A stretch of DNA of 64,000 nt from an uncultured Actinomycetota bacterium (GTDB lineage: Bacteria > Actinomycetota > Actinomycetes > Mycobacteriales > Pseudonocardiaceae). The stretch lies in assembly GCA_963727745.1 (NCBI GenBank), contig CAVSHL010000011.1, forward strand, positions 644,344-708,343, read 5' to 3'. Numbering within the stretch: position 1 is the first letter of the stretch; each line of letters opens with the position of its first letter. This document shows, piece by piece, positions 1 to 64,000 of this stretch. Under the pieces are notes generated by a model. That model was given only the letters and a program-made list of their open reading frames with translations, did no database searches and was not told the DNA's origin. The position numbers were made by a program, and so were the translations under genes.

Positions 1-1100
1 CCGGTGCGCGGCCTGGAGACTGTCGATCCGGCGGCGCGTCCATTCGCCGTCGTCGGCGACCAACATGACGGTCGGCCCGTCGAAGTTGGTGCCCGGCTCG
101 AAATAGGCCTCGACACCGGCGCGCGTCGACGTCCACTCGTCGAGGTAGCCGAAGTCCACTTCGACGGGTTTCGACTGGGCGCGGGGAGCGCGTCGGCGGC
201 GAATGCGGAGGAACGATCGGACGACCAGCCAGGACGAGGAGGATGCCGAGCGCCAGCAACAGCCAGAGTTCGGGCCGCTCCCAGTAACCGGCGGCTTCGG
301 GACCGGTCGTCGCGATGGCGTCGTTGATCCAGCTGCGGAAGGGCGAAACTTCGGTCGCGCGGCCCTTCTCGGAACCGCTGGAGAAGTGGGTGCTTCCACC
401 GAGGGTGCCGAGCAACTCCAAGCGCCCGTCGACGTTGATGACGATGGGCCCGCCCGAATCACCCTTGGCGGTCCCTTCCCGCGGGTCCTCTTCGGGCCAG
501 TACAGCTCGTGGGCCTGTTCGTCTTCGACGGAATCGCGATACTGAGACGGTGCGAACAACGCGATCTGCAGCTGCTTGAGGACCGGGGACGCCGAACAGT
601 CCTCTTCCTCGCAGGTCCTGCCCCAGCCGATCACCGTGGCCGACCGACCGGACTGCGGAGCCATCGGCGCCGCAATGGGAATCGGTGTCTTGTCGGTTGA
701 TCTGGCGAGTTCGATCAGGCCGATGTCACGTAGACCTGGCTCTGTGACCAGACGCGCGGCATGACCGACCTCGCCGTCATACCTCTCGGTCGCCCCCAGG
801 TACAGCGTGAAGTCCTGCGCGCTGAGCAATGGCGCGCGCAAGTCGCCTTCCTCTGCGCTGGGGACGTCAGCGACAAGACAATGCGCCGCTGTGACCACCC
901 ATCGCTTGTCGATCAGAACGCCGGTGCATTCGCCGGTCTTGCTGGTGACCAGCACGGTCCACGGATATTCCTGGGTGACGGTCCGGCCGCCCACGATCCC
1001 CGAAGCCGTTCCGCCTGACACCAGTGACAGCGCCACCACACAAGCGATGACGATGACCGTACGGACAGCCGTGAACGCTGACAGATTCCCCGCCCCCCAA
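1..1100 (-). pseudogene. Trypsin-like (S1) serine protease with signal peptide, C-terminal TM helix and small cytoplasmic domain; two apparent +1 frameshifts; runs off the left window edge
   Basis: Manual minus-strand translation gives hydrophobic leader, IVGG (997-986), VTAAHC (His 883-881), DIGLIEL (Asp 727-725) and GDSGGP (Ser 457-455) in one frame. RBS TAAGGAG + TTG at 1100 is one base out of frame (G6 run 1093-1098). A second shift at 232-233 joins the TM helix to a domain reading VEAYFEP..VMLVADDGEWTRRR. Confidence 0.8.
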
Positions 1101-1365
1101 CAGGTATCTCCTTACTCTTGCAACAACGAGCTCCAGGGCCCGTCATTTGTCACGAGCGGAGCCGGGCGTCGGGCCTCACACACCGGATCGGGTCCTCTCG
1201 GCCGTCGACACGCGTCATCTCGAGCTTCGATCGCACGCTCACGTCGTCCCCCACCAGCGGGCGGGATCCGGTCATTCCGGACCAGCCCCGACGCTCGCCA
1301 GAAGATACTGCCGCCTACGGTCCCCGGCAAGCTCGACAAGACGCTGCTGATCCGCGAAGTGAGCG

Positions 1366-2223
1366 TCAGCGCAGCTCCGCGATGACCTTCCCGAAGCTCT
1401 CCAGCGCCGCTTCCATCACGGTGATGTAGCTGATGCCCAGCAGCTCGCGGTCGCGGTGCAGCTCCTCGGCGATCTGGGCGGCGGTGCCCACCGAGATGGT
1501 CGGGGCGCCGAGGATCTGCTCGTCGTCGAGGTGGGGGCCGAAGCGCCGCAGCGCCGGCATCGCAGCCGCGCGGTCCTCGGTGAGGACGGTGGCCTTCGAG
1601 AGGATGTTGAGCTCCTGGTCCGCTGCCTGCGCGCCGGCCGCGGCCATGGTGAACGCCACCCGCTCGAGCATCTGCTCGAAGGTGGCGATCACCATCCGGC
1701 CGTACTCCGGCCGGTACCGGGCGCCCACGAAGCTGACGACCTCGGCCCGTTCCGCGGCAAGGCGCAGCACCCGGTCACCGTGCCCGCCGACGAGCATCCG
1801 CGGGCGGCTCTTCCCCTCCTGGTCCAGCTCCTGCACGACGGCCTCCAGCCGGTCGACCCGGCTGCCGGGGCTGCCGAACGTGATGCCGGTGCGGTCGAAC
1901 TCCCACTCCACGTACCCGGTGCCGAGGCCGACCTCGAGCCGCCCGTCGACGAAGTCGTCGAGCGTGCGCAGATCCCTGGCCAGGAGCGCCGGGTTGTGGA
2001 ACGCGGCGTTGAGCACGTACGTGCCGACCTGCACCCGCTGCGTGGCCTCCGCGGCCAGCACCACAGACGGGAACGGCGAGGCGAGGTTCAGGTGGTCCGG
2101 GGCCGAGACGATGTCGTAGCCGAGGTCCTCGGCGCGCCGGGCCTTGGCCGTCCATTCGCTGCGCGAGCAGCCCTCGGAGATCAGGACGACGCCGAAGCGG
2201 AACGGCCGCGGTGACCTGCTCAT
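1366..2223 (-). CDS. LLM-class, probably F420-dependent oxidoreductase (TIGR03621-like)
   Basis: FRFGV...RRAEDLGYD..PDHL, GTYVLNAAFHNPALLAR, GRLEVGLGTG motifs; starts 3 bp after the C-methyltransferase stop. Confidence 0.85.
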   Translation of the reverse strand: MSRSPRPFRFGVVLISEGCSRSEWTAKARRAEDLGYDIVSAPDHLNLASPFPSVVLAAEATQRVQVGTYVLNAAFHNPALLARDLRTLDDFVDGRLEVGLGTGYVEWEFDRTGITFGSPGSRVDRLEAVVQELDQEGKSRPRMLVGGHGDRVLRLAAERAEVVSFVGARYRPEYGRMVIATFEQMLERVAFTMAAAGAQAADQELNILSKATVLTEDRAAAMPALRRFGPHLDDEQILGAPTISVGTAAQIAEELHRDRELLGISYITVMEAALESFGKVIAELR

Positions 2224-2226
2224 GGC

Positions 2227-3444
2227 TCAGACGACGTGCACGTGGGGCACGTAGAGGATGAAGCGCCCGCCGGCCTCCCGGAAGGCCGCTTCCTTCGCCA
2301 TGATCTCCTCGGCGTGGTTCCAGGCGAACAGCAGCGCGTAGTCCGGCGCCTCGGTGGCGAACGCCTCCGCCGGCCGGACCGGGATGTGCGTGCCCGGGGT
2401 GACCCGGTGCTGCTTGGCCGGTGTGGTGTCGCAGACGAACGAGACCAGCTCGCTGTTCAGGCCGCACATGTTGGCCACGGTGGCGCTCTTGGCCGTCGCG
2501 CCGTAGGCGACGACCTTCTTGCCCTGCGCGCGGAGGTCGGTGAGCAGGGTGACCAGGTCGTCGCGGATGCGGGTGACGCGATCGCCGAACGCCGCGAGCG
2601 TCTCCAGGGTGGCCAGCCCGGCCGCGTCCTCCTCGGCGATCAGGGCGGCGACCGCGGGCGCCGGGGTGCGGGCGCCGGCGCGGGCCAGCGTGTAGCGCAC
2701 CTCGCCGCCGTGCACGGGCAGCCGCGCCACGTCGACGAGCTCGAAGCCGAACCGCGCGGCCATGGCCTGCACCGAGCGGGCGGCGAAGAGGTAGAAGTGC
2801 TCGTCGTAGATCTGGTCGAACGACGTGCGGGCGTTGATGTCGCCCAGGTAGGGGTCCTCGAAGACGAACACGCCGTTCGGCTGCAGCAGCACGTCCAGCC
2901 CGGCGAAGATCGACTCCGCGTACGGGATGTGGCACATGGTGTTGGCCGCGTAGACCACGTCGGCCGGGCCGTCCTCGGCGGCGATCTCCGTGGCCGTGGA
3001 CTCCTCGAAGAACTGCGTGCGCACCCGGACGCCCTTGCCCCTGGCGACCTCGGCGACCCCGCCGGAGGGCTCGACGCCCAGGTGCCGCACGCCGGCGTCG
3101 GCCACGGTGCGCAGCATGATGCCGTCGTTGCACCCGATCTCGACGATGAACGGGTCCGGCCCGGTCAGCTCGGTGTCGAGGAAGTGGTGCGCGGTCGCCT
3201 CGAAGTGCTTGCGCATGACCGACGAGCCGGACGAGAAGTAGGGGTAGTCCTCGTGGAACATCTTGTTCCGCGGGACCTCCTCCATGAGTTGGACCATGGT
3301 GCAGTTTCGGCACAGGCCGACCGCCAGCCGGAAGAAGAACTCCCCCGTGTACTCGCCTGGCTCGGGGAATGCATCCGACAACGGCTGCCGACCGAAATCG
3401 TAGAATTCGGCGAGGGGCTGCTCGCACACGCGACAGTCAGTCAT
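2227..3444 (-). CDS. evaC: TDP-sugar C3-methyltransferase (EvaC/TcaB9-like)
   Basis: N-terminal CRVC and CRNC Zn motifs, EIGCNDG SAM motif, DQIYDEH, YGATAKS, LLFAWNH. Start re-called at ATG 3444 (MTDCRVC). Confidence 0.92.
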   Translation of the reverse strand: MTDCRVCEQPLAEFYDFGRQPLSDAFPEPGEYTGEFFFRLAVGLCRNCTMVQLMEEVPRNKMFHEDYPYFSSGSSVMRKHFEATAHHFLDTELTGPDPFIVEIGCNDGIMLRTVADAGVRHLGVEPSGGVAEVARGKGVRVRTQFFEESTATEIAAEDGPADVVYAANTMCHIPYAESIFAGLDVLLQPNGVFVFEDPYLGDINARTSFDQIYDEHFYLFAARSVQAMAARFGFELVDVARLPVHGGEVRYTLARAGARTPAPAVAALIAEEDAAGLATLETLAAFGDRVTRIRDDLVTLLTDLRAQGKKVVAYGATAKSATVANMCGLNSELVSFVCDTTPAKQHRVTPGTHIPVRPAEAFATEAPDYALLFAWNHAEEIMAKEAAFREAGGRFILYVPHVHVV

Positions 3445-3477
3445 AGGAAAAATGTAGGTTCCTCGGTAGCGGGGGCC

Positions 3478-3508
3478 AACCCCTGAAAATGGCGCCGGCA
3501 CCCCTGTC
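3478..3508 (-). promoter_or_regulatory. Pair of CAGGGGT motifs upstream of evaC
   Basis: On the minus strand, GACAGGGGTG (3508-3499) and TTCAGGGGTT (3487-3478), 21 bp apart in the 70-bp gap. Confidence 0.4.
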
Positions 3509-3514
3509 CATTCG

Positions 3515-4252
3515 TCAGGTACGGGCGGAGTCGTGCTTGTAGCGCACGACGACGGCGGCGCCGAGCGCCAGCGTCCAGGCCGCCAGCACGAGCGCGGGCA
3601 CCAGCACGCCCTGCCCGGTCGGCAGCACGCCCGCCCGGCCGAGCTCGGCCAGCCAGTAGCTGGGCACGAACTGGGCGACGGTCGTCCACCACGGCGGCAA
3701 CGTGTCGAGGGGCATGAACAGCCCGCCGAGCATGGCCAGCAGCAACATGCCGACGATCACGAAGTTCTGCACGTTGTCCTTGGTGGCCAGCTGGCCGATC
3801 AGCAGGCCGAGGATCGCGAACGGCAGGGACCCGAGCCAGACCAGCACCACGGCGTGGAACCAGCCGGTGGCGGTGAGCTGCACACCTTCGAGCAGCACCG
3901 CGACCAGCGGCACGACCAGCGCCGTCGGCAGGGCGACGGCCATCCCGACGGCGACCTTGCCGGCCAGGAAGCCACCGCCGGACAGCGGGGTGAGCCGCAG
4001 CTGGCGCTGCCAGCCGATGGTCCGCTCGTGGACCACCCGCGTGCCGATCAGCAACCCGGCCGTCATGACGCCCCAGGCCGTCATGCCGACCATGATGCTC
4101 TGCGGGTACTGCGCGGCGATCCCGCCGGCGATGTCCTTGAACAGCATCATCTCCAGCAGGTAGAACGCTGCCGGGAAGCCGATGGTGAACAGCAGGGTGC
4201 CCATCGAGCGCAGCGCCCGGCGGGCCTCCAGTACCAGGTATCCGATGCTCAC
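3515..4252 (-). CDS. ABC-2 type exporter permease
   Basis: About six hydrophobic segments, ER..GW.RQLRLTPL motif, overlaps the ATPase stop. Confidence 0.88.
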   Translation of the reverse strand: MSIGYLVLEARRALRSMGTLLFTIGFPAAFYLLEMMLFKDIAGGIAAQYPQSIMVGMTAWGVMTAGLLIGTRVVHERTIGWQRQLRLTPLSGGGFLAGKVAVGMAVALPTALVVPLVAVLLEGVQLTATGWFHAVVLVWLGSLPFAILGLLIGQLATKDNVQNFVIVGMLLLAMLGGLFMPLDTLPPWWTTVAQFVPSYWLAELGRAGVLPTGQGVLVPALVLAAWTLALGAAVVVRYKHDSART

Positions 4253-5205
4253 GTCGCCCTCCCGGACGGGTTCGAGGAGCTGGTCAGCGCGATGAACGCC
4301 TCGTCCAGGCTGACGCCGGCGATCTCGATGTCGCGGGCATGGGGGAACCGGGCGAGCAGGGCGCGCAGGGTGTCGTCGGAGTGCGTGCTGACGACCACGA
4401 CCTTGTCGTGGCGGATCTCGACGTCGGCCACGCCCGGCAGGTCGGCGACCTGGGCCGCGTGCACCCCGGGGATCACCGCGTGCAGCGCGCGACCCGCGGC
4501 CAGTGACTGCACCTCGGCCACCGAGCCGTCGGCGACGATCGTGCCGGCCTTCATGAAGATGACGCGGTCGGCGTACTCCTCGGCCTCTTCCAGGTAGTGG
4601 GTGGCGAACACGACGGTCCGCCCGGCGTCGGTGAACTCCTGCATCGAGTGCCAGAACTCGCGCCGCGTGCCGACGTCCATGGCCGCGGTCGGCTCGTCGA
4701 GCACCAGCAGTGCCGGGTCGCTGACCAGCGCGATCGCGTAGCGCACCCGCTGCTTCTGGCCGCCGGACAGCCGCGTCGACAGCCGCTTGGCCAGGTCGGC
4801 GATGCCGGCCCTGCGCAGCGCCTCCTCGACGGGCATCGGGGTGCGGTGCAGGGACGCGACCATGGCCACCATCTCGCCGACGGTGGCGTCGTCGAGCAGC
4901 GCGCCGCTCTGCAGCATCGCGCCGATCGCGCCCTCGGCCACCGCCTCGGCCGGGGTCCTGCCGAACACCCGCACCTCGCCGGCGTCCGGTTCGGTCAGGC
5001 CCAGGATCATGTCGACGGTGGTGGACTTCCCGGCCCCGTTGGGGCCGAGGAATGCGACGACCTCGCCCGGCGCGATCGCCATGGACACCCCGTCGACAGC
5101 TCGGACCTCTCCGTAGTGCTTGCGCAATCCGCGCACCCAGATAGCGGTGCCGGTCGCGTCGTCGGGGACGCTCTCGATGCGGCTGGTCGTGACGGCGTCG
5201 GACAT
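4249..5205 (-). CDS. ABC exporter ATP-binding protein
   Basis: Walker A GPNGAGKS, LSGGQ, Walker B LLVLDEPT. Start uncertain (ATG 5205 preferred; the frame is open to 5265). Confidence 0.9.
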   Translation of the reverse strand: MSDAVTTSRIESVPDDATGTAIWVRGLRKHYGEVRAVDGVSMAIAPGEVVAFLGPNGAGKSTTVDMILGLTEPDAGEVRVFGRTPAEAVAEGAIGAMLQSGALLDDATVGEMVAMVASLHRTPMPVEEALRRAGIADLAKRLSTRLSGGQKQRVRYAIALVSDPALLVLDEPTAAMDVGTRREFWHSMQEFTDAGRTVVFATHYLEEAEEYADRVIFMKAGTIVADGSVAEVQSLAAGRALHAVIPGVHAAQVADLPGVADVEIRHDKVVVVSTHSDDTLRALLARFPHARDIEIAGVSLDEAFIALTSSSNPSGRAT

Positions 5206-5296
5206 GACAACGAGCATGCCCGAATTGTCGTCATCATCGCTGATCCGGTCGTCACTTGTTTCCACTGACAGATGTCATTCTTCGGTTGATCCCGAT

Positions 5297-5332
5297 GCCG
5301 GGGTGAAAGGACAGGGGTCGGACAAGGGTTGT
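5297..5332 (+). promoter_or_regulatory. 11-bp tandem repeats in the ABC/evaB divergent promoter
   Basis: ACAGGGGTCGG (5311-5321) followed by ACAAGGGTTGT (5322-5332), with CCGGGGTG just upstream. Confidence 0.45.
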
Positions 5333-5364
5333 CGCGGGCACATCGCTGCGATTGGCTCGACATC

Positions 5365-6474
5365 ATGACGACCCGCGTGTGGGACTATCTGCCCGAGTAC
5401 GAGCAGGAGCGCGACGATCTTCGCGATGCGGTCGACACCGTGTTCTCCTCGGGCCAACTCATCCTCGGTCCCAGCGTGCGCGGTTTCGAGGAGGACTTCG
5501 CGGCGTACCACGGCGTCCGGCACGCGGTCGGCGTCGACAACGGCACGAACGCGATCGTGCTCGGCCTGCGGGCGCTCGGCGTCGGGCCCGGCGACGAGGT
5601 GATCACCGTGTCCAACACGGCCGCCCCGACGGTCGTGGCGATCGACCAGATCGGCGCCACGCCGGTCTTCGTCGACGTGCACCCCGACGACTACCTGATG
5701 GACGTCGGCCAGGTGGAAGCGCGGATCACCGAGCGCACGAAGTGCCTGCTGCCGGTGCACCTGTACGGGCAGTGCGTCGACATGGATCCGCTGCAGGCCG
5801 TTGCCGACCGGCACGGCCTGCCGATCTTCGAGGACTGCGCGCAGGCGCACGCCGCGCGCCATCACGGCCGGCTGGCCGGCTCCATGGGTCGGGCGGCCGC
5901 GTTCTCCTTCTACCCGACCAAGGTCCTGGGCGCGTACGGCGACGGCGGCGCCACCATCACCTCCGACGACGAGGTGGCCGCGAACCTGCACCGGCTGCGC
6001 TACTACGGCATGGAGAAGACGTACTACGTCGTCTCGACGCCGGGGCACAACGCGCGGCTCGACGAGCTGCAGGCCGAGATCCTGCGCCGCAAGCTGACCC
6101 GGCTGGACACCTACGCGGCCGGCCGGCGCGCGGTGGCCCAGCGCTACCAGGAGGGGCTCGGCGACACCGAGCTGGTGCTGCCCGAGGTCAGCTCCGGCAA
6201 CGAGCACGTCTACTACGTGCACGTCGTCCGCCACCCCGACCGCGACGCCATCATCGAGGCGCTGCGCGCCTACGACATCCACCTCAACATCAGCTACCCG
6301 TGGCCGGTGCACACCATGTCGGGCTTCGCGAAGCTCGGCTGGGAGCGGGGATCGCTGCCGGTCACCGAGCGGCTGGCCGGCGAGATCTTCTCGCTGCCGA
6401 TGTACCCGTCCCTGCCGGAGGCCACGCAGGAAAAGGTGATCATGGCGGTGCGCGAGGTGCTCGGCGCCCCCTGA
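5365..6474 (+). CDS. evaB: TDP-3-ketosugar aminotransferase (DegT/DnrJ/EryC1/StrS family, EvaB-like)
   Basis: MTTRVWDY N-terminus, [29 protein letters not shown] (PLP lysine), NARLDELQA. Confidence 0.93.
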
Positions 6475-6510
6475 TCTCCCGCCGTATCCACGTCGCCCAC
6501 GGGAGGGCCC

Positions 6511-7761
6511 ATGCGCGTCCTGTTCGCCTGCGTCTCCGAGAAGTCGCACATCCTGACCATGGCCCCGCTGGCCTGGGCGCTGACCAACGCCGGGCACGAG
6601 GTGCGGCTGGCCAGTGCCCCGGCGGTGACCGACACGATCACCTCGGCCGGGATCACCGCGGTGCCGGTGGGCACCGACCACACGCTGCACGAGGCACTCG
6701 CCCAGGAGGAGTCCGTCGAGCACCCGCTCTCGGACTGGAGCGAGCCGTGGGCCGACAAGCAGACCTGGGAGATGCTGCTGCTGAAGTACCAGGTCGGGGT
6801 CGGCTACGCCTTCCAGCCCTACAACGACACCATCGTCGACGACCTCGTCGAGTTCGCCCGGTACTGGCAGCCCGACCTGGTGATCTGGGACCCGATCACG
6901 TTCGCCGGGCCCGTCGCGGCCAGGGCGGTGGGCGCAGCGCACGCGCGGTTGACGTGGTGCGTCGACGTCTACTCCACGATGCGCCAGGTCTTCCACGAGC
7001 TGGCCGCCCAACAGCCCGAGGACCAGCGCAGCGACCCGATGGCCGACTGGCTGGGCGCGCAGCTCGAACGGCACGGAAGCGAGTTCCACGAGGACGTCGT
7101 CAACGGCCAGTTCACGATCGACCTCATCCCCGACGGCATCCAGCTGCCGCTCCCGGTGGACCGGGTCCCGGTGCGGTTCACGCCGTACCACGGTCGGTCC
7201 GTCGTGCCGAAGTGGCTGATGGCGCCGCCGGAGCGGCGCCGGGTGCTGCTCACCCTCGGTGTGTCGTTCGGGACGGTGCTGGGCAGCTCGTTCGTCCCGC
7301 TGGAGGCCGCCTTCGAGGCGCTGGCCGACCTGGACGTCGAAGTCGTCGCCACGCTCGGCGACGCCGATCTGGCCGCCGTGGGCAGCGTGCCCGACAACGT
7401 GCGGGTGGTCGATTTCGTGCCGATGCACGCGCTCATGCCCAGCCTGTCCGCCGTCGTCCACCACGGTGGCTACGGCACCTGGTCGGCCGCCGCGCTCTAC
7501 GGGGTGCCGCAGTACGTGCTACCGATCCGCATGTCCGACATGTGGATCAGGGGCGAGCGGCTGGCGGAGTTCGGCGCGGGCATCGTCACCCACCCCACCG
7601 AGGTCACGGTCGACGGGCTGCGCTCCGGGGTGCAGGCGCTGCTCGACCAGCCGTCCTACGCCGCACGGGCCGCCGACCTGCGCCGCACCATGCTCGAGAC
7701 CCCGACGGTCAACGACATCGTCGCCCCGCTCGAGGAGCTGGCCGACAAGCACCGCGCCTGA
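6511..7761 (+). CDS. GT1 glycosyltransferase, EryCIII/DesVII (activator-dependent) type
   Basis: MRVLF...SH...MAPLAWAL..AGHEVR, DDLVEFARYWQPDLVIWDP, VVDFVPMHALMP, VVHHGGYGT. Confidence 0.9.
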   Translation: MRVLFACVSEKSHILTMAPLAWALTNAGHEVRLASAPAVTDTITSAGITAVPVGTDHTLHEALAQEESVEHPLSDWSEPWADKQTWEMLLLKYQVGVGYAFQPYNDTIVDDLVEFARYWQPDLVIWDPITFAGPVAARAVGAAHARLTWCVDVYSTMRQVFHELAAQQPEDQRSDPMADWLGAQLERHGSEFHEDVVNGQFTIDLIPDGIQLPLPVDRVPVRFTPYHGRSVVPKWLMAPPERRRVLLTLGVSFGTVLGSSFVPLEAAFEALADLDVEVVATLGDADLAAVGSVPDNVRVVDFVPMHALMPSLSAVVHHGGYGTWSAAALYGVPQYVLPIRMSDMWIRGERLAEFGAGIVTHPTEVTVDGLRSGVQALLDQPSYAARAADLRRTMLETPTVNDIVAPLEELADKHRA

Positions 7762-7810
7762 CCTACGGCCGGTCCAGGGCCGCGGTCAGCCAGCGCCAGT
7801 GCCGATAACG

Positions 7811-7874
7811 CGCTCGAACGGCACACCACGGCTGTTCCAGCATGATCGAACAACCATGGTGTGCCGTTCGAGCG
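7811..7874. repeat. 27-bp-stem inverted repeat (REP-like or terminator/mRNA-end hairpin)
   Basis: CGCTCGAACGGCACACCACGGCTGTTC, 10-nt loop, GAACAACCATGGTGTGCCGTTCGAGCG; 2 mismatches. Confidence 0.8.
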
Positions 7875-7938
7875 GGTCGTCAGTCCGCCAGCAGTACTCG
7901 GTAGGTCTACCCGGGGCTCCGCCCCGCACCCCGGCCTC

Positions 7939-8004
7939 AAGATCGCGTTGAGGTCGAGGTATTTGCGGCTTCTGCCGCGCAAACTTCGACTTCGACGCGA
8001 TCTT
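7939..8004. repeat. ~31-bp-stem imperfect inverted repeat (REP-like or terminator/mRNA-end hairpin)
   Basis: AAGATCGCGTTGAGGTCGAGGTATTTGCGGC, loop TTCT, GCCGCGCAAACTTCGACTTCGACGCGATCTT. Confidence 0.75.
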
Positions 8005-8038
8005 CGCGGCTGCGACACACCTGACGAAGTACGGGCTG

Positions 8039-9487
8039 CTAGGACTTGCCGAACAGGCTGTGCAGGCACGCCACCAGGCTCCGGGCCTCGACGTTGACGT
8101 AGTGGCTGTGGCGCAGCAGCTCGACCACCTGGTGCAGGGGCATCCAGCGGTGGTCGGGGTGGTCCTGCGGGGCGGCCTCGTCGTCGGTCTCGACGACGAG
8201 GTAGCGGGTGCGGGCGTGGTGGAAGCGCCCGCCCTCCTCGGAGAGCACGGTGTCGAAGCGGATGCGCTCGGCCGGCGCCGACAGCACCTCGTCGAGGAAC
8301 CGTGGACGCGCCGGCTGGTCGGTGTAGTTGTCCACCGTGCACTGGACGGTGGGGGCGAGTTCGGTGACATCCAGGTCGCCGGGCTCCGCCCGGGCGTGCA
8401 CCAGCAGGTGCAGCACACCGCCGATGGGGCGCACCAGGAACGCCGCGAGCCCGTCGCCGCACGGCCGCAGCATCGGCTGCGACCAGCTGCGGACCTCGCG
8501 ACCACCGGCGTGCACGTCCACCCCGATGACGGTGAAGAACCGGCCGCTCACGTGCGCGATGGCGCCGTCGGTGCGCGTCCAGTCCTGTACGTCGCCCAGC
8601 GGGATGCGCCGCACGGTGATGTCGTGGCGGGCGCGGGTGTCGGTGATCCAGCTGAGGATCTCGCCGGTGCCGTGCTTCGCGCCGGCCTGCTCGTCGCAGG
8701 AGTGCAGCAGGGTGCGCAGGAACTCGTCCTGGACGGGTGTGGCGAGCGCCGCGAGCCCCGGCCCGCTGAACGGGAGGCAGGAGAGCACCGTGCGGGCGTC
8801 CATGTTGAGGACGTCCGGCTCGGCGAGCAGTGCGTGCAGCTGGCCCAGCGTCAGCCAGCAGAAGTCCTCGAGCAGCTCCACGTCCGCGTCGCCGACGTCG
8901 ACGATCATGTTGCGGTTGCGCTTCTGGTAGAACCACGAGCCCTGCTCGGACTGCCGCACGTCGGCGATCACCTGGTACCGGCTGGTGTCGACGAAGTACT
9001 CCAGGTACGGCACCGACCTGCCGTGGTGCACCCGGGTGTAGTTGCTGCGGGTGGCCTGCACGGTGGGGGAGAGCTGCACCCCGTTGCAGTTGCCCGGCTC
9101 CACCTTGGCCTGCATGAGGAAGTGCAGGACGCCGTCGATCTCCTTGACCAGGATGCCCAGGATGCCCACCTCGGGCTGGTTGATGATCGGCTGGGTCCAG
9201 GCCGGCACGGGGCCGCCGGGCCGGCGCACGTCCAGGCCCTCGATGGCGAAGAACTTGCCGCTGTCGTGGCGGATGTCGCCGGTGTCGGGATCGGTGGACC
9301 ACTGCTGGAGCGCGTCGAGCGGTACCCGGTGCACCTCGGTGTAGTTGCGCTCCCCGCACTGTTGCAGCCAGCGGCGGAACTCGGCGTTCGCGGTCGTTCC
9401 GGAAACGGTGTGCACGGATCGGGCGATCAGCAGCGGAACCGCGGGTCTGATGAGCGTCGATGCGGAACTGCTGATGGTGGCGGGCAT
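8039..9487 (-). CDS. evaA: NDP-hexose 2,3-dehydratase (EvaA-like)
   Basis: HDSGKFFAIEG, QPIINQPEVGILG, QLSPTVQATRSNYTRVH, QSEQGSWF..KRNRNM, ELAPTVQC, SEEGGRFHH. RBS GAGGAG before ATG 9487. Confidence 0.92.
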   Translation of the reverse strand: MPATISSSASTLIRPAVPLLIARSVHTVSGTTANAEFRRWLQQCGERNYTEVHRVPLDALQQWSTDPDTGDIRHDSGKFFAIEGLDVRRPGGPVPAWTQPIINQPEVGILGILVKEIDGVLHFLMQAKVEPGNCNGVQLSPTVQATRSNYTRVHHGRSVPYLEYFVDTSRYQVIADVRQSEQGSWFYQKRNRNMIVDVGDADVELLEDFCWLTLGQLHALLAEPDVLNMDARTVLSCLPFSGPGLAALATPVQDEFLRTLLHSCDEQAGAKHGTGEILSWITDTRARHDITVRRIPLGDVQDWTRTDGAIAHVSGRFFTVIGVDVHAGGREVRSWSQPMLRPCGDGLAAFLVRPIGGVLHLLVHARAEPGDLDVTELAPTVQCTVDNYTDQPARPRFLDEVLSAPAERIRFDTVLSEEGGRFHHARTRYLVVETDDEAAPQDHPDHRWMPLHQVVELLRHSHYVNVEARSLVACLHSLFGKS

Positions 9488-9569
9488 CGCACACTCCTCG
9501 TCCGGCGCATTCTTCTGATGCGTCCACAATAGGAATGACGGGATGTCAGGAGAACGTTTTCGGGCCGAC

Positions 9570-9597
9570 GCAGGGGTTCTGCAGGGGCTACCCCTGA
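9570..9597. promoter_or_regulatory. 11-bp tandem CAGGGG repeats plus an inverted copy upstream of evaA
   Basis: GCAGGGGTTCT (9570-9580), GCAGGGGCTAC (9581-9591), overlapping TACCCCTGA (9589-9597). Confidence 0.5.
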
Positions 9598-9612
9598 ATC
9601 GTCGAGCGGTGC

Positions 9613-10188
9613 TCAGCCGCAGTCCGCGTACCGCGGGAGCAACCCGTCCGCCTCGGCCTGTTCGAACGACATCGCGGTCCGGTCGCGCTCGGAGAGCACG
9701 TACTCGATCCCCGCCGGCCACGGCAGTGCGAGATCGGCGTCGAGCGGGTCGATCGACAGCTCGTGCTCGGGCACGTAGCTGCTCGTGACCAGGTAGGACA
9801 TCACGGTGTCCGCCGCCAGCGCGATGAACGCGTGGCCCACGCCGACCGGGAAGTACATGGACCGGAACGACAGGTCGTCCATCTCGACCGCGTCCCAGCG
9901 GCCGAAGGTGGGCGAGCCGGCCCGCAGATCCACCACCACGTCCAGGGCTCGCCCGCGGGCGCAGTGCACGTACTTGGCCTGCCCGGGCGGCGTCAGCGTG
10001 AAATGGATGCCGCGCACGACGCCGTACGCGGATCGGTTGTGATTGGTCTGCGCAACTGTGTGCCGATGTCCGGTCGCCTCGACGAACGCCGGTTCCTGGA
10101 ACGGCGACACGAAGAGCCCGCGCTCGTCCTCGTAGATCGTGGGACTGAACTCGAAGGCTCCGGCGACGGCGAGCGGACGCATTTTCAT
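9613..10188 (-). CDS. evaD: dTDP-4-keto-sugar 3,5(5)-epimerase (RmlC/EvaD-like)
   Basis: DERGLF, VVRGIHF, PGQAKYV.C.RG..LDVVVDLR.GSPTFG.W, GVGHAF. ATGA overlap with the upstream GT stop. Confidence 0.92.
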   Translation of the reverse strand: MKMRPLAVAGAFEFSPTIYEDERGLFVSPFQEPAFVEATGHRHTVAQTNHNRSAYGVVRGIHFTLTPPGQAKYVHCARGRALDVVVDLRAGSPTFGRWDAVEMDDLSFRSMYFPVGVGHAFIALAADTVMSYLVTSSYVPEHELSIDPLDADLALPWPAGIEYVLSERDRTAMSFEQAEADGLLPRYADCG

Positions 10189-11387
10189 CGGGATCGGGCC
10201 GGTCGTTCGGCCAGCACTTCTTCGAGCACCTCCACGGCGCGCGCGGTGCCCCCGGCGTCGACGAGCTCGCGGTGGAACGACGCCAGGTTCTCCTTGATGG
10301 CGCGGTCCGCGGCCACTTCGCGGATCATGCGGCGCAACGCCGCCACCGTGGCCTGGTTCGGGCGCAACTGGCGGCCGATGCCCACCGCCTCCATGCGGTC
10401 GGCGGTGGCCCGCTGCTCGACCATCTGCGGCACCGCGATCATCGGCACCTCGTGGTGCACTGCCTCCATCACGCTGGTGATGCCGGCGTGGTTGATGAAC
10501 AGGTCGGTATGGGGCAGCACGGCCATCTGGGGCACCGAATCGTGCACCTCGACGTTGTCGGGCAGCTCGCCGAGCACGGACCGGTCCACGCGGTGGCTCA
10601 GCGCCATGACGACGTACCACGGCTCGCCGCGCACGGCCTCGAGCACGTTCGCGAAGAACTCCGGCTTCGCCGTGTAGATCGTGCCGAGGGACACCAGCAG
10701 CACCGGGCGGCCCGACGCGGGCGGCTCCCAGCTCCCCTGGCTGTCCTGCTCGCGCACGCACGGCCCGATGAAGTGGAAGTCGTCGCCGAAGGTCTCGCCC
10801 TTGAACTGGAAGGACTTCGGCATGAACACCAGGTGCCCGTGCACCCCGGTGCCGACGGCGTCCACGAGCTCCGCCATGGTCAGCTTGGCCCGGCGCGACA
10901 TGCGCAGCATCTCGATGCCGAACCACCACAGCCGCGGATCGAACGGGTTGGGCTTGATGTAGGGCCCCATCAGGGACCAGTGCTTGTTGGAGACGAACGT
11001 CGTCCACACCGGGACGCAGGGCACGCCCAGCTCGCGGGCGATCAGGCGGCCCCACCAGGCGGCGAGGCCGTCGAACACGATCAGGTCGGGCCGCTGCTGA
11101 CGGAACCAGCCGAGCAGCGCCGCGTACTGCTGCTTCGTCTCGGTGACGTTCTCCATCAGGCCGCGTGACAGGTCGGTCCAGTTGAGGGTGAACGGCTTGT
11201 CGGGGGGCGGCGCGATGGTCGTCGTGAACGGCACCACCTCGGCGCCGGCATCGGCCACCCGAGCGGCGTAGGTCCCGGTGGTCGCGTAGCTGACGCGGTG
11301 CCCGCGGGCGGTCAGGTCGGCCACCAGGCCCAGCGTGGGATTGATGTGGCCCGCCGCGGCGGGCGCGAAGAACGCGATGTGCACCAT
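10185..11387 (-). CDS. GT1 glycosyltransferase, MGT (OleD/OleI-like) family
   Basis: HIAFF..AAAGHINPTL, LLVSLGT, VPQMAVL...DLFINHAGITSVMEA, PMIAVPQMVEQ. Confidence 0.9.
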   Translation of the reverse strand: MVHIAFFAPAAAGHINPTLGLVADLTARGHRVSYATTGTYAARVADAGAEVVPFTTTIAPPPDKPFTLNWTDLSRGLMENVTETKQQYAALLGWFRQQRPDLIVFDGLAAWWGRLIARELGVPCVPVWTTFVSNKHWSLMGPYIKPNPFDPRLWWFGIEMLRMSRRAKLTMAELVDAVGTGVHGHLVFMPKSFQFKGETFGDDFHFIGPCVREQDSQGSWEPPASGRPVLLVSLGTIYTAKPEFFANVLEAVRGEPWYVVMALSHRVDRSVLGELPDNVEVHDSVPQMAVLPHTDLFINHAGITSVMEAVHHEVPMIAVPQMVEQRATADRMEAVGIGRQLRPNQATVAALRRMIREVAADRAIKENLASFHRELVDAGGTARAVEVLEEVLAERPARSR

Positions 11388-11642
11388 GAGCGCCTCGGTG
11401 TCGTCTGGAACGGCTTTCGCAGCGGAACGCCGCTCGGATGCGCGGTCCCGGATCGGATCTCCCGGCTACCTCGACGATAGGTCGTCAGACGGTCGGAAGT
11501 CCCCTGACAGCTGTCACGTCGACATCGTGACGGGACGACTACGTGCGTGCGCCGCGCAGCCATCACGATGGGAACGTCCTCGGCCCGCACCACGTGCGGC
11601 CGATGCCCGCGGGGTCGCCCCGCACGTCGTCAGGAGGCTGCT

Positions 11643-11810
11643 GTGACCCGCAACACCCATCAGATCGTCGTCATGTCCATCGCCGCGATCATCGGTGGCG
11701 TGCTCGGCTTCATCATCGGGCAGTTCGTCCTCACCCCGGCGATCCTCATCCCGATCGGGGTCGTCGTCGGCCTCGCCGTCAGCCTGCCGATGGTCCAGAA
11801 GCGGGCGTGA
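11643..11810 (+). CDS. Small two-TM membrane protein (55 aa)
   Basis: AGGAGG RBS then GTG at 11643; two hydrophobic helices; GC3-rich codons. Confidence 0.6.
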   Translation: MTRNTHQIVVMSIAAIIGGVLGFIIGQFVLTPAILIPIGVVVGLAVSLPMVQKRA

Positions 11811-12852
11811 GACTCGGCACCCCCCTCGGCGCGCGCTTGCGCAGTTCCGGCGCGATGACCTCGCCGAGTGCCTGCACGGAGCGCTCCACCTGCTTCTCCG
11901 GGAGGCCGCCCCAGTCGGCGAGCAGCTGGATCCGGTCGAGATCGAGCAGTGTGCTCAGGCCGGTCAGCTTCTCGACGATCTGCTCCGGGGTGCCGATCAT
12001 CAGATGCCCGTCGGGTTCGAGGCCGCGGCGGAACTGTTCCGGCTCGACGACGAACCCGCCACCGCCCGGCCTCTTGGGGCGCAGGAAGTCCCGGTAGTGG
12101 GGGTAGCTCGCCACGGCGTCCGCCGGATCGTCGACGGCGAGGTAGTGCAGTGCGAGACCGACGCTCAGCCGATCGGTCGTGCCCGCCGCGACGCCCGCTC
12201 GCCGATAGACCTCGGCCAGCTGGGCGAGCCGGCCGGCATCGCCGCCGATGTGGCCGAACACGACCGGCAGGCCGAGGCGCCCGGCGCGCACGGCGCTGGC
12301 CGGGGTGCCGCCGACCCCGAGCCAGATCGGCAGCCCGCTCTGCGGCCGTGGCGGGATCCGGACGTCGGTGAGCGCTGGGCGGAACCGCCCGCTCCACGTC
12401 ACGACCGGGTGGTCGCGGATCTGCAGGAGCAGATCGAGCTTCTCGGCGAACAGCTCGTCGTAGGCCTCGATCGGCGCACCGAAGAGGGCGAACGGCTCCG
12501 GGTACGCGCTCCTGCCGACGATGATCTCGGCGCGGCCCGAGCTCACCAGGTTCAACGACGCGAAGTCCTGGGGCACCCGGACGGGGTCGAGCGCGCCGAG
12601 GGTGGTGACGGCGCTGCTCAGGCGGATCGCCGAGGTCCGGCTCGCGATGGCGGCCAGCACCACCGCCGGCGAGGACACGACGAAGTCGACGTTGTGGTGC
12701 TCGCCGAGTCCGAACGTGTCGAGACCGACCTCGTCGGCGAGCACACCCAGATCGACGATCTGACGGGTCCGGGCCTCGACCGATCTGGTCCGGCCGTCCA
12801 CGGTGGTCGGCTGGAAGTCGCTCAGCGAGGCGATCCCGATCTCGATGGTCAT
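11779..12852 (-). CDS. LLM-class flavin-dependent oxidoreductase
   Basis: MTIEIG.., ADEVGLDTFGLGEHH, SSPAVVLAAIA, GRAEIIVGR. Start re-called at ATG 12852. Confidence 0.88.
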   Translation of the reverse strand: MTIEIGIASLSDFQPTTVDGRTRSVEARTRQIVDLGVLADEVGLDTFGLGEHHNVDFVVSSPAVVLAAIASRTSAIRLSSAVTTLGALDPVRVPQDFASLNLVSSGRAEIIVGRSAYPEPFALFGAPIEAYDELFAEKLDLLLQIRDHPVVTWSGRFRPALTDVRIPPRPQSGLPIWLGVGGTPASAVRAGRLGLPVVFGHIGGDAGRLAQLAEVYRRAGVAAGTTDRLSVGLALHYLAVDDPADAVASYPHYRDFLRPKRPGGGGFVVEPEQFRRGLEPDGHLMIGTPEQIVEKLTGLSTLLDLDRIQLLADWGGLPEKQVERSVQALGEVIAPELRKRAPRGVPSLTPASGPSAG

Positions 12853-12869
12853 GGCAGCGACGATAGCTC

Positions 12870-12893
12870 TAACTGGTGAAGGTTCACCAGTTA
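12870..12893. promoter_or_regulatory. Perfect palindromic operator (probable TetR site)
   Basis: TAACTGGTGAA-GG-TTCACCAGTTA, 11-bp arms, between the divergent LLM and TetR genes. Confidence 0.75.
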
Positions 12894-12939
12894 AGTGGGC
12901 AACATCCACCACTTGGCCGTGCGGCACTATCCTCAGCCC

Positions 12940-13641
12940 GTGGTCGAACCCGGTCCCCAGAGCCGTCCGCGCCTGCGCGCCGATGCCGAGCTGAACCGGC
13001 GGAAGGTGCTCGATGCCGCGTCCGTGCTCTACGCCGCCCGCGGCCTCGACGTGTCGCTGAACGAGATCGCGAAGGCGGCCGGGGTGGGACTGGCCACCCT
13101 GCAGCGGAACTTCCCGCACCGCGAGGACCTCGTCATCGCCGTCTTCACCGCGCGGGTGTCGGACTACGCCGACGCGGCCGACCAGGCGTTGGCGCTCGAC
13201 GATCCCTGGGACGGGTTCTGCACCTTCGTGCACGAGGTGTTCGCCATGCAGTGCGCGGACCACGGGTTCGCCGCGGTGCTGACCACGGCGCTGTCGGCGA
13301 GCACCGAGATGGACAGGGCCCGGCGCCGCGCCTACCGGGGGTTCAGCACCCTCGTCCGCCGCGCGCAGCGCACCGGCGCGCTGCGCGACGACTTCTCGCC
13401 GCACGACCTGCCGCTGTTCCTGCTGGCCAACGCCGGCGTGATCGGCGGGACGGGCGCGACGGCGGCGAAGGCCTCGCGCCGGCTGGCGGGCTTCCTGCTC
13501 CAGTCCTGTCGGGCCGACGGCCATCCACGGCTCCCGTCCGGCCCTCCGCCGGCCGCGCTGCTGCGCTCCCTCCAGGAAGGACGGTCCACTGTGACGCCGC
13601 CGACCCCTACGCGTCCGCACGCCTCGGGATCGCACGGATAG
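12940..13641 (+). CDS. TetR/AcrR family regulator
   Basis: RADAELNRRKVLDAA..., LNEIAKAAGVGLATLQRNFP helix-turn-helix. Start approximate. Confidence 0.88.
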   Translation: MVEPGPQSRPRLRADAELNRRKVLDAASVLYAARGLDVSLNEIAKAAGVGLATLQRNFPHREDLVIAVFTARVSDYADAADQALALDDPWDGFCTFVHEVFAMQCADHGFAAVLTTALSASTEMDRARRRAYRGFSTLVRRAQRTGALRDDFSPHDLPLFLLANAGVIGGTGATAAKASRRLAGFLLQSCRADGHPRLPSGPPPAALLRSLQEGRSTVTPPTPTRPHASGSHG

Positions 13642-13717
13642 GGGACCCGCTGGGGTACTGGTCCGCGCTCCCCGCACCCACACTCGAGTCACCAACGACC
13701 GGCAGAGGAGGGCAGGG

Positions 13718-15160
13718 ATGGCCGTCACCAGCGATGTCCCGATCGCCGCCGGACCCGACCGGAACCACCTGCGCCCTGCCGCACGCCTCGAGGCACTGCT
13801 CGATCCCGGCTCGGTCTCGCTGATCCAGGAGGACGACGGCGTGCTCGCCGTCCGCGGCATGGTCGACGGCGCGGCCGTGGTCGCGTTCTGCACCGACGCG
13901 ACGATCAAGGGGGGCGCGCTCGGACTGCGCGGTGCCCGGGTCGTCGTCGGTGCGACCGACACCGCCGTCCGCGAGAGCTGCCCGGTGATCGGGCTGTGGC
14001 ACTCCGGCGGCGCGCAGCTCGCGGCAGGTGTGCGCTCGCTGCAAGGCGCCGGTGAGATGTTCGCGGCGATGACCCGCAGCTCCGGCAAGGTCCTGCAAGT
14101 GTCCGTGGTGCTGGGTCCGGCCGCCGGCGCCGCCGCCTACGGGCCCGCCCTCACCGACGTCGTCGTACTGGCGGACGAGGGCCGCATCTTCGTCACGGGC
14201 CCCGAGGTCATCCGCAGCGTGACGGGCGAGGAGGTCGACATGGCCGGCCTCGGCGGGCCCGAGGCCCACGGACCCCGGTCCGGCGTCGCGCACGTGGTCG
14301 CCTCGTCGGAGGCCGACGCGCTCGCCAGGGCTCGGCGCATCGTCTCGCTCGTGCAGCGCCCCGACCGCCCGCACCCCGTGCCCGACGGGACGGACCCCGA
14401 TCCCGCCCGGCACCTGCCCGCCCGACCGGCCCGCGCCTACGACATCCACCCCGTCATCCGCGACCTCCTCGATGCGCCCGACGATCCGACCGCCTTCGAG
14501 GAGTTCCAGCCGAGGTGGGCGAACAACGTCGTCGTCGGGTTCGGCCGGCTGACCGGCCGGACCGTCGGCATCGTCGCCAACAACCCCCTCCGCAAGGGTG
14601 GGTGCCTGGACTCGGCCAGCGCCGAGAAGGCGGCCCGGTTCGTCCGCACCTGTGACGCGTTCGGCGTGCCGCTCGTCGTGCTCGTCGACGTGCCCGGCTA
14701 CCTCCCCGGCACCGATCAGGAATGGAACGGCGTCGTGCGCCGCGGGGCCAAGCTGCTGCATGCCTTCGCCGAGGCCACCGTGCCCCGGGTCACCGTGGTG
14801 CTGCGCAAGGCGTTCGGTGGGGCGTTCATCGCGATGAACTGCCAGGCACTGGGCGCGACGGCCGTCTACGCGTGGCCGGGCGCCGAGGTCGCCGTGATGG
14901 GCCCGGAGGCGGCGGTGAAGGTCCTGCACCGCAAGACGCTCGCAGCGACACCCGTCGAGTTGCATGCCGAGGTGCTCGCCGAGTTGGTGCAGCGCCACGT
15001 CGAGGACGCCGGCGGGGTGCGCGACGCGATCGAGATCGGCGCCGTCGACGACGTCGTCGAGCCGGCCGACACGCGCGCGGTCCTCGCGGCGGCGCTCCGC
15101 CGCCATCCCGAGGACGACGGCGCCCTCGTGCGCGGCGAGCACGGGAACATCCCGCTGTGA
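13718..15160 (+). CDS. Acyl-CoA carboxylase carboxyltransferase (beta) subunit, AccD6-like
   Basis: WHSGGA, SVVLGPAAGAAAYGPALTD, FVTGP, DVPGYLPG, GAKLLHAFAEA, LRKAFGGA, HGNIPL end. Confidence 0.9.
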   Translation: MAVTSDVPIAAGPDRNHLRPAARLEALLDPGSVSLIQEDDGVLAVRGMVDGAAVVAFCTDATIKGGALGLRGARVVVGATDTAVRESCPVIGLWHSGGAQLAAGVRSLQGAGEMFAAMTRSSGKVLQVSVVLGPAAGAAAYGPALTDVVVLADEGRIFVTGPEVIRSVTGEEVDMAGLGGPEAHGPRSGVAHVVASSEADALARARRIVSLVQRPDRPHPVPDGTDPDPARHLPARPARAYDIHPVIRDLLDAPDDPTAFEEFQPRWANNVVVGFGRLTGRTVGIVANNPLRKGGCLDSASAEKAARFVRTCDAFGVPLVVLVDVPGYLPGTDQEWNGVVRRGAKLLHAFAEATVPRVTVVLRKAFGGAFIAMNCQALGATAVYAWPGAEVAVMGPEAAVKVLHRKTLAATPVELHAEVLAELVQRHVEDAGGVRDAIEIGAVDDVVEPADTRAVLAAALRRHPEDDGALVRGEHGNIPL

Positions 15161-15381
15161 GCACGCGCGCAGAGGCCGACATCGTGGCGCGGGTGCTCGA
15201 GGTCAACGTCGTCGCCGGGCAACCCGTCGCGGCCGGTGACGAGCTGGTGCTGCTGGAGTCGATGAAGATGGAGATCCCGGTGTTCGCCGAGCACGACGGT
15301 GCGGTCGCCGACGTCGTCGTCGCCGTCGGCGCGGCCGTGCAACCCGGGGATCTGCTGGTCCTGCTGGACAGCGCCACCTGA
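15157..15381 (+). CDS. Stand-alone biotin/lipoyl carrier protein
   Basis: LESMKMEIPV biotinylation motif; GTGA overlap with the carboxyltransferase stop; 74 aa. Confidence 0.88.
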   Translation: MSTRAEADIVARVLEVNVVAGQPVAAGDELVLLESMKMEIPVFAEHDGAVADVVVAVGAAVQPGDLLVLLDSAT

Positions 15382-15405
15382 GCAACGCAGAGACAGGAGA
15401 CAGGA

Positions 15406-15750
15406 GTGCCGTACGTCATCGCCGAGCCCTGCATCGACATCACCGACAGGTCCTGCCTGCAGGAGTGTCCCGTCGACTGCATCTACGAGGGCGCCCGCAA
15501 GCTCTACATCCACCCCGTCAAGTGCATCGAGTGCGGCGCCTGCGAGCCGGTGTGCCCCGTCGAAGCGATCAGCCAGGACCAGGCCGTCGAACCGGGGCAC
15601 GAGCCGTTCGTCGAGGACAACGCGCGCTTCTTCGCGCTGCCGCTGCCCGGCCGTGCCGCGGCGCTGGGCAGCCCCGGCAGCTCGACGGCGATCGGCCCGC
15701 TCGGCGCCGACACCGAGCTCGTCGCCGGTTACGGCAGCCGCGCCGCCTGA
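15406..15750 (+). CDS. fdxA: Actinobacterial dicluster ferredoxin
   Basis: YVIAEPCID...CPVDCIYEG..LYIHP..CIECGACEPVCPVEAI; AGGAG RBS. Confidence 0.92.
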   Translation: MPYVIAEPCIDITDRSCLQECPVDCIYEGARKLYIHPVKCIECGACEPVCPVEAISQDQAVEPGHEPFVEDNARFFALPLPGRAAALGSPGSSTAIGPLGADTELVAGYGSRAA

Positions 15751-15762
15751 ACCGGCACGGCC

Positions 15763-16587
15763 CTACAGGCGGGCGATGATCTGCTCCCCGGTGCTCTCGA
15801 TCAGATCGTCGATCTCCGTCCCGTCCATCGTGGACGGCTGGACGACGAGCCGGTGCACGCCCGCCTCGGCGTACCGGTGCACCAGCTCGAGATCGAGCGG
15901 TGCTGGAGGCGTGATCGAGACCTCCAACGCTCCCAGCTCCGCGGGGCGCGGCCCGGCGGCCCCGATGGCCGAGATCGCCTCGGCGGCCCGCTCCGGGGTC
16001 AGCTCCCAGCCGTACCACCCGTTTCCGGAGCGGGCGGCTCGGCGGAACGCCGCCGCCGTCCCACCGCCGACGACGACCGGCGGGTGCGGCCGCTGCACCG
16101 GCTGTGGCCGCTGCACCACGTCGTCGAAGGAGACGAACTGCCCGCTGAACGACGGCGTCGAGGCCCAGAGGGCGCGGACCACGGCGAGGTACTCGTCGGT
16201 GCGGGCCGCCCGATCGGCCAGCGAGGCCCCGAGCGCGCGCAGCTCCGGCTCGACGTAGCCCACCCCGACGCCGAGCGTGACCCGCCCGCCCGACAGGTGA
16301 TCGATCGACGCGACCTGCTTGGCCAGCAACACGGGCTGCCGCTGCGGCAGGACGATCACGCCGAACCCGAGCCCGATCCGATCGGTCAGCGCCGCCAGGT
16401 GCGCCAGCGCCACCACGGCCTCGATCCGCGGCTGCTCCGGCGGATCCGACCCGGCCGCCGGCAGTGCGATGTGGTCACCGACCCACAGGCCCTCGAACCC
16501 CAGCTCCTCGGCCCGGCGCGCGCGCCGCGCCATCGTCTCCGGGTTCGCGCTGCTGCCCCGGTGCAACCCGTACAAGGCGATCTTCAT
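15763..16587 (-). CDS. LLM-class F420-dependent oxidoreductase (TIGR03619-like)
   Basis: RAEELGFEGLWVGDHIALP, QRQPVLLAKQVASIDHLSGGR, P.P.QRPHPP. Confidence 0.88.
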   Translation of the reverse strand: MKIALYGLHRGSSANPETMARRARRAEELGFEGLWVGDHIALPAAGSDPPEQPRIEAVVALAHLAALTDRIGLGFGVIVLPQRQPVLLAKQVASIDHLSGGRVTLGVGVGYVEPELRALGASLADRAARTDEYLAVVRALWASTPSFSGQFVSFDDVVQRPQPVQRPHPPVVVGGGTAAAFRRAARSGNGWYGWELTPERAAEAISAIGAAGPRPAELGALEVSITPPAPLDLELVHRYAEAGVHRLVVQPSTMDGTEIDDLIESTGEQIIARL

Positions 16588-16627
16588 CCGGCCATCCAAC
16601 ACGACGTGGCAACCGTTGTGCGGCGCC

Positions 16628-17257
16628 TCAGGCCGGGCTGATCGTCCGCACCACGCGATCCTCCTGCGCGAGCCGGCGCAGCGCGGCGAGGAGCGCGTCG
16701 GCGAGCACCGCGAAGGTGACGACGCCCTCGGCCCGGTCCTCGATCGACGGGCGCTGCCACATGGCGGCGACCTCCATCGCCGCGAGGTCTGCGGCGGCCT
16801 CGGCGTAGCGGTCGAGCAGGGCGAGCACGTCGTCCTGGCCGAGCCTGCGCAGTGTTGCGATCACCTCGGTGAGGCTGGCCCGCGCGGGGTTGTCGCCGAA
16901 GATGCTCCAGCCGTGGCGCTCGATGAGCTGATCCACCTGCACCTCGGCGAGGCGCCGCGCGTCGTCGTCGCCGTTGTCGCGACGCTGGGTGAGCGAGTAC
17001 TGGACCTTGCCGAGCTGTTCGAGGGTGTCGTCGCCGATGCTGTCGAGGTCGCCGAGCACGGCGCGGGCGGCGCCGATCGAGAGGCCTCCGACGTCGACGA
17101 GCGCGCGGATCAGCTTCAGCCGCCGGGCATGGTCCTCCTGGTACTGGGCCTGGTTGGGGCTCGTGCGCTCGCCGGGCGGCAGCAGTCCCTCGCGGAGGTA
17201 GAACTTGATCGTCGGGATCGGGACGCCGGTGCGCCCGCTCAGTTCCGCAATGCGCAC
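16628..17257 (-). CDS. MerR family regulator
   Basis: MRIAELSGRTGVPIPTIKFYLREGLLPPG; start GTG 17257. Confidence 0.9.
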   Translation of the reverse strand: MRIAELSGRTGVPIPTIKFYLREGLLPPGERTSPNQAQYQEDHARRLKLIRALVDVGGLSIGAARAVLGDLDSIGDDTLEQLGKVQYSLTQRRDNGDDDARRLAEVQVDQLIERHGWSIFGDNPARASLTEVIATLRRLGQDDVLALLDRYAEAAADLAAMEVAAMWQRPSIEDRAEGVVTFAVLADALLAALRRLAQEDRVVRTISPA

Positions 17258-17814
17258 TGTGACCTCCCCGGATTGCCCGCTCGTGCCGCAACATGGATAG
17301 CCGTGGTACCGGCTCGGCCGGCAGCGTAACACCGGAACGGGGGCATTCGGAATGCAGCGGGTGCTGCTATCCGTAGTGGTGGTATCCACGTTGTTGTCGC
17401 TTTGATCCCGGTTCGATGGCTGGGTGTCACCGTTGGCACACCCTCGGTATCCATTCCACGACGGGAGGTGCTCGATGGCTTCCGCCGCCCCGCCGGCCGC
17501 CTGGCCTGGTGATACGCCATCCGGCCGAGGGCCGTGGCGGCGCAGTCGGGCGAATGCGCGGCGACCGGGGATTCGCCACTCGCGGGGTCGTCGTGCGTCT
17601 CCGGTGTTGTTCACACAGATCGAGCGGCATAAAAGGCACATCAAACTTCGGCCTCGGCGATACGTCGAAATGCGCATCACCTCTACCCCTTTGGCTGGTG
17701 TCGCCTTGCGGTTGTCGACCGCGTGACCGCACGATTCACCGGCAATGCCCATCGGTGTGCAGAAGGGCCGGGGATGACCGATCTCGAACGGTGCGGAACG
17801 TGCGGTGCGGCGCC

Positions 17815-18834
17815 GTGATCGCGGCTCCCCTGGCGGTGACCGCCACCGGTGTCGTCTCCGCTGCCGGGTTCGGGCTCGGGCCGCTCGCCGACGTCTTCGC
17901 CGGTGTCGCCCGGCCGCACAGCGTGCCGACCGACGCCGACGGAGCCGACCACCCGCTGCGTCCCCTGCGGACCGTGGCGCCGTTCGACCGGACGCTGGTC
18001 GGCTGCCTGTGCCCCCGCGATCGGGACCGCCGTTGCCAGTTCGGGCTGCGCGCCGCCACACAGGCCCTCGACGCGCTGCCCGGCGCAGGGTTCGCCCGGG
18101 TCCGGCCCGAGCGCACGGGCCTCGTCGTCGGCACCACGGCGGGCGCCGAGTTCGTCCTGGAGGAACCGTTCGCCGTGCCGACCACCTGCACCGGGGTGAT
18201 CGCGCTGCGTCAGGGGCTGCTCGGGGTCAACGCCACGCTGTCGGGCGGGGCGCTGACGTGGCTGCTCGCGGTCCGGTACGCGCGGACCGTGCTGGCCGAC
18301 GACCGCGCCGATCGCCTCGTGGTCGGGGCGGCGGACGAGGTGACGGCCAGCACGGCGTGGGAGTGGCACCAATCCGGTGTGCTGAGTCAGGACACCCCGC
18401 TCGGCGAAGGCGCGGCCTTCTTCGCGGTGCAGCGCCGAGCCGCGGTCGAGGCACCCGTCGCCGAGCTGCTCGGCTGCGAGGTCGGCTACTTCGGCGACGC
18501 GACCCCCGCACTGGTCGGCGGCCTGCGGCGCTGCATCACGGAGGCGCTGCAGCGCAGCGGCCTCACCGCCGCGGACGTCGACGTGATCGTGCCCGGCACC
18601 ACCGGCCACCTCCGGCTCGCCCGGCTCGAACGCAGGGCACTCGCGGCCGAACTGCGAGCGCTGCCCCCGGTGCTGAACGTCGTCCCGCGCCTCGGCGAGG
18701 CCCACAGCGCCGGCGGCGCGTTCCAGCTCGCGGCCCTGCTCGCGACGACTCCGGCAAGCACGGCCGGGCGGATCGGCCTGATCACCTCGGTGGGTGAAGA
18801 CGGCGGCGCGGGAGCGCTGGTCGTGCGGTGCTGA
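17815..18834 (+). CDS. Beta-ketoacyl synthase fold protein lacking the catalytic Cys (chain-length-factor-like)
   Basis: AVTATGVVSAAG, TGLVVGTT, NATLSGG (no active-site Cys), LVVGAADE, LGEGAA, LGEAHSAGGAFQLAAL. Start uncertain (GTG 17815). Confidence 0.7.
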   Translation: MIAAPLAVTATGVVSAAGFGLGPLADVFAGVARPHSVPTDADGADHPLRPLRTVAPFDRTLVGCLCPRDRDRRCQFGLRAATQALDALPGAGFARVRPERTGLVVGTTAGAEFVLEEPFAVPTTCTGVIALRQGLLGVNATLSGGALTWLLAVRYARTVLADDRADRLVVGAADEVTASTAWEWHQSGVLSQDTPLGEGAAFFAVQRRAAVEAPVAELLGCEVGYFGDATPALVGGLRRCITEALQRSGLTAADVDVIVPGTTGHLRLARLERRALAAELRALPPVLNVVPRLGEAHSAGGAFQLAALLATTPASTAGRIGLITSVGEDGGAGALVVRC

Positions 18835-18840
18835 GCGCGC

Positions 18841-21558
18841 TCAGGGCAGGGCTTCGCCGGACTCCGGCAGCTCGGTGTCGGACACACCGTCGAGCTCGAC
18901 GCTGCGCAGCTGGGAGCGCGTCGAGATGCCGAGCTTCGGGAACAGCTTGTACAGGTGGAAGCCGACCGTGCGCGGGCTGAGGAAGAGCATCGCGCCGATC
19001 TCCTTGTTGGACAGCCCGCTGGCCGCCAGCCGCGCCACCTGCAGCTCCTGGGGCGTGAGGAGCGCGGTGACCGACCCTTCGTCGTGCGTGGTCGCGCCGA
19101 AGCCGCCCGCCCCGCGCAGCTGTGCCCGCGCGATCTCGGCCCAGCGCCGCGCGCCCTGGCTCTCGAAGAGCTCGACGGCGAGGCGCAGCGGCGCGCGGGC
19201 TTCGACGCGGCGCCGCGACCGACGCAGCGCCTCGCCCCGCAGGAGCGCGGTGCGGGCCAGCTCGAAGGGCCGGTGGTCGGCGGCGGCTGCCTTGCTGGCC
19301 TGCGCATACAGCCGGTGGGCGGTGTCGTCGTCCTCCTCGACCATGGCGAGGCACCGGTACATGTGCGTGCGCACCCACGGCAACGTCGACTGCTCCGCCC
19401 ACTCGGCGAACCTCGCCGTGACCCGGGCAGCCAGAGCGCGCTGGTCGCTGCGGATCGCGGCCTCGACGAGGTCCGGGATGGCGAGCCGGGCGATGAGCTC
19501 GTGGGAGAAGGGGGTGCCGCGCTGGGCGAGCAGGCCGAGTCGGTCGCAGGCGTCCTGGGCGTCTCCCTCGGCGAGCGTGACGAGCGCCAGCGCCCAGCTC
19601 GCGTGGGCGGCCGCGGCCCGTGCTCTGACCGGGACCGCTCGCGCGAGCGCCTGCCCGGCGAGGCTGCGGCACGCGGTGTGGTCGCCGCGCACCGCAGCCA
19701 CCCTGGCGAGCTGGGCGAGGGCCATGGCGGCACCGGACTGCTGGCCGGCGTCGCGGGTGAACTGCAGGACCTCCTCGGCGGACCGGACGGCGTCGTCGTA
19801 GTGGCCCAGGTTGATGTCGACGTCGGTGAGCCACAGGAGGTTCATCGCGAGCGGGCCGAACATCCCGGCGCTGCGCTGCGACTCGCACACCGTGACCCCG
19901 AACTCGCGGGTGAGCAGCTGGTGCGGGCCGAGCGCGCCGAGCGCCATCACGAGCACCTCGCGCATGCCGAAGTGCTCGCCCAACGCGCTGGGCATCTGCG
20001 CCATGAGCTCGGTGGGAGCCGTGCCCGTCGCCGGCAGCCGCCCGTCGAGGCCGAGGTGGAGCAGCTCGCCGAAACGGCCGAACGGGCCGCCCATCTCGGC
20101 CACGCGGTCGGCCGCCCGTCGGCCACCGACGAGCTCACCGGCGTCGTGGGCCGCGGCCACGGCGAGCGCGAGCAGCACGGCGGCGTCGGCAGGCGTGGAC
20201 CGCTGCAGCGTCGCGGCCACCCGCTCGAGCCGCGTGAACGCGGTGACCGGATCGCCCTCCGCGATCTCGAGCAACCCTCGCAGCCGGGCGATCCGGGCCG
20301 CGGTCTGCCCCTCCTCGACGTTGGACAGCCGCGCGGAGAGCTCCCGGGCGAGGTCGATCTGGCCGGAGCGCCACGCCGCCAGCGCCGCGGCCGTGGTGCG
20401 CCGCAGGCGCTGCTGCTCCGAGCCGCTCAGCCGGGCCGACCAGTGCATGACGGCGGCCTCGGTGGCACTGGCGGGATGGGCCAGCGCGATCCGTTCGAGC
20501 GCCTTCGCGAGCTCCTCGTCGCGGCCCTGCGCGGCGATCGCCCGATGCCGGACGGCGGCGTCCGGGTCGTCGCGGGCCACCGCGACGCCCAGCGCCCGGT
20601 GCGCGGCGAGCCGCTCGTCGTACGGGGTGTCCTGGTAGACGGCGGTGCGCAGCAGTGGATGGCGGAATCTGATGTGGCCCGGCCGCAGGACGACGACGCC
20701 GGCGCGTTCGGCCGCGGCGAGCGCGTCGGCCGGCAGGTCGAGGAGCTGCGCGACCTCGAGCACGGCGCCGACGGGGGCGTCGTCGCCCGCGGCTGCCGCG
20801 ATCACGAGGACGGCGCGGGTGGCCGCCGGCAACGACGCCACCTGCTGCAGGAACGCCGCGCGTTGGCAGGCCGCGAGCGGCACGGAGACGCGGCCGGCGA
20901 GGTCCTCGATGCGGTCGGCGGGCGAACCGGTCCTGGCCAGCTCGATCAGCGCCCGCGGGTTGCCCCCGGTGGCGGCCATCGCGGCGAGCCGCACGGGCAT
21001 CGGTGGCGCCCAGCCGTGATCGGCGAGCAGCGCACCGGCGGCGTCCTCGTCGAGCGTGTCGAGGTCGATCTGGGGCAGGCCGGCGGCCGCCGTGGCCGGG
21101 TCGAGCGGGCTCTGGGAGCTCAGCAGGGCGGCGACGGGGCTGCGGTCGAGCCTGCGGACCGCGAACCGCAGCGCGGCCGCCGACGCCGGATCGACGTGGT
21201 GGAGGTCGTCGACCACCACGAGCACGGGTCGGCGGGCGGCAGCGTGGGTGAGCACCCCGACGACGGCTTCGCGGATGGCGAGGTCATCGCGCTCGCCGTC
21301 GGCGATGGCGAGCGCTGCGCGCAGCGCGGCGGCCTGGACCGGTGGCAGCTCGTCGATCCCGGCGAGCACCGGTGCGAGCAGTGCGGACAGCGCGCTGAAC
21401 GCCATGGCGGACTCGCCGGCCACCCCGGTGACGGACAGGACGGACATCTCGCCGGTGTCGCCGGCGTTCTTCGCGTGGTCGACGGCCTCGCCGAGCAGGG
21501 CGCTGCGCCCGGCGCCGGGCGCCCCGGTGACCAGCAGCGCGCCGCCCTTGCCCTGCAC
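18841..21558 (-). CDS. LAL (AAA ATPase + LuxR HTH) transcriptional regulator
   Basis: GAPGAGRSALL Walker-A-like, VVVDDLH, FRHPLLR, C-terminal LTPQELQVARLAASGLSNKEIG..LFLSPRTV. The typical LYGR N-terminal motif lies upstream (~21615) in frame without a canonical start codon. Confidence 0.9.
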   Translation of the reverse strand: MQGKGGALLVTGAPGAGRSALLGEAVDHAKNAGDTGEMSVLSVTGVAGESAMAFSALSALLAPVLAGIDELPPVQAAALRAALAIADGERDDLAIREAVVGVLTHAAARRPVLVVVDDLHHVDPASAAALRFAVRRLDRSPVAALLSSQSPLDPATAAAGLPQIDLDTLDEDAAGALLADHGWAPPMPVRLAAMAATGGNPRALIELARTGSPADRIEDLAGRVSVPLAACQRAAFLQQVASLPAATRAVLVIAAAAGDDAPVGAVLEVAQLLDLPADALAAAERAGVVVLRPGHIRFRHPLLRTAVYQDTPYDERLAAHRALGVAVARDDPDAAVRHRAIAAQGRDEELAKALERIALAHPASATEAAVMHWSARLSGSEQQRLRRTTAAALAAWRSGQIDLARELSARLSNVEEGQTAARIARLRGLLEIAEGDPVTAFTRLERVAATLQRSTPADAAVLLALAVAAAHDAGELVGGRRAADRVAEMGGPFGRFGELLHLGLDGRLPATGTAPTELMAQMPSALGEHFGMREVLVMALGALGPHQLLTREFGVTVCESQRSAGMFGPLAMNLLWLTDVDINLGHYDDAVRSAEEVLQFTRDAGQQSGAAMALAQLARVAAVRGDHTACRSLAGQALARAVPVRARAAAAHASWALALVTLAEGDAQDACDRLGLLAQRGTPFSHELIARLAIPDLVEAAIRSDQRALAARVTARFAEWAEQSTLPWVRTHMYRCLAMVEEDDDTAHRLYAQASKAAAADHRPFELARTALLRGEALRRSRRRVEARAPLRLAVELFESQGARRWAEIARAQLRGAGGFGATTHDEGSVTALLTPQELQVARLAASGLSNKEIGAMLFLSPRTVGFHLYKLFPKLGISTRSQLRSVELDGVSDTELPESGEALP

Positions 21559-21926
21559 AGCCGCGGAGTGCAGCAGCGCCTGGATCGACCGGCGTTCGTC
21601 GATCCGGCCGTACAGCTCTGCGTGATGTTGATCGGCGGGCTCCGGTAGGCGATTGATCGCGACCCCCCCGGATCCGGTCGAAATGACTGATAGCCAGCTT
21701 AATGCATTGCCCGATGCTGAGCGAGCCAGTTCGTCGGAAGTGGAAGCTCGAGAAGTCCGTACTTTTCGATCGGGCTACGGGGAGATGAACAAGTCGGTCG
21801 GTCCAGGTCGCGAGGGTCGATCGAATTGCAACAATGGGGGGAAGCGGCATGGCTGGTTCTGGTACGGCAGCGAGCTTGATCATTAGTAGCACCGGTGGCG
21901 GAAACATCGAGTCCCAGATCGGCCGA

Positions 21927-22826
21927 ATGGCCCAACGGATGCAGGAGCACCTGCAGCCCCTGGTGGATCGTGAGCAGCTGGCGGCGTGGTCGGACCGCAT
22001 GGGGGAAGCGTTCGCCGACTGGGTGCGCATCGGCACCGTCCAGACCGCCGCTGCCGGGTGGGTGTTCACCGCGCTCATGGCCGAGCTGGTCGACGCCGTC
22101 GGGGAGCACCCCGACCGGACTCAGATCCTGGCGGCCGGCGGAGCGGCGCTGCACCGGGCGCTGCAGGACGAGCCCGCCCCGGCGGACAGCTGGAGCGTCA
22201 GCTCCGACGACCCCGCCGCGCTGGCCCGGGAGGTCCACGACTGGGTCGGCAGCGGGGTCAGCCTCGCCCTCGTCCAGCTCGACATGTACGCCGTGGCGGC
22301 CTCGCGCGGCGAGCCCGCAGCGGCCCGGCGCGTGTCGGAGGCGCGCCGGATCCTGCAGGAGCTGCAGCGGGAGATCCGCCGGCTCGTCTCGGACCTGCAG
22401 GGCCGCACGTGGGTCTCCGGCCTCGAGGCCGAGATCCGCGACTTCGTGGCCAGGGCGAACGTGCTCGGCGCCCGCACCACCGTCGTCGTGCGCGGCGACG
22501 AGGACGCGCTGCCGCCGCGGCTGCGCGACGAGGTCTTCGTCGTGGTCAGGGAGGCGCTGCACAACGCCTTCACCCACGCCGGAGCCGAGCACGTCACCGT
22601 GGTGGTGGAGATCGGTGCAGACGCCCGGGGCGGTACGGTGCGGGCCAGCGTCGACGACGACGGCATCGGCCTCGGCGCCACCCGCTCGTCCGGGCGCGGC
22701 GGCGGGCTCTCGGTCATGCGCGAGCGGGCCCGGAACCTCGGCGGCACGCTCACCGTCACCGAGACCCGCCCGCGGGGCACCCGCGTCGACCTCCAGGTCG
22801 ACCTCCCGGCAGGGACGCGGGGATGA
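21927..22826 (+). CDS. Soluble sensor histidine kinase (HisKA_3/NarX type)
   Basis: LAREVHD H-box, VREALHNAFTHA N-box, DDDGIG, GGGLSVMRERA; no TM segment. Start approximate. Confidence 0.85.
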   Translation: MAQRMQEHLQPLVDREQLAAWSDRMGEAFADWVRIGTVQTAAAGWVFTALMAELVDAVGEHPDRTQILAAGGAALHRALQDEPAPADSWSVSSDDPAALAREVHDWVGSGVSLALVQLDMYAVAASRGEPAAARRVSEARRILQELQREIRRLVSDLQGRTWVSGLEAEIRDFVARANVLGARTTVVVRGDEDALPPRLRDEVFVVVREALHNAFTHAGAEHVTVVVEIGADARGGTVRASVDDDGIGLGATRSSGRGGGLSVMRERARNLGGTLTVTETRPRGTRVDLQVDLPAGTRG

Positions 22827-23536
22827 ACCAGATCGGCGCGAACCAGGCGGGTGTGGCGCGATCGGTGCGCATCGTGGTCGCCGACGACCACACGCTGTTG
22901 CGCGAAGCCATCTGCGAGCTGCTCGGGCTCGAGCAGGGCTTCGAGGTGATCGGCGAGGCGTGCGACGGCGAGGAGGCCGTCGAGCTGGCCGCGCGGCTGC
23001 GGCCCGACATCATGCTCCTCGACGTGGAGATGCCGCGGAACGTGCCGACGGAGACCGTCCGGGCCATCCGCGCCGCGTCCAGCGGCACGCGGGTGATCAT
23101 GCTGACGATGCACGACTCGCCCCAGCTCGTGCGGGACATGCTCGCTGCCGGAGTGGCCGGCTACCTGCACAAGAGCATCGGGCGGCAGGCGCTGATGGCA
23201 GCCGTCCGCGGTGCGCTCGAGGTGGACCGCAACGGCGGTGGGCGGCGGCTGGTCATGTCCGTGACGCAGGGTTCGCTCATGTCCGACCAGCCCCCGACGA
23301 AGCTGATCTCGCCGCGGGAGCGGCAGATCCTGGTCCTCGTCGCGGCCGCGTTCAGCAACCGACAGATCGCGAGCCGGCTCTCGATCACCGAGGCGACCGT
23401 CAAGCGGCACCTGCGCAACGCCTTCGAGAAGCTGGGCGCCGTCTCGCGGATCGACGCGGTGAACCGGGCCGCGGCCGCCGGGTTGATCCACAGTGGCGCC
23501 GGGCGGCAGCCCGGTGAGGGCTATCGCTCGGCCTGA
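22823..23536 (+). CDS. NarL/LuxR family response regulator
   Basis: [26 protein letters not shown]-terminal [20 protein letters not shown]; ATGA overlap with the kinase. Confidence 0.92.
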
Positions 23537-23597
23537 GAGCCGGGCGCTCCAAGCAGCCTGCTGCCCGGATTCCGGGTACCTACGACAGGAGATCGAC

Positions 23598-25361
23598 GTG
23601 GCGCGCTTGACGAAGGTGCTGGTCGCCAACCGCGGCGAGATCGCGGTGCGGGTCATCCGGGCCTGCCGGGATGCCGGTCTGACCAGTGTCGCGATCTACG
23701 CCGATCCGGACCGGGATGCGCCGTTCGTGCGACTCGCGGATGAGGCGTTCGCGTTGGGTGGGTCGAGCGCGGCGGAGTCCTACCTCGACATCGGCAAGGT
23801 CGTGGCCGCGGCGCAGCGGGCCGGGGCGGACGGGATCCACCCGGGGTACGGGTTCTTGTCGGAGAACGCGGAGTTCGCCGAGGCGGTGATCGCAGCGGGG
23901 ATCACCTGGATCGGGCCGTCGCCGCAGTCGATCCGGGATCTGGGTGACAAGGTCACCGCCCGCCACATCGCCATGCGCGCGGGTGCCCCGTTGGTGCCGG
24001 GCACCCCGGACCCGGTGTCGGGGGCCGACGAGGTGGTCGCGTTCGCGAAGGAGTACGGGCTGCCGGTGGCGATCAAGGCCGCGTTCGGTGGTGGTGGGCG
24101 CGGGATGAAGGTCGCCCGCGAGGAGCGAGACATCGTCGAGTTGTACGAGTCGGCGGTGCGCGAGGCGACCGCGGCGTTCGGGCGCGGTGAGTGCTTCGTG
24201 GAGCGCTACCTCGACAAGCCGCGGCATGTCGAGACGCAGGTGTTGGCCGATCAGCACGGCAACGTGATCGTGGTCGGCACCCGGGACTGCTCGCTGCAGC
24301 GGCGGTTCCAGAAGTTGGTGGAGGAGGCGCCGGCGCCGTTCCTGACCGACGAGCAGCGCACCACCCTCTACGAAGCCTCCAAGGCGATCGTGCGCGAGGC
24401 CGGCTACTACGGGGCCGGGACGGTGGAGTTCCTGATCGGGCAGGACGGGTTGATCACGTTCCTGGAGGTCAACACCCGGCTGCAGGTCGAGCACCCGGTC
24501 TCGGAGGAGACCGCGGGGATCGATCTGGTGCGGGAGATGTTCCGCATCGCCGAGGGCGAACCCATGCACGTGCTGCAGGATCCGGCCCCGCGTGGGCACT
24601 CGATCGAGTTTCGGATCAACGGTGAGGACGCCGGGCGCGGGTTCTTGCCCGCGCCGGGCACGGTGTCGGCGATCAGTTTCCCGGCCGGGCCCGGGGTGCG
24701 GGTGGATGCCGGGGTCGAGGCCGGGTCGGTGGTGGGTGGGCAGTTCGACTCGCTGCTGGCCAAGCTGATCGTGACCGGCTCGGACCGGGCGCAGGCGCTG
24801 CAACGCTCGCGGCGCGCGCTGGCCGAGTTCCAGGTCGAGGGCATGGCCACGGTGTTGCCGTTCCACCGCCTCGTGGTGCAGGACCCGGCTTATGCGGCCG
24901 GGTCGGTCGAGGACTTCACCGTGCACACCCGGTGGATCGAGACCGAATGGGACAACACCGTCGAACCGTTCGGAGCAGACTCCGGTGCCGCCGGCGAGCC
25001 CGGAACGCGGCAGACCGTCGTCGTCGAGGTCGGCGGGCGCCGCCTGGAGGTGTCACTGCCCGGCGACCTCGGCGTCGGAAGCGGCACCGCAGCGGTGGCG
25101 AAGAGACCGCGCACACGCGACGGGTGGGCCGGTGGCGTCGTGTCCGGCGACGCGGTGACCGCGCCGATGCAGGGCACCGTCATCAAGGTCGCGGTCTCCG
25201 ACGGCGACACCGTCGAGGCCGGCCAGCTCGTCGTCGTGCTCGAGGCGATGAAGATGGAGAACCCCGTCACCGCCCACAAGGCCGGCACCATCACCGGCCT
25301 GACCGCCGAACAGGGCGCCTCGGTCTCCCAGGGCACCGTGTTCTGCGAGATCAAGGACTAG
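23598..25361 (+). CDS. accA: Acyl-CoA carboxylase alpha subunit (biotin carboxylase + BCCP)
   Basis: [64 protein letters not shown]; AGGAG RBS before GTG 23598. Confidence 0.93.
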
Positions 25362-25804
25362 CCGCCCGACGGCGAGGAGCATCCCGGCAGGAGCGGCGCC
25401 ACCAGCGAGAGGAACCCGAGCTGGTGCTGCTCGGACTCGAGGCGGCCGTCCCGCCAGGTCATGGTGATCACGTCCCGGGCCGTGATCGTCTTGTAGGTCG
25501 GTGGCGCGATCTGCGTCCCGACGTAGGTCGGCGCCGACTGGACGGCGCGCCAGATCACCCCGGCGACCGTGCGCGGGCCGAGCTGCCCGATCGCGACGAC
25601 CTCGGCGGCGCTGTCGGGGAACACGGCCTTGAGGCGCCGCCAGTGCCGCACCACCTCGTCGATGTCGTCGATGCGGTGCCCGGTGCTGAGTTCCTCGTGG
25701 ACGAACGCCGGCCCGACCGCGCTGCGGTAGGTCGACCAGTCGGAGCGGTTCCACGCCTCGATCACGGTGCGCGTGAGCTCCTGGGGCTCCACGGTCGTCG
25801 TCAT
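25358..25804 (-). CDS. SnoaL-like ester cyclase / NTF2-fold protein
   Basis: 148 aa; EAWN..D, AVFPD, PPTYKTI, WRDGRL pattern. Confidence 0.7.
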
Positions 25805-25892
25805 GGGACGCTCCTCATCCAGGGCCCGGAAGAGCCCCTCCTGGGTTCAGAGCACCGACCGGAACGGGTGATACGACGCCGACCGGCTCGGT

Positions 25893-26684
25893 CTACCGGA
25901 GGTGGCCGCGAACCGCCCAGGCGCGGGCGTGCATGGTCGACGTGCTCTCGACGGTCTCCGCCAGCCGGGTCCGCAGGCGCTCCCGCAGCTGGGCGCGGCG
26001 GTCGGCCGGGAGCGTCGCGAGGTAGCCCGGGGCCGGGCCCACGGCGCCGAGGAACGGCGTCCAGTAGTCGTCGAAGTCGGCGAACGGCGTGTCGATCACG
26101 ACGGGCTCCACGTCGACGTCGGCGAGCCCCGCCGCGGTCCACAGGTCGTGGAGGGGCTGCGGGCGGCACAGCGGGAAGCGGACACCCTCGTCGAGTGCCG
26201 CCGCTGCCGGATCGAGGGCCCCGGCCGCGTCCCAGAACCAGCGGATCAGCTGCATGCCCTCGGCGTAGTCCCACACGTACGCGGCGACCGTGCCGCCCGG
26301 CACCGTCACCCGGACCGCCTCCGCCAGCGCAGCGGCCGGATCGGGTACGAAGTTGAGCACCAGCCCGCTCACGACGACGTCGACGGTCTCGGCGGACAGC
26401 GGGAGGTCGCGGGCGTCGCCCTTGATGACGTAGGCGGGCCGGCCGGCCACGGTGGCGCGGGCGCGCTCGACGAACGAATCGGCGGGCTCGATCCCCGCGA
26501 CGGCGTACGGGTCCGCGGCCTCGAGCACGGCACGGGTGAGCGCCCCGGTGCCGCACCCCACGTCGAGCCAGCGCAGGTGCGGCGGCAGGTCGAGCCAGGT
26601 CACGAAGCGGGCAGCCACCAGGGCGCTCCAGCGCCCGATGTACCGCTCGTAGGCGTCCGCGTCGGACCAACCTGAGTCGGACAT
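25893..26684 (-). CDS. Class I SAM-dependent methyltransferase
   Basis: AYERYIGRWS, WLDVGCGTGAL, GDARDLP, DVVVSGLVLNFVPD. Confidence 0.9.
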   Translation of the reverse strand: MSDSGWSDADAYERYIGRWSALVAARFVTWLDLPPHLRWLDVGCGTGALTRAVLEAADPYAVAGIEPADSFVERARATVAGRPAYVIKGDARDLPLSAETVDVVVSGLVLNFVPDPAAALAEAVRVTVPGGTVAAYVWDYAEGMQLIRWFWDAAGALDPAAAALDEGVRFPLCRPQPLHDLWTAAGLADVDVEPVVIDTPFADFDDYWTPFLGAVGPAPGYLATLPADRRAQLRERLRTRLAETVESTSTMHARAWAVRGHLR

Positions 26685-26712
26685 GCGGACACCGTACGGA
26701 ACAGGAGGGGTC

Positions 26713-27204
26713 TCACGGAGTACTCGGACGCAGGTCCTCGACCGGCAGGCCGTGCTCGGCGCGCAGGCGCTCCGCCACCAGCGAGCGATGGCACGCCGCC
26801 GGGTCGCGCTCCACGCAGAAGAGCGCCGTCGTCGCGGCGTCGGGGAGCTCCGCCACGAGCCTGCCCAGGTCGAACGGGTCGAGGATCTCCCGGGTGTAGC
26901 GCTGCGCGTACTCGTGCGCCAGCGCAACGCGGTTGCGCTTGCCCACGCCCTGGCGGTCGTCCTCGCGGTACTGGAGCCGGCGCAGCTCGGTCGTCGGCGC
27001 CAGCTCCAGTACGTGCCGATAGTCGATGTCGGCCGCGGCGAGCGCGCGCTGCAGCCGTGCGGAGTTCGCCCAGGAGTACTCGGGCCCCCGCACGCCGCGG
27101 CGCTGGCGGAGGTCGAGCAGCAGCCCCACACCCGCGCCGGACAGCTGCTCGACGAAGGCGTCGACCGTGAAGCCGTAGACGCCGATCGTCGTGATGCGCG
27201 CCAT
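26713..27204 (-). CDS. DUF488 family protein
   Basis: TIGVYG, LLDLRQRRG, LFCVERDPAACHRSLVA. Confidence 0.8.
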   Translation of the reverse strand: MARITTIGVYGFTVDAFVEQLSGAGVGLLLDLRQRRGVRGPEYSWANSARLQRALAAADIDYRHVLELAPTTELRRLQYREDDRQGVGKRNRVALAHEYAQRYTREILDPFDLGRLVAELPDAATTALFCVERDPAACHRSLVAERLRAEHGLPVEDLRPSTP

Positions 27205-27218
27205 CGCCACCCTGCTCC

Positions 27219-27572
27219 CTACGGCACGAGCGCCGGCTGGTCCACGGCCCACAGCCACGTTCCGTCCGGCTGGCGCCGGGCGACCTCCACGGTGACGTCC
27301 CCGTTGGTCAGGGTGGTCGCCGTGAGTGCCAGGTCGCCGGCCACCAGCGCCTGATGCTGGCGCCCCGGCAGGAGCACCGGTGCGGCCGCGACGAACTGCT
27401 CGTACACCTTGCGGATCTCCGCGTGTCCGGTCGCGAGGCTGCCCGGCGGGAACGCCAGCACCGCGTCCGGTTCGTACAATGCCACCAGCCCGTCGACGTC
27501 GCCTGCGTTGCCGCGCTCGATGAACATCCCGGCCAGGTCGTTCGGCTCCGTGGCCGCTGTCGTGCTCGTCAT
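27219..27572 (-). CDS. YybH-like NTF2/SnoaL-fold protein
   Basis: NAGDVDGLVALYEPDAVL, EVARRQPDGTWLWAVD. Confidence 0.8.
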   Translation of the reverse strand: MTSTTAATEPNDLAGMFIERGNAGDVDGLVALYEPDAVLAFPPGSLATGHAEIRKVYEQFVAAAPVLLPGRQHQALVAGDLALTATTLTNGDVTVEVARRQPDGTWLWAVDQPALVP

Positions 27573-27631
27573 GGCATGAGCCTCGCAGGCAATCACGACA
27601 CCCTGTGTCGTGTATTCCGTAGAGTTCTCGG

Positions 27632-28618
27632 GTGCGCGCCGACCGGTTGGTATCCCTGGTGCTGCTGCTGCGCCAGCACGGCCGGCTGTCCGCTACTGCG
27701 TTGGCCCGCGAGCTGGAGGTGTCCACCCGCACGGTGCTGCGCGACATCGACGCGCTGTCCGCGGCCGGAGTACCGGTCTACGCCGAGCGCGGCCGGCTCG
27801 GCGGGTTCGCGTTGCTGCCCGGGTTCCAGACCGAGCTCACCGGGCTGAACCACGACGAGGCCCTGGCCCTGCTCGTCGCCGGGTCGCGGCGCGGCGCGCA
27901 GGTCTTCGGCCTCGGCTCGGCGCTCGCGTCGGCCATGTTGAAGGTGGTCGACGCGCTGCCCGAGACCCAACGGGCCACCGCGGCCGGCGCGGCCCAGCGG
28001 CTGCTCATCGACCCGCAGGCCGATCTCCTCGCGCGCCGGCTGGTGGCCGAGGAGGTGCCCGACGCCATCGTGGCTGAGGTCCGGCGCGCGGTGTTCGCCG
28101 GGCACAAGCTGCGGATCCACTACGCCGCGGCGGACCAGGTCCCGATGTGGCGCACGGTGGACCCGATCGGCCTGGTCACCGTGCGCGACCAGGGCTACCT
28201 GCTCGCCACGAAGTCCGGCGCGGACCGCACCTACCGGTTGTCGCGGGTGCTGGCCGCCGAGGAGCTCACCGAACCGGCCGACCGCCCGGACCGCGTCGAC
28301 CTGGACCGGGTCTGGCAGGAGCGCAGCACCCGGTTCCGCACCGGCGGCGAGCAGGTCGGCGTGCTGGTGCGGGTGGACGCGGCACGGCGGGCCGACCTGC
28401 TGCGCACCGCGCTGGCCGTCCTCGCCGAGGAACCCGACTCCGAAGGATCAGACGCGGACGGCCGCCTGCGAATGGAGGTGACCTTCCAGGACGCGTGGCA
28501 CGCCGAGTGGGCGCTGTGGCAGCTCGGCACGAGCGCGGAGGCACTGGCCCCGCAGTGGTTGCGCACCGCCCTGCACGACCGCGCCGTCGCGATCGCCACC
28601 TGCTACGGAGCGCCCTGA
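27632..28618 (+). CDS. HTH + WYL domain transcriptional regulator (YafY/PafB-like)
   Basis: MRADRLVSLVLLL, LARELEVSTRTVLRDIDAL, VDPIGLV...GYLLA, RTYRLSRV. Confidence 0.9.
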   Translation: MRADRLVSLVLLLRQHGRLSATALARELEVSTRTVLRDIDALSAAGVPVYAERGRLGGFALLPGFQTELTGLNHDEALALLVAGSRRGAQVFGLGSALASAMLKVVDALPETQRATAAGAAQRLLIDPQADLLARRLVAEEVPDAIVAEVRRAVFAGHKLRIHYAAADQVPMWRTVDPIGLVTVRDQGYLLATKSGADRTYRLSRVLAAEELTEPADRPDRVDLDRVWQERSTRFRTGGEQVGVLVRVDAARRADLLRTALAVLAEEPDSEGSDADGRLRMEVTFQDAWHAEWALWQLGTSAEALAPQWLRTALHDRAVAIATCYGAP

Positions 28619-28631
28619 GTGCCGCAGTCGG

Positions 28632-29210
28632 TCAGGGCGCGACCACCATGGCGAAGGCGCCCCGCCAGCGCCGCTCGACGGCCTCGGTGCTGTTGCCCAG
28701 CCACCCGGCCCGCTCCTGGGCCGCGAGGCCCTGCGCGAGCGCGACGACGGCATGGCCGAGCGTCGCCGGATCGCCGCGCATGATCCCGTCGGCCACGCAC
28801 CGGCGGACCCGTTCGACCACGAGGTCGCGAACGCTGGTGACCGCCTCCAGCTCGCGCGCCCCCGGCGCGAAGTCGGCGAACGGCCGCGTGAACATGATCT
28901 CCACCAGCGCCGGGTTGGCCCGTGCCCAGTGCGCGAACCGCATCGCCAGCTCCAGGAGATCCCGGCCGGGCCATTCGGTCGGTTCGGCGGCGAGCGCGGT
29001 CCGCAGCCGACGGAACCCCTCGAGGTGGACCTCGCGCAGCAGCCCCGCCCGGTCCCCGAACAGCTCGTACACCGCCGAGGCGGAGGTCGCGGCCAGCCCG
29101 GCGACCCGCCGCGTGGTGAACCCGGCGATCCCGTCGATCGCCAGCGTGTCGATCGCCGCCACCACCAGCTGCTGCCGCAGCTCGGGGGTCCGCAGCTTCG
29201 CCCGAGGCAT
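28632..29210 (-). CDS. TetR/AcrR family regulator
   Basis: FTTRRVAGLAATSASAVYELFGDRAGLL helix-turn-helix. Confidence 0.88.
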   Translation of the reverse strand: MPRAKLRTPELRQQLVVAAIDTLAIDGIAGFTTRRVAGLAATSASAVYELFGDRAGLLREVHLEGFRRLRTALAAEPTEWPGRDLLELAMRFAHWARANPALVEIMFTRPFADFAPGARELEAVTSVRDLVVERVRRCVADGIMRGDPATLGHAVVALAQGLAAQERAGWLGNSTEAVERRWRGAFAMVVAP

Positions 29211-29298
29211 CGATGCAGCTTACGGCGCCCGCCGCCGACCACATCCGGCGTTCGGCGGGTTCGCGATGCGCCCGGAGAGTCGCAGCTGCGGCACCGGA

Positions 29299-29339
29299 CC
29301 TGGGGTACCCCTGGGGTCGGAACCTGGGGCATTCCCCGG
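29299..29339 (+). promoter_or_regulatory. CCTGGGG repeats and PAS-LuxR-like box
   Basis: CCTGGGGT at 29299 and 29310 (11-bp period), CCTGGGGC at 29323. CTGGGGCATTCCCCGG (29324-29339) matches 14/16 of the PimM-type consensus CTVGGGAWWTCCCBAG. Confidence 0.4.
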
Positions 29340-29524
29340 TCCGCCGACCCCCCGTCCCGGCCTAGGTTCGTGGCGCGCAGGTCGGGGGAGATCGAGGCCA
29401 GCACTCGATCTTTGGCCTGTGTGCGGGGCGTGCGGCGGGGACGAGGCGGAGGGGGTCCGCCGCGCGCCTCTGCGCGCGCCCCGCCCGAGGTGAGAAGGCA
29501 GATCGGGGGACCGTCTTGCGGCCG

Positions 29525-29893
29525 ATGATCACGTGTCCCGCGGTGTGGCCGATCAGCTGGGGACCGCTCGCGTTCACCGTCGATCCGGCGGGCTCGCCGC
29601 TCTACATGGTCGAGCTCGCGGCCGACCGCAGGCTGATGACGAGCGTCGCCGGGCGCAGCCCCGACAACTACTTCTACGGCGGCGAGGACGAGAACGTCTT
29701 CGCCACCGGGCCCGACTGGACGATGCCGCGGCAGGTCTGGTCCCGGCTCGCGCGGCTGCGCCTGGTGTATTACAGGGTCGTGGCTTTCGATCACACGTTG
29801 ACCGTCTCGGCACCGTCGGTGAGCGACGATCACCTCGACGCCGTGCCGATCGTGTGCTTCGCGGCCGACGAGGCGTCGTACCTGCGCCGCTGA
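29525..29893 (+). CDS. Hypothetical protein (122 aa, aromatic-rich, probable beta-sandwich)
   Basis: Strong GC3 codon bias; YMVELA, NYFYGG, WTMP..VW.RL, YYRVVA patterns; followed after 13 bp by the amidase gene. Confidence 0.7.
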   Translation: MITCPAVWPISWGPLAFTVDPAGSPLYMVELAADRRLMTSVAGRSPDNYFYGGEDENVFATGPDWTMPRQVWSRLARLRLVYYRVVAFDHTLTVSAPSVSDDHLDAVPIVCFAADEASYLRR

Positions 29894-29906
29894 TCTGGAG
29901 CCCGTT

Positions 29907-30545
29907 GTGAAGATGCCCGTACCCGAGCCGGTCGGTCCCGAGCTCGCCACGGTCGAGCCGATGCCGCCGGCCGGTCCGCTGTCGGGCCTGCTGCCCGGCG
30001 ACTTCCTGCTGGGCCGGGCACACGGCTTCAAGCACGACCTGCTGCGGTTCGGCCAGAGCCTGCGGCTGCGCCGGAGGCAGCGGCCGTTCGCCCGCTACAC
30101 CCACGCCGCGCTGGTGGTCTCGGAGTCCGGCGATCTCATCGAGGCAGTCGGCGCGGGGGTCCGCCGGTCCCACGTGCGCACCTACGTCGACGCGCAGGAG
30201 TCCTACCAGCTCGTCCGCATCAAGGCCTCCGACGAGGACCGCCGGCAGATGGTGGCCTTCGCGGTGGCAGCGCTCCGGCAGAAGGCGCCGTACGGGTTCC
30301 TCGCCAACATCAGCACGGCGTTCTGGGCGTTCACGGGCTCCCGCCTGATCTTCTTCCGGGACGGCTCGTACACCTGCTCGGGGCTCGTGGCGGCGGCGCT
30401 GGAGCGCACGTCGACGCAGTTCACCACCAACGCGGCCCGGGTGATGCCGGCCCAGTTGGCCGCGATGTTCGGTGCGCCGGTCCCGCCGCCGGATCCGCGC
30501 CGCTCGGTCGGGGCGGCGCTGCGTCGGATCACGTCGAGGCGATGA
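29907..30545 (+). CDS. Permuted papain-like amidase (YiiX/YebB, NlpC/P60 superfamily)
   Basis: PGDFLL, YTHAALV (His), IEAVGAGV, PYG, then YTCSGLVAAA (Cys after His = permuted order). Confidence 0.8.
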   Translation: MKMPVPEPVGPELATVEPMPPAGPLSGLLPGDFLLGRAHGFKHDLLRFGQSLRLRRRQRPFARYTHAALVVSESGDLIEAVGAGVRRSHVRTYVDAQESYQLVRIKASDEDRRQMVAFAVAALRQKAPYGFLANISTAFWAFTGSRLIFFRDGSYTCSGLVAAALERTSTQFTTNAARVMPAQLAAMFGAPVPPPDPRRSVGAALRRITSRR

Positions 30546-33303
30546 GGCGGGCGAGGTCGGCGCGGGTGCGGATCTCCAGCTTCCGGTAGATGTTCGACAG
30601 GTGGTACTCGACGGTCTTGTGGGAGAGGAACAGCTCGGCGGCGGCCTCCGCGTTGGTCGCGCCGCGGCCCACGGCCATCGCGACGCGCAGCTCGCGCGGG
30701 GTCAGCGCCTGCATGTCCGCGGGAATGTCCGCGACCGGCCGTCGACGTGGCGCCAGCCCGGTCGCCCGCAGCTCTGTCTCGGCCTGGCGGGCCCACCCCG
30801 TCGCGCCGAGCCGGGTGAACACCTCGAGCGCGGCGTCGAGCTGGCCCCGCGCCTGCGCCCGCAGCTGGTTGCGGCGCAGGAACTCGCCGTAGCAGAGCTG
30901 GGTCCTGGCCTGCTCGAACGGCCGGTCGGAACGTTCGTGCCAGCGCAGGGCCGACTCGAAAGCGGCGCGCCCCTCGTCGGGTGAGGTGGCGAGCAGGCCG
31001 TCGCACCTGGCGGCGACGGCCGCCTCTCCTGCGCGGCCGCTGCGTGCCACCTCCTGCGTGAGTGCCCGGCGGGCGACCACGGTCTGCTCGGCGCGGCCCG
31101 CGCGGACCAGTGCCTCGACGAGATCGCCCGCCCAGTTGAACAGCACCGAGTCGCCCATCCGCTGCGCGATCGCGAAGTCGCCTGCGACCTGCAGCAGCTC
31201 CGCGGCCTCCGCCGGGCGCCCGGCACCCAGTTCGAGCAGGCCAAGCAGCCGGGACCGGTGGGCCACGAACAGCCGGGACCCGCCCTGCGAGCCCAGGTGG
31301 GTCGCGTCGGCGAGGTGCCGGCGCGCGGCGTCGGCCCGCCCGAGCGTGACCTCCACGGTGGCCAGCGCGACGAGGCTGTTGGGCAGCTCGGTGGTCCAGC
31401 CCGTCTCCTCCGCCGACTGGACGGCCGCGTTGCCGTGCGCCAGCGCGCTCTCCCAGTCGCCCTGGAACCAGCACACCTGCGACAGCCAGGACAGCTGGAA
31501 CGGCAGCAGCCCGGCCGCCTGGGCCGTGCGCGCCGCCCGTTCGGCGGTCTGCAGCCAGTGCCGGGCCGGGCCGAGCTCGTCGATGGCGGCGTAGGCGAGC
31601 GCACCCTGGACCAGGATCTGGTCGATCGAGAGCGGGTCGCACTCCGGCAGGTACGGCGCGCAGCGCGCCAGCACCGAGCGCGCCCCGGCGGTGTCGCCGT
31701 TGATGGCGCGGGTGACGGCCTGGGCGACCAGCACGCCCATCCGGTGCTGGTCGGGCCGGTCGGCCGTGACGGTCGCCGCCCGTTCCACCATCGCCGACGC
31801 CAGCCGTTGCTCGCCCAGGGCGATGCTCACGATCGCGGCCTGCGCGCGCATCGCGGCCGACCACTCGGGCTGTAGCGCCTCGGTGCGGTCGGCGAGATCG
31901 AGGAGCTGGTCACGGGCCTGCATGGGTTGCCCGCTCCACATCTGCACGCGGCACTGCAGGTGCTGGGCGACGATGCGCAGGGTCGCGTCGTCGGTCTCGG
32001 CGATCGCCATCTCGAGCAGCGGCCCCACCGCGTCGAGCTGGCCCGCGGCCTGCCCGGCGATCGCGGCGTCCAGCGTGCGGCGCGCCCGCGCCGCGCCGGG
32101 TGGGCTCAGCCGGGCCGCCCGCTCGTACAGAGCGGCGGCCGTGACGTGGCTGTGCCGGGCCGCCGCGGCGGCTGCGGCGCTCGCCAGCTGGCCGGCCACG
32201 TCCTCGTCGGGGGTGGCGGTCGCGGCGGCGAGGTGGAACGCCCGCCGCTCCGCCGCGCCGGGCGCCACCCGGTCGTCGTGCGCGTCGGCCAGCACGCGGT
32301 GCGCCGCACGCCGCGCCGCGGGGGACGTCGAGTGGTAGAGCGTGCTGCGGATCAGGGGATGGACGAACCGTGCGTCGCCCCCTTCCATGACGACGAGCCC
32401 GGCGTCCTCGGCGGGTTCCAGCACGGTGCGGGACAGGTCCTTCGCCGCGAGCGCCTGGTCCAGCACGTCGCCGGCGCGTCCGGCGGCCGCGAGCAGCAGC
32501 AGCGCTTCGCGGGTCCGTTCCGGCAGCGCCGTGAGCCGGCGGCCGTAGGCCCGCATCAGCCGCGCCGAGAGCACGATCGGCTCGTCGAGGAAGGCGGTGT
32601 CGGCGGGCCCCGACATCTCCAGCAGGGCGAGCGGGTTGCCGCCGACGGCCTGCCAGGTCGCGACGGGCAGCGGGCCGCGGTGCGCGGTGAGCTCCCGCGC
32701 CGACTCGAGGTCCAGGCCCTCCACGTGAATGGTCGGGGTCCGGTCGAGCCACCGCTCCGCGGCCGGTGCGACGTCGGCCTCCAACCGGGCCGTCATGATC
32801 ACGGCCAGCCGTTCGGTGCGCAGCCTGCGCAGGGTGAACGCCAGCGTCTCCAGGGTCGGGGTGTCGACCAGGTGGACGTCGTCGACGGTCACCAGCAGCG
32901 GCCCGGCCTCGGCGGCGGCGGCCAGCACGGACAGCGTCGCGGCGGCGACGGCGAGCCGGTCGCCGTGCACGGCGGGGCCGAGGTCCAGCGCGGCGTCGAG
33001 CGCGGCGGCCTGGGCGGCGGGCAACCCGGGCGCGTCACCCAGCAGCGGCCCGACGAGCATCGACAGCGCCGCGAACGGGATGTCCTGCTCGGCCTCGTTG
33101 CCCTGCACCCGCACGGTGCGGAACCCGTCGGCGACGCCCTCGGCGTACTCCAGCAACCGCGTCTTCCCGATCCCCGGATCCCCGCGCAGCACCACGGTCC
33201 CGGGCTGCGCGGTGCTCGCGGCGGCGAGCACCTCCTGCAGCCGCGCGCACTGCTCGACCCGTCCGACCAGCGCCACGTCAGACCGTTCGGTGGGCGGCGT
33301 CAC
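30529..33303 (-). CDS. LAL (AAA ATPase + LuxR HTH) transcriptional regulator
   Basis: LVGRVEQ, GDPGIGKT Walker A, VTVDDVH, FVHPLIR, LTPRELRVA..GATNAEAAAELFLSHKTVEYHL. Confidence 0.92.
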   Translation of the reverse strand: MTPPTERSDVALVGRVEQCARLQEVLAAASTAQPGTVVLRGDPGIGKTRLLEYAEGVADGFRTVRVQGNEAEQDIPFAALSMLVGPLLGDAPGLPAAQAAALDAALDLGPAVHGDRLAVAAATLSVLAAAAEAGPLLVTVDDVHLVDTPTLETLAFTLRRLRTERLAVIMTARLEADVAPAAERWLDRTPTIHVEGLDLESARELTAHRGPLPVATWQAVGGNPLALLEMSGPADTAFLDEPIVLSARLMRAYGRRLTALPERTREALLLLAAAGRAGDVLDQALAAKDLSRTVLEPAEDAGLVVMEGGDARFVHPLIRSTLYHSTSPAARRAAHRVLADAHDDRVAPGAAERRAFHLAAATATPDEDVAGQLASAAAAAAARHSHVTAAALYERAARLSPPGAARARRTLDAAIAGQAAGQLDAVGPLLEMAIAETDDATLRIVAQHLQCRVQMWSGQPMQARDQLLDLADRTEALQPEWSAAMRAQAAIVSIALGEQRLASAMVERAATVTADRPDQHRMGVLVAQAVTRAINGDTAGARSVLARCAPYLPECDPLSIDQILVQGALAYAAIDELGPARHWLQTAERAARTAQAAGLLPFQLSWLSQVCWFQGDWESALAHGNAAVQSAEETGWTTELPNSLVALATVEVTLGRADAARRHLADATHLGSQGGSRLFVAHRSRLLGLLELGAGRPAEAAELLQVAGDFAIAQRMGDSVLFNWAGDLVEALVRAGRAEQTVVARRALTQEVARSGRAGEAAVAARCDGLLATSPDEGRAAFESALRWHERSDRPFEQARTQLCYGEFLRRNQLRAQARGQLDAALEVFTRLGATGWARQAETELRATGLAPRRRPVADIPADMQALTPRELRVAMAVGRGATNAEAAAELFLSHKTVEYHLSNIYRKLEIRTRADLARLIAST

Positions 33304-33366
33304 TCATGGTCGTGATCCTGCACCACGAACGGACGCACGGGGAGCGCCGCCTCACACTGCGGTCAC

Positions 33367-35343
33367 CTACAGCTGCACCTGCGACCCCATCACCACGGTC
33401 CGATCGACCGGGAGCTTGAAGATCGCGGCTGGTGAGGCCGCGTTGTTGGCCAACCCGATGAACAACCGCTTGCGCCACGATGCGAGCCCCGGCTGCCCGC
33501 CTCGGGTGATCTGCATGCGGGAGAGGTAGTAGAAGGCGATGTCCGGGTCGATGTCGAGCTCCGGCGACATGCCCCGGGCCTGACGGAGGACCGACGGGAT
33601 GTCCTGGTCGTCCTGGAACCCGAACCGTGCGGACAGGTGGGTGATGCCGTCGTGCGCGTAGCCCAGCTCGTCGACGGCGAGCCGCTCGTCGTGCGGCACG
33701 TGCGGCACGTTCTCGCTCATCACCGAGATGATCACGTTGTGCTCGTGGATCACCCCGTTGAACGCGACGTTGGCGCGCAGCGCGAGCGGGGTGGTCTCCT
33801 TGGTGGGGTGCGGGAACACCGCCGTTCCCGGCACCCGGGGGATGCCCTCGGAGTGCAGCCGGTCGACGAAGTCCTGCAGCGAGCCCTCCAGCTCGACGCG
33901 GCGCCGGGTGATCAGGCCGCGGCCGCTCTGCCAGGTCGTCATGACGGTGACGACGACGACCGCGACCAGCACGGGCAGCCAACCGCCCGTCGCGATCTTG
34001 GTGACGTTGGCGGCGAAGAAGACCAGCTCGAGGCCGCCGAGGACCACGGCCACCGCGACGATGCGCCAGGCGGGCCAGCGCCACGCCGTCCGGGCGTGGA
34101 TCAGGAACAGGGTGGTGGTGAGCATCAGCGTGCCGGTCACGGCGAGCCCGTACGCGGTGGAGAGGCTCTGCGAGGACTGGAAGGCCACGATCAGCACCAG
34201 CACCCCGGCGAACAGCAGCCAGTTCACGGCGGGGACGTAGATCTGCCCGCTCTCCACGGTCGAGGTCTGGCGGATGGTGAGGTGCGGCAGGTACCCGAGC
34301 CGGACGGCCTGGCGCGAGACCGAGAACGCGCCGGAGATGACGGCCTGCGACGCGATCACGGTGGCCAGGGTGGCGAGCACGACCAGCGGCCACCGGGCCC
34401 AGTCCGGCGCCAGCAGGTAGAACGGGCTCGACACGGCCCGCGGGTCGTCGAGCACGAGCGCGGCCTGTCCGAGGTAGTTGAGCACGAGCGCCGGCCACAC
34501 GACGGCGAACCACGACATCCGGATGGGCCGCCGCCCGAAGTGCCCCATGTCGGCGTAGAGCGCCTCCGCCCCGGTGATCGCCAGCACCACGGCGCCCATC
34601 GCGATGAACGCGATGTAGGGGTGGGCGAAGAAGAACGAGAACGCGTACGTCGGGGAGAGCCCGGCGAGCACCCCGGGATGGGTCGCGATGTGGGGGATGC
34701 CCAGTGCGGCCAGCACGACGAACCACAGCACCATGATCGGGCCGAACATGCGGCCGACCAGGTGGGTGCCCCAGCGCTGGACGACGAACAGCCCCGTCAG
34801 GATCGTGACGCCGATCGGCACCACCAGCTCGGCGAGCTCCGGCTCGACGATCTCGAGTCCCTCGACGGCCGACAGCACCGAGATGGCCGGTGTGATCAGC
34901 GAGTCGCCGTAGAACAGCGAGGCGCCCAGCACCCCCAGCGACAGCGCGATCGCGGCGCGCCGGGACTGCGTTCCCGTCGCCTTGCGGATCAGCGCGGCCA
35001 GGGCGAGGATGCCGCCCTCGCCGTCGTTGTCGGCCCGCAGGATCAGCGTCACGTACTTGAGCGTGACGACCAGCGTGATCGACCAGAAGATCAGCGACAC
35101 CACGCCGTAGACGTCGTCGGGGCTCGGGGTGACCACACCGCCGTCGATGGAGAACACCGTCTGCATCGCGTAGAGCGGGCTGGTGCCGATGTCGCCGAAC
35201 ACGATCCCGAGCGCGCCGAGCGCGAGCCCGGCCGCACCGCTGCCGTGGGCTGCGGGATGCGCGGTTCCCGGGACCGGCGGCGGGGGATCGGCCGGTTCGG
35301 GGACTGACCCGGCCGCGTCGGCGGCCGGCGGGGCGTCGGTCAT
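33367..35343 (-). CDS. kup: KUP/HAK/KT potassium uptake permease
   Basis: GIVFGDIGTSPLYA, ADNDGEGG, YGDSLITPAISVLSAVEG, ITGAEALYADMGHFG, YGLAVTGT. Start re-called at ATG 35343. Confidence 0.95.
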   Translation of the reverse strand: MTDAPPAADAAGSVPEPADPPPPVPGTAHPAAHGSGAAGLALGALGIVFGDIGTSPLYAMQTVFSIDGGVVTPSPDDVYGVVSLIFWSITLVVTLKYVTLILRADNDGEGGILALAALIRKATGTQSRRAAIALSLGVLGASLFYGDSLITPAISVLSAVEGLEIVEPELAELVVPIGVTILTGLFVVQRWGTHLVGRMFGPIMVLWFVVLAALGIPHIATHPGVLAGLSPTYAFSFFFAHPYIAFIAMGAVVLAITGAEALYADMGHFGRRPIRMSWFAVVWPALVLNYLGQAALVLDDPRAVSSPFYLLAPDWARWPLVVLATLATVIASQAVISGAFSVSRQAVRLGYLPHLTIRQTSTVESGQIYVPAVNWLLFAGVLVLIVAFQSSQSLSTAYGLAVTGTLMLTTTLFLIHARTAWRWPAWRIVAVAVVLGGLELVFFAANVTKIATGGWLPVLVAVVVVTVMTTWQSGRGLITRRRVELEGSLQDFVDRLHSEGIPRVPGTAVFPHPTKETTPLALRANVAFNGVIHEHNVIISVMSENVPHVPHDERLAVDELGYAHDGITHLSARFGFQDDQDIPSVLRQARGMSPELDIDPDIAFYYLSRMQITRGGQPGLASWRKRLFIGLANNAASPAAIFKLPVDRTVVMGSQVQL

Positions 35344-35587
35344 GCGCCCAGTCTGCTCGCCGCCCACCCGACCACCCGCCGCGACACCACGCGCGAAGCG
35401 CCGGCACCCGATCGGCGTCGGGTGCCGGCGTCCCCGTCCGGACCGGCCGTCGAATCGGACGACGGTCAGAACTCCGTTGCGATGTGGCGGTGAAGCTCGC
35501 CTGGTCCACTCCTGCGCCAACTCATACAGTGATGGGTCAGGATCCACCAGGCTCGAAGGGCGACTGGGCGGGCGGGGGCGCGGCCGG

Positions 35588-36508
35588 ATGGAGTGGCGGG
35601 AGATCGAGATCTTCTTGACCCTGGCCGAGGAGTTGCACTTCGGCCGGACGGCTGATCGTCTCTTCGTCTCGCAGGCGCGGGTGAGCCAGACCGTCAAAGC
35701 CTTGGAGAACCGGGTCGGTGGTCGGCTGTTCGACCGCACGAGTCGGCAGGTCTCCCTGACCCCGTTGGGAGAGCGGCTGCACAACGAACTCCGTCCCGGG
35801 TACGAACAGATCCTGCGGGCCATCGCCTCGGCGAGGGAGAGCGCGCAGGGCATCTCCGGAACGCTGCGGATCGGTGTGATCAGCCTGCTGGTGGGCGGCC
35901 CGCACCTGACCCGCATCATGCGGCACTTCCAGGCCGAGCACCCGCTCTGCGCGGTCACGGTGGTCGACGCCAGCACGATCGCGTGCCTGGACCAGGTCCG
36001 AGACGGACAGCTGGACCTGGTGGCCGCATTCCTGCCGCTCGGGCGACCGGGCTTCACGATCGGCCCTGTGCTGGCCCGGCACGATCGCGCGCTGCTCGTG
36101 CCCGACGATCATCCCCTCGCACGGCGCGGCTACGCCGACGCCGAGGATCTCGCCGAACTCGACATGTGCCTTTACCCGGGCCTGCCGGACGAGACGCGCG
36201 ACGTGATGATCCCACCGCGCACCCCGAGCGGCCGACCCACGCGCCGCATCGTCCTCGACACCGTGCACGGCGCGGTCACGCTGTTCTCGGCCATCGCTCG
36301 CGGCGTGATCTGCCATCCGACCGTGACCGGGGTGACCGAGGTCTATCACCTTCCCGGCATCACGCAGATCCCGCTGCGTGGCCTGCCCCCGCTGGAAAGT
36401 GCGCTGGTCTGGGACGCGAGCCGTGAATCCGCCGCGATCCGGGCGTTCGCCAAGCACGCCACCGAGATGGTCGGCGACGCCACTGCAGGCAGCGGCACGG
36501 AGAGCTGA
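35588..36508 (+). CDS. LysR family regulator
   Basis: FLTLAEELHFGRTADRLFVSQARVSQTVKALE..LFDRTSRQV.LT. Confidence 0.92.
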   Translation: MEWREIEIFLTLAEELHFGRTADRLFVSQARVSQTVKALENRVGGRLFDRTSRQVSLTPLGERLHNELRPGYEQILRAIASARESAQGISGTLRIGVISLLVGGPHLTRIMRHFQAEHPLCAVTVVDASTIACLDQVRDGQLDLVAAFLPLGRPGFTIGPVLARHDRALLVPDDHPLARRGYADAEDLAELDMCLYPGLPDETRDVMIPPRTPSGRPTRRIVLDTVHGAVTLFSAIARGVICHPTVTGVTEVYHLPGITQIPLRGLPPLESALVWDASRESAAIRAFAKHATEMVGDATAGSGTES

Positions 36509-36704
36509 GTCAGGTCCGCGCATCATTCGCCTGACTTATCGCCGCGGTGCGGGATCTGTCGTTGATCGACCCTGCGCCCTGACCGACGCTGCACCCATCC
36601 GGTGTCGGTGCGCGATCTGCAGATGGAGCGACGATGAACGCACACAGGACGGTCCACGTCGCATTCGGCGGACCGGCGGCAGCCACCCCCGGCGCTGGTC
36701 CGGT

Positions 36705-38186
36705 ATGAGCCGCGCCGTACACGGGTCGCCGCCGGCCGCCGCGCACCTCCGACTGTCGGATCCGGTAGGTCGGTGGACTCTGGCAGCCACCGCCATCGGC
36801 TCTGGGCTCGTGCTGCTCGAGGCCACCGTCGTCAACGTGGCGCTACCGGCCCTGGAGCGAGACCTGGGCGCGACGTTGGCCGGGTTGCAGTGGACGGTCA
36901 ACGCATTCACCCTGACGCTGTCGGCGCTGATCCTCCTCGGTGGCGGTCTGGGGGATCGCTTCGGGCGGCGGCGGATCTACGTGATCGGGATCGTGTGGTT
37001 CGCAGGAGCCTCGCTGCTCTGCGGACTTGCCCCGACCCTGGAGTGGCTCATCGCAGGACGCGCGCTCCAGGGGATCGGCGGGGCACTCGTGGTGCCGGGC
37101 TCGCTGGCGCTGATCCAGGACACCTTCCACCCCGCCGACCGGGGCCGGGCACTCGGTTGGTGGTCGGGACTGAGCGGGGCAGCCGGCGCGTTGGGGCCAC
37201 TGCTGGGCGGGTCCCTGGTCGACACGGCCGGCTGGCGATGGGTGTTCCTGGTCAACGTGCCGGTTGCGGCTGTACTCGTCGTCCTGTTGCTCGCTCGGGT
37301 CCCGGTCCGGCACACGAGTACGGGCTCCGGCCGGTTCGACGGACTGGGGGCGGCCGCGGCGGCGATCGGTCTGGGCGCGCTGACCTACGCACTGACCCAA
37401 GCCGTCGACGAGCCCACTCCCGCTGCTGTGGCAGCGATCATCGGGGTTGCGGCGCTGCTGACCTTCTGGCGGGTCGAGCGGCGGAGCCCGAACCCGATGC
37501 TGCCGCTCGACGTCTTCGGCTCACGACCGTTCAGTGTCGCGAACCTCGCCAGCTTCTTCATCTACGGTGCGTTGGCTGCGCTGATGTTCGTGCTGCCCAT
37601 CCAGCTGCAGATCACGACCGGCTACTCGGCCTCGGCCACTGGTCTCGCGCTGGTACCCCTCACCGCGCTCACTCTGACGCTGTCGGCCTACGGCGGAACT
37701 CTCGTCACGAGGCTCGGTCCACGCGTGCCGCTCACCGCCGGGTCGTCGGTCTGCGCGGTGGCGCTGTTGCTGGCAACCCGAATCGGTCCGCGCGCCGACT
37801 ACGTGACCGAGGTGCTCCCGGTCGTCCTCCTCGTGGGAATCGGTATCCCGCTGGTCACGCCGGCCCTCACTGCCACCGTGCTGGGCGCAGTGTCCGACGC
37901 CCGCGCGGGCATCGCCGGCGCCGTCAGCAACGGTGTGGCCCGAACGGCCGGCCTGCTCGTCGTGGCAGCGTTGCCGGTGTTCGCGCAGTTGCCACAGGTT
38001 GCCGCCGGCGATGCCGTCGCACTCGACCACGGGTTCGACCGAAGCATGCTGTTGGGCTCAGGGTTGTTCCTCGTCGGCGGCCTTGTCTCCTACTTCGGTC
38101 TCACGACGCGAACCCGCACTCGGCCCCGGCCGATGACGGCGCCGGGTGCGTCGCCGATGGCGACCAGCCGGCGTCGCCGCGCTTGA
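36705..38186 (+). CDS. MFS drug:H+ antiporter (DHA2/EmrB-QacA type)
   Basis: TVVNVALPAL, LGDRFGRRR, GRALQGIGGA, GWRWVFLVNVP; about 14 TM segments. Confidence 0.9.
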   Translation: MSRAVHGSPPAAAHLRLSDPVGRWTLAATAIGSGLVLLEATVVNVALPALERDLGATLAGLQWTVNAFTLTLSALILLGGGLGDRFGRRRIYVIGIVWFAGASLLCGLAPTLEWLIAGRALQGIGGALVVPGSLALIQDTFHPADRGRALGWWSGLSGAAGALGPLLGGSLVDTAGWRWVFLVNVPVAAVLVVLLLARVPVRHTSTGSGRFDGLGAAAAAIGLGALTYALTQAVDEPTPAAVAAIIGVAALLTFWRVERRSPNPMLPLDVFGSRPFSVANLASFFIYGALAALMFVLPIQLQITTGYSASATGLALVPLTALTLTLSAYGGTLVTRLGPRVPLTAGSSVCAVALLLATRIGPRADYVTEVLPVVLLVGIGIPLVTPALTATVLGAVSDARAGIAGAVSNGVARTAGLLVVAALPVFAQLPQVAAGDAVALDHGFDRSMLLGSGLFLVGGLVSYFGLTTRTRTRPRPMTAPGASPMATSRRRRA

Positions 38187-38222
38187 GCCACGTCGACGTC
38201 CTCGCCGAAACCCACCACGACC

Positions 38223-38846
38223 TCAACGGAACGGGGCCAACCCGTCGCGGAGCATGGCGAAGGCGAGATCGGTTGCGGCGAGCGCGTCGGGGAGGACATC
38301 GACGGCGCGCTCGCCGTCGACGATCCGGCGATGGTGCTCCACCGTCAGCTCGTGCAGGACGACGACCACCTGGCACGCGGCCAGGCGGGCGGCCAGCCGG
38401 TCGGGGACCACCTCCTCCAGTGCGGCGGCCAGCGTGGCCTCGGAGCGGGCGCGGTAGCCGGCGAGTGCGACCGAGAGCGACGGCGTGGTCCTGACGAGCC
38501 GGAGGAAGGCCACGATCTCGGGCACGTCGGACAGCCCGGTGTTCGGGTCGTGGCGCTGCAGCGCGGCACGCCGATCGCGATGGAGCGCGGCGAGCGGGGA
38601 CTCGCCGGGGGCGCGCTCGCGCACCACCCGTGCCGGCTCGTCCTCGTGGTCGGCGAACCGGTGCAGGACCAGCACGTCCTTCGTGGGGAAGTAGGCGAAC
38701 AGGGTCCGCTTGGACACCTCCGCAGCCTCGGCGATCTCGGCGACGGACACCTCGTCGTAGCCGCGCTCGAGGAACATCGAGATGGCCGCCGCGGAGATGG
38801 CGGCCCGGGTGCGGGCCTTCTTCCGTTCGCGCAGTCCGACGTCCAT
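38223..38846 (-). CDS. TetR family regulator
   Basis: GLRERKKARTR...GYDEVSVAEIAEAAEVSKRTLFAYFPTK. Confidence 0.92.
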   Translation of the reverse strand: MDVGLRERKKARTRAAISAAAISMFLERGYDEVSVAEIAEAAEVSKRTLFAYFPTKDVLVLHRFADHEDEPARVVRERAPGESPLAALHRDRRAALQRHDPNTGLSDVPEIVAFLRLVRTTPSLSVALAGYRARSEATLAAALEEVVPDRLAARLAACQVVVVLHELTVEHHRRIVDGERAVDVLPDALAATDLAFAMLRDGLAPFR

Positions 38847-38899
38847 GGGCGGACTATACCCGGTTGATTTCTGCACTTGGTGTACTTATGCTCCGAGGT

Positions 38900-40414
38900 A
38901 TGGATTCGGTGCTGGTGGTGGGAGCGGGCCCGACCGGGCTGGTGCTGGCGAGCGAGCTCGCGATGCGCGGGGTGCCCGTCGAGATCGTGGAGCGGCAGGC
39001 GGCGCCGAGCGGCCAGTCGCGCGGCGGCGGCGTCAACGCGCGGACCGGCGAGGTCCTCGCCATGCGCGGCCTCTACGCCGCGATGCGGGCCAGATCGCTG
39101 CCCAGGGAGGGCGGCGTCGGCCACTTCGCCGGGCTGCCCGTCGAGCTGGACCACCGGCCGTGGCGATCACGCCATCCCGGGATGATGATCCCGCAGGACC
39201 GGATGGAAGCGGTGTTCGAGCAGCACCTCGCCGGGCTCGGCGTGCGGGTGCGCCGCAGCACGACCGTCACCGGTCTCGTGCAGGACGAGAGCGGGGTCCG
39301 GGTCGCCGCCGACGGCCCGCACGGCGCCGTCGAGCTGGCCGCCCGATGGCTCGTGGCCTGCGACGGCGGGCACAGCACCGTCCGGTCGTTGACGGGCACA
39401 CCGTTCCCCGGGCGCGCCGGCACGACGTCGGCCGTCTCCGCCGACGTCGCGCTGACCGCCGTGTCGGAGACGGTGCCGCAGAAGGTCCAGCACCTCAGCG
39501 CCCACACGCGCACCGGTTGCGAGGCGTGGATGCTGACCCACCCGCTCGGCGACGGCGTGTACCGCATCGTGTTCGGCAGCCCCGAGCAGCGGCTCCACGA
39601 TCGCCGCGCACCCGTCGACGACGACGAGATCGCGCGGGCGCTCACCGCCGTGCACGGACCGGAGACGGTGCTCGGGCACGTCCTGTGGGCCACGCGGTTC
39701 AGCGACGCGACCCGCCAGGTGGAGCACTACCGCGTCGGGTCGGTGCTCTTCGCCGGCGACGCCGCCCACATCCATCCGCCGTCCGGTGGGCAGGGGCTCA
39801 ACCTGGGCGTGCAGGACGCGATGAACCTCGGTTGGAAGCTCGCCGCCGCGTGCGCCGGGCGCGCGCCGGAGGGGCTGATCGACAGCTACCACGACGAGCG
39901 CCATCCCGTCGGCGCGCGGGTGATCGAGACCGCCCGTGCGCAGATGGTGATCATGGCGCCGGCGCCCGACGCGGCCGAGGCGCGCGCCCTGCGCGAGATC
40001 GTCCTCGACATGGCGCGCCTGCCCGACGGCAACCGCTACCTGACGGGGCGGATGTCGGGCCTCGACCTGCGCTACGACCTGGCCGCCGACGGTGCCGAGC
40101 ACCCGCTGGTGGGGTCGCGGATGCCGGACCTCGATCTCGTCACCGACGCCGGGCCGACCACCGTGTTCGAGCTGCTGCGCTCGGGCAACGGGCTGCTGCT
40201 GGAGCTGGGTGGCCGGTCCGCGGCCGGTGCGTTGCCGGTCGGTGTGGAGCACGTCGCTGCGCGGGTGACCGGCGACGGCGTCGACGCGGAACGGGTGCTC
40301 GTGCGCCCCGACGGCTACGTCGCGTGGTGCGGCGCCGCCGCGGACGATCCGGCCCGTGCGCTCGACCGGTGGTTCGCCACCGCTGTCAGCGGCCCAGGTG
40401 CATACCTCCGCTGA
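38900..40414 (+). CDS. FAD-dependent monooxygenase (PheA/TfdB/Rox-like)
   Basis: VVGAGPTG, VACDGGHS, FAGDAAHIHPPSGGQGLNLGVQDAMNLGWKL, LVRPDGYVAW; divergent from TetR. Confidence 0.9.
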   Translation: MDSVLVVGAGPTGLVLASELAMRGVPVEIVERQAAPSGQSRGGGVNARTGEVLAMRGLYAAMRARSLPREGGVGHFAGLPVELDHRPWRSRHPGMMIPQDRMEAVFEQHLAGLGVRVRRSTTVTGLVQDESGVRVAADGPHGAVELAARWLVACDGGHSTVRSLTGTPFPGRAGTTSAVSADVALTAVSETVPQKVQHLSAHTRTGCEAWMLTHPLGDGVYRIVFGSPEQRLHDRRAPVDDDEIARALTAVHGPETVLGHVLWATRFSDATRQVEHYRVGSVLFAGDAAHIHPPSGGQGLNLGVQDAMNLGWKLAAACAGRAPEGLIDSYHDERHPVGARVIETARAQMVIMAPAPDAAEARALREIVLDMARLPDGNRYLTGRMSGLDLRYDLAADGAEHPLVGSRMPDLDLVTDAGPTTVFELLRSGNGLLLELGGRSAAGALPVGVEHVAARVTGDGVDAERVLVRPDGYVAWCGAAADDPARALDRWFATAVSGPGAYLR

Positions 40415-41114
40415 CGTGGACCACCTGCCCGGTCAGGTGCGACGCCGCCGGTGAGGCGAGGAACTCGATGGTGGCGGCCACTTCGTCGACGCGACCGAGC
40501 CGCCCGTCGGCGCTGCGGCTCTCGACGAACGCGCGGCGGGCGGCGGGGAAGTCGCCGCCGCGGAAGAAGTCGGTGCCCTCGGTCGGGCCCGGCGAGACGA
40601 CGTTGGCGGTGATCCCGCGCTCGCCGAGCCGGAACGCCAGCTCGCTCGTCCACGGTTCGACGGTCGCCTTGACCGCCCCGTAGCTGCCCTGTCCCGACCG
40701 GGCGGTGACGGAGCCGAGGTTGACGATCCGGGCGTCGTCGGCGAGCCGCGGCAGCAGGGCGGTCGTGACCAGCACCGCGCTCAGCACGTTGGCGTCGAAG
40801 TTGGACAGCCAGGACTCGCGGACGGCGGCGAGATCGTCCTCGGCGGGTGGGCCGCCCGGCAGGTCGGTGTTGCCGCCTGCGGCGTTGACCAGCACGTCCA
40901 CCCGATCCGGCAGCTCGGCCAGCGCGGTGGTGATCGCGTGCGGATCGGTGGCGTCGAACGGGACCGCGGTGGCGCCGATCGCGGCGGCCGCGTCGGCGAG
41001 CACGTCCTTGCGGCGGCCGGTGATGTACACGTGGTCACCGGCCGCGGCGAGCCGGGCTGCGACGGCCCGGCCGATTCCGGTGCCGCCTCCGGTGACGATG
41101 GCGGTGCGAGACAT
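40386..41114 (-). CDS. SDR family oxidoreductase
   Basis: TGGGTGIG, VNAAG, YGAVK catalytic motif, NVVSPG. Confidence 0.9.
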   Translation of the reverse strand: MSRTAIVTGGGTGIGRAVAARLAAAGDHVYITGRRKDVLADAAAAIGATAVPFDATDPHAITTALAELPDRVDVLVNAAGGNTDLPGGPPAEDDLAAVRESWLSNFDANVLSAVLVTTALLPRLADDARIVNLGSVTARSGQGSYGAVKATVEPWTSELAFRLGERGITANVVSPGPTEGTDFFRGGDFPAARRAFVESRSADGRLGRVDEVAATIEFLASPAASHLTGQVVHVSGGMHLGR

Positions 41115-41123
41115 GAGCCCTCC

Positions 41124-41176
41124 TCTTAAGGTCTAAAGAACGAGTTCGACAGTACCACGTTCTTTAGGTCTAAAGA
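41124..41176. promoter_or_regulatory. Two MarR-type operator palindromes
   Basis: TCTTAAG-GT-CTAAAGA (41124-41139) and TCTTTAG-GT-CTAAAGA (41161-41176) between the divergent SDR and MarR genes. Confidence 0.75.
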
Positions 41177-41194
41177 GTCGGGTAGGCTGCAGCG

Positions 41195-41689
41195 GTGGAA
41201 CCGGACGCCGTCGACGAGATCGCCGTGCAGTGGTCGCGCGAACGGCCGGACATGCCGGTGGACTCCATCGGACTGATCGCGCGGATCCTGCGCATCGCCA
41301 AGATCGTCACCGACGAGCGCCGCCGCACGCTGTCCGCGCTGGGCATCGACTCCGCCACGTTCGACCTGCTCGCGACGCTGCGCCGCTCCGGGAGCCCCTA
41401 CCGGATGAGCCCCACCGGTCTCGCCGAGGCGTGCCTGGTCAGCGGCGGTGCCATCACCCAGCGGGTCGCGCGCGCGGAGGAGATCGGGCTCGTCCGCACG
41501 ACGCGGACCACCCCGGGCCGCCGCACGCTCACCGTGGAGCTGACCCCGCGCGGGCACGAGATCGTGGAGCGCGACGTCGAGGCGCTGATCGGTCGGGAAC
41601 GGGAGCTCGTCGCGCACCTCCCGGCTGCTGACCGGGAGCAACTCGCCGGCTTGCTGCGGCGCCTGCTGGCGGGTCTGCCCGGCGTTTAG
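41195..41689 (+). CDS. MarR family regulator
   Basis: FDLLATLRRSG.PY..SPT.LA...LVSGGAITQRV winged helix. Confidence 0.9.
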   Translation: MEPDAVDEIAVQWSRERPDMPVDSIGLIARILRIAKIVTDERRRTLSALGIDSATFDLLATLRRSGSPYRMSPTGLAEACLVSGGAITQRVARAEEIGLVRTTRTTPGRRTLTVELTPRGHEIVERDVEALIGRERELVAHLPAADREQLAGLLRRLLAGLPGV

Positions 41690-41799
41690 TGGAGTACCGC
41701 GTCGGGACGGCGAGCTTCACCCCGTAGCTCTCGGTCTTCGCTTCTTGGTGTCCCGTCTCGGTTGGTCGAGCGGGGTTGTCGGCCTTGGTGCTCCGTCTC

Positions 41800-41921
41800 G
41801 TTGCGGAGCTGCCGTGGCTTTCACTGCATATTATGGTCGGCCTGGGAGCCGTACCCGACTTGCCACTTTCTTTGACTGCCTTCCCTTCCGTTTCTTGCGT
41901 GGTCAACCGGCCGTGGTTCCG
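41800..41921. repeat. Left arm of a long imperfect inverted repeat flanking the DUF222-HNH gene
   Basis: 41819-41921 aligns ungapped to the reverse complement of 43041-43143 at 83/103 identities (hand count); weaker similarity extends to ~41800/43163. Confidence 0.85.
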
Positions 41922-41924
41922 TCT

Positions 41925-41940
41925 TCGAACCCTTGTTCGA
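41925..41940. promoter_or_regulatory. Actinobacterial LexA (SOS) box
   Basis: TCGAAC-CCTT-GTTCGA is an exact match to TCGAAC-N4-GTTCGA. TAGAAT -10 at 41956-41961 lies 6 nt before the ATG, consistent with a leaderless mRNA. Confidence 0.85.
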
Positions 41941-41967
41941 TGGCGTTTTCTTCGGTAGAATCAGGGC

Positions 41968-43179
41968 ATGTCCAGGTCTCTCCTCGCCGTGCAGCTCGCG
42001 GAGCTTGTTGCGCAGCTCGAGGAGGAGAAGAATGCCGTCGCGGCCCGGCAGGCCGATGCGATTCTTGCGCTCGGGCGGGCCATTGCTGCCGAGCAGATCG
42101 ACTCAGGCGTGGACGATCCGGCGCAGGTGCAGCGGGTCGTTGCTAACCGGGTCGGCGTTGCCTGTCGGGTCTCCGCTCATCAGGGTGGCAAGCGGGTCCG
42201 GATCGCGCGGGATCTACACGACGGCCACACCCTGATCCGAGGGATGTTCGCCGCCGGACTGCTCAACGAGCAGAAGATCGCCGTGATCACCGATGCCGGT
42301 AGCCATCTCGATCCGGACGAGCGCGCTCAGGTTGATGAGCGGCTCGCCCAGCAGGGCATCGAAACCTTCGGCGTCCAGCGGCTGCACGACCTGGCCCGCA
42401 AGATCGCCGCCGAAGTGGCGCCGGAGAAGTTCGAGGCCCGCACCCGCCGAGCCCGATCCGGGCGGCGGGTGACGGTGCGGCGCTCGAGCGAACCCGGCAT
42501 GGCCGACCTGACCGCCCACCTACCGGTTGAGCAGGCCGTGGCCTGCTACGCGGCGCTGCGCAAAGCGGTCAACGAGGTGTGGGTGAAGCCCGAACCGGTG
42601 CTGCGGGGGCAGGGTCAGATCATGGCCGACACCCTCGTCGAACGCCTGACCGGCCAGGCCACCGCCGAGGACGTCGACATCGCGGTCCACATCATGGTCC
42701 CGGTCGAAGCCCTGCTCGACCCGAACAGCCCGCTCCCGGCGGAGATCCCCGGCTATGGCCCGGTCCCGGTCGACCTGCTGGCCACCGGTGAGGGTCGCAA
42801 GACGTGGCGGCGACTGATCATCCGCGACGGCATCGTCATCGGCGGCGACTCTGTCCAACGCAACTTCACCGGCGTCCTGGCCAACCTGATCAACATGCGG
42901 GACGGCGGACGGTGCACCGCCCCGTACTGCGACGCTCTCATCGGTCACTACGACCACATCATCCGGCGCCGCCACGGCGGCCGCACCTCGTTCGACAACG
43001 GCCGCGGGCTCTGTGCCTTTCACAATCATTTGCGAGAAATCGGCACCACGGCCGGTCGACCACGCAGGCAGCGGAAGCGAAGGCCGTCAACCGCAGTGGC
43101 AGGTCGGGTACGGCCGCCAGGTCGACCACATGATTCGGTGAAAAACCCGGGCAGCGCTGCAACTGAAGCGCGCACCTAG
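41968..43179 (+). CDS. DUF222 (13E12-repeat family) protein with C-terminal HNH endonuclease
   Basis: GQIMADTLVERL, AEIPGYGPVP, RDGGRCTAPYCD..IGHYDHI...GGRTSFDNGRGLCAFHN. Confidence 0.88.
   Translation: MSRSLLAVQLAELVAQLEEEKNAVAARQADAILALGRAIAAEQIDSGVDDPAQVQRVVANRVGVACRVSAHQGGKRVRIARDLHDGHTLIRGMFAAGLLNEQKIAVITDAGSHLDPDERAQVDERLAQQGIETFGVQRLHDLARKIAAEVAPEKFEARTRRARSGRRVTVRRSSEPGMADLTAHLPVEQAVACYAALRKAVNEVWVKPEPVLRGQGQIMADTLVERLTGQATAEDVDIAVHIMVPVEALLDPNSPLPAEIPGYGPVPVDLLATGEGRKTWRRLIIRDGIVIGGDSVQRNFTGVLANLINMRDGGRCTAPYCDALIGHYDHIIRRRHGGRTSFDNGRGLCAFHNHLREIGTTAGRPRRQRKRRPSTAVAGRVRPPGRPHDSVKNPGSAATEART
43041..43163. repeat. Right arm of the inverted repeat, inside the 3' end of the HNH gene
   Basis: Reverse complement matches 41800-41921; begins just after the LCAFHN codons. 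Confidence 0.85.
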
Positions 43180-43460
43180 TACTCCAGACGTAAGATCGTG
43201 ATCTTGCGGAGTGGCAGTCCCGGATGTAGGGCGGCCACCGCTTGATGATCGTCCGTTGTGTCGACATCAGATGACCACGCGGTGGCCGTGGGCCAGCGTC
43301 GAACCCGGCTGGTGGCAGCCGAGGCCGATCAGGGCTGCTCGATCGGATGGCTGGGGTTCATCCGGGTCGAGACGCGCCGTCGGGCCCGGAAGTTCGTGCT
43401 CGGGCTGCTGGCCGACCTGCCGCGCAAGAACTGCTGGACGATCGCCGAGCGCGCCGGAAC
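43177..43460 (+). mobile_element. IS701-family left end and decayed transposase N-terminus (remnant)
   Basis: RVETRRRARKFVLGLLADLPRKNCWTIAERAG is the typical IS701 transposase N-terminal motif; upstream codons are frame-scrambled; truncated before the DDE core; CTAG at 43176-43179. Confidence 0.75.
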
Positions 43461-43512
43461 AGCGATCCGTGCGTCCACCGACCCCCATGGCCCACGGACC
43501 GCCATTGCAATA

Positions 43513-44493
43513 TCAACCGAGGCGCTGCAGCGCCTTCTCTACGGCGACCTCGACACGAGCCGTCATGCCAGACACATCGACTGGGCGGCGCCCTGCAACC
43601 TGACGGCGAATCAACTTGGGTCCGTTGTCATCATGGTGAAGCAGGGTGTACAAGTCCCACCACGGGTCGAGAGTTGCGCCCGCGATGGATTCGTACTGCA
43701 ACCGGAGTCGCTCGGCCCAATCAGGCGAATAAAGTGAAGTCAGGTATCGCCGACACTGTCCGACGTCGATGGCGCGAGATCCTCGATGAATTCCATTCCA
43801 GTCGGTGAGTCCCGTGATCTTGCCGCGCGACCAAAGCAGATTGACGGGTAGGTAGTCGCAGTGCAGGAAGACGTCACCGTCCTTAGGTGGCGGTGCTTCC
43901 ATGGCATTGAAGGCCGCCTTCCACACTTCAGGCCGCTGCGCGCCGTCTGGCACCCGAAAACGACCAAGAGGTGCGATCCACGAGTCTGCCCAAGGCCGAA
44001 AAGTCGGCGCTGGAAGGTCGACGGAATGCAGTAGGGCGGCGAACTCTGCGATCCTCGCTATCCATGACCCGTGCTCCGCCGGATTCAGGTGAATGCGGCC
44101 AGGTAGCCGCGTCATCAGCAGAGAGGGCGCACCCTTCGTGGCGACGCCGGCAACATCAGCCGCCAGAATCCTCGGCACCGGAAGCCCGCTTCCTGCCACC
44201 ACGTTCAGGTTGACGATTTCCTTCTCCATGGCGGCCCGAAGCGCCGCCTCGCCCGGCGGGTACTGCCGCAAGACCACAGTGGTTCGTGTGCCGTGTCGCT
44301 CAACCGTCAAGCGATGGACGGCAGAGTTGACGCCACCGGTCAATCGGCGATGCCCGACGATTCGACTGCCCTCGCCCATAGACGCCGCAGCCCAGGCGAG
44401 AGCATCAGTGGAGGGCCGACGTTGGAAGAATCTGCTCTCTCTCCAGTCGCTACCGGTCGGCTGATCTTGGTTGGTCGCATCGTCTCTGTCCAT
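43513..44493 (-). CDS. Aminoglycoside phosphotransferase (APH)-like kinase
   Basis: LTGGVNSAVH, LLMTRLPG, FLHCDYLPVNLLW, LTDW; visibly more A/T-ending codons than neighbours. Confidence 0.85.
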   Translation of the reverse strand: MDRDDATNQDQPTGSDWRESRFFQRRPSTDALAWAAASMGEGSRIVGHRRLTGGVNSAVHRLTVERHGTRTTVVLRQYPPGEAALRAAMEKEIVNLNVVAGSGLPVPRILAADVAGVATKGAPSLLMTRLPGRIHLNPAEHGSWIARIAEFAALLHSVDLPAPTFRPWADSWIAPLGRFRVPDGAQRPEVWKAAFNAMEAPPPKDGDVFLHCDYLPVNLLWSRGKITGLTDWNGIHRGSRAIDVGQCRRYLTSLYSPDWAERLRLQYESIAGATLDPWWDLYTLLHHDDNGPKLIRRQVAGRRPVDVSGMTARVEVAVEKALQRLG

Positions 44494-44532
44494 GACCGAG
44501 AACCCATGACCTTCCGGGAGCGCGTCGTCCGG

Positions 44533-44955
44533 CTAGCGAATGCGCTCGCCGTAGACGCGGTCGATGGACATCTCCATCAGCACGCGCCGGTCGGAGACCA
44601 TCGCCGCGCGGTACTCGTCCCAGTCGGGGTGCTCGCCGGCCGCGTTGCGGTAGTACTCGACGAGTGCCTCGACCTCGGGGCCGTGCGGGTCGGTACCCGG
44701 GCCGGTCAGGGTGGCGGTCCCCTCGATCGTCGCCCACGACCACCCGTCCGGGCTGGTGACCTCCAGCGTGGCCCGCGGGTCCCGGCGCAGGTTCCTGGTC
44801 TTCGCCCGGCCATCGGTGATCGAGACGCGGATGACCCCGGCGTCGGCGTCGTAAGTTGGGGTGATCGGCGAGAGCTGCGGCCGGCCGTCCGACTTGATCG
44901 TGGCGAGGATGCCGATGCGGGCGTCGGCGAGCACGGAGAGCGGATCGAACGTCAT
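44533..44955 (-). CDS. PPOX-class F420-dependent oxidoreductase (TIGR03618-like)
   Basis: LATIKSDGRPQLSP, AKTRNLRRDPR, W.EYRAAM..DRR. Confidence 0.88.
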   Translation of the reverse strand: MTFDPLSVLADARIGILATIKSDGRPQLSPITPTYDADAGVIRVSITDGRAKTRNLRRDPRATLEVTSPDGWSWATIEGTATLTGPGTDPHGPEVEALVEYYRNAAGEHPDWDEYRAAMVSDRRVLMEMSIDRVYGERIR

Positions 44956-44992
44956 GTCCGATGAACCCCGACGGGTGCCAGGGTATTTCAGG

Positions 44993-45997
44993 TCACACCC
45001 CGCCGATGACCGTGAGCGCCCCCAGCGCGACGGTGCCGACCAGCACCGTGGACACGGCGCCCAGCAGGAGCCCGCGGCGCCCGGTCTTCAGCAGCGCTCC
45101 GATGCGCACCGCGCTGCCCAGCCCGAACAGGGCGGCCGCGAACAGCAGCGTGGTCGTCGTCTGCGCGATCCCGAGCACGGCGCCCGGGACGATGTCCGCG
45201 GTCCGCAGCGCCATCGTGGCCAGGAACCCGAGCACGAACAGGGGGACGATCGGCGGGCGCTTGCCCGTCGCGGTGGTGGCGCCGTGGCGGCGCTGCACGA
45301 TGCTCACACCGGTCACGATCGGGGCGAGCAGCACGACCCGCGTCAGCTTCACCACGATCGCGATCGCCACGGCTGTGGCGCCGGCGGGCGACGCCGCGGC
45401 GACGACCTGGGCGACCTCGTGCACGCTCAGGCCCGCCCACGCCCCGAGCTTCTCGGGCGTCATGCCGAGCCGGGTCCCGATGAACGGCACGAGCGCGATC
45501 GCTGCGCTGCCGTAGAGCGTGACCAGGGTGATGCCGGTCGCGACGTCCTCCTCGTCGGTGCGGGTGACGCTGTCCATCGCCGCGATCGCGGACGCGCCGC
45601 AGATCGAGAACCCGGTGGCGACCATGAGCCCGAGTCCCGGGGAGACGCCGAGCCGGCGAGCGACGAGCAGGGTGCCGCCGAACGCGAGCAGCACGGTCAC
45701 CACCACCGCGATCACGGTGCCGGCGCCCAGTCCCAGCACCTGCCCGAGGCCCAGCTGCAGGCCGAGCAGGACGACCCCGGCGCGGAGGAACCTCCTGGTC
45801 GCCCAGGTCAGGCCGGCGCGAGTGGCGGCGGGCAGGAACGGGCCGGCGGCGACGCCCAGCACCACGGCCACGGTCAGTGCGCTCACCGCCGGGATCGCGC
45901 CGTTGACCCCGAACGCCACGCCCGTGCCGGCGGCCGCCATCAGCAGGCCGGGAACGAGCGAGCGGGTGCGCGGGGTCGCAGGTGCAGTGGTGGTCAC
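44993..45997 (-). CDS. YeiH/UPF0324 family membrane protein (putative sulfate exporter)
   Basis: LRAGVVLLG, GFSICGASAIAA, HEVAQVVAA, VKLTRVVLLAP. Confidence 0.88.
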   Translation of the reverse strand: MTTTAPATPRTRSLVPGLLMAAAGTGVAFGVNGAIPAVSALTVAVVLGVAAGPFLPAATRAGLTWATRRFLRAGVVLLGLQLGLGQVLGLGAGTVIAVVVTVLLAFGGTLLVARRLGVSPGLGLMVATGFSICGASAIAAMDSVTRTDEEDVATGITLVTLYGSAAIALVPFIGTRLGMTPEKLGAWAGLSVHEVAQVVAAASPAGATAVAIAIVVKLTRVVLLAPIVTGVSIVQRRHGATTATGKRPPIVPLFVLGFLATMALRTADIVPGAVLGIAQTTTTLLFAAALFGLGSAVRIGALLKTGRRGLLLGAVSTVLVGTVALGALTVIGGV

Positions 45998-46055
45998 GCT
46001 CCGACTGTCGCCTCACCCGGCGGTCTCCGGTAGCCGTCGATCCGACCTGACGTCA

Positions 46056-46068
46056 TAACCTCTGGTTA
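46056..46068. promoter_or_regulatory. LysR-type T-N11-A box
   Basis: TAACC-TCT-GGTTA between the divergent yeiH-like and LysR genes. Confidence 0.55.
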
Positions 46069-46071
46069 AGT

Positions 46072-46983
46072 ATGTGCGTGTCCACGATCCCGGATCTCGA
46101 CTCGTTGCAGCTGCTCGTGCTGGTCGGCCGGCGCGGCAGCCTCGGCGGGGCGGCGGCGGAGATCGGCATCAGCCAGCCGGCGGCGAGCAAGCGGATGAGC
46201 GCGCTGGAGCGGCGGTTCGGGCTGCACCTCGTCGACCGGAGCCGCCGCGGCTCCGTCCTGACCGAGGCCGGCGAGTTCGTGGCGGCTCGGGCCGAACGGG
46301 TGCTCGCGGAGCTGGACGCCCTGCAGGAAGGGGTGGAGCTGCTGCGGCTGCGGGTCTCCGCGCCGCTCGTCGTCGCCGCGAGCCTGACCGTTGCCGAGCA
46401 CCTGCTCCCGACCTGGATCACGCAGCTGTCGCGCTCCGACCCGGGAGCTCGGGTCGGCCTGCACGTCATGAACTCGGCGCGGGTCTGCGAGGCGGTCCGC
46501 GACGGCGAGGTGTCGTTGGGGTTCGTCGAGTCCCCCCGGGTGCTGCCCGGGCTGCGCTCGCGGGTCGTGGCGCACGACCGGCTGGTGCTCGTCGTCGAAC
46601 CCGGGCACCCGTGGGCCCGGCGCCGGCGGTCCGTCTCGCCCGCCGAGCTCGCCGCCACCCCGTTGCTGAGCCGCGAACCCGGCTCCGGCACCCGGGAGAC
46701 CGTCGAGCGGGCGCTCGTCGACGCCGGCCACTCCGTCGTCGCGCCGTTGCTGGAGCTCGGGTCCAGCACCGCGTTGCGGTCCGCGGCGCGCTCCGGGGCC
46801 GGGCCCGCTGTGCTCAGCGAGTTCGTCGTCGCCGACGACCGGGCCACCGGGGCATTGGTGGAGGTCGCTCTCGACGGGCTCGATCTGCGCCGCGAGTTGC
46901 GGGCGGTGTGGCGGGACGGGGAGCCGCCGTCGGGACTGGCGGCGGCATTGATGCGGCACGCCCGGGTCGCGAGTCAGATCTAA
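46072..46983 (+). CDS. LysR family regulator (YeiE/CysL-like)
   Basis: GSLGGAAAEIGISQPAASKRM, ASLTVAEHLLP, REPGSGTRE. Confidence 0.9.
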   Translation: MCVSTIPDLDSLQLLVLVGRRGSLGGAAAEIGISQPAASKRMSALERRFGLHLVDRSRRGSVLTEAGEFVAARAERVLAELDALQEGVELLRLRVSAPLVVAASLTVAEHLLPTWITQLSRSDPGARVGLHVMNSARVCEAVRDGEVSLGFVESPRVLPGLRSRVVAHDRLVLVVEPGHPWARRRRSVSPAELAATPLLSREPGSGTRETVERALVDAGHSVVAPLLELGSSTALRSAARSGAGPAVLSEFVVADDRATGALVEVALDGLDLRRELRAVWRDGEPPSGLAAALMRHARVASQI

Positions 46984-47020
46984 CTAGACCGGTCGTCATA
47001 GTTTGAGCTACGGTGCCGCC

Positions 47021-47593
47021 ATGGTCCGGCGCACCGACACCCGACAGCGCATGCTCGACTCCGCCGCCGAGCTCTTCCATCAGCAGGGCTACCACGCCAC
47101 CGGCCTCAACCAGCTGGTCGCCGCGGGGGGTGCGCCGAAAGGGTCGCTGTACTTCCACTTCCCCGGCGGCAAGGAGCAGTTGGCCGCCGAGGCCATCCGT
47201 CAGTCCGGCGAGCGGCTCGCCGAGCTCCTCGCGGCGGTCGTCGCGAACTCGCCGGACGCGGCGACCGGGATCGAGAACGCCATCGAAGCGCTGGCCGTCT
47301 CCCTCCGCGGGTCGGACTTCCGGCGCGGCTGTCCACTCGCGACGGTCGCGCTCGACGCGGCCGCGGAGAGCGACCTGATCCGCGAGGCCTGCGCCGACGG
47401 CTACCGGTCGTGGCACGCCCTGATCGAGGCCTTCCTCGCCCAGCGCGGCGCCAACGAGCCGGCGGCGCTCGCCACCATCGTGCTCGCCTCGATCGAAGGC
47501 GCGCTGCTGCTGGCCAGGACCATGCGCGACACCGCGCCACTGCGCGCCGTCGGGACCCATCTTCGGGCCACGCTCGAGAAGGAGATTCCCTGA
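47021..47593 (+). CDS. TetR family regulator (LmrA/YxaF type)
   Basis: QGYHATGLNQLV..GAPKGSLYFHFPGGKEQL, GCPLATVALD. Confidence 0.9.
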   Translation: MVRRTDTRQRMLDSAAELFHQQGYHATGLNQLVAAGGAPKGSLYFHFPGGKEQLAAEAIRQSGERLAELLAAVVANSPDAATGIENAIEALAVSLRGSDFRRGCPLATVALDAAAESDLIREACADGYRSWHALIEAFLAQRGANEPAALATIVLASIEGALLLARTMRDTAPLRAVGTHLRATLEKEIP

Positions 47594-48435
47594 TGCGCGT
47601 CCACCACCTCAACTGCGGAACCATGCGACCCATCGGCGGCGCGCTCATCGACGGCCGACCCGGTCTGTTCCGGCGGGCCACGACGATCTGTCATTGCCTG
47701 CTGCTGGAGACCGACACCGGCCTCGCGCTGATCGAGACCGGGGTCGGCTCGCCAACGGTCGACCGGCCTGACGAATGGCTCGGTTCGCGATTCGTCAGAA
47801 TGGTCAGCCCGGTCAGCGACGACGCGCTGAACGCGACCACCCAGATCCGCGCGCTCGGCCTCGACCCCGCCGACGTGCGCGACATCGTGGTGACCCACCT
47901 CGACCTCGACCACGCGGGCGGACTCGTCGACTTCCCGCAGGCGCGCGTGCACGTCCACGACCGCGAGTTGCAGGCGTTGCAGAACCCGATCGACGCCAAG
48001 GAGCGCACGCGCTACCGGCAGATCCAGTTCGCCCACGGTCCGCAGTGGCGCAGCTACCGCGCCGAGGGCGAGCCGTGGTTCGGGTTCGCGGCCGTCCGCG
48101 AGCTGGACGGGCTGCCCGGGGTCATGCTCGTCCCGCTCACGGGCCACACCCGAGGCCACGCCGGGATCGCCGTCGACACCGGCAACGGCTGGCTGCTGAA
48201 CGCCGGCGATGCGATCTACGCCGACACCCAGCTCGATCCCGGAAAGCCCTACCTCCCGCCTTTGATGGCGCTCTTCGAATCCCGCATGCAGACCGAGAAG
48301 GCGGCGCGCCTGGACAATCAGCGCCGGCTGCGTGAGCTGGCGCGTGACCACAGCGACGAGGTGACCGTCTTCGCCGCGCACGACGTCAATGCCTTCGAGC
48401 GGCTCAGCCGGACGACCCTGCACTCTGAATTGTGA
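47593..48435 (+). CDS. MBL-fold metallo-hydrolase
   Basis: MRVHHLNCG, THLDLDHAGG (HxDxDH), GHTRGH, AGDA, FAAHD; TGATG overlap with TetR. Confidence 0.9.
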   Translation: MRVHHLNCGTMRPIGGALIDGRPGLFRRATTICHCLLLETDTGLALIETGVGSPTVDRPDEWLGSRFVRMVSPVSDDALNATTQIRALGLDPADVRDIVVTHLDLDHAGGLVDFPQARVHVHDRELQALQNPIDAKERTRYRQIQFAHGPQWRSYRAEGEPWFGFAAVRELDGLPGVMLVPLTGHTRGHAGIAVDTGNGWLLNAGDAIYADTQLDPGKPYLPPLMALFESRMQTEKAARLDNQRRLRELARDHSDEVTVFAAHDVNAFERLSRTTLHSEL

Positions 48436-48591
48436 GAATTATTCCACGATTGCCGTCGATCAATGGATGTCCGGTAGACGGAAATCCATTGGTCGGGCGT
48501 CCGACTATGTGAACGTGGGCAGATCCGCGCATGTCAGGCGCGACGAATCCGCGTGTTACGTTGATTCGGCGCCGGCAAGTGGAGGAACCGC

Positions 48592-49647
48592 ATGGAACCC
48601 GTGCAGCTGCTCGGTCCCGACGGAACTCTGAACCCCGATCCCGCATGGCCGCTGGAGATCACTCCCGAGCTGTGCCGGGAGCTGCACCGGCGGATGATGC
48701 TCGCCCGCAGCTTCGACAACGCGGCGCTGGCGCTGCAACGGCAGGGCGAGCTGGGGCTGTGGCTGCAGTCGCTCGGCCAGGAGGCCGCGCAGGTCGGCTC
48801 GATGCTCGCGCTGCGCAGCAGCGACCACGTGTTCCCCAGCTACCGCGAGCAGGCCGCGGCGCTGTGTCGGGGCATCACCCCGGCCGAGCTGCTCGTCCAG
48901 TGGCGGGGCAACGCGCACAGCGGCTGGGATCCGGCGCGCTACCGCTTCCACATCTACACGCTGGTGCTGGCCGCGCAGCTGCCGCACGCCACGGGCTACG
49001 CGATGGGCGTGCAGCGCGACGGCGCCGACGAGATCGTCCTCGCGTACTTCGGCGACGGATCCACCAGCCAGGGCGAGGCCAACGAGGCGTTCAACTGGGC
49101 CGCGGCCGCCGAGGTGCCGCTGCTGTTCTTCTGCCAGAACAACCAGTGGGCGATCTCCACCCCCACCCGGACCCAGATGCGGGCCCCGCTGCACCAGCGG
49201 GCCCGCGGCTTCGGCCTCGACGCCTACGTCGTCGACGGCAACGACGTGCTCGCGGTGCTCGCCGTCACCCGCACCGTTGCGGCGCAGATCCGGGCCGGGG
49301 GTGGCCCGGCGCTGATCGAGGCCGTCACCTACCGCATGGCCGGCCACAGCACGTCCGACGATCCCGGCCGCTACCGCAACCAGAGCGAGCTCGACAGCTG
49401 GACGGCCCGCGACCCGATCGCCCGGCTCGAGGCCCTGCTGGTCGACCGCGGGTGGCTCGACGCGGAGCACCGCGACGAGCTCGTGGCCGAGTGCGAGGCG
49501 CTGGCCGAGGAGACCCGGCGGGTGTGCCGGGAGTTCGGGCCCGTCGACGTCTCCGGGGTGTTCACCTCCGTGCTGGCGGAGCAGACGCAGCTGCTGGCGC
49601 AGGAGCAACGCGACCACGAGGCCCTCGTCGCCTCCTACGAGGACTGA
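48592..49647 (+). CDS. pdhA: 2-oxoacid dehydrogenase E1 alpha subunit
   Basis: LQRQGEL, GQEAAQVG, FPSYRE, GDGSTSQG...NNQWAIS ThDP motif, YRMAGHSTSDDP. Confidence 0.92.
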   Translation: MEPVQLLGPDGTLNPDPAWPLEITPELCRELHRRMMLARSFDNAALALQRQGELGLWLQSLGQEAAQVGSMLALRSSDHVFPSYREQAAALCRGITPAELLVQWRGNAHSGWDPARYRFHIYTLVLAAQLPHATGYAMGVQRDGADEIVLAYFGDGSTSQGEANEAFNWAAAAEVPLLFFCQNNQWAISTPTRTQMRAPLHQRARGFGLDAYVVDGNDVLAVLAVTRTVAAQIRAGGGPALIEAVTYRMAGHSTSDDPGRYRNQSELDSWTARDPIARLEALLVDRGWLDAEHRDELVAECEALAEETRRVCREFGPVDVSGVFTSVLAEQTQLLAQEQRDHEALVASYED

Positions 49648-49655
49648 GGGCCGAC

Positions 49656-50636
49656 ATGTCCGTGCGCACCCTCTCGAAGGCGATCAACACCGGTCTCCGG
49701 CACGCGCTGGAGGACGACCCCAAGGTCGTCGTGATGGGCCAGGACGTCGGCGGCCTCGGCGGCGTCTTCCGCGTCACCGACGGCCTGCAGAAGGACTTCG
49801 GCAGCGAGCGCGTCATCGACACCCCGCTCGCCGAGGCCAGCATCGTCGGCACCGCGATCGGGCTGGCGCTGCGCGGCTACCGGCCGGTCTGCGAGATCCA
49901 GTTCGACGGGTTCGTCTACCCGGCGTTCAGCCAGATCGTCTCCCAGCTGGCCAAGATGCGTGCCCGCAGCAGCGGCCTCCTGTCGATGCCCGTGGTCATC
50001 CGCATCCCCGTCGGGGGCGGCATCGGCGCGGTCGAGCACCACAGCGAGTCCAACGAGGCCTACTTCGCCCACACCGCCGGGCTGCGGGTGGTGTGCTGCT
50101 CGAACCCCGCCGACGCGCACTGGATGCTGCGCCAGGCCGTGCGCAGCGACGACCCCGTGATCTTCTACGAGCCGAAGCGGCGCTACTGGACGAAGGCCGA
50201 GGTCGACGAGTCCGCCGCCGCGCGCGTCCTGCCGCTCGACCGGGCCCGGATCGCCCGCGCCGGCCGCGACCTCACCCTGCTCACCTACGGCGGCATGGTG
50301 CAGACCTGCCTGGACGCGGCCGAGGCGGCCACCGCGGACGGCCGCGACATCGAGGTCGTCGACCTGCGCACGCTGTCGCCGCTGGACCTCGACACCATCA
50401 CCGCGTCGGTGTCGCGCACCGGCCGCTGCGTGGTCGCCCACGAGGCGCCCACCTTCGCCGGGCTCGGCGCGGAGATCGGCTCCGCGGTCACCGAGCGCTG
50501 CTTCTACCGGCTCGAAGCGCCGGTGTTGCGGGTAGGCGGTTTCAACACCCCCTACCCGCCGTCGAAGGTCGAGGACCAGTACCTGCCGGACCTCGACCGG
50601 GTCCTAGACACCGTCGACCGAGCCTTTGCCTACTGA
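49656..50636 (+). CDS. pdhB: 2-oxoacid dehydrogenase E1 beta subunit
   Basis: GQDVG..GGVFRVTDGL, DTPLAE, EIQFDGF, EHHSES, EVVDLRTLSPLD. Confidence 0.92.
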   Translation: MSVRTLSKAINTGLRHALEDDPKVVVMGQDVGGLGGVFRVTDGLQKDFGSERVIDTPLAEASIVGTAIGLALRGYRPVCEIQFDGFVYPAFSQIVSQLAKMRARSSGLLSMPVVIRIPVGGGIGAVEHHSESNEAYFAHTAGLRVVCCSNPADAHWMLRQAVRSDDPVIFYEPKRRYWTKAEVDESAAARVLPLDRARIARAGRDLTLLTYGGMVQTCLDAAEAATADGRDIEVVDLRTLSPLDLDTITASVSRTGRCVVAHEAPTFAGLGAEIGSAVTERCFYRLEAPVLRVGGFNTPYPPSKVEDQYLPDLDRVLDTVDRAFAY

Positions 50637-51223
50637 CCGTAGATGTGCACGGTCGGCCGGTAGACCAGCTCCTGGATGTTGCCGTCGAGCGTCCGCTGCT
50701 CGAGCAGCTCGAGGTCGAAGTCGCCCGCGCCACCGAACACCGGATCCGTTCCCGACCTGCCGGTGATCACCGGGAAGACCGTCACCTGGACGCGGTCGAC
50801 CAGGCCCGCGGCCAGCAGCGCCCAGTTCAGCGACAGGCTGCCGTGCGAGCGCAGCGGCACGTCGGACTCCTCCTTCAACCGGCCGACGACGTCGACCGCA
50901 TCGCCGCGCAGGACGGTCGCGTCCGGCCAGTCGAGCGGGCCCTCCAGCGTGGACGACACCACCGTCATCGGCAGGCTCCGCATCCGGTCGACCCACGGGT
51001 CGCGCACGTCGGACTCCTCGGTGCTCTCGGCCATCATCGCCACGAACTGCCGGAACGTGGTGGCCCCGAAGACCATCCGGTGCTCCGCGTCGAACGAGGC
51101 GAGCCGGTGGTCGAGCAGCTCAGGGCCTTGCTTGCCCCAGTAGCCACCCCAGTCGCCGTCGCCGCCGTAGGAGCCGTAGCCGTCGAGGCTGGAGAAGACG
51201 TCGAAGGTGTAGGTCGCGGTCAT
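50630..51223 (-). CDS. Dihydrofolate reductase/RibD C-terminal family protein
   Basis: DVFSSLDG, VFGATTF, SHGSLSL..LLAAGLVDR..VFPVITG. Confidence 0.85.
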   Translation of the reverse strand: MTATYTFDVFSSLDGYGSYGGDGDWGGYWGKQGPELLDHRLASFDAEHRMVFGATTFRQFVAMMAESTEESDVRDPWVDRMRSLPMTVVSSTLEGPLDWPDATVLRGDAVDVVGRLKEESDVPLRSHGSLSLNWALLAAGLVDRVQVTVFPVITGRSGTDPVFGGAGDFDLELLEQRTLDGNIQELVYRPTVHIYGQ

Positions 51224-51305
51224 GGGGACCTCCCGGTGGATGGCGGACCGGCCCGTTGCCGGTCCCTCACCCTCACTACGAACGGGCGCGCCCCCGTTCG
51301 ACACG

Positions 51306-51881
51306 TCACGGCAGGACGGTCGCCTTCTGCCAGCCGTCGCCGTGACGCACGTACCGGGTCCTGGCCGCCGGGGCGTCCGGTCCCTGGCTGCGCCACAGCT
51401 CGATGCGGACGGGAGTGAGGGCGAAGGTGGTCCAGGTCGGGGGAGCGGGCGCCTCGGGAGCCTCGGCGAACGCCCGTTCCGCCGCGCCCGGCTCGACGGC
51501 CTGCAACGGCCCGGTCTGGCTCGGCAGCAGCGCGTCGTAGACCCAGGCCAGGCGGCGCAGCTGCGCCGGACGCTCCCCGAACGCGGCCTCGGTGGCGTCG
51601 CGGTCCAGCTCGGCGACGGGCCCGCCGACCACGGCCTGGCGGCCCAGCGCCGGCCACAGGAACACCCCCGACGCCTGCGGGTGCGCGGCGAGGTCGCGGG
51701 TCTTCTGCGTGGGCGCGGACGTGTGGAACCGCAACGCACCCTCCACGATCCCCGTGACCAGCACAGTGCGGGCGTGCGGTGCGCCGTCCGGCCCGACGGT
51801 CGCCAGCACCATCGCCGGATCGCCCCCGCCCGTCTCCGCGATCCAGCCGGCGAGCAGGGCGATCGGATCCTCAGCCGTCAT
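51306..51881 (-). CDS. Pyridoxamine 5'-phosphate oxidase-like FMN-binding protein
   Basis: AMVLATV..DG.PHARTVL, F.W..LGRQ, RIELW, RTRY motifs. Confidence 0.8.
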   Translation of the reverse strand: MTAEDPIALLAGWIAETGGGDPAMVLATVGPDGAPHARTVLVTGIVEGALRFHTSAPTQKTRDLAAHPQASGVFLWPALGRQAVVGGPVAELDRDATEAAFGERPAQLRRLAWVYDALLPSQTGPLQAVEPGAAERAFAEAPEAPAPPTWTTFALTPVRIELWRSQGPDAPAARTRYVRHGDGWQKATVLP

Positions 51882-52437
51882 GGTGGATCACCAGCAGCAC
51901 GCACGTCTCGTCGCCGACCTGGCGGTAGCGGTGCTCGGCCCCGGCGGGGCAGGTGAGGGTGTCGCGGGGACGCAGCGTGGCGCGCGTGCGCCGGTCGGTC
52001 TCGCGGACCTCCACCTCGACGGTGCCGCGCGCCACGTAGAGCAGCTCGGCCCGCTCGTGCGTGAAGTACTCCTCCTCGAACTCGCGGGGCAGCCCGACGA
52101 ACTCGGTGACGTCCACGCCGGTGGGGTCGTGCAGCAGCAGGCGCGCCCCGCCGTCGCGCACGGCGACGAGCTCGGCGCCCGCGCCCCGCACCGGCGTGGA
52201 GCCGGCCTCGGGCTGGGCCGCCGCAGCCAGCAGCGCCTGCTGGGTGGTGCCCAGCGCTACGGCGATGCGGTGCAGCGAGCGCATCGACGGGCGGGCCCGG
52301 CCGAGTTCCAACTGTGACAGGAACGGTTGGGAGAGCTGCGCGGCCGCGGCGACCTGCGTGAGCGTCATGCGACGGGCTTTGCGCGCAGCACGCAGCGCCT
52401 GTCCCAGACGTTGCTCAGCGTCCCTGTTCCACGGCAT
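51871..52437 (-). CDS. XRE-HTH + cupin regulator
   Basis: LRAARKARRMTL..VA..LSQPFLSQLELG..PSM; FTHERAELLYV..G.VEV cupin. Confidence 0.88.
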   Translation of the reverse strand: MPWNRDAEQRLGQALRAARKARRMTLTQVAAAAQLSQPFLSQLELGRARPSMRSLHRIAVALGTTQQALLAAAAQPEAGSTPVRGAGAELVAVRDGGARLLLHDPTGVDVTEFVGLPREFEEEYFTHERAELLYVARGTVEVEVRETDRRTRATLRPRDTLTCPAGAEHRYRQVGDETCVLLVIHHDG

Positions 52438-52533
52438 CGTTCACACACCAGACCCACTCGGACACGTAGTCGCAACGCGCGGTACCTACCGTCGCCTGCA
52501 ATAGTACTGTCCTCAATATTTCCCAGGTGAAAC

Positions 52534-53817
52534 GTGACGGTTGCAGCTCTCGGAAGTCCTCGGTCCGCCCCCCGCCTCGCGGGCACGGCGATAGCGGTGC
52601 TGCGCGGCGTGCGCCGGGCCGACGGCACGATCGGTGATCTTGCCGTGCGGGACGGGCTGATCGTTGCCGACGTGTCCGACGCCGGGGAGGGCGCCGATCT
52701 CGACGCCACCGGATGGCAGGCGCTGCCGGCCGGCTGCGAGCCGCACGCCCACCTGGACAAGGCGCTGTCAGCGGACCGGCTCGGGCCTACCCGGGACAAC
52801 GACCTGATGTCGGCGATCGAGCAGTGGTGCGCGCACCGGCCCGTGGTCGACGCCGCGGACGTGCACGCGCGGGGCCGCGCTGCGCTGGACCGCTACGCCG
52901 CGCGCGGCATCACCGCGGTGCGGTCGCACGTCGATCTCCCCACCGAGGGCGACCCGTTCCGCGGGGTCGACGCGCTCGTCGCGCTCCGCGAGGAGGTGCG
53001 CGAGCGCATCACGCTGCAGGTCTGCCTGCTGTACGGCCCCGACACCCCCGACGACGTGCTGGCCGAGGCCGCCATCCGCGGCGTCGACGTGGTCGGCGGC
53101 TGCCCGCACATCGGGCCCGATCCGCGTCGCGAGATCACCCGGGCGCTGGACGTGGCGCAGCGCCACGGCCTGCCCGTCGACCTGCACTGCGACGAGCAGA
53201 CGAGCCTGCCCGCCGACGACGCGGAGCTCGACGTGGTGGAGCTGGCCAGGCAGGTGCTCGACCGCGGGATCACCGTGCCCGTCACGGCGAGCCACGTGGT
53301 GCGCCTGGGCATGCTGCCGCCGCAGCGGCTGGCACCGGTGGTGGCGCTGATCCGGCGGGCCGGCATCGGGATCGTCACCCTGCCGATCACGAACCTGTAC
53401 CTGATGGGCCGCGACTTCGACCACGCGATGCCCCGCGGGCTCACCGCCGTGCGCGCATTGCTGGACGCCGGTGTCACCGTCGCCGCCGGTGGCGACAACC
53501 TGCGTGACCCGTTCAATCCCGCGGGCCGCGCCGACCCGTTCGAGACGACGTCGTTGCTGATGACGGCCGCGCACCTGCGCGGAGACGAGGCGCTGCACGC
53601 GGTGACCGCGGCGGGCCGGCAGCTGCTGGGCCTGCCACCTGCGGGAACGGCGCCGGGCGAGGTCGCGGACCTCGTGCTCGTGCCGGACGGTCCGATCGGC
53701 GACGTGCTCGCCGGGGCCGTCGACACCCGCGTCGTCCTGCGGGCAGGCATGATCATCGCCGAGACCCGCGTGGCGACCGACGTCGCACTCGACCCGACCC
53801 CGCTGGAGGTCCCATGA
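52534..53817 (+). CDS. Amidohydrolase, cytosine/pterin deaminase-like
   Basis: EPHAHLDKA (HxH), VRSHVD, DLHCDE, ASH, GGDNLRDPF. Confidence 0.88.
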   Translation: MTVAALGSPRSAPRLAGTAIAVLRGVRRADGTIGDLAVRDGLIVADVSDAGEGADLDATGWQALPAGCEPHAHLDKALSADRLGPTRDNDLMSAIEQWCAHRPVVDAADVHARGRAALDRYAARGITAVRSHVDLPTEGDPFRGVDALVALREEVRERITLQVCLLYGPDTPDDVLAEAAIRGVDVVGGCPHIGPDPRREITRALDVAQRHGLPVDLHCDEQTSLPADDAELDVVELARQVLDRGITVPVTASHVVRLGMLPPQRLAPVVALIRRAGIGIVTLPITNLYLMGRDFDHAMPRGLTAVRALLDAGVTVAAGGDNLRDPFNPAGRADPFETTSLLMTAAHLRGDEALHAVTAAGRQLLGLPPAGTAPGEVADLVLVPDGPIGDVLAGAVDTRVVLRAGMIIAETRVATDVALDPTPLEVP

Positions 53818-54563
53818 CCAGCACCGAGAAGAAGAGCGCCGCGCTGACGCTGGACGGCGTCGGCAAGACGTTCCCGACCGGCACCGTGGCGCTCACCGAC
53901 GTGAGCCTGACCCTGCGGCCCGGCGACTTCACGACCGTCGTCGGCCCGTCGGGCTGCGGCAAGTCGACGCTGCTGCGGCTGGCGTCCGGTCTGGAGCGGA
54001 CGACGACCGGATCCGTGACCGTGGCCGCGAGCTCCACCAGCTACGTCTTCCAGGACCCGACGCTGCTGGAGTGGCGCACCGCGGCCCGCAACGTCGAGCT
54101 GGTGCCGGAGCTGCGCGGCATGTCCAAGCAGGTGCGGCAGGCGCGGGCCGCGGAGATGCTGGAGCTGGTCGGCCTGTCGGGCTTCGCCGACCAGCATCCC
54201 CGGCAGCTCTCCGGCGGCATGCGCATGCGGGTGTCGATCGCGCGGGCGCTCGTCGCCGAACCCGATCTGGCGCTCTTCGACGAGCCGTTCGGTGCGCTCG
54301 ACGAGATCACGCGGTTGCAGATGCAGACCGAGCTGCAGCGGCTGTTCGTGCTCAAGCGGTTCGCCGGGCTGTTCATCACGCACTCGGTGTCGGAGGCGGT
54401 GTACCTGTCCAACCGGGTGCTCGTGATGAGCGGGCGGCCCGGCCGCATCGTCGCCGACATCGCGGTGCCGTGGGAGTACCCGCGCTCGCCGGAGCTGCGC
54501 TACTCGCCGGAGTTCGCGACCTTGACCGGACGGGTCTCGCACGCGCTGGGGGAGCACTCATGA
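53814..54563 (+). CDS. NitT/TauT-type ABC ATP-binding protein
   Basis: GPSGCGKST, LSGGMRMR, LFDEPFGALD. Confidence 0.92.
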   Translation: MTSTEKKSAALTLDGVGKTFPTGTVALTDVSLTLRPGDFTTVVGPSGCGKSTLLRLASGLERTTTGSVTVAASSTSYVFQDPTLLEWRTAARNVELVPELRGMSKQVRQARAAEMLELVGLSGFADQHPRQLSGGMRMRVSIARALVAEPDLALFDEPFGALDEITRLQMQTELQRLFVLKRFAGLFITHSVSEAVYLSNRVLVMSGRPGRIVADIAVPWEYPRSPELRYSPEFATLTGRVSHALGEHS

Positions 54564-55426
54564 CAGAACTCGCCACCCCTCCCGCCACCCTGCCGCCCGC
54601 TGCCGAGCCGGTCGCGCCCGGCCGCCGCACCCCGTGGTGGCGCGCCGCGCTGCGGCGCTCGGTCCCGATCGTCGCGGCGCTCGTCGGCATCGCCGCGCTC
54701 TGGTACCTGGTCACGTACGCGGTGCTGCCCCCGTCGCAGCGGTTCCTGCTGCCGCCGCCGCACGAGGCGTACGGCGTCGCGCTGTCCAACCCGTCCATCA
54801 TCGGCCCGATGCTGGAGGCGCTGTGGCGCAGCATCGCCGTCGCGATCGTCGGGCTGGTCATCGCCGTGGTGATCGGGATCGGCTGGGCCACGGTGATGTC
54901 GCAGTGGAGCTGGGCGGAGAAGATCCTCTACCCGTACGCGGTGATCCTGCAGACCATCCCGATCCTCGCGCTGGTGCCGCTGATCGGCATCTGGATGGGG
55001 TACTCGTTCGCCGCCCGCGTGACTGTGGCGGTGATCATCGCGGTGTTCCCGATGATCTCCAACACGTTCTTCGGGCTGCAGTCGGCCACCGCCGCGGCGC
55101 ACGACCTCATGACCCTGAACAAGGCCACCCGCTGGCAGCGGCTGGTCAAGCTGGAGTTCCCGGCCGCCGTGCCGGCCATGTTCACCGGGCTGCGCACCGC
55201 CGCGGGCCTGGCCGTCATCGGCGCCATCGTCGGTGACTTCTTCTTCCAACAGGGTGCCCCCGGCATCGGTTCGCTGCTGCGCGTGTACACGCAGCGGCTG
55301 TCGATGGAGGCCCTGCTCACCGCGGTCACGTTCACGGCGCTGTTCGGCGTCGTGTTCTTCACCGCGTTCGCCGTGCTCGACCGGGCCGTGGTCGGGCGCT
55401 GGTACGGCTCCACCGGCAAGCGCTGA
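54560..55426 (+). CDS. NitT/TauT-type ABC permease
   Basis: LLPPP, LQTIPILALVPL, EFPAAVPAMFTGL, GAIVGDF; ATGA overlap. Confidence 0.9.
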   Translation: MTELATPPATLPPAAEPVAPGRRTPWWRAALRRSVPIVAALVGIAALWYLVTYAVLPPSQRFLLPPPHEAYGVALSNPSIIGPMLEALWRSIAVAIVGLVIAVVIGIGWATVMSQWSWAEKILYPYAVILQTIPILALVPLIGIWMGYSFAARVTVAVIIAVFPMISNTFFGLQSATAAAHDLMTLNKATRWQRLVKLEFPAAVPAMFTGLRTAAGLAVIGAIVGDFFFQQGAPGIGSLLRVYTQRLSMEALLTAVTFTALFGVVFFTAFAVLDRAVVGRWYGSTGKR

Positions 55427-55442
55427 ACACCGAGGAGAACCC

Positions 55443-56609
55443 GTGACCACCCGCCTCCCCGCCATCGCCGCCGCTGCCGCGGCGACGCTGCTGCTCGCCG
55501 CCTGCGGTGGCGGCACCACCGCCCCCGCCGCAGCACCGGGTGCCCCGGCCGCGCCCGCCGGTGGCCCGCTCGAGCTCAAGGGCGCCTGCCCCGACACCGT
55601 CGTGATGCAGCAGGACTGGCAGCCAGAGTCCGAGCACGGGGCGATGTACTCGCTCGTCGGCCCCGGCTACACGGTCGACACCGACACCAAGGCCGTCACC
55701 GGCCCGCTCGTCGCCCAGGGCGTCGACACCGGGGTGAAGGTGCAGGTCCGCTCCGGTGGCCCCAACACCGGCTTCCAGCCCATGACCGCCCTGCTCTACA
55801 CCGATGACGCGATCACGGTCGCCGTGGTCAACACCGACGACGCGATCGTGGGCGCGAGCAAGGGCCGCCCCACCGTCGCCGTCACGTCGCAGATGACGGT
55901 GAGCCCGCAGATCCTCATGTGGGACCCGGCCTCGCACCCCGGCGCGACGACCATCAAGGAGGTCGCCGCGGCCGGCGTCCCGGTGCTGACCTCCGGCGAG
56001 GTCATCCCGGCGCTGCTGGAGCAGCAGGGGATCATGACGAAGGCGCAGAGCGACCAGAGCTACGACTCGTCGCCGTCGCGGTTCGTGTCGGACCCGAAGA
56101 TCCTCCAGCAGGGCTTCGCGACGGCCGAGCCGTACCTCTACGGCAACGAGATCGCGCAGTGGAAGAAGCCGGTGGCGGCGGAGCCGCTGTCGAACTACGG
56201 CTACTCGATCTACCCCGAGCCGGTGGCCGTGCGCGCCGACAAGCTGAGCGCGCTCACCCCGTGCCTGAAGAAGCTGGTGCCGATCATGCAGCGGGCCCAG
56301 ATCGACTTCCTGAAGAACCCCGGCCCGACGAACGACCTGATCGTGACGCTCGTCGACAAGTACCAGACGGGCTGGTCGTACTCCCGCGGCGTCGCGGACT
56401 TCTCCGTGAAGACGCAGCTGGAGGGCAAGTTCGTGACCAATGACCCGGCGTCCGGGGTGTTCGGGAAGTTCGACCCGAAGCGGATCGCCGACACCGTGAC
56501 GCGCTTCGCGCCGCTGCTCACCGCGGCCGGCACGCTCACCGGCCCGGCGCCCGCGCCGGAGTCGATCTACACGAACCAGTTCATCGACGACTCGATCAAG
56601 ATGTCATGA
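55443..56609 (+). CDS. NitT/TauT (NMT1-like) ABC substrate-binding lipoprotein
   Basis: Lipobox LAAC, DWQPESEHG, QQGFATAEP; GGAG RBS before GTG 55443. Confidence 0.85.
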   Translation: MTTRLPAIAAAAAATLLLAACGGGTTAPAAAPGAPAAPAGGPLELKGACPDTVVMQQDWQPESEHGAMYSLVGPGYTVDTDTKAVTGPLVAQGVDTGVKVQVRSGGPNTGFQPMTALLYTDDAITVAVVNTDDAIVGASKGRPTVAVTSQMTVSPQILMWDPASHPGATTIKEVAAAGVPVLTSGEVIPALLEQQGIMTKAQSDQSYDSSPSRFVSDPKILQQGFATAEPYLYGNEIAQWKKPVAAEPLSNYGYSIYPEPVAVRADKLSALTPCLKKLVPIMQRAQIDFLKNPGPTNDLIVTLVDKYQTGWSYSRGVADFSVKTQLEGKFVTNDPASGVFGKFDPKRIADTVTRFAPLLTAAGTLTGPAPAPESIYTNQFIDDSIKMS

Positions 56610-57937
56610 CTGATACCGAAGCGGCGTGTGCCGAGATCACCCGGCGCGGGGCCGGGCAGGTGGTGCTCGACGAGGCGCAGCGGCTGAAGGCGTCGTCGGA
56701 CTGGTCGCGGATGTCGCCGGTGCTGGCCGAGAAGGTCCCACCCGGCCGCTACGTCGCCGACGCGGTGGTGCGCCCGGCCACCGGGCAGGACGTCGCGACG
56801 ATCCTGCAGGTGGCCTTCGAGCACGACGTGCCCGTCACCCCGCGTGGCGCCGGCACCGGCAACTACGGCCAGGCCACACCGTTCGACGGCGGGATCCTGC
56901 TGGACCTGCGCCCGCTCACCGACGTCGCGATCGGGGAGGACACCGTCACTGTCGGCGCCGGGGTGCGGTTCTCCGCCGTCGACAAGGTGCTGCGCCCGGC
57001 GGGGCGCGACATCTGGATGTTCCCGTCCACCAAGACCTCGACGATCGGCGGCTTCGTCGGCGGGGGCAGCGCCGGCACCGGCTCGATCGAGCACGGCACG
57101 TCGTCGGACGGGTTCGTGGTGTCGGCGACGATCGCGCCGTGCGACGGCAGCGGCGAGCTGTTCACGGTGCGCGGCGCCGATCTCGCGCCGTACATCCACA
57201 CGTACGGCGTGACCGGGGTGCTGGTCGAGGTGGAGGTGCGCACCGACCCGGCCAGGGAGTGGGTCTCCGTCTACGCGGCGTACGACTCCTACGCCGGGCT
57301 CGCGGCCGGGCTGGCCGCGATGGCGGACGTGCGACCGCTGCCGCGGCTGGTCTCTGGCGACGAGCCGCCGCTGGTGGCGAGCCTGCCCGCGTCGGTCCCG
57401 CTCGACCCGGAGTCGTTCAGCCTGCGGATCATCGCCGAACAGACGTCGATGGAGCAGGTGCGCGACGCCGTCGCGCAGACCGGCGGCACGATCGTCGGCG
57501 AGCTCACCGACTACGTGGAGGGCGACCGCCTCTCCGGCATGTCGTACAACCACCCGGTCTGGTTCTTCCAGCGCGCGCACCCGGACGAGACGTGGTTCCA
57601 CATGGAGACCTCGGGGCAGGTCGTCGTCGACGATCCCGCGGCCGTCCGCGCGCTCTACGACGGCCCGGTCTACCTGCACCTCGAGCAGTTCGCGCGCGGC
57701 CCCGGCGGCATGCTCGTCGCCGGGTACACGGGTGAGGACGCGGTGCTCGCCGGCATGCCGCGGATGGACGAGATCGGGCTGGGCGTGCACTCCCCGCACC
57801 AGTGGTACGTCGACCGCAACGTGGAGTTGGCCATCGAGACGGCTCGCCGCACGGACCCGAAGGGCCTGCTCAACCGCGGGAAGCTGGTGGCCACCCCGCC
57901 GGTGGACACGCGGGTGAACATCGGGGTGCGCTCGTGA
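56606..57937 (+). CDS. FAD-binding (PCMH/VAO-type) oxidoreductase
   Basis: VTPRGAGTGNYGQ, STIGGFVGGGS.G.GS, HTYGVTG, C-terminal DPKGLLNRGK. Confidence 0.88.
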   Translation: MTDTEAACAEITRRGAGQVVLDEAQRLKASSDWSRMSPVLAEKVPPGRYVADAVVRPATGQDVATILQVAFEHDVPVTPRGAGTGNYGQATPFDGGILLDLRPLTDVAIGEDTVTVGAGVRFSAVDKVLRPAGRDIWMFPSTKTSTIGGFVGGGSAGTGSIEHGTSSDGFVVSATIAPCDGSGELFTVRGADLAPYIHTYGVTGVLVEVEVRTDPAREWVSVYAAYDSYAGLAAGLAAMADVRPLPRLVSGDEPPLVASLPASVPLDPESFSLRIIAEQTSMEQVRDAVAQTGGTIVGELTDYVEGDRLSGMSYNHPVWFFQRAHPDETWFHMETSGQVVVDDPAAVRALYDGPVYLHLEQFARGPGGMLVAGYTGEDAVLAGMPRMDEIGLGVHSPHQWYVDRNVELAIETARRTDPKGLLNRGKLVATPPVDTRVNIGVRS

Positions 57938-58695
57938 ACTGGATGGACCTCACCTGGCAGCAGATCGCAGCCCTGCCCGACGACACGGTCGCGGTGCTGC
58001 CGCTCGGGGCCGTCGAGCAGCACGGGCCGCACCTGCCCGTCTCCACCGACTTCGTGATCGCGACATCGATCGCCGCGGCCGCGATCGACGTGGTGCCCGA
58101 CGACGTGCCGTGCGTGCTGATGCCCGGCCTCTGCTACACCAAGTCCGACGAGCACCACGCCTTCCCCGGCTCGATCTGGTTGTCGTGGGACACGCTGATG
58201 GCCACGCTCGTCGACATCGGTCGCTCGCTGCAGACGTCGGGCATCAGCCGGCTCCTGTTCGTCAACGGGCACGGCGGCAACTCCGCGCTCGGGCAGGTCG
58301 CGTGCCGGGAGATCCGCCGGCGGTTCGGGCTGCGGACGTTCTTCACCCACCCCGGGGTGCCCGTCGACCAGGGCGGCAGCGGCTCGGCGGCGAGCGAGCT
58401 CGGGATGGGTGTGCACGGCGGGCACGGCGAGACGTCGCTGATGCTGCACCTCCGCCCTGATCTCGTGCACATGGAGCTGGCCGTGGCGCGGGTGCCGTCG
58501 GCGTTGACCGAGTTCCGGCACATCGGCTTCGGCAAGCGCACCTCCTTCGGCTGGACGAGCGACGACTTCGGCCCCGACGGCCACATCGGCGACCCCACCG
58601 GCGCGACCGCCGAGCACGGCAAGGCGTTCGTTGAGGGTGCGGTGCCGGCGCTGGCCGAGGTGATCGGGGAGGCGCACCGTTTCCGCACGCAGTGA
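57934..58695 (+). CDS. Creatininase/amide hydrolase family protein
   Basis: PLGAVEQHGPHLPVSTD, KSDEH, NGHGGN, HGGHGETS, GHIGDP; GTGA overlap. Confidence 0.9.
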   Translation: MNWMDLTWQQIAALPDDTVAVLPLGAVEQHGPHLPVSTDFVIATSIAAAAIDVVPDDVPCVLMPGLCYTKSDEHHAFPGSIWLSWDTLMATLVDIGRSLQTSGISRLLFVNGHGGNSALGQVACREIRRRFGLRTFFTHPGVPVDQGGSGSAASELGMGVHGGHGETSLMLHLRPDLVHMELAVARVPSALTEFRHIGFGKRTSFGWTSDDFGPDGHIGDPTGATAEHGKAFVEGAVPALAEVIGEAHRFRTQ

Positions 58696-58756
58696 GCTGA
58701 CCGTTGCGGGCGCCGATCTCGTCTGGACGGGTACTCGCGAGATCCCCGGTGGCTCG

Positions 58757-59971
58757 GTGAGCTGCGCCGACGGGCTGGTCGTCGAAGAGCCGGTCGAGGG
58801 CGAGGTGCTCGACGCGTCCGGCTGTGTCGTCACCCCGGGCCTGATCAACGCACATCACCACCTGCTGCAGACCGCGTTCCGCACCCTGCCCGGCACCCGT
58901 GGCGTGCCGATGCGGGAGTGGCTGCCGCGGATGGCGGCGGCGTACACCGCGGTCGGCGTCGATGACGAGCTGGCGCACGCGGCCGCCTCGGCGGGTCTCG
59001 CCGAGGCGCTGCTGTGCGGCGTCACGACGGTCGCCGATCACCACCTGACCTGGCCGTCGTCCACCGGTGACGGGGTGGCGATCGCCCGCGCGGCCGTCGC
59101 TGCGGCTGCCGGGCTGGGCGCGCGGCTCGTGTTCGTCCGGGGCAGCGCCCGTGACGATCCGCAGTTCGCCGCTGCGTCCGCCGAGGCGATCGCGACGGCG
59201 CTGGCCGGTGACCCGATGGTGCAGGTCGCGGTCGGCCCGGCCGGCGTGCACAGCGACGCGCCGGAGACGTTCGCGCTGCTCGGCGAGGTCGCGGCGAAAC
59301 ACGGGCTGCGCCGGCGGACGCAGGCGAACGAGCAGGTCGACGTCGAGATCGCAGCGGAGCGCTACGGCCGCCGCCCGCTCGACCTGCTCGACGAGTGGGG
59401 ATGGCTCGCCCCCGACGTCACCCTCGCCCACCTGTGCGGGATCACCGACGCGGAGATCGCGCGGGTCGCCGCCGCGGGCGTCTCGGCCACGCACGCGCCC
59501 GGCTGCGACCTGCCGATGGGCTGGGGCATCGCACCCGTCGCGGCGCTCGCCGACGCCGGCGTCGCCGTCGGGCTGGGCACCAGCGGCGGCGGCTCCAACG
59601 ACGCCGGCCACCTCCTCGCCGACGCCCGGCTCGCCATGCAGGTGGCACCGCTCGTCGGCCGGCCCGTCGTGGCACGGGAGGTGCTGGGCTGGGCGACGGC
59701 CGGCGCAGCAGCCGGGCTCGCCCGCCCCGACCTCGGCCGCCTCGACCCCGGCTGCGTCGCCGACCTCGCCTGCTGGGAAGTGCGCGGCGTCGCCGACGCG
59801 GGTGTCGCCGATCCGCTGGCCGGGCTGCTGTGGGCGGGGCCCGGTCGTCGGCCGCGGCACGTCGTCGTCGCGGGAAAGGTGGTCGTGCGCGACGGCCGGC
59901 TGGTGGGCCGCGAGGAGTCGGAGGTTGCGGGGTCGCTCAGCGCACTGCTCGGGAGCCGCCCGCCCCGCTGA
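58757..59971 (+). CDS. Amidohydrolase, 8-oxoguanine/isoxanthopterin-deaminase-like, with atypical metal ligands
   Basis: VTPGLINAHHHLLQT (HxH), LAH, GSND. Plausible N-terminal coding continues in frame to ~58690 without a canonical start. Confidence 0.82.
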   Translation: MSCADGLVVEEPVEGEVLDASGCVVTPGLINAHHHLLQTAFRTLPGTRGVPMREWLPRMAAAYTAVGVDDELAHAAASAGLAEALLCGVTTVADHHLTWPSSTGDGVAIARAAVAAAAGLGARLVFVRGSARDDPQFAAASAEAIATALAGDPMVQVAVGPAGVHSDAPETFALLGEVAAKHGLRRRTQANEQVDVEIAAERYGRRPLDLLDEWGWLAPDVTLAHLCGITDAEIARVAAAGVSATHAPGCDLPMGWGIAPVAALADAGVAVGLGTSGGGSNDAGHLLADARLAMQVAPLVGRPVVAREVLGWATAGAAAGLARPDLGRLDPGCVADLACWEVRGVADAGVADPLAGLLWAGPGRRPRHVVVAGKVVVRDGRLVGREESEVAGSLSALLGSRPPR

Positions 59972-60043
59972 CCGGCCAGGTCTATGTGGCCAGGGAGACG
60001 CGGGATGACCCGATCTACGTGGTCAGCCCCGTGACGAACACGG

Positions 60044-60295
60044 TCACGGCGTTGTCGGTGTCGTCGGTGAGGGACCGGGCGCTGCCGGCGGGCTGGGTTT
60101 CGCCGCGTCCCGCGCGAGGAGCGCCAACCTGCACGGCCACCACGCGGCCGGTGTCCCTGCCCCGGGACGGGTGCCCCCGCAGCACCGCCCGTGCACGTCC
60201 GCGACGTGCTCCGCGGCCAGCCGCGCGACCACCTGCGGCCACGCCGCCAGCACCTCGACGGCGCCGAGCCACTGCGCCGCCTCGTCGCCGTTCAC
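60044..60295 (-). CDS. Small hypothetical Cys/His-containing protein (EHV..GRC..WPC pattern)
   Basis: 83 aa; pattern resembles small proteins I recall from Pseudonocardia; no function assignable. Confidence 0.45.
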   Translation of the reverse strand: MNGDEAAQWLGAVEVLAAWPQVVARLAAEHVADVHGRCCGGTRPGAGTPAAWWPCRLALLARDAAKPSPPAAPGPSPTTPTTP

Positions 60296-60689
60296 GCGCC
60301 GACCACTCGACTGATCACCATGCTGGGAGGGGCCGCACTGCTGGGCTGCTCCGCGCCAGGTTCACGCGGCGATGAGTTCTCGGGGGCGACGCCGCAGAGC
60401 GCGTCCCGGACTGGCGCACGGTGAACGTGCCGTGCACGTTTCGCCGCCGTCGATGACGACCGCCGCGACGGCGGGCACGCCTAGGCAAGATCGACAGCAG
60501 CGACGCACCGACACAGCACGCCGCCGTCGCGGCAGTCGCCGCCATCGAACCGAAACCCATGCCGGAACCCTCCGTCGCATTACGCGGCGCGAGGAGGTCA
60601 TCGAGAGGGTCACAGCGGGGGCAGACAGGGGCACCCCTTGCCCGCGCAGGGTCATCCGGGGGCAACCACCCCGCGGAGGCCCACACTGC

Positions 60690-61980
60690 GGTTCGTAGGG
60701 GATGAGCGGACCACCCGGCGGGCGGTCGCGGAGGCGAAGGCGCGGTGGCGGTCGGGGCGGGCGCGCACGTATCGGCCGTGGATCACCGAGCCGGGGATGT
60801 GGTGCCAGTTCGACTGGGGTGTGGGCCGATGGTGCCGTGGGCGGGCGGGGCGCCGCGGGCGACGTTGTTGTTTTGCCTGTGGCTGGCCTGGTCGCGGTTC
60901 CGGGTGGTGATCCCGACCTGGGACCGCACCCTGCCCACCCTGTTGGCGTGTGTGGACACGTCGTTGCGGCGTCTGGGTGGGGCGCCGACGTATGCGTTGA
61001 CCGACAACGAGAAGACGGTGACCGTGGAGCACGTCGCCCGGGTCGCGGTGCGGCACCCGGAGGTGGTGGCCGCGGGTCGGCATTACGGCATCCAGGTTGC
61101 GACGTGCGTGCCGTTCGACCCGGAGTCCAAGGGTGGCGCCGAGGCCAGCGTGCGGATCGCGAAGGCTGACCTGGTCCCGACCGAGGCCAACCTGGGCGAG
61201 GCGTATCCGAGCATGACGGCGCTGGTCGCGGCGTGTGACACGTTCTGCGCCACGGTCAACACCCGGCGGCATCGGGAGACCGCCGCAGTCCCGGCAGAGC
61301 GTCTGGTGCTGGAACGGGGGCGGCTGCACGTGTTGCCCTCGGCCCCGTATGCCGCAGCGCTCGGGGAGACCCGGCTGGTGAACACCGACCAGACGGTGCG
61401 GTTCGGGTCGGTGCGCTACTCCACCCCACCCGGGCTGGTCGGCGCCGAGGTATGGGTCCGCGCCGCCGCCGATGAACTGGTCGTGGTCGCCGACCTCAAC
61501 AGCCTCGCGCTGCGCCCTTCGTGGGCGCCGAGGCCACCGGTCGGGCTGGTCGAGGTCGCCCGCCACGCCTTGTCGACCCCGGGCCGACCGCGGATCGATC
61601 TCGGGCACTACCCCGGCCACCCCCAGGACCCGTCCGGGGCGCCTCGCCCGCCCAGGCCGCAGCCGAGCAGCCCGGCCGAGACCGCGTTCCTCGCCCTGGG
61701 GCCCGGAGCGGAGGCGTGGCTGGTCGAGGCCGCCGCCATCGGGTCGGTGCGGGTGCGGGCGAAGATGGCCGCCGCGGTCGAGCTCGCCGCCCTGGCCGGA
61801 CGCAGCGAGGTCGATGCCGCGCTCGGCGTTGCCGCCGCAGCCGGCCGGTTCGCCGAGGACGACCTGCTCGCGATCGTGCACCATCGCGCCGCCGGCGCCC
61901 CCACGGCGCAGCTGGTGGTCGCCGACGAGACACACTCCGCGCAACCGGGCACCTCCGCCTGGGAGGGGTTCGGCCGATGA
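60690..61980 (+). pseudogene. istA: IS21 transposase IstA, 5'-truncated and frameshifted
   Basis: FVGDERTTRRAV..YRPW..QFDWG in one frame shifts at 60823 to GPMV..LWLAWSRFR..LTDNEKT..SKGGAEASV (DDE core). The N-terminal HTH region is absent. Confidence 0.88.
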
Positions 61981-62352
61981 ACCCGACAAACCCCGAGCAC
62001 CCCCAGCGCCCCGAGCACCCCGAGCACCCCGAGCACACTGAGCGCCTCGATCAGCCCCGAGCACCCCGAGCACCCCGAGCACCCCGAGCACCCCGAGCGG
62101 CCGCAACGGCCCCCGGCATCGTCTTTGCCGAGTTCGCCGTTCGTGCTCCTGGATACCTTCACCGCCGCCCAAGCGGCCGTGGCGCTGTCGGCGTTCGAGC
62201 GGTGGCTGCTGCGCGGTGACCCGACCGCGACCGCCGCCTGCGCGCACGCCTGCTCCGACGGCGAGGACGACGCGGTCGCGGTCGCCAGCTGGGCCGGCAC
62301 CCTGGCTGACCGGCTGCGCCACCGGGTCGAGGAGGTCCGGTCATGGTCGTGA
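61977..62352 (+). CDS. IS21 middle ORF with (Pro-Glu-His)n repeats; one frameshift at ~62055
   Basis: ATGA overlap with the istA stop; its stop overlaps the istB start. Removing one C at 62055-62058 joins MNPTNPEHP.. to ..SSPFVLLDTF..EVRSWS. Confidence 0.6.
61991..62098 (+). repeat. 9-bp tandem repeat CCCCGAGCA in two blocks
   Basis: Directly visible; encodes PEH in the coupled frame. Confidence 0.9.
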
Positions 62353-63125
62353 CCGCGCAACCGGCTCCGCCAGCACTGCCTGAGGAACTCACCACGCTGC
62401 TGCGCCGGATGCGGCTGCCCTACCTGCGCAACGCCGCACCCGAGGTCCTCGCGACCGCCCGTGCCCAGCGCTGGGACCCCGCCGAAACCCTGCGGGTGCT
62501 GCTCGCCGAGGAAGTCGCCGGCCGCGACGACGCCACCCGTCGCCAACACCGCCGCGCCGCGGGCCTGCCCGCCGGGAAGACCTTCGCGTCCTGGCACGAA
62601 GCCGACAGTTCCATCCCGACCCCGACCCAGCACGCCCTCGCAACGCTGGAGTGGATCGGGCGGGCGGAGAATCTTGCGGTCACCGGGCCCTCGGGCACCG
62701 GCAAGACCCACCTGGTCGAGGCGCTCGCGCACGCCGCGATCGACACCGGGCGCCGGGTCGCCTGGTTCACCCTCGAATCCCTGACCGCCGCGGTCGGGCG
62801 AGCGGGCGCGGACGGCTCGGTCGCCCGCACCATCACCAAGATCACCCGCGCCGATCTGATCGTGGTCGACGACATCGGCATGCTCCCCGCCGGACAAGCC
62901 GCCGCCGAGGCCCTCTACCGGGTCATCGATGCCGCCTACGAACGCCGCTCGGTCGCCGTCACCTCGAACCTGCACCCCTCCGGGTTCGACACGATCATGC
63001 CCAAAACCCTGGCCACCGCGACCGTCGACCGACTGCTACACCACGCGCACATCGTGCTCACCGAAGGCACCAGCCGCCGCCTCGCCGAAGCCACCGCCGG
63101 GAAAGGTGTGATCCCCTTGACCTAG
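62343..63125 (+). CDS. istB: IS21 ATPase IstB
   Basis: MRLPYLR, GPSGTGKT, LIVVDDIG, VTSNL, VDRLLHH, G.SRRL. Confidence 0.95.
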   Translation: MVVTAQPAPPALPEELTTLLRRMRLPYLRNAAPEVLATARAQRWDPAETLRVLLAEEVAGRDDATRRQHRRAAGLPAGKTFASWHEADSSIPTPTQHALATLEWIGRAENLAVTGPSGTGKTHLVEALAHAAIDTGRRVAWFTLESLTAAVGRAGADGSVARTITKITRADLIVVDDIGMLPAGQAAAEALYRVIDAAYERRSVAVTSNLHPSGFDTIMPKTLATATVDRLLHHAHIVLTEGTSRRLAEATAGKGVIPLT

Positions 63126-63130
63126 ATCAA

Positions 63131-63224
63131 CAGGAGATCAACTGACCGCGCACAGGGAGATAACCTGTCCGCCAGCAGGGAGATCAACTGTCCGCCCACA
63201 GGGACGTCACGGTGTCCATTGACA
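63131..63224 (+). repeat. IS21 right-end multiple repeats and terminal inverted repeat
   Basis: CAGGAGATCAACTGACCGCGCA / CAGGGAGATAACCTGTCCGCCAG / CAGGGAGATCAACTGTCCGCCCA / CAGGGACGTCACGGTGTCCATTGACA. Confidence 0.9.
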
Positions 63225-63317
63225 GGCCACAGGTCCTAAAATCGCGCGTCGGAGTGGGAACGTCGGGCAACCGGAACTGCGCCCGGCGCGCGGGCAACAC
63301 GGGGAGGGTGATTGGCG

Positions 63318-64000
63318 GTGGCGACCGAGCAGAACCGTCTGCTGCGCGCCGCCCGCGAAATCACCCCGTCCCCTCGCGCGCCCGGCGAACCGATGTCCCG
63401 CGCCGAACTCGCCGACGCCGTCAACACATGGTTGTGGCACCACACCGGCACCCGATACGAGCTAGACGATCACCTGATCGGCAAGTGGGAACGCGGCATC
63501 GTCCGCCGTCCGATCCGTGATTACCGGGCAGCCCTGCGCGCCATCCTCGGCGCCGACACAGACGCCGCGTTGGGGTTCTACCCGGCCTGCCGCACCACCG
63601 CCTCCGAGCCCGCCGTCATGCCCGTGGCAGGGTCGGGGCCGTGGACCCGCGACACCATAGCCGCCGACGCCACCGAAGCGGCGGAGCAGTACTTGCTCAG
63701 CCGTAGAGCGGCCATGCGCGGCGCCGCCGCCATCCTCGGCGGCACCACCCTGCTGGCCCCGCTCGCACCGTGGCTGTCCCCGCTCGCCGACGAACCCGAA
63801 CTCGCGGCCCGGCGCGGCCCGTTCGCGCTCGCCGAAGTGGAAGCCATCGAATCGGTCACCGCCGGATTCCGCGCCTGGCGATCGACCACCGGGCTAGGCC
63901 GCACCGCCGTCGTCGGACAACTCGCCGACATCGTCGACCGCGTCCACACCGCACCCGACGGCCCTCTCACGAACCGGGTGTTCTGCGCCGCCGCCGAACT
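63318..64000 (+). CDS. XRE-family HTH regulator (partial, runs off the window)
   Basis: Manual translation from GTG 63318 (GGAGGG RBS-like upstream): NRLLRAARE..MSRAELADAVN..IGKWERG..RP..YRAALRAILG; open to the window end; absent from the ORF track. Confidence 0.8.
   Translation, partial: MATEQNRLLRAAREITPSPRAPGEPMSRAELADAVNTWLWHHTGTRYELDDHLIGKWERGIVRRPIRDYRAALRAILGADTDAALGFYPACRTTASEPAVMPVAGSGPWTRDTIAADATEAAEQYLLSRRAAMRGAAAILGGTTLLAPLAPWLSPLADEPELAARRGPFALAEVEAIESVTAGFRAWRSTTGLGRTAVVGQLADIVDRVHTAPDGPLTNRVFCAAAE

Follow-up and report, generated by a model that had tools for sequence, protein, structure and literature searches.

LexA-boxed REP13E12-type DUF222-HNH cassettes of one Pseudonocardia lineage carry long terminal inverted repeats as candidate cis-acting DNA sites

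Why should a solitary gene for a predicted HNH nuclease, with an SOS box at its promoter, lie between two long inverted repeats? An earlier note on the whole 64,000-nucleotide stretch of actinobacterial DNA analysed here (the window), made from the letters alone, had singled out such a DUF222-HNH gene and proposed that it forms a candidate undescribed mobile or foldback element. The arms described in that note (41819-41921 against the reverse complement of 43041-43143) are indeed identical at 83 of 103 positions without a gap, and a repeat search lengthens the match to 115 nt at 78% identity (41812-41926 and 43036-43150). The alignment score of 113 lies far above chance, the maximum being 27 among 200 shuffles and 38 among 278 equally spaced segment pairs elsewhere in the window. 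The perfect LexA box that the note had placed just inward of the left arm, and the leaderless-type TAGAAT behind it, are both present in the sequence, and the right arm sets in directly behind the HNH motif and contributes the final ~45 codons, as it had said (Table 1). The best explanation for the data set out below is that the REP13E12-type cassette of one Pseudonocardia lineage acquired terminal inverted repeats of ~124-215 bp as cis-acting DNA sites.

Table 1. Features of the element and its surroundings, in window coordinates.
Feature	Coordinates	Strand	Remarks
Left terminal inverted repeat	41707..41924	+	Core 41812-41924; outer part 41707-41811 poorly conserved
Conserved arm module (~130 nt), copy in the left arm	41808..41938	+	Covariance model R1, 75.9 bits, E 3.5e-20
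LexA (SOS) box TCGAACCCTTGTTCGA	41925..41940	+	From sequence; conserved in 14/14 family A copies
-10 hexamer TAGAAT	41956..41961	+	6 nt 5' of the ATG (41968), leaderless layout
Predicted DUF222-HNH nuclease gene, 403 aa	41968..43179	+	HNH zinc-finger/catalytic core at ~residues 316-357
Right terminal inverted repeat, truncated	43036..43174	-	Encodes codons ~357-403; outer ~80 bp lost
IS701-like (DDE_5) insertion sequence, left end	43175..43470	+	Cuts into the right arm; its TAG serves as stop codon
APH-type phosphotransferase gene	43513..44493	-	Pfam APH, E 5.4e-28; in the same species-specific island
2.85-kb island	41690..44530		Absent from the closest species, Pseudonocardia sp. CA-107938 (G182)

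The 103-nt match is real, but it is only part of a repeat of ~215 bp. In an alignment of 14 copies of the unit (family A, see below) with their flanks, shared sequence sets in at ACGGCGAGCTT, near position 41707, and the mean pairwise identity of the left arm is 0.88 in its core and 0.74 in its outer part. Complete copies extend ~80 bp past the position that corresponds to 43175 in the window and end in the left end's reverse complement, AAGCTCGCC; their terminal ~215 nt pair from offset 0-5 of both termini, with ~69-78% identity. The window copy is slightly damaged, having lost these outer ~80 bp on the right to the IS701-like insertion at 43175. The inserted fragment is 80% identical to the start of a full insertion sequence elsewhere in the genome (C15:185405), whose 448-aa ORF matches DDE_5 (E 6.7e-50); in the window, a remnant of ~300 bp is followed by the APH phosphotransferase gene.

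The host genome (G000), of 10.23 Mb in 17 contigs with 72% G+C and from a Pseudonocardia to judge from its nearest named relatives, contains ~50 DUF222 matches, and the unit in the window is one of many. Family A comprises 14 copies of a ~1.55-kb unit with 87-91% nucleotide identity. Family B comprises six copies of ~1440 bp, which share ~70% nucleotide identity with family A, encode proteins 55-62% identical to those of A, and carry 124-bp terminal inverted repeats with 80-83% identity. All 14 family A and six family B copies have sharp common ends, and the arms recur around these other DUF222-HNH genes and reach the unit termini; the supposition of a self-contained unit made of repeat, LexA box, promoter, nuclease gene and repeat is thus well founded. 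All 46 arm matches in the genome fall in HNH units or their IS-disrupted remnants. The genome holds no gene-less or solo arm pairs and no insertion sequence that bears A or B arm ends, and a search for uninterrupted palindromes that join the left half to the right half, as possible targets would, found none for the A and B arms or for the ends of family D. This latter family (~13 copies) has terminal inverted repeats of 40-100 nt that are unrelated to those of A and B, and inverted ends are therefore a recurrent design of such cassettes in this genome.

Searches with the 403-aa protein gave DUF222 and HNH only. The Pfam DUF222 match (PF02720) covers residues 20-227 with 45.6 bits (cut-off 24.4; E 7.5e-12), and the Pfam HNH match is weak and sub-threshold (17.6 bits vs a cut-off of 21.4). 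The predicted zinc ligands and catalytic residues of the latter domain (C316, C321, D329, H330, C349, H352 and N353) are unchanged in 40 homologues. No transposase domain of the DDE, DEDD, HUH, serine or tyrosine type appeared in the protein searches, the Pfam search gave no RuvC domain, and NCBIfam gave no match. Phmmer against the PDB returned only IscB proteins, weakly and in the HNH region (E ~0.003), and Foldseek with the AlphaFold model against the PDB returned nothing below E 0.1. The model has a mean pLDDT of 66 with a confident N-terminal helical domain; residues 360-403, the tail encoded by the right arm, have a pLDDT of ~30 and are predicted to be disordered.

Perfect TCGAAC-N4-GTTCGA boxes occur 21 times in the host genome, vs ~0.2 expected from its composition, and 15 of these 21 sit in HNH elements. 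This motif is the actinobacterial LexA operator, and 13E12 genes are damage-inducible in mycobacteria (PMC13157036). The recA gene of the host has a near-perfect box upstream (TCGAACACCCGTTCGC). All 14 family A copies also keep TAGAAT-CAGGGC-ATG, including the spacing to the ATG, and a consensus scan of the element promoter found no canonical -35/-10 pair. We infer that LexA would bind these elements, and that SOS induction would switch them on, in this organism.

To call the element undescribed is too strong, since its gene belongs to the known LexA-regulated REP13E12/DUF222-HNH family; the new part is the terminal inverted repeats conserved as DNA. The Pseudonocardia unit resembles the REP13E12 loci of M. 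tuberculosis (Rv0336, Rv0515, Rv1702c) in its DUF222 and HNH protein, in being a dispersed multicopy unit of ~1.3-1.5 kb, in its actinobacterial LexA box on a leaderless-type promoter, and as a hotspot of gene conversion and rearrangement. Unlike REP13E12, it has terminal inverted repeats of ~124-215 bp conserved as DNA, the right one of which replaces the canonical C-terminal tail of the protein. The original description of REP13E12 reportedly mentions no inverted repeats, and a literature search found no paper that links 13E12 to inverted repeats.

The gene body and the arms are conserved in different ways. Among intact copies, identity at codon positions 1, 2 and 3 of the ORF body is 0.94, 0.96 and 0.78; third positions vary most, and the protein is therefore under purifying selection. 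In the arm-encoded 45-codon tail the corresponding values are 0.90, 0.96 and 0.92, without codon periodicity, and its third positions are 92% conserved vs 78% in the adjacent ORF body. Because the tail lacks codon periodicity and yet is conserved beyond the level of silent sites, the arms are constrained as nucleic acid and not as protein; judged from these substitution patterns, this is the nature of the constraint on the inner ~110-125 nt of both arms. We also compared the consensus arms of family A from the host genome, family A from the closest species and family B. Invariant columns make up 61 of the 106 firm ones, nine show mirrored left and right changes in every lineage, and none has a fixed difference between left and right; the two arms thus co-evolve.

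These data bear directly on the idea that the arms are a functionless by-product, in which upstream DNA was duplicated once in an ancestor, in inverted orientation, took the place of the gene's 3' end and has been copied along ever since. The arm-bearing clade has lost the GW..TPTG..Y tail that sister proteins keep, as one rearrangement would produce, and multicopy spread does not require arms (see below). Against this stands the conservation of core arm DNA, which at 0.88-0.92 exceeds the neutral level of 0.78 given by the silent sites of the adjacent gene; the left and right arms still change together in three lineages; the module also accompanies DUF222-HNH families unrelated to this one (27% identity) and turns up in metagenomes; and the fourth family, D, has ends of a different sequence. 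We consider a by-product improbable.

The copies within a genome are also homogenised. In a maximum-likelihood tree of 22 elements, the copies of the closest species group together and those of the host genome group together, with support of 100/100 for each. Copy b has a positional orthologue in the closest species, copy f has one there and another in a metagenome contig, and copy d has one in a different metagenome contig. Identity between positional orthologues is ~77-78%, vs ~90% between paralogues of the host genome. Since the copies group by genome and not by locus, with paralogues closer than orthologues, the family undergoes concerted evolution. This agrees with reports from M. tuberculosis that REP13E12 loci are top gene-conversion hotspots (PMC13061034) and that 13E12 genes mark inversion breakpoints (PMC13157036). 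Region-specific gene conversion could mimic part of the arm conservation signal.

Arm DNA has a narrow distribution, occurring only in the host and its closest species among 137 Pseudonocardia species genomes. A covariance model of the arm module (R1), built from 21 module copies, gave no match in a sample of 150 genomes from across the class, and a look-up of the protein in genome contigs returned one locus, which is without arms. Metagenomic relatives at 81-89% identity carry arms. The sister clade (P. saturnea and P. petroleophila, 64-66% identity) is arm-less, multicopy and sharp-ended, and it retains the canonical C-terminal tail, which is gone from the arm-bearing clade. Four further Pseudonocardia genomes (G094, G036, G120 and G077) hold multicopy units of relatives with 40-54% identity, none of them flanked by inverted repeats; alignments in G094 and G036 place the unit boundaries exactly at the LexA box and the stop codon. 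Most copies of family C, a more distant group in the host genome, are likewise arm-less yet multicopy with sharp ends. Since sister lineages without arms, and most of family C, are multicopy too, the arms are probably not needed for multiplication as such.

The arm module is portable between gene families and accompanies genes of types A, B and C in the host genome and in soil metagenomes. Its blocks AGCCGTACCCGACT and CTGGCNGTGGT do not vary between families or metagenome contigs, and a pattern made from the two matched 20 soil-metagenome contigs. A module of ~130-150 nt that is ~80-90% identical lies 5' of three copies of family C, which encodes a protein with only 27% identity; in four family C copies the stop codon is followed by a diverged version of the module, and one copy has both. 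R1, which matches the right arm of the window copy at 43024-43154 on the minus strand (80.1 bits), maps the module as inverted pairs around A- and C-like genes. A further metagenomic clade of DUF222-HNH genes, also Pseudonocardia-like, carries a single module upstream in the opposite orientation, beside a TGTCGGTG-N8-GAGAAT promoter. This reversed placement is more in keeping with a general cis element than with a strict end of a transposon.

Whether the unit moves is best judged from its insertion sites. The closest species fuses the sequence at 41682 of the window directly to that at 44531, and its site is thus empty, with the stop codon of a MarR gene overlapping that of a convergent PNPOx-like gene. 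An empty site of the kind that the earlier note had asked about therefore exists, but the surplus in the host genome is a 2.85-kb composite of element, IS fragment and APH gene, flanked by TAG on both sides, and no clean single-element site. Islands of 4.7-6.7 kb that are specific to the host genome relative to the closest species also enclose copies m and d as well as one copy of family B, and copies a and e lie in a mosaic that is not syntenic with it, which leaves none of five sites compared with that species free of an island or mosaic; two of the copies at compared sites are positional orthologues and the rest lie in islands or mosaics. We found no single-element indel when comparing six host copies with the closest species, the copies of the latter with the host genome, or metagenome contigs with the host genome. 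The direct repeat shared by the two flanks of a copy averages 4.9 nt, vs 4.8 nt for mismatched flanks; target-site duplications are therefore absent. As a positive control, the IS66 copies of the host genome show them clearly, at 8 bp. The proposal of a mobile element accordingly stands as far as a repeated unit that is absent from the closest species, but the unit leaves no target-site duplication and its arms are probably unneeded for multicopy spread. What the earlier note had said would count against its idea (other copies without inverted repeats, a syntenic locus without an empty site, unconserved arms) was in no case what we found.

The right arm is a frequent target of other mobile DNA. 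An IS66-family element has four copies, every one in a right arm, and three of them have 8-bp duplications at differing positions. Further insertions at or after right arms occur in one family B copy, in the closest species and in one metagenome contig. Such targeting is in keeping with a region that frequently breaks, becomes single-stranded or is bound by protein. Separately, a 1.93-kb insertion occupies a single shared position near the 3' end of the gene in three copies of family C.

Long-TIR insertion sequences and foldback-type elements are also discrete units with long imperfect inverted repeats and one ORF extending into the repeat on the right. The Pseudonocardia element differs from them in lacking both a DDE, DEDD, HUH, serine or tyrosine transposase domain and a target-site duplication. 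The arms could instead be the ends of a non-autonomous transposon that a DDE transposase moves in trans, with the HNH gene as cargo. We find this unlikely: although the repeats reach the ends of the unit and the host genome is rich in insertion sequences, some adjoining arms, the flanks carry no duplication, arms never occur without the gene and no insertion sequence with matching ends was found in that genome, and arm-less relatives have spread too.

The module could also act as RNA. An Rfam scan of 41500-43500 at E<=1 returned only a chance miRNA match, with HEARO absent, and folding of the left region gave z-scores of -1.7 and -1.8 for the two strands, which support no fold. Consensus folding of 53 arms and 21 module copies yielded weak energies (-5.9 kcal/mol for the module) and almost no covariation, and single-sequence z-scores were near 0; neither a conserved arm hairpin nor any other fold, of RNA or of DNA, is supported. 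The comparison that suggests itself is with IscB and TnpB (OMEGA, with HEARO or omega RNA), whose RNA overlaps the 3' end of the gene; by analogy, the module would be a nuclease partner, an antisense RNA or a 3'-end regulator. The HNH region is weakly similar to that of IscB, its only sequence match in the PDB, and the right arm takes in the 3' end of the ORF and continues to the terminus of the element as conserved, non-protein-like sequence without codon periodicity. Unlike IscB and TnpB, however, the Pseudonocardia element has no RuvC domain, no Rfam match and no supported RNA fold, and it has a second, inverted module that lies upstream of the promoter and hence of the predicted transcript. 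These differences make a role as RNA quite unlikely. Least plausible, to the point that we give it very little weight, is an invertible switch, for although inverted repeats of this size can recombine and 13E12 genes lie at M. tuberculosis inversion breakpoints (PMC13157036), flipping would change nothing in cis because the repeats enclose the promoter together with the entire gene, a recombinase gene is absent, and left- and right-arm variants remain distinct within copies (72-78% identity).

The reading we favour, which we place slightly on the probable side, is that of an SOS-controlled, REP13E12-type DUF222-HNH selfish cassette whose long inverted ends would be functional cis sites, most simply sites that the element's own predicted nuclease binds or cuts. 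In the undamaged cell, LexA would occupy its box, which overlaps the leaderless gene's promoter. Once DNA is damaged, the nuclease would be produced and would act on the arms of its own element, with their conserved ~130-nt module and its repeated GTGGTC motifs. Breaks or nicks would be repaired from other copies, which would homogenise the family within a genome, and repair may now and then copy the unit, or adjoining DNA, into new places. The same chemistry at the arms could turn the right arm into a preferred place for IS insertions and rearrangements. Recognition of the arms by the nuclease would thus drive both conversion and spread, and the proposed break repair from other copies would account for homogenisation, occasional spread and the association with islands.

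A cassette of this kind would have much in common with free-standing HNH homing genes, which are likewise solitary units of promoter and nuclease gene without a transposase or target-site duplication, and which spread and are homogenised through repair or recombination. Unlike homing genes, the Pseudonocardia copies occupy many unrelated loci and not one conserved target, and they yielded no recognition site and no clean empty allele; homing genes in turn lack the long inverted ends that the Pseudonocardia element has.

More far-reaching, and in our estimate rather unlikely, is the possibility that the DUF222-HNH protein is itself a mobility enzyme, which would bind the module in both ends, cut there after SOS induction and leave host repair to copy or move the unit without target duplication. 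If true, this would define a class of transposon-like elements that depend on an HNH nuclease, and it would explain both the spread of 13E12-type repeats and their behaviour as recombination hotspots.

With 15 of the 21 perfect LexA boxes of the genome in their possession, the HNH elements may weigh on the SOS regulon of their host. A 2026 preprint describes the DUF222-HNH (13E12) repeats as being of undefined function (PMC13061034). The Pseudonocardia elements make tests feasible, with defined ends, a cis element on both sides that appears to be selected at the DNA level, many intact copies, and an in-genome read-out in the IS66-family element that inserts only in arms. They would thereby offer a tractable model for the behaviour of 13E12 repeats in actinobacteria, M. 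tuberculosis included.

The arms, the terminal inverted repeats of the DUF222-HNH elements, are themselves a landing place for other mobile DNA. A 1,534-bp IS66-family element encoding a 495-aa DDE_Tnp_IS66 transposase occurs four times in the host Pseudonocardia genome (99.5-100% mutual identity), and all four copies sit within right arms of DUF222-HNH elements, at differing insertion points. Three are flanked by 8-bp target duplications, and the remaining copy has an adjacent deletion. With the arms accounting for only about 0.05% of the genome, the IS66-family element is thus strongly targeted to these regions.

Insertions also mark other copies. In the window copy, an IS701-like (DDE_5) element cuts the right arm short with its left end and supplies the stop codon of the nuclease gene; the remainder of that element is missing at this site, and an APH phosphotransferase gene comes next. 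In family C, 3 of the 13 copies share a 1.93-kb insertion at a single position close to the HNH gene's 3' end. This insertion looks IS-like and has 70% relatives elsewhere in the genome.

Copies a and e of family A lie in the same orientation on either side of a 9.4-kb segment that shows block synteny in several other Pseudonocardia species, and the DNA flanking them on the outside is located elsewhere in the closest species, Pseudonocardia sp. CA-107938. This arrangement resembles either a composite transposon or the outcome of recombination. The same relative lacks the island holding the window copy, and 2.6 kb downstream of that empty site it carries a family-B-like HNH gene that has no counterpart at the corresponding position in the host genome; DUF222-HNH elements thus come and go in this neighbourhood.

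In a Pseudonocardia-like clade from soil metagenomes, a single arm module (the conserved arm core) precedes the DUF222-HNH gene, in reversed orientation. It is followed, in place of the LexA box, by TGTCGGTG-N8-GAGAAT, which resembles a LexA-independent (PafBC/RecA-NDp type) damage promoter. Another contig, L153, carries two inverted modules 2.5 kb apart with no recognisable DUF222-HNH gene between them; the intervening DNA contains nothing but long ORFs that match no Pfam family and a CytX-like remnant, and an IS110-type fragment lies outside the pair.

Coordinates of the elements, insertions and repeats (C, host contig unless stated; L, locus extract)
Feature	Location	Remark
IS66-family copies	C11:135363-136896, C11:785216-786750, C13:1118538-1120071, C8:129364-130896	L066, L067, L069
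IS701-like left end	window 43175-43470	truncates right arm
APH gene	window 43513-44493
Family C, 1.93-kb insertion	C15:1407280-1409205, C15:461807-463858, C11:185013-187081
Relatives of that insertion	C16:327848, C11:188325
Copies a and e	C1:944000-963999	L064
Family-B-like HNH gene	C1:3184306-3185339 (CA-107938)	L070 7372-8265
Single upstream arm module	L145:666-860	similar: L147, L150, L152, L154
Inverted module pair	L153:724-855 (+), L153:3373-3503 (-)
Family D copies	C2:73635-75005, C8:298409, C8:362882, C8:412299, C3:66184, C11:438360	and others
REP-like repeat, examples	C14:62172-62237, C13:931780-931862, C10:718934-718999

A fourth DUF222-HNH family in the host genome, family D, comprises about 13 copies (84-88% identical, 411-aa ORFs). 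Its terminal inverted repeats, 40-100 nt long, have their own sequence, unrelated to the other arms, and come in at least two alternative types that share the gene-proximal end GGTGGAGCC. An unrelated REP-like palindromic repeat of ~66 nt (CGTTGATCAAGGGCAAAAGGTCG ... CGACCTTTTGCCCTTGATCAACG) recurs a few hundred times throughout the genome.

An SOS-like box is present in family D as well. Perfect TCGAAC-N4-GTTCGA boxes number only 21 in the whole host genome, and 15 of them lie in DUF222-HNH elements. A large part of the cell's strongest LexA sites may belong to these elements.
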